NCBI RefSeq assembly: GCF_000143415.4
Contig: NW_003314633.1
Coordinates: 1-8,458 of the forward strand
Reading direction: 5' to 3'
DNA: 8,458 nucleotides
DNA from: Selaginella moellendorffii
Lineage: Eukaryota; Plantae; Lycopodiophyta
Shown: positions 1 through 8,458 of the stretch, one piece after another
Numbering within the stretch: the first letter of the stretch is position 1
Layout of the letters: each line of letters begins with the position of its first letter
Notes under the pieces: generated by a model
What the model saw: only the letters and a program-made list of their open reading frames with translations
Database searches by the model: none
What the model was told of the DNA's origin: nothing
Translations under genes and position numbers: made by a program

Positions 1-25
1 TCTGCAAGGGGGTGTGTGTGTGTGT

Positions 26-57
<32 letters not shown>

Positions 58-377
58 CCTGTCCAGTACAGATGTGACGGCCGATCGTCCAGTGCTTCCT
101 GCCATCCCAGTTTCCCGATCACATTTCGCATGACTTCGTACTTACAATGCGACAGATCCACTCGGACCTCCTCGCTGCGCTTCATTCTTTTCTTCTTCAC
201 AATTCGATACGACTCGGTAACATCGTTGGAGATATAGTCTTTCGCTACAAGAGCAAGATAATCCTTTACAATCCCTTCCACATTCCTAACGCTATCCGAT
301 TTTGATAAGCCAATGGACTGCCTCCTCTGCTGCTGGATTTGCACTGTCGGACGAGGCAAACAGCCCGGTACCCCCAT
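1..377 (-). CDS. Tubulin polyglutamylase, TTLL6/TTLL13/TTLL7-like; 5' part only (exon 377-59, intron 58-2, next exon begins at base 1 and continues outside the window)
   Basis: Minus-strand ATG at 377 (context GCC ATG G, in-frame TAG shortly upstream) opens 106 stop-free codons ending KKKRMKRSEEVRVDLSHCKYEVMRNVIGKLGWQEALDDRPSHLYWT. This resembles the start of the TTLL6/13 catalytic domain (approximately INLSxCRYExVR...G..E....W.LYWTD). A GT donor at 58-57 and a TTGCAG acceptor ending at 2 join G+A, consistent with the Asp of LYWTD. An upstream exon cannot be excluded. Confidence 0.85.
12..56. repeat. Compound microsatellite (GT)8-T-(GA)14 inside the 57-bp TTLL intron
   Basis: Read directly: (GT)8 at 12-27, T at 28, (GA)14 at 29-56. 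Confidence 0.97.
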
Positions 378-805
378 GGCCGAGAATCTCCTAAGCTAAG
401 GGATCATCTAAGTCCAGGACGTTGTGTTGCTTTTCTTGGAAGCGCTCGCATAATCGCGCGAGTGATCCGCAACCTCGCCAAATTATTGTTTGCATCTCAG
501 TGAGAATTGAACCTCCACGACACATCGCACACGCTCTTTCCCATCTCCTCAGGGCTATCCTTTTCAGGTACCCAGACACTATCGCACGTTCAACATATGC
601 AACAAATATAATATCAACTGATTTTGTGGATATGCAATTGTATGGTTTTGATGATCTAAATTACTTCCACATCATGCTGGGAGCATCATGATCATAAGGA
701 CGGCACCAGTTTTATATGCATGCTAGGAGTTGATTACTAATAAAGAGGCTTACAGATGCAAAATAGTTTATAAACACAATTGTGGTTATTCACAAGTGTC
801 TCTGT

Positions 806-2595
806 TTAAGATGAGACATATATGCATTTTGTAACTCTGGTGCCAAACAGAGCTCCAGCACAGTTTTGAACAAGTGTGGCCAACGTGCTAGTTGCTCTTT
901 TGGGAGGATAGTAAGCTTCTGACCGGTACTGAGGCGCTATGGCAGGCCCAAACTGTAAGAACTGGTGGAATGTGGACCCATTAAGGAGCAGATCTCCTGT
1001 TGATTGGATTACTGGTGTCAAATCGAAATCAGCTCCTACGCCTTGAAACCATGGCGTGACTTCAGGTCTTCTGGCAGCGATGAAAACATTAGCCTCGCTC
1101 TTGACTTTAGCTCTGGCTCGAGCTCCTATTGCATAGTATCCCCAATTGGTGTACAAGTTGTTAATAACGTGGCAGTAGCCCCATCTAAAAACCATGCCCA
1201 CAAATTAATGTCAAGATTAGAAAAAATTGCTAAATGAAACCTGCAGTGAGGCATCCGTTGCATGGAATCCTTAAACCAGTTCCTGTAGACGGTGACCCTC
1301 ATTTTCTGATCTTGAATATCCGCATCGGAGGCTCCCAGAAGCATATTGAAGTTAGGATTAGTCAAAAAACAATTAGAGATGGTTACGTCGGTGGAACCTT
1401 GGACAACAGAAACCAGGCCCAGCTTTGCATTGAATGACGTGAGGTGATCCACCCAGACATTGCTGGTGCCAGCGAAAATGTGCACCGTATCCGTCTCACC
1501 AACTGTGTTGATTTGAAAATTGTGAAGAATGACGTTTTTGACTCCAGCAAGAACAATGGACCGACCATTGATAGTAATATTCACCCCTCTCCCGTCAATA
1601 GTTGTTGAGCTTCGTATCCATAGCATTTCAGTAAGGGTGATAATCATGGATTTTGCAAAGGTTATCCAGACTCCACCCTTGTCATCCCCTCCGAGACTCA
1701 CTCCATATCTTAAGGTTCCTTTGGAAGGGGTCACTGCATTGTCATCAGCATTGGTGACAATGTATGACTGACCTTGAGCCCCACCAGTGGTTCCTGAGGC
1801 GAATCCAACAACACAGGTAGGCAAAAGCTTACCTTTGCCACAGTTGCTGAATTGGCAGGTGGTACCGTCAACTGGTAAGCAAGATTTTCCAGGAGCAGCA
1901 GCACCACTACCTGAAAGATTACCCATGACCCATGAACAATTTTCCATGGATTTCACTCACCCGCCGTTTCAGGTTGGAAAACTACTTCGTCCGATTGTCG
2001 CCCAGTAAGGAACTGTAGCGGTTCTTCAGCCTCTTCAATATGAGTCAGTGCTTGCTTGGTTAAAAACAAAACTGCCTTCCCAGTATGATCCTATGGAGGA
2101 ATGAAATCTTTTAGACATAAAACACATGCTTCTATAATCCAATTGTGGAAATGAACACACTTGGGGTGCAGCTTCAAGAGCCGCATTGCAATCTTCAACG
2201 TTCTTTTTCGCATTTCCCAGATGTGTTCTCGAGCTCTCGTACTCATCTTCAAGAACATAAGTTTCAACTAGGGAGAGTGAAGAGATAGCGGCATTTATTT
2301 GCTTTTTGCACTTCCCAACGCTTGTAGGTGCCGATTCAGCACGCTGGAGATATAGTTCACCTTTCTCAATGCTGCCAATTACTTCTTGTTCTGACGTTTC
2401 ATTGATTGCTTGTTCATCCTTTTTCTGCTGTGAATGGCTGCCATCCAGCGGAGCTGATTCTTGTCCCAATGGCTGTGGAAAATCCAATTCAAGGGGCTCC
2501 TGAATCGAGCAGTGGAGTTGCTGAGAGATTATCAACACTAAAACAAAGCATAGAGCTTGCTTTCGCGTAGACATTTTTCCTATCGATTCTCTCAT
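806..2595 (-). CDS. Secreted pectate lyase family (PL1) protein with a long N-terminal extension including a PMEI-like helical segment; exons 2595-2161, 2090-1961, 1910-1241, 1184-806 (537 aa, or 530 aa from the ATG at 2574)
   Basis: Three GT-AG introns (70, 50, 56 bp) join the ORF pieces in frame (1614 nt). PL1 motifs: VGFASGTTGG, GTLRYGV, TTIDGRG, VWVDH, GSTDVTISN, MLLGASD, and QRMPHCR|WGYCHVINN (RxPxxR completed across intron 3), then WGYYAIG. Hydrophobic signal-like segment ALCFVLVLIIS follows MSTRKQ. Confidence 0.92.
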
Positions 2596-2744
2596 CGACT
2601 AGTGAGCTCAAAAAAAGACGCACAAAGCAACGCTTGGCGCCGGGACATTAGGGCTAACGTGGACTTCAGCAAAAAAATCGGCCGTTTCAGCCGGCGCGTG
2701 CAGCCTTAAAAATCACAAGGGCTTCGTAGCATTCTCCCGCGAGG
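2596..2744. promoter_or_regulatory. Putative bidirectional promoter/5' UTR region (149 bp between divergent start codons)
   Basis: Lyase ATG at 2595 (minus) and coiled-coil gene ATG at 2745 (plus) face away from each other. The spacer contains a CpG-rich patch (CGGCCGTTTCAGCCGGCGCG). Transcription start sites cannot be determined from sequence alone. Confidence 0.55.
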
Positions 2745-4267
2745 ATGGACAAAACGAGGCGCGATGAGCAGGATGCCTGGGAGCGCACTGAAGGAATTGA
2801 GCACAAACTCACCAAAATTGGTATTTTCTAGAGTCTCTGAAAAGGCAATAAAGAATTTCCCAATGTCTGCAGGAGTTGGTGGCAAGGCCTACTACGATGC
2901 TTCACAAATCAAAATTAAGAGGAACAAGGTACTTATAGCGGCTGCAAAGCTCGAGAACAAGCAGCTTCGTGCAACTCTTAATTCGTTGCTAGAACAAGAA
3001 AGATGTGCTTTGGGTCGCTCCGACTTGAGAAGACTCGGGGATCGTGTGGCAGCTCTTCGTAAGTGTTATGACGAGCAGAGACACAGGTCCATTGTTACGG
3101 AGGTTATGGTGAGCAATCTGCTGTGTGCACGATCGTGTTTTAAACTGTGACTGACAGCTGGAAAGTCAAACAACGAACACAAAATCTGCACAAGTGGACT
3201 GCGAACAGGCATTGGACAACAACACAGCTCCACTTGTCAAGCTACGAGCTCTGGAAGAAACACTTGAGCAAGCGGTACTAGGTCTTAAAGAAGCTCGTGA
3301 ACTAAAGAGCAGCTACGAAGCAACTTTAAAGCCCATATGCGATGAGAGAGCTATCTACAACAGCCAGGTCTGCCTGTCCAATCGCTAATTTAGTTAACTG
3401 TCAGTACGCTGTAGATGGACACCCTGGGTAGAACATCAAGGCGTAGAGAAGAGGAGTACGAGCAAATGACACTTATGTATTATGACGCCTTGCGCGCGAG
3501 AGAGGAATCAAGATCGGCACTGGAAGAAGTAGGTAAGGTTTTTATTTACATAAACGTGCCGTGATTCTTTTGCAGTGTGCATCTGGATTCCGTAGAATTT
3601 AAATTTATGTGGTGCATTTGCAGATGATGCGAGCGCAGTTTCCAATTGGGGTTAGATATCATAATTTGTTCAGTGAGGTATATTTGCTACCAGGTGCATT
3701 TATCCCGCTGACCCTTGCAGCATGGTACAGCCTGATCTTCCTAGGAACATCGCTACACTTGGTCAAATTCACGAGGTGTCCCCGCATATATTATCAGCTT
3801 TGAGCTTTCCAACAATGAAGGAATTATTTCACTATGTAGTCACCTTGCGGAGAAACAGCGATTACCTAGACCACCTTACAAGTGAGCTAAAAGAGCTTGT
3901 TAATCAACTGAAAAGTGGAACTCTGTCTGCTAAGGTGAGAAAATCATGTGCTTCTCATTAATCCTCAACTCTCCTATGTAGAGTTTACAAGAGAGAATTC
4001 AGAAAATGAAATGGAAAATCGCTGGGCAAATTGGACCCGAGCCTAGTGCAACTAGCCAGCGAAGAAAGAAAGGGGCTCTTGGTGATACCTTAAAGAAAAT
4101 GGTCGAAGGAACAAAGCGACTGATGAATAAAATTCACAAGTTTGGGACGCGACAGCGAGCTTCCTCTTTAATCTCCGTTATTCGAGGAACTAAAAGGCTC
4201 GTGGATAAGATTCACGAGGGGGAGATGTACAATGTATGTAAAGTCTTGGTTGTCACAGGTTGCTCAC

Positions 4268-4322
<55 letters not shown>

Positions 4323-4533
4323 ACTGAGGATGATAACGTGCGAAAGCTGTTGCTGCAATGTGAAGCAAAACTCATTTCGTGGCTTAAGGTAATGTGATTA
4401 CTCAAAATGACAGACCCTCAGATGAGATCACTTCTTGCTGCAGGGATTTCAAGAATGGCTTGTCGAAAAGAAAGTGCACAAAATGGGAGGCAGAAGTTTA
4501 GACAAGGGCGGATTGAACAGCATCAATGAATAG
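2745..4533 (+). CDS. CCDC151/ODAD3 (Chlamydomonas ODA10)-like axonemal coiled-coil protein; well-supported exons 2745-2820, 2873-3102, 3158-3367, 3415-~3530, 3821-3934, 3982-4233, 4323-4388, 4444-4533; splicing between ~3530 and 3820 unresolved
   Basis: Spliced translation reads IEHKLTKIGVGGKAYYDASQIKIKRNKVLIAAAKLENKQLR ... LRALEETLEQAVLGLKEARELKSSYEATLKPICDERAIYNSQMDTL ... EYEQMTLMYYDALRAREESRSAL ... GTKRLVDKIH ... DDNVRKLLLQCEAKL. These match, in order, recalled CCDC151 blocks (KAFFESSQWNIKKN; RNLENRLEKA..K..EA.....Y; EALNARD; LL..EEKL). GT-AG introns of 47-55 bp (one of 89 bp) keep the frame in the resolved parts. Confidence 0.75.
4270..4320 (+). repeat. C(TC)25 microsatellite forming the polypyrimidine tract of intron 4234-4322
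   Basis: Read directly. It abuts the AG acceptor at 4321-4322, after which the frame resumes TEDDNVRKLLLQCEAKL. Confidence 0.97.
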
Positions 4534-4637
4534 AAATAATGTTAACTTTAATTCCATTTCACTTTGTCACACACGTAAGCTTCAGAACGGTTCTGATTTA
4601 CCCTAAAAGCTTGTCACTCTTGCAACAAAATCTATTT

Positions 4638-7600
4638 ATGGCGGGGAATGAGTGGATTAATGGCTATTTGGAAGCAATATTGGACACAGGAACTGCTGGA
4701 ACAATTGACGATCAGCAGCAGCGTCTATTAGAAAGTAGTCCTGCTCGAAGAATTGTTGCTGTGAATGCTACTAAATATTTCATCCAGGAGGTTGTCTCGG
4801 GCTTCGATGAGAGCGACATTCATCAGACGTGGATGAAGGTACCAAAACTGAAGAATAACGGAAAAGAAGTAACTCTTCTCTTTATTACAGGCAACTGCTT
4901 GTAGGAACTCAAAAGAGAGGAGTGCACGGCTTGAGAATTTATGTTGGAGGATATGGCATATAAGCCGCAAGAGAAAACAGGTTTGGTGCAAATGTTTTAA
5001 CGAAGCATCAGAAGTTCTTCTCAGATTGAGTGGGCAAATACACAAAGAGTTGCAGGCCGTCACTTTGAGCATGAGCAAGGGCGAAAAGATGCTGCGGATG
5101 ATTTGTGCGAGGATTATCCAGAGGCAGACCTACATTCAGATATAGCTGGACTTAGGCTCTCAAGAAATAGCTCCGAGACAGATGTGCGGAAAAGTTTCAA
5201 CGAAGGACAGCACAAAGACAAGTGTCTGTATATTGTCTTGATCAGGTACGCCATGTGGATCTGAATTTTACTTACGTTGGTTTAGCTTACATGGACTTGT
5301 TCGTGGGGAGAACATGGAACTTGGGCGTGACTCGGATACAGGAGGTCAGGTACTGACTTCCAAGTTGAGTTCGTTTCTTTAAAAGACGCCAGCTATAGGT
5401 CAAGTATGTTGTGGAGTTTGCAAGAGCTTTAGCTATGATGCCCGAAGTTTACCGCGTGGATTTGTTAACTCGTCAAATTTTGGCACCAGATGTTGACCGT
5501 AGCTACGGTGAGCCCACAGAAACGTTAGCCCCAGGTTCTTATGACTGCTGTGGAGACGAAGTAGGAGAGAGTAGTGGTGCCTACATTGTGCGCATTCCCT
5601 GTGGTCCGAGGGATCAATATCTACGGAAGGAATTATTATGGCCATATATTCAAGAATTTGTAGATGGGTCGCTAACGCACATTGTGAACATGGCTAAAGC
5701 TTTAGGAGAACAGATAACTGGTGGGGACTCGGTATGGCCTTATGTGATTCATGGACATTATGCCGACGCAGGGGATATTGCTGCTCTGATTTCAGGCGCA
5801 TTAAACGTACCAATGGTCTTAACAGGTCATTCTCTGGGCCGCAACAAACTTGAACAACTTTTGAAGCAAGGACGGCAGTCTAAGACAGATATCAACACAA
5901 GCTACAAAATTATGCGGAGAATAGAAGCTGAAGAGTTTTCCTTAGACACTGCGGAACTCGTCATAACTAGTACAAGACAAGAAATTGAAGAACAGTGGGG
6001 ATTATACGACGGTTTTGATCTGAAGCTTGAAAAAGTTTTGAGGGCTAGAATAAAAAGAGGCGTCAGCTGTCATGGCCGACACATGCCTCGCATGGCAGTA
6101 AGTTGATTTTCTTTAAGCTACTTTTCCAAGAATGAAGTGCAGGTTATTGCACCNNNNNNNNNNNNNNNNNNNNNNNNNNNNNNNNNNNNNNNNNNNNNNN
6201 NNNNNNNNNNNNNNNNNNNNNNNNNNNNNNNNNNNNNNNNNNNNNNNNNNNNNAAGAAGCAGTTGATATACTAGAAGGTGAAATAGAAGGAGAAGGCATC
6301 CCTGTGGCGCCTCCATCTCCTAAACCTGAACCACCTATTTGGAGTGAGGTTTGTAAAGAAAATGGCTTTTCTGGTTCTTCACTCAGCTCAAACCAGGTTA
6401 TGAAGTTTTTTACCAACCCCCATAAGCCAATGATTCTGGCCCTTGCTCGACCTGATCCAAAAAAGAACCTAGCAACGCTTGTAAAAGCCTTTGGAGAAAG
6501 CAAGCCGCTACGGGAATTGGCAAATATGGTAGTGGTAACTTTAGACGGACAATGTCTTTTTACATGGTCAATTATGTACAGACATTAATAATGGGGAACA
6601 GAGATGACATCGATACAATGCCAGGCACAAGCTCCAATATACTCACGAGTGTCCTTAAACTTATAGACAAGTACGATCTTTATGGTCAAGTTGCATACCC
6701 AAAACATCACAAGCAAAATGAAGTTCCAGACATTTATCGGCTAGCTGCCAAAACTAAGGTATTACTCCTTTTAAAAAGAAAAGAATTAGTGAACCTTATG
6801 AAAGCAGGGCGTATTTATCAACCCCGCACTGGTGGAGCCCTTTGGTTTGACCCTTATCGAGGTTTGTTGTTAGTATTGCCTGTTTTCTGGTTTCATAAAC
6901 CGTGTGCACAGGCAGCTGCACATGGTTTACCTATGGTTGCTACAATGAATGGAGGTCCAGTAGATATTCAAAAGGTGAGTCAGTATTTTTCATTAAATTT
7001 ATTAATGAGTTTTGTCTTCTATTAAAGACTCTGAGTAATGGAGTTCTTGTGGATCCACACGACGAGCAAGCCATCGCAACTGCATTGATCAAACTTGTTG
7101 CCGATCGTTGGTTGTGGGGAGAATGCCGTCGTAACGGCCTAAAAAATATTCACATGTATTCATGGCCTGAACATTGCAAAACATATCTATCAAAGATATC
7201 TCTTTGCAAAAGGAAACAGCCGCTATGGCAAAACAATTTTTCTAATCATAGTACTGAGGACAATTCCCAGGAAGATTCTTTAAAAGATGTGGAAGACATA
7301 TCTTTACAGCTATCTGACGATGGAGAAGTACCCGAGAACGTTGAGAAGGGCAAGCAAATATATGACAAACAACTAAGTTTAGTGGCTACGGAACAGAAAC
7401 TTATTGGGCTGGAGAAGTTGCAAAATTGTAAGTTCCCATTCTTAAGGAGAAGAAAAAAAGTATGTGTTCTAGCAATAGACAGCTACGACAGCAATAAAGC
7501 TTCCAAGAACATGCTGGCTGCAGTTCGTGAGATATTCACAGCTTGTAAGATGGGGTTAACGGGCTTTATTCTTTCTACAGCCATGACAGCTTCAGAGACC

Positions 7601-8401
7601 CTATCAGCGCTTGCAGAAGATGGAATACCCGTGACAGATTTTGATGCCTTGGTTTGTAACAGTGGTGCTTCGCTGTACTATCCTTCAATGAGCTTCAACA
7701 GTCAGGTGCACCTGGTGCCAGATTATGACTACGATCATCACATTGATTATCACTGGAGTAGCGACGGGATAAGGAAGGCAATGGGCAGGCTTACTGTCTC
7801 AGAGGCTGGAGACCTGCCAATAATCATTGAGGAGGAACTGCGTTCTAGCACGCACTGCGTTGCTTATCGGGTCAATACCGCAAATGTAAGTAGTTAACAT
7901 TGTCTTTAACTTGTCTTGCATTGTCTGTTAGCTATTTATCTCTGAATTAGATGGTGAAAGTGGATGAGTACCGTCGCCTCTTGAGAATGCGTGGCTTAAG
8001 GTGTCATATTATCTACTGCCTGAATACCACAAAGCTTCACATAGTTCCAGTGCTGGCCTCTCGTTCCCAGGCCATAAGGTATCTGAAACATGTATAGAGA
8101 GTATTTCATTTTCTTGCATAATGTCAGGTACTTGTTTGTGAGATGGGGAATGGATATAGGAAACACTGTTGTTTTTGTTGGTGAGACCGGTGATTCGGAT
8201 TACGAGCAGCTGCTATCCGGGATCCATAAGATTATTGTCTTAACAGGCCTTGTTCCTCACAGAGCTGCTGGCAAGGAAGATGTGGTTCGCACGACTGGGA
8301 CTAGAGAAGACGTTGTCCCATCTGAGAGTAATAATAATCTTGTCGCAACTAGTTGTGAAGCTATTGCTGCTGCACTCAGCAAGGTAAGCTTTCAAGTTTA
8401 G
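4638..8401 (+). CDS. SPS: Sucrose-phosphate synthase (GT4 glycosyltransferase plus SPP-like C-terminal domain), about 1030 aa; exons 4638-4838, 4891-4980, 5025-5245, 5286-5349, 5399-6097, 6143-6348 (contains the gap), 6397-6528, 6582-6758, 6808-6861, 6912-6974, 7028-7885, 7951-8078, 8128-8401
   Basis: Diagnostic plant SPS motifs: [152 protein letters not shown]. Twelve GT-AG introns of 40-65 bp are all phase-consistent. Confidence 0.98.
6154..6253. other. Assembly gap (100 N placeholder) within SPS exon 6
   Basis: Exactly 100 N, flanked by VIAP and EAVDILEGE coding sequence. Confidence 0.99.
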
Positions 8402-8458
8402 GAGACAAAGCTACTCAGCAGGCTTCACTATCTGATAAATGTCATACATGCATTTAGT

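What the first reader, a model, noticed from the sequence alone, without database searches (positions are those of the whole stretch)
1408..1497. Lyase keeps the catalytic RxPxxR but lacks two canonical Ca2+-binding aspartates
Seen: GETDTVHIFAGTSNVWVDHLTSFNAKLGLVSVVQGSTDVTISN. Known: plant PL1 enzymes typically read DGDAI....S.IWVDH.SL..C.DGLIDA..GST.ITISN, and the Asp residues in DG and ID are Ca2+ ligands. Here they align to Leu (1422-1420) and Ser (1410-1408). The earlier Asp (ETD) and RMPHCR are retained, and a Lys sits next to the first lost Asp. Known: fungal pectin lyases are Ca-independent and place a basic residue in this region. Inference: either a Ca-independent, pectin-lyase-like enzyme acting on methylated pectin, which would fit with an attached PME inhibitor, or a non-catalytic pectin binder.
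Basis: partly seen in the sequence, partly recalled or inferred. Interest (0 to 1): 0.7.

Follow-up and report, generated by a model that had tools for sequence, protein, structure and literature searches.

The report
Calcium-site-less plant pectate lyase family
This spikemoss gene belongs to an ancient, conserved and apparently undescribed branch of plant pectate-lyase-like proteins that kept the catalytic arginine but lost the calcium site, and that carries an inhibitor-like four-helix domain in front; its biochemistry is untested.

Summary
Window 1408-1497 (minus strand) encodes ETDTVHIFAGTSNVWVDHLTSFNAKLGLVS. In alignments to Jun a 1 and other solved PL1 lyases, Leu (1422-1420) and Ser (1410-1408) take the places of two Ca2+-ligand aspartates. 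The first Asp and RMPHCR are kept.

The gene is intact: four exons, all introns GT..AG. It is the second haplotype of the Selaginella moellendorffii locus of XP "putative pectate lyase 21".

The substitutions are not private decay. Among the 276 proteins collected here, 85 from Zygnematophyceae to early-diverging angiosperms share them, and none came from core eudicots or grasses. They form a clade (support 100/98) sister to the canonical plant pectate-lyase-like proteins (PLLs). In this clade the catalytic Arg is invariant. Two His and one Arg are clade-specific near-invariants. KLGLVS is exact in mosses, lycophytes, a fern, Ginkgo and conifers.

The N-terminal domain folds as a four-helix bundle whose best structural matches are PME inhibitors. 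Sequence support for that is weak.

Best reading: a Ca-independent lyase, or less likely a non-catalytic binder, with a PMEI-like pro-domain. It is not a member of the fungal pectin lyases. Activity and expression were not shown. The scan noted the same family before on another piece of this genome (s1-419634).

The parts
806..2574 (-). Whole coding region of the gene, about 530 codons in 4 exons. An in-frame ATG 7 codons upstream lies at 2595.
   Evidence: ORFs and translations. GT..AG at all three introns. 98.4% identical to S. moellendorffii GL377577.1, the locus of P0058.
2161..2574 (-). Exon 1: signal-peptide-like start (MSTRKQALCFVLVLIISQQLHC), an acidic linker, and helices 1-3 of the PMEI-like domain. 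The two family-invariant Cys are at 2310-2308 and 2190-2188.
   Evidence: 134/138 identical to P0058. A2 has both Cys invariant in 19 members, 40 residues apart in most of them. Weak PF04043 hit, E 0.01-0.025.
1961..2090 (-). Exon 2: helix 4 of the N-domain plus the linker. An in-frame alternative acceptor 36 nt downstream (exon start 2054) is the one used in the NCBI model P0058.
   Evidence: Paralogs and orthologs P0004, P0060 and P0061 carry the longer helix-4 segment.
1241..1910 (-). Exon 3: first two thirds of the PL1 beta-helix domain, including the active-site rungs.
   Evidence: PF00544 E 1.3e-14. 222/222 residues identical to P0058. 2 synonymous and 0 non-synonymous differences between haplotypes.
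1408..1497 (-). The finding itself: ETD..WVDH..AKLGLVS. Asp 1491-1489 is kept, the family-specific His is at 1482-1480, Lys at 1425-1423, Leu 1422-1420 (lost ligand 1) and Ser 1410-1408 (lost ligand 2).
1348..1350 (-). Phe at the PelC K190 / Jun a 1 K197 column (NFNMLLG).
   Evidence: F/Y in 67 of 68 land-plant members; K, D or E in canonical PLLs.
1241..1257 (-). R-M-P-H-C-R motif. The catalytic-base Arg is at 1257-1255 and the family-specific His (Arg in all canonical PLLs) at 1248-1246. The last Arg codon is completed by base 1184 across intron 3.
806..1184 (-). Exon 4: the rest of the beta-helix and the C-terminal cap, with the stop at 808-806. The family-invariant Arg (Ser in all canonical PLLs) is at 1120-1118.
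   Evidence: Identical in the other haplotype. The C-terminus CAGALFG..C.. matches family members, unlike the NCBI model's tail.

Best explanation
Shown: the gene encodes a secreted-type, two-domain protein of a distinct and ancient streptophyte branch of polysaccharide lyase family 1. The catalytic-domain fold is that of plant pectate lyases. The canonical Ca2+ site is dismantled, because two of the three ligand carboxylates are now Leu and Ser, while the Arg that acts as Bronsted base in PL1 enzymes is strictly conserved. The family also has its own near-invariant groove-region residues: His in DTVH, His in RMPHCR and Arg in AIGxR.

Inferred: the protein is still a beta-eliminating lyase, with Arg388 (P0058 numbering, codon 1257-1255) as base. 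It works without Ca2+, as VexL and fungal pectin lyases do. The role of Ca2+ would be taken by protein side chains, or made unnecessary by an esterified (methyl- or acetyl-) galacturonan substrate.

Inferred by analogy with type-I pectin methylesterases: the N-terminal PMEI-like four-helix domain is a pro-domain (an intramolecular inhibitor or chaperone) rather than a free PME inhibitor.
For: The gene is intact with canonical splice sites, and both haplotypes are intact. The PL-domain exons differ by 2 synonymous and 0 non-synonymous changes, against 4 and 5 in the N-domain exons.

A conserved family of 85 sequences runs from Closterium, Spirogloea and Mesotaenium through liverworts, mosses, lycophytes, ferns and gymnosperms to Amborella, Nymphaeales, magnoliids, Acorus, Ranunculales, Proteales and Trochodendrales. 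It is monophyletic at 100/98 and sister to the canonical PLLs at 99/96 (quick tree).

Key columns: base Arg 86/86; Asp310 80/84; first lost ligand Leu 55/68 in land plants and Arg 17/17 in algae; second lost ligand Ser or Thr 67/68; His313 78/84; His391 83/86 (Arg in 53/53 canonical); Arg415 77/77 (Ser in 51/51 canonical).

The AF2 model has pLDDT 92.6. Its best structural matches are Jun a 1 (TM 0.83) and VexL (0.73). VexL is a PL1 lyase shown to be EDTA-insensitive, with Arg232 as base and an acidic optimum. Pectin lyase B is tabulated with Arg176 as neutraliser and Arg236 as base.

The N-domain AF2 model is four helices at pLDDT 93.5. The top Foldseek and VIA matches of 350,542 chains are PMEIs: TM 0.69-0.77, Z 15.1-16.3, 112-115 of 121 residues aligned.
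Against: There are no activity data for any family member. Expression was not shown here: 0 reads in three RNA runs, which is not a valid test.

Half of the land-plant members have no basic residue at or next to the lost ligand, so no single substitute neutraliser is established. I could not read model coordinates, so the spatial placement of His313, His391 and Arg415 is inferred from strand periodicity only.

The PL domain is as basic as canonical PLLs (median pI 8.4 against 7.8), so overall charge gives no sign of a switch to a neutral substrate.

Conserved catalytic-looking residues can persist in binding-only proteins. The PMEI likeness fails Pfam's cut-off and a PDB profile search. Helical bundles also give a high background Z of about 13-14.
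Confidence: 0.55

Rival explanations
1. Non-catalytic derivative: a pectin-binding or wall-signalling protein, or a scaffold, that keeps the PL1 groove for binding but no longer cleaves.
For: Two of three Ca ligands and the K190-column Lys are lost, and twelve basic positions conserved in canonical PLLs are not conserved here. Within the algal branch there are clear derivatives that have even lost the base Arg: the Closterium proteins P0148-P0150, P0092, P0142 and P0147 have Met at that column. This shows that the scaffold tolerates non-catalytic use.
Against: Across the 85 family sequences the base Arg, the Pro and the second Arg of RxPxxR, WVDH and Asp310 are invariant or nearly so over more than 500 million years. 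This is the pattern expected of an active site, and new invariant His and Arg residues appear around it.
Confidence: 0.25
2. Still a Ca2+-dependent pectate lyase that binds Ca2+ through other ligands: Asp310 plus the family-specific acidic residues Asp344, Asp367, Glu423 or Asp447, or Ca2+ carried by the substrate.
For: Asp310 is retained. Four acidic positions are conserved only in the family. This gene also has Glu at the PelC D129 column.
Against: That Glu/Asp column is acidic in only 49% of the family. The family-only acidic positions lie 7-110 residues away from the lost ligands in sequence, on other turns or strands of the model, and could not be placed in the site. In all 53 canonical PLLs both lost positions are Asp.
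Confidence: 0.12
3. A decaying or private variant copy: a pseudogene or a relaxed paralog.
For: No RNA reads were recovered. The NCBI model differs from mine at two splice choices.
Against: The reading frame is intact in both haplotypes, with 0 non-synonymous changes in 1044 nt of the PL domain. The KLGLVS string is identical in Sphagnum, Physcomitrium, Diphasiastrum, Ceratopteris, Ginkgo, Taxus and Cryptomeria. The family is monophyletic and old.
Confidence: 0.02
4. A fungal or bacterial pectin lyase acquired by horizontal transfer.
For: The D-to-R/L spacing is short as in pectin lyase B, and algal members carry Arg at the column of the first lost ligand.
Against: The tree places the family as sister to the canonical plant PLLs (99/96), with bacterial and short-loop sequences outside. 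Pectin lyases A and B are only ranks 21-28 by structure, TM 0.58-0.62, and score 28-58 bits by profile against 243 for Jun a 1.
Confidence: 0.03

Closest known systems
Canonical plant pectate lyase-like proteins (PLLs; Jun a 1 / 1PXZ, Arabidopsis PLL1-26)
   Same: PL1 right-handed beta-helix (TM 0.83, 31% identity). Shared motifs include WVDH, GST..TISN, MLLG, RxPxxR and the first Asp. The family is their sister group in the tree.
   Different: Two Ca-ligand Asp are replaced by Leu and Ser/Thr. The loop before the first Asp is 20 residues shorter. RMPRCR becomes RMPHCR and AIGGS becomes AIGxR. A PMEI-like N-domain is present. The family is absent from core eudicots and grasses in my searches.
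VexL (6FI2), the Vi-antigen lyase of Achromobacter
   Same: Second-best sequence and structure match (190 bits by profile, TM 0.73). It has a short loop, lacks the DxD Ca motifs, is experimentally metal-independent with an Arg base and an acidic optimum, and is a secreted, disulfide-containing protein.
   Different: It is bacterial and falls as an outgroup in the tree. It keeps Asp at the first lost-ligand column and the Lys, has Gln instead of Asp310, and lacks the family His, His and Arg.
Aspergillus niger pectin lyases A and B (1IDJ/1IDK, 1QCX)
   Same: PL1 enzymes that need no Ca2+. They keep one Asp (Asp154) and the base Arg (Arg236), and a basic residue (Arg176) stands in for Ca2+. Algal members of this family have Arg at the first lost-ligand column.
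   Different: They are distant in fold score and sequence. This gene and most land-plant members have Leu, not Arg, at that column. I could not obtain a residue-level alignment to 1QCX, so the column equivalence with Arg176 rests on published PelC/PNL alignments and my memory of them.
PRO region of type-I (group 2) plant pectin methylesterases; free PMEIs (1X8Z, 1XG2_B)
   Same: An N-terminal PMEI-fold four-helix bundle fused in front of a secreted right-handed beta-helix pectin enzyme. The best structural matches are PMEIs. Two conserved Cys lie about 40 residues apart on helices 2 and 3, which matches my recollection of the second PMEI disulfide (not checked here).
   Different: The partner domain is PL1, not CE8. 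The N-terminal hairpin with the first PMEI disulfide is absent. No conserved basic processing motif was seen in the linker. Pfam PF04043 scores are below threshold.
Short-loop plant PLLs without a signal peptide (probably 'Clade 5' of preprint 10.1101/2024.12.04.626843; here P0178 Paulownia and P0191 Zizania)
   Same: They also lack the ~18-20-residue loop of the other plant PLLs.
   Different: They keep D, D, K, R, R, R and S at all key columns, and they fall outside the family-plus-canonical clade.

Membership tests
Polysaccharide lyase family 1 (Pfam PF00544 Pectate_lyase_4) | Significant match to the family profile | tested here: met
   Exon 3 scores 54.7 bits (cut-off 24), E 1.3e-14. Exon 4 continues the profile to its end (176-211 of 211) at 21.6 bits.
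Polysaccharide lyase family 1 (Pfam PF00544 Pectate_lyase_4) | Right-handed parallel beta-helix fold | tested here: met
   AF2 model of P0058:172-505 (identical to the window in exon 3 and in 112/125 residues of exon 4) has pLDDT 92.6. Its 28 best Foldseek matches are PL1 structures.
Ca2+-dependent pectate lyase (EC 4.2.2.2, PelC/BsPel/Jun a 1 type) | Three acidic Ca2+ ligands (PelC D131, E166, D170) | tested here: not met
   Only the first is present (Asp 1491-1489). The others are Leu and Ser.
Ca2+-dependent pectate lyase (EC 4.2.2.2, PelC/BsPel/Jun a 1 type) | Arg base and second Arg in RxPxxR | tested here: met
   RMPHCR is present and invariant in the family.
Ca2+-dependent pectate lyase (EC 4.2.2.2, PelC/BsPel/Jun a 1 type) | Ca2+-dependent cleavage of polygalacturonate | not testable with these tools
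   Needs an enzyme assay.
Pectin lyase (EC 4.2.2.10, Aspergillus PLA/PLB type) | Asp154 and base Arg236 equivalents | tested here: met
   Asp310 and Arg388 are present.
Pectin lyase (EC 4.2.2.10, Aspergillus PLA/PLB type) | Arg (Arg176) replacing the Ca2+ ligand as charge neutraliser | tested here: not met
   This gene has Leu with a Lys one residue before it. Arg occupies the column in 17/17 algal and 7/68 land-plant relatives. Equivalence with Arg176 was not aligned residue by residue here.
Pectin lyase (EC 4.2.2.10, Aspergillus PLA/PLB type) | Closest relatives are pectin lyases | tested here: not met
   1QCX, 1IDK and 1IDJ rank 21-28 with TM 0.58-0.62 and score 28-58 bits. The tree puts the family with plant PLLs.
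Pectin lyase (EC 4.2.2.10, Aspergillus PLA/PLB type) | Ca-independent cleavage of methyl-esterified pectin | not testable with these tools
   Needs an enzyme assay.
PMEI / invertase inhibitor (Pfam PF04043) | Profile match above the gathering score | tested here: not met
   15.2-16.4 bits against a cut-off of 29. Only 3 of 19 family N-domains match at E<1. A profile search of the PDB found no PMEI.
PMEI / invertase inhibitor (Pfam PF04043) | Up-down four-helix bundle superposable on PMEI | tested here: met
   AF2 of the paralog N-domain P0060:95-215 with a 32-sequence alignment gave pLDDT 93.5. Top matches are 1X8Z, 1X90, 1X91 and 1XG2_B (TM 0.69-0.77, Z 15.1-16.3), about 2 Z above unrelated bundles. 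The window's own N-domain is split by an intron and was not folded.
PMEI / invertase inhibitor (Pfam PF04043) | Two disulfides, including the N-terminal hairpin disulfide | tested here: not met
   Only one conserved Cys pair is present, on helices 2 and 3, 40 residues apart in most members. There is no N-terminal hairpin.
PMEI / invertase inhibitor (Pfam PF04043) | Inhibits PME or invertase | not testable with these tools
   Needs an assay.
VexL-type PL1 subfamily | Groups with VexL in phylogeny | tested here: not met
   The VexL-like sequences P0053 and P0054 fall outside the plant clade.

The most novel reading that the evidence does not exclude
Streptophytes have their own Ca2+-independent pectin lyase lineage that acts on esterified homogalacturonan in the acidic wall. 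It is made as a pro-enzyme with a PMEI-fold autoinhibitory domain. It arose before the split between Zygnematophyceae and land plants and was lost in core eudicots and most monocots, which would explain why model-plant work never found it. It would be the first plant pectin lyase, and the second case after type-I PMEs of a PMEI-like pro-domain on a beta-helix pectin enzyme.
Probability: 0.3. Interest if true: 0.8.

Novelty: new variant of a known kind. Interest (0 to 1): 0.62.

Why it matters
Plant pectate-lyase-like genes are treated as one Ca-dependent family. A recent land-plant-wide survey states that the Ca, substrate and catalytic residues are conserved in all clades. This lineage contradicts that. 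It spans algae to early angiosperms, is missing from Arabidopsis-type and grass genomes, and has a rebuilt active site plus an inhibitor-like pro-domain. If it is active, it adds a Ca-independent route of pectin cleavage to early land-plant wall biology. It also provides a natural series (Arg-Asp in algae, Lys-Leu..Ser in mosses to gymnosperms, x-Leu..Thr in angiosperms) for studying how PL1 enzymes replace Ca2+. Members in Marchantia and Physcomitrium make it directly testable.

Tried and rejected
- **RNA evidence.** Three raw RNA-seq runs of the species gave 0 reads on 650-2750 at about 12% sampling. The one contig laid (X1) spans intron 3, so it is genomic. Expression and the choice between the two exon-2 acceptors therefore remain open.
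- **N-domain sequence homology.** A PDB profile search returned only chance coiled-coil hits and no PMEI. Pfam on 19 N-domains gave 3 weak PMEI hits.
- **Charge as a clue to substrate.** The pI of the PL domains does not differ from canonical PLLs, so I dropped that argument, even though 12 basic positions are conserved only in canonical PLLs.
- **The adjacent Lys as a general Ca2+ substitute.** Rejected as universal: it is present in 25 of 68 land-plant members, and none of the angiosperm or liverwort members examined has it.
- **Identity with the literature's short-loop 'Clade 5'.** Rejected. Representatives from Paulownia and Zizania keep all canonical residues and fall elsewhere in the tree.
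- **Residue-level alignment to pectin lyase B or PelC.** Not obtainable. The PDB tool prints only the five best alignments, and I did not type sequences from memory.
- **Spliced model.** The exons were searched one by one by reference and never joined. The database protein P0058 (same locus, other haplotype) stood in for the full-length product.
- **Literature.** Searches for a description of this family or of a PMEI-PL1 fusion found none.
Full report
**Observation.** Window 1408-1497 read on the minus strand gives ETDTVHIFAGTSNVWVDHLTSFNAKLGLVS. HMMER alignments to solved PL1 structures pair NAKLGLVSV with DCSDGLIDV of Jun a 1 and NGNDGAVDI of Thermotoga PelA. Leu (1422-1420) and Ser (1410-1408) therefore occupy the two Asp columns. 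Asp of ETD and RMPHCR are retained. The invariant WVDH and GSTDVTISN blocks on either side fix the register. The Jun a 1 K197 / PelC K190 column is Phe here (1350-1348).

**Gene and source.** The gene has four exons on the minus strand: 2574..2161, 2090..1961, 1910..1241 and 1184..806. All three introns are GT..AG. The region is 98.4% identical to Selaginella moellendorffii scaffold GL377577.1. That scaffold carries P0058, the NCBI "putative pectate lyase 21" of 531 aa. Exon 3 is 222/222 identical to P0058 and exon 1 is 134/138 identical. The window is therefore the second haplotype of that locus.
- Between haplotypes, the PL-domain exons differ by 2 synonymous and 0 non-synonymous changes. 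The N-domain exons differ by 4 and 5.
- The NCBI model uses an in-frame acceptor 36 nt further into exon 2 and a different 3' end.
- Homologs support the longer exon 2 and the CAGALFG..C.. terminus that the window encodes directly.
- RNA reads could not settle this: 0 reads in three runs, and the only contig laid was genomic.

**The substitutions are a family trait.**
- Word-based searches and an exhaustive profile search of 1.84 billion representatives recovered 85 sequences with the same signature.
- They come from Closterium, Spirogloea, Mesotaenium, liverworts, mosses, lycophytes (four paralogs in Selaginella), ferns, Ginkgo, conifers, Amborella, Nymphaeales, magnoliids, Acorus, Ranunculales, Proteales and Tetracentron. 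None is from core eudicots or grasses.
- In a careful ML tree the family is one clade (100/98). It is sister to the canonical long-loop PLLs (100/96), and the two together have 99/96 support.
- Bacterial PL1, VexL-like sequences and the short-loop plant PLLs of Paulownia and Zizania lie outside (quick tree). Algal members are sister to land-plant members.

Residues at the key columns:

| Column (P0058 numbering) | This family | Canonical plant PLLs |
|---|---|---|
| Base Arg388 | 86/86 | 53/53 Arg |
| Asp310 | 80/84 | 53/53 Asp |
| First lost ligand (333) | Leu 55/68 in land plants, Arg 17/17 in algae | Asp 53/53 |
| Second lost ligand (337) | Ser or Thr 67/68 in land plants, Asp 13/17 in algae | Asp 53/53 |
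| 357 (PelC K190 column) | Phe or Tyr 67/68 in land plants | K, D or E |
| His313 | 78/84 | variable |
| 391 | His 83/86 | Arg 53/53 |
| 415 | Arg 77/77 | Ser 51/51 |

- The loop before Asp310 is 20 residues shorter than in canonical PLLs.
- KLGLVS is letter-for-letter conserved in Sphagnum, Physcomitrium, Diphasiastrum, Ceratopteris, Ginkgo, Taxus and Cryptomeria.
- The Lys is not universal. It occurs in 25 of 68 land-plant members, and half of them have no basic residue at either position.

**Structure.** An AF2 model of the PL domain (P0058:172-505 with 50 family sequences) has pLDDT 92.6. Its nearest solved structures are Jun a 1 (TM 0.83), VexL (0.73) and bacterial or fungal pectate lyases. 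Pectin lyases A and B rank 21-28 with TM 0.58-0.62. A family profile scores 243 bits on Jun a 1, 190 on VexL, 58 on pectin lyase B and 28-29 on pectin lyase A. The tools return no coordinates. The position of the family-specific His, His and Arg relative to the base Arg is therefore inferred from strand periodicity in the DSSP string. Arg415 lies one helix turn, 22 residues, after Arg393.

**N-terminal domain.**
- Between the signal-peptide-like start and the lyase lies a ~120-residue helical region. It has two invariant Cys, 40 residues apart in most members.
- Pfam PMEI hits are sub-threshold, and a PDB profile search finds no PMEI.
- An AF2 model of the Selaginella paralog's domain is a confident four-helix bundle (pLDDT 93.5).
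- Its best matches among 350,542 chains are Arabidopsis and kiwi PMEIs: Foldseek TM 0.69-0.77 and VIA Z 15.1-16.3 over 112-115 of 121 residues. Designed bundles (Z 13.9-14.3) and the invertase inhibitors (Z 13.2-13.7) follow.
- The margin over unrelated bundles is only about 2 Z. I call the domain PMEI-like in fold, with membership unproven.
- The domain is present from Spirogloea to angiosperms, so the fusion is as old as the family.

**Mechanism.** Shown: the Ca2+ site of PL1 pectate lyases cannot form as in PelC, BsPel or Jun a 1, while the base Arg and its motif are under strict constraint. There is precedent. VexL is a PL1 lyase unaffected by EDTA, with Arg232 as base and a pH optimum of 5.5. 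Pectin lyases need no Ca2+, and pectin lyase B is tabulated with Arg176 as neutraliser and Arg236 as base.

Inferred: the protein is a Ca-independent beta-eliminase. Either it neutralises the substrate carboxylate with protein side chains, or it prefers esterified galacturonan. The candidate side chains are Arg in algae, and Lys332, His313, His391 or Arg415 in land plants. By analogy with type-I PMEs, the PMEI-like domain is most simply a pro-domain.

Arguments against the main reading are these. Overall charge is unchanged. No universal neutraliser is identified. Non-catalytic relatives exist in algae. Family-only acidic residues leave a small chance of an alternative metal site.

**Known or new.** Literature searches found PLL phylogenies that describe five clades and state that the Ca, substrate and catalytic residues are conserved in all of them. 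None describes this signature or a PMEI-PL1 fusion. The short-loop "Clade 5" described there fits P0178 and P0191, which keep every canonical residue and are not this family. I cannot exclude that family members were included unnoticed in that clade.

I reproduced its main points independently, except expression.

**Verdict.** This is a new variant of a known kind, of moderate to high interest, with biochemistry as the open question.

Noticed in passing
window 4640-8400 (+), N gap 6154-6253: Multi-exon sucrose-phosphate synthase gene with very short introns, interrupted by a 100-N assembly gap. It has a Pfam GT-B sucrose-synthase hit, and the allelic locus is annotated with PF00862, PF00534 and PF05116.
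   Followed up: partly
window 2764-4530 (+): A string of in-phase ORFs that look like exons of a coiled-coil protein (starting MSRMPGSALKEL...). There is no Pfam match, and no gene is called at the matching place of the allelic NCBI locus L001. It may be an unannotated gene.
   Followed up: partly
window 10-56 and 4272-4320: (GT)n(GA)n and (CT)n microsatellites. The second lies in a probable intron of the coiled-coil gene.
   Followed up: no
window 2054 vs 2090 and 806-850 (-); P0058: The NCBI model of the allelic locus uses an in-frame acceptor 36 nt downstream in exon 2 and splices away the family-typical C-terminus. Homologs favour the longer exon 2 and the direct read-through to the stop at 808-806.
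   Followed up: partly
P0148, P0149, P0150, P0092, P0142, P0147 (Closterium): Long algal proteins, some with two PL1-like stretches (P0148-P0150, P0092) and some with Pro/Lys-rich repeats (P0142, P0147). The base Arg column is Met and the RxPxxR His column is Leu. They are likely non-catalytic offshoots of the same family.
   Followed up: partly
P0027, P0029, P0031, P0055 (Cryptomeria, neighbouring SUGI_00057xx-00058xx genes): A conifer gene cluster of family members. Three of them (P0027, P0029, P0031) have also lost Asp310 (Asn); P0055 has a gap at that column. All four carry Arg at the first lost-ligand column. They sit on a long branch in the tree.
   Followed up: no
L001 6211-7841 (+), matching the window below about 600 (-): A tubulin-tyrosine-ligase-like (PF03133) gene lies downstream of the lyase gene in the allelic locus. 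Its start probably reaches into the first ~600 bases of the window.
   Followed up: no

Follow-up and report, generated by a model that had tools for sequence, protein, structure and literature searches.

A probable PMEI-like helical bundle fused to a pectate lyase-family domain in Selaginella moellendorffii

The window, by which we mean the whole stretch of 8,458 nucleotides of Selaginella moellendorffii DNA that was analysed, holds a four-exon gene on the minus strand that runs from 2595 to 806 and, according to its translation and a reading of its splice sites, comprises 537 codons once spliced (Table 1). The gene would encode a secreted protein in which a helical domain precedes a PL1 lyase domain. 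Elsewhere in the window, exons of a sucrose-phosphate synthase gene lie on the plus strand at 4539-8401, and a stretch of N, either masked sequence or a gap, is present at ~6150-6260. The apparent first exons of a tubulin-tyrosine-ligase-like gene (CKYEVMRNVIGKLGWQE...LYWT) lie on the minus strand at 1-560 and give way at the window edge (1-45) to a (CT)n/(CA)n microsatellite; a similar (CT)n run is found near 4300. Upstream of the lyase gene, at 2764-3400 on the plus strand, there is a divergent, coiled-coil-looking ORF of 128 aa, which is followed by more ORFs.

Table 1. Position of the features of the lyase gene, counted from the first letter of the window.
Feature	Position	Strand	Remarks
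Exon 1	2161..2595	-	145 codons; ATG at 2595, alternative ATG at 2574; signal peptide, acidic low-complexity spacer, helices α1-α3
Predicted signal peptide (MSTRKQALCFVLVLIISQQLHC)	2509..2574	-	Basic n-region, then hydrophobic core; read by eye
Helices α1-α3 (residues ~66-145)	2161..2400	-	Aligned with helices 1-3 of modelled homologues; sub-threshold PF04043 match
Cys96, start of α2	2308..2310	-	Aligns with third conserved PMEI Cys
Cys136, end of α3	2188..2190	-	Aligns with fourth conserved PMEI Cys
Intron 1	2091..2160	-	70 nt, GT...AG, phase 0; GT donor 2160-2159; within the α3-α4 loop
Exon 2	1961..2090	-	130 nt; helix α4 (GKAVLFLTKQALTHIEEAEE) and first part of the flexible linker
Intron 2	1911..1960	-	50 nt, GTGAGT...CAG, phase 1; frame carries on into exon 3
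Exon 3	1241..1910	-	Remaining linker, Cys-rich start and main portion of the PL1 β-helix; includes the codons for NAKLGLVSVVQGST
Intron 3	1185..1240	-	56 nt, GT...AG; splicing gives QRMPHC-R-WGYCHV, matching homologues
Exon 4	806..1184	-	C-terminal PL1 portion and stop codon; PF00544 profile positions 177-211

Each of the three introns is bounded by the canonical GT...AG, and none disturbs the reading frame. The peptide read from exons 1 and 2 agrees exactly with the one quoted in the original prediction, which had been made from the DNA alone; exon 2 itself translates as DHTGKAVLFLTKQALTHIEEAEE, followed by the linker. The exon layout recurs in relatives. A Diphasiastrum gene (L001) has a phase-0 intron that falls between helices 3 and 4, at most one residue from the alignment column of intron 1, and a lycophyte genomic contig from the Logan assembly (L002) has all four exons in matching order, with intron 1 at the corresponding position. 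Taken exon by exon, identity to this contig is 47.6% over 82 aa for exon 1, 61% over 18 aa for the α4 exon, and 72% and 65% for the exons that follow. Given the canonical sites and the same exon layout in relatives, the predicted splice model of the fusion has good, indirect support. Searches from the window itself were made with single exons, one at a time, and full-length comparisons were made via homologous proteins.

Exons 3 and 4 together make the PL1 domain (PF00544, E 2.7e-15 and 4e-4, respectively). Membership of PL1 is clear: PF00544 scores 57 bits against a cut-off of 24, and VWVDH and RMPHCR provide the WxDH and RxPxxR motifs. The domain departs from ordinary plant pectate lyases at the calcium site, where LGLVSV in exon 3 replaces the calcium-binding DGLVDA. 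Compared with a canonical Solanum pectate lyase, exon 3 is 44% identical, has both Asp replaced and lacks a loop of ~20 residues that sits before the xDxxxIF motif. A word search with the exon-3 ORF recovered a distinct clade with 50-73% identity, whereas canonical plant pectate lyases reached 43% at most. Both Asp are lost in all 35 clade members with a readable motif and are kept in 71 canonical lyases. Since two calcium ligands and the loop have been lost, the lyase domain of the window may be calcium-independent or even non-catalytic. Fungal pectin lyases likewise lack these calcium ligands, and they prefer esterified pectin.

The helical domain ahead of the lyase spans ~115 residues and is joined to PL1 by a linker of ~30-50 residues that varies among homologues; in the window the linker reads EEPLQFLTGRQSDEVVFQPETAGSGAAAPGKSC. 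An acidic spacer of ~40 residues, with no Cys, separates the signal peptide from helix 1. The original prediction had placed a PMEI-like domain at 1961-2340. A helical domain does lie there, but that start is too late, helix 1 (residues ~66-88) beginning at ~2400. Translation bore out the two Cys, 40 codons apart, that had been read from the DNA (Cys96 and Cys136). Cys96 is present in 8 of the 8 non-angiosperm members of alignment A2, Cys136 is likewise conserved among the non-angiosperm members, and both Cys are kept, along with the helical pattern, in homologues from Diphasiastrum, Adiantum and Ginkgo; the recurrence of both in these sequences is more than chance. The α4 of exon 2 aligns with that of P0004, P0125 and P0128 and of the angiosperm members. 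The angiosperm rows of A2 (P0020, P0030, P0123 and P0005) differ in their Cys: that of α2 is lost, and others lie ahead of helix 1 and where helix 4 ends; some rows also have DFC where helix 4 begins. Because the α2 Cys is lost and Cys are found elsewhere instead, the alignment suggests that the disulfide staple has moved to other helix pairs in the angiosperm bundles.

Two hallmarks of PMEIs and of their fusions to pectin methylesterases are missing from the window, as had been anticipated for the first Cys pair and the processing site. The N-terminal hairpin and the first PMEI disulfide pair are absent, and only the Cys-free acidic spacer precedes helix 1. No basic processing motif of the RRLL/RKLL kind occurs in the window linker, and the homologue linkers have no basic motif in common. 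The translated sequence contains only GKLL, which was considered as a PME-style processing site and rejected: it sits within the conserved Cys-rich start of the lyase and is thus not a linker motif.

In a survey of relatives, the architecture predicted from the window was found again in a clubmoss (Diphasiastrum; P0001, P0004, P0125 and P0132), a fern (Adiantum; P0024 and P0026) and Ginkgo (P0128) and, among the angiosperms, in Acorus (P0020) and Ranunculales (Coptis P0123 and Papaver P0030, with a partial copy in Macleaya, P0005). Full-length Coptis, Diphasiastrum and Ginkgo proteins of 500-539 residues are among the profile matches. By HMM scan and motif count, all 14 N-domain proteins with a readable motif have LGLVSV-type residues and lack the two Asp, and none of the 71 canonical lyases carries the N-domain. 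In the set examined, the bundle is confined to one lyase clade, which is without the two calcium-binding Asp. Members of this clade without the N-domain occur in Nymphaea, in Cupressaceae/Taxaceae and as one S. moellendorffii paralogue, which indicates that the domain is ancient and has been lost repeatedly. From the sequences compared, the fusion would be no younger than the common ancestor that lycophytes share with seed plants. Sequence searches found the calcium-site-less clade in lycophytes, ferns, gymnosperms and early-branching angiosperms and did not find it in core eudicots or grasses. Precomputed Pfam annotation gives its members PF00544 alone. [quoted passage not shown]

A second S. 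moellendorffii protein, P0002 ('pectate lyase 1 isoform X2', 413 aa), belongs to the same calcium-site-less clade and is 69% identical in the lyase part. Its N-terminus is different, consisting of ~80 residues with Cys among them and without a four-helix bundle.

The relationship of the N-domain to PMEIs is harder to establish from sequence. When exon 1 was scanned against Pfam, PF04043 was indeed the only Pfam match, as the original prediction would have it, but at 14.7 bits (E 0.035) it lies below the gathering threshold of 29; the match pairs residues 88-141 with profile positions 71-127 of 156. In P0121, the closest relative, PF04043 is again the sole Pfam match (E 0.08, 13.5 bits). Ten other N-domain members gave no match to PF04043 and only scattered noise, for example, perilipin and MscS_porin. 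When exon 1 and the profiles A1 and A2 were searched against PDB sequences, PMEI was not found and the matches were at chance level only. A word search with exon 1 alone, under a length filter that leaves out full-length relatives, gave no match. Pec_lyase_N (PF04431) was considered as the identity of the N-domain and was rejected, as there was no Pfam match to it.

Profile A1, built from the N-domains of the relatives, was searched against 1.84 billion representative proteins and gave only ten matches at E 1e-3 or better, three of which lie outside the N-domain family. The first is a legume protein from Sphenostylis with two true PMEI domains (PF04043 3e-38), which matches the profile at E 1.2e-4; that value is the sum of two domain matches of 17-19 bits each, and a single PMEI domain would not be significant alone in the profile search. 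The second, at E 2.4e-7 to the profile, is a repeat protein from Stygiella, for which the best Pfam match is PMEI (2e-5, below the cut-off). The third is a low-complexity repeat protein, which we have taken for noise. The Stygiella protein (P0124, from a Stygiella incarcerata transcript, 880 aa) is a secreted jakobid protein made up of ~six helical repeats rich in Cys. It could represent a repeat protein of PMEI-like type from outside the plants, or else a contaminant. A look-up of encoding contigs gave no record for P0124 or for Ginkgo P0128.

Where the domain can be aligned with PMEIs, its Cys fall in register. In the HMM alignments, both Cys of the N-domain coincide with the CxxQY and SxCxxxF motifs of PMEI domains. 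A comparison of the 13-row A2 with five legume PMEI domains by hhalign gave a probability of 10.6% and an E of 0.0029, again with the Cys in register, against a shallow template alignment; the template is shallow because a word search for PMEI sequences gave only three close legume relatives. In both kinds of alignment, the pair matches that between α2 and α3 of PMEIs, in agreement with the earlier suggestion that it represents their second-disulfide core. As a control, the five PMEI domains were compared with shuffled versions of themselves: the domains scored 8-18 bits and the best shuffles 5-9 bits, and the real score was reached by 0 of 400 shuffles in four PMEI domains and by 1 of 400 in the fifth. 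When the Ginkgo domain was used in a language-model feature search, PMEI clusters alone came first, with a score of 0.76 that we treat as a lead only.

Structural models were made with AlphaFold2 for homologues that are 19-33% identical to the domain of the window, namely, P0004:1-115 (alignment A1) and Ginkgo P0128:55-190 (A4). Both were predicted to form four long helices (pLDDT 86.4 and pTM 0.77 for P0004; pLDDT 90.5 and pTM 0.83 for Ginkgo), and both are up-down four-helix bundles, the topology of PMEI and CIF. The models were compared with 350,542 PDB chains by Foldseek and with 48,161 representative chains by VIA-align. The best Foldseek match of the P0004 model was Arabidopsis PMEI 1x8z_A (E 5e-3, TM 0.82, rmsd 2.2), with PMEI mutants, Nt-CIF and kiwi PMEI lower in the list. 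For the Ginkgo model, 1x8z_A, 1x90_A and kiwi PMEI 1xg2_B took the first three ranks and CIF the seventh. As proposed at the outset, then, structure prediction followed by Foldseek puts PMEI first for two homologue models, at E values for the PMEI matches of 0.005-0.02 and never below 1e-3. VIA-align returned, for the two models, 15.4 (2) and 15.2 (2) with 1x8z_A (AtPMEI1), 14.1 (5) and 14.1 (3) with 1xg2_B (kiwi PMEI), and 13.0 (9) and 13.4 (6) with 1rj1_A (Nt-CIF). Identity to working PMEIs within the structural alignments is 9-18%. The alignment of the P0004 model to 1x8z_A begins at residue 29 of the latter, past the hairpin, so that the match is to the bundle and not to the hairpin. TTYH3, single-chain ROP and designed bundles equal PMEI on Z and TM; the topology is common, and topology alone gives helical bundles such values. 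A shape search of the ESM Atlas found generic helical matches only. Taken together with the conserved Cys, the models give good support to a four-helix fold with a predicted Cys96-Cys136 disulfide.

Of the claim that a PMEI-like bundle is attached to a PL1 lyase, the bundle, its topology and the register of its Cys have stood, while every score to PMEI falls below the usual level of significance. Strictly, the domain is not a member of PF04043, either by the score cut-off or by possession of the hairpin with its disulfide. We nonetheless believe that homology of the bundle to the PMEI superfamily is probable, because several methods, weak and in part independent of one another, agree on PMEI over the many other four-helix families, the Cys are in register and the partner is a pectin enzyme.

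The most serious alternative is convergence: a generic four-helix bundle, stapled by a disulfide, would have come to look like PMEI, would serve, for example, in spacing, oligomerisation or binding to the wall, and would carry no information on inhibition. Bundles of four helices in the up-down arrangement occur very widely, as the ties of PMEI with TTYH3, single-chain ROP and designed bundles illustrate, and convergence would sit comfortably with the low hhalign probability of 10.6% to the five legume PMEI domains, with a Pfam match that is sub-threshold here and silent in most members, with PDB sequence-profile searches that lack PMEI and with the generic shape matches in the ESM Atlas. However, it would have to account for four different methods ranking PMEI above every other bundle family, for a Cys pair that lines up with Cys 3 and 4 of PMEI at equal spacing, and for a partner enzyme that acts on pectin, like the partner of PMEI-like PRO domains. 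We therefore regard convergence as unlikely, though as an explanation that deserves real weight.

To our knowledge, plants pair PMEI-like bundles with one enzyme only, pectin methylesterase. A review of the PMEI superfamily covers free PMEIs and PMEI-PME fusions only (PMC8990755), and full-text searches of the literature brought up no paper that describes a lyase bearing a PMEI-like domain. The nearest counterpart is the PRO region of group-2 (type I) PMEs (PF04043 + PF01095), which shares with the protein described here an N-terminal bundle, a linker and a secreted right-handed β-helix enzyme of homogalacturonan. In contrast to that PRO region, whose partner is a CE8 esterase, the bundle here is attached to a PL1 lyase, has no RRLL/RKLL-type motif, no hairpin and no first disulfide, and scores below the PF04043 cut-off. 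The free PMEI and CIF proteins (AtPMEI1 1x8z, kiwi 1xg2_B and Nt-CIF 1rj1) are the best structural matches of the modelled homologues and are similar in having an up-down bundle of ~115 residues in which a disulfide joins helix 2 to helix 3, its Cys ~40 residues apart. Unlike the domain here, they stand alone, are ~150 residues long and bear a hairpin extension with a second disulfide, and identity to them is 9-18%. Finally, canonical PLL proteins (PF04431 + PF00544) have the same PL1 β-helix, the WxDH and RxPxxR motifs and a signal peptide, whereas the clade described here has LGLVSV in place of DGLxDA, has lost the ~20-residue loop and carries the bundle instead of PF04431.

Based on these observations, we propose the following model. 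The gene would encode a secreted two-module protein of 537 residues, composed of a signal peptide, an acidic spacer, the bundle, a linker and a PL1 β-helix. One disulfide, from Cys96 at the start of helix 2 to Cys136 at the end of helix 3, would pin the bundle. From a PMEI-type ancestor the protein would have retained the bundle and its internal disulfide and lost the N-terminal hairpin with the disulfide that belongs to it. The tethered bundle may cover the substrate cleft of its own β-helix, or may aid folding and transit, and could be released by pH or by cleavage of the linker. We put forward a cis-regulatory role of the bundle on its own lyase tentatively, as something that may well prove not to hold, by analogy with the group-2 pectin methylesterases, because the PMEI-like PRO region of these enzymes is an intramolecular inhibitor (PMC8990755). 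In the complex of kiwi PMEI with PME, the cleft of the right-handed β-helix esterase is covered by the bundle rather than by the hairpin (PMC8990755). Taken as a whole, the reading we favour, with some confidence, is that of a divergent PMEI-superfamily bundle without the hairpin, fused to a lyase and perhaps acting in cis.

The bundle might instead work in trans, inhibiting pectin methylesterases and so keeping pectin esterified beside a calcium-independent, pectin-lyase-like enzyme; this is the coupling of methylesterification control to chain cleavage that the original prediction raised as a possibility, next to an auto-inhibitory pro-domain. The PMEI-like predicted fold and the Cys pair are in keeping with this, as is the lack of the two calcium ligands in the lyase, which parallels fungal pectin lyases that prefer esterified pectin. 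Contact of the bundle, rather than the hairpin, with the esterase in the kiwi complex (PMC8990755) points the same way. Against this, identity to working PMEIs is very low (9-18% in structural alignments), and the N-domain has been lost in Nymphaea, in conifers and in one Selaginella paralogue, so that the lyase can do without it. We consider inhibition in trans improbable. A bolder combination is that the clade is a strict pectin lyase, calcium-independent and with a preference for methyl-esterified homogalacturonan, with a tethered PMEI-type inhibitor that works on its own cleft or on nearby methylesterases. This we judge to be quite a long shot, if a slightly better one than inhibition in trans. 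If it is true and the bundle lids its own cleft, this would be the first protein inhibitor of a PL1-fold lyase; if it is true and the bundle blocks nearby methylesterases, esterified substrate would be preserved. Lastly, that the fusion is a gene-model artefact, with exons 1 and 2 forming a separate small gene or remaining unspliced to the lyase exons, is very hard to maintain: the differing N-terminus of the S. moellendorffii paralogue P0002 would fit it, but all three introns have canonical, frame-keeping GT...AG ends, the lyase without exons 1 and 2 would have no start codon and no signal peptide, the same fusion appears in independent annotations of Diphasiastrum, Ginkgo, Coptis, Acorus and Papaver, a second lycophyte contig (L002) carries the four exons in identical order, and the position and phase of the intron are common to relatives.

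A PMEI-like bundle on a lyase is an architecture not previously described in the full-text literature that we found, and the design of a tethered PMEI-like bundle is already known from PMEs. A second, ancient pairing of bundle and enzyme, this time with a lyase fold, would show that the tethered-inhibitor design has been used more than once in pectin remodelling. Furthermore, the analysis marks out a secreted, calcium-site-less, lyase-like clade to which standard annotation gives the name 'pectate lyase' only. With this clade, one could test concretely whether calcium-independent pectin lyases exist in plants and how such enzymes would be restrained.
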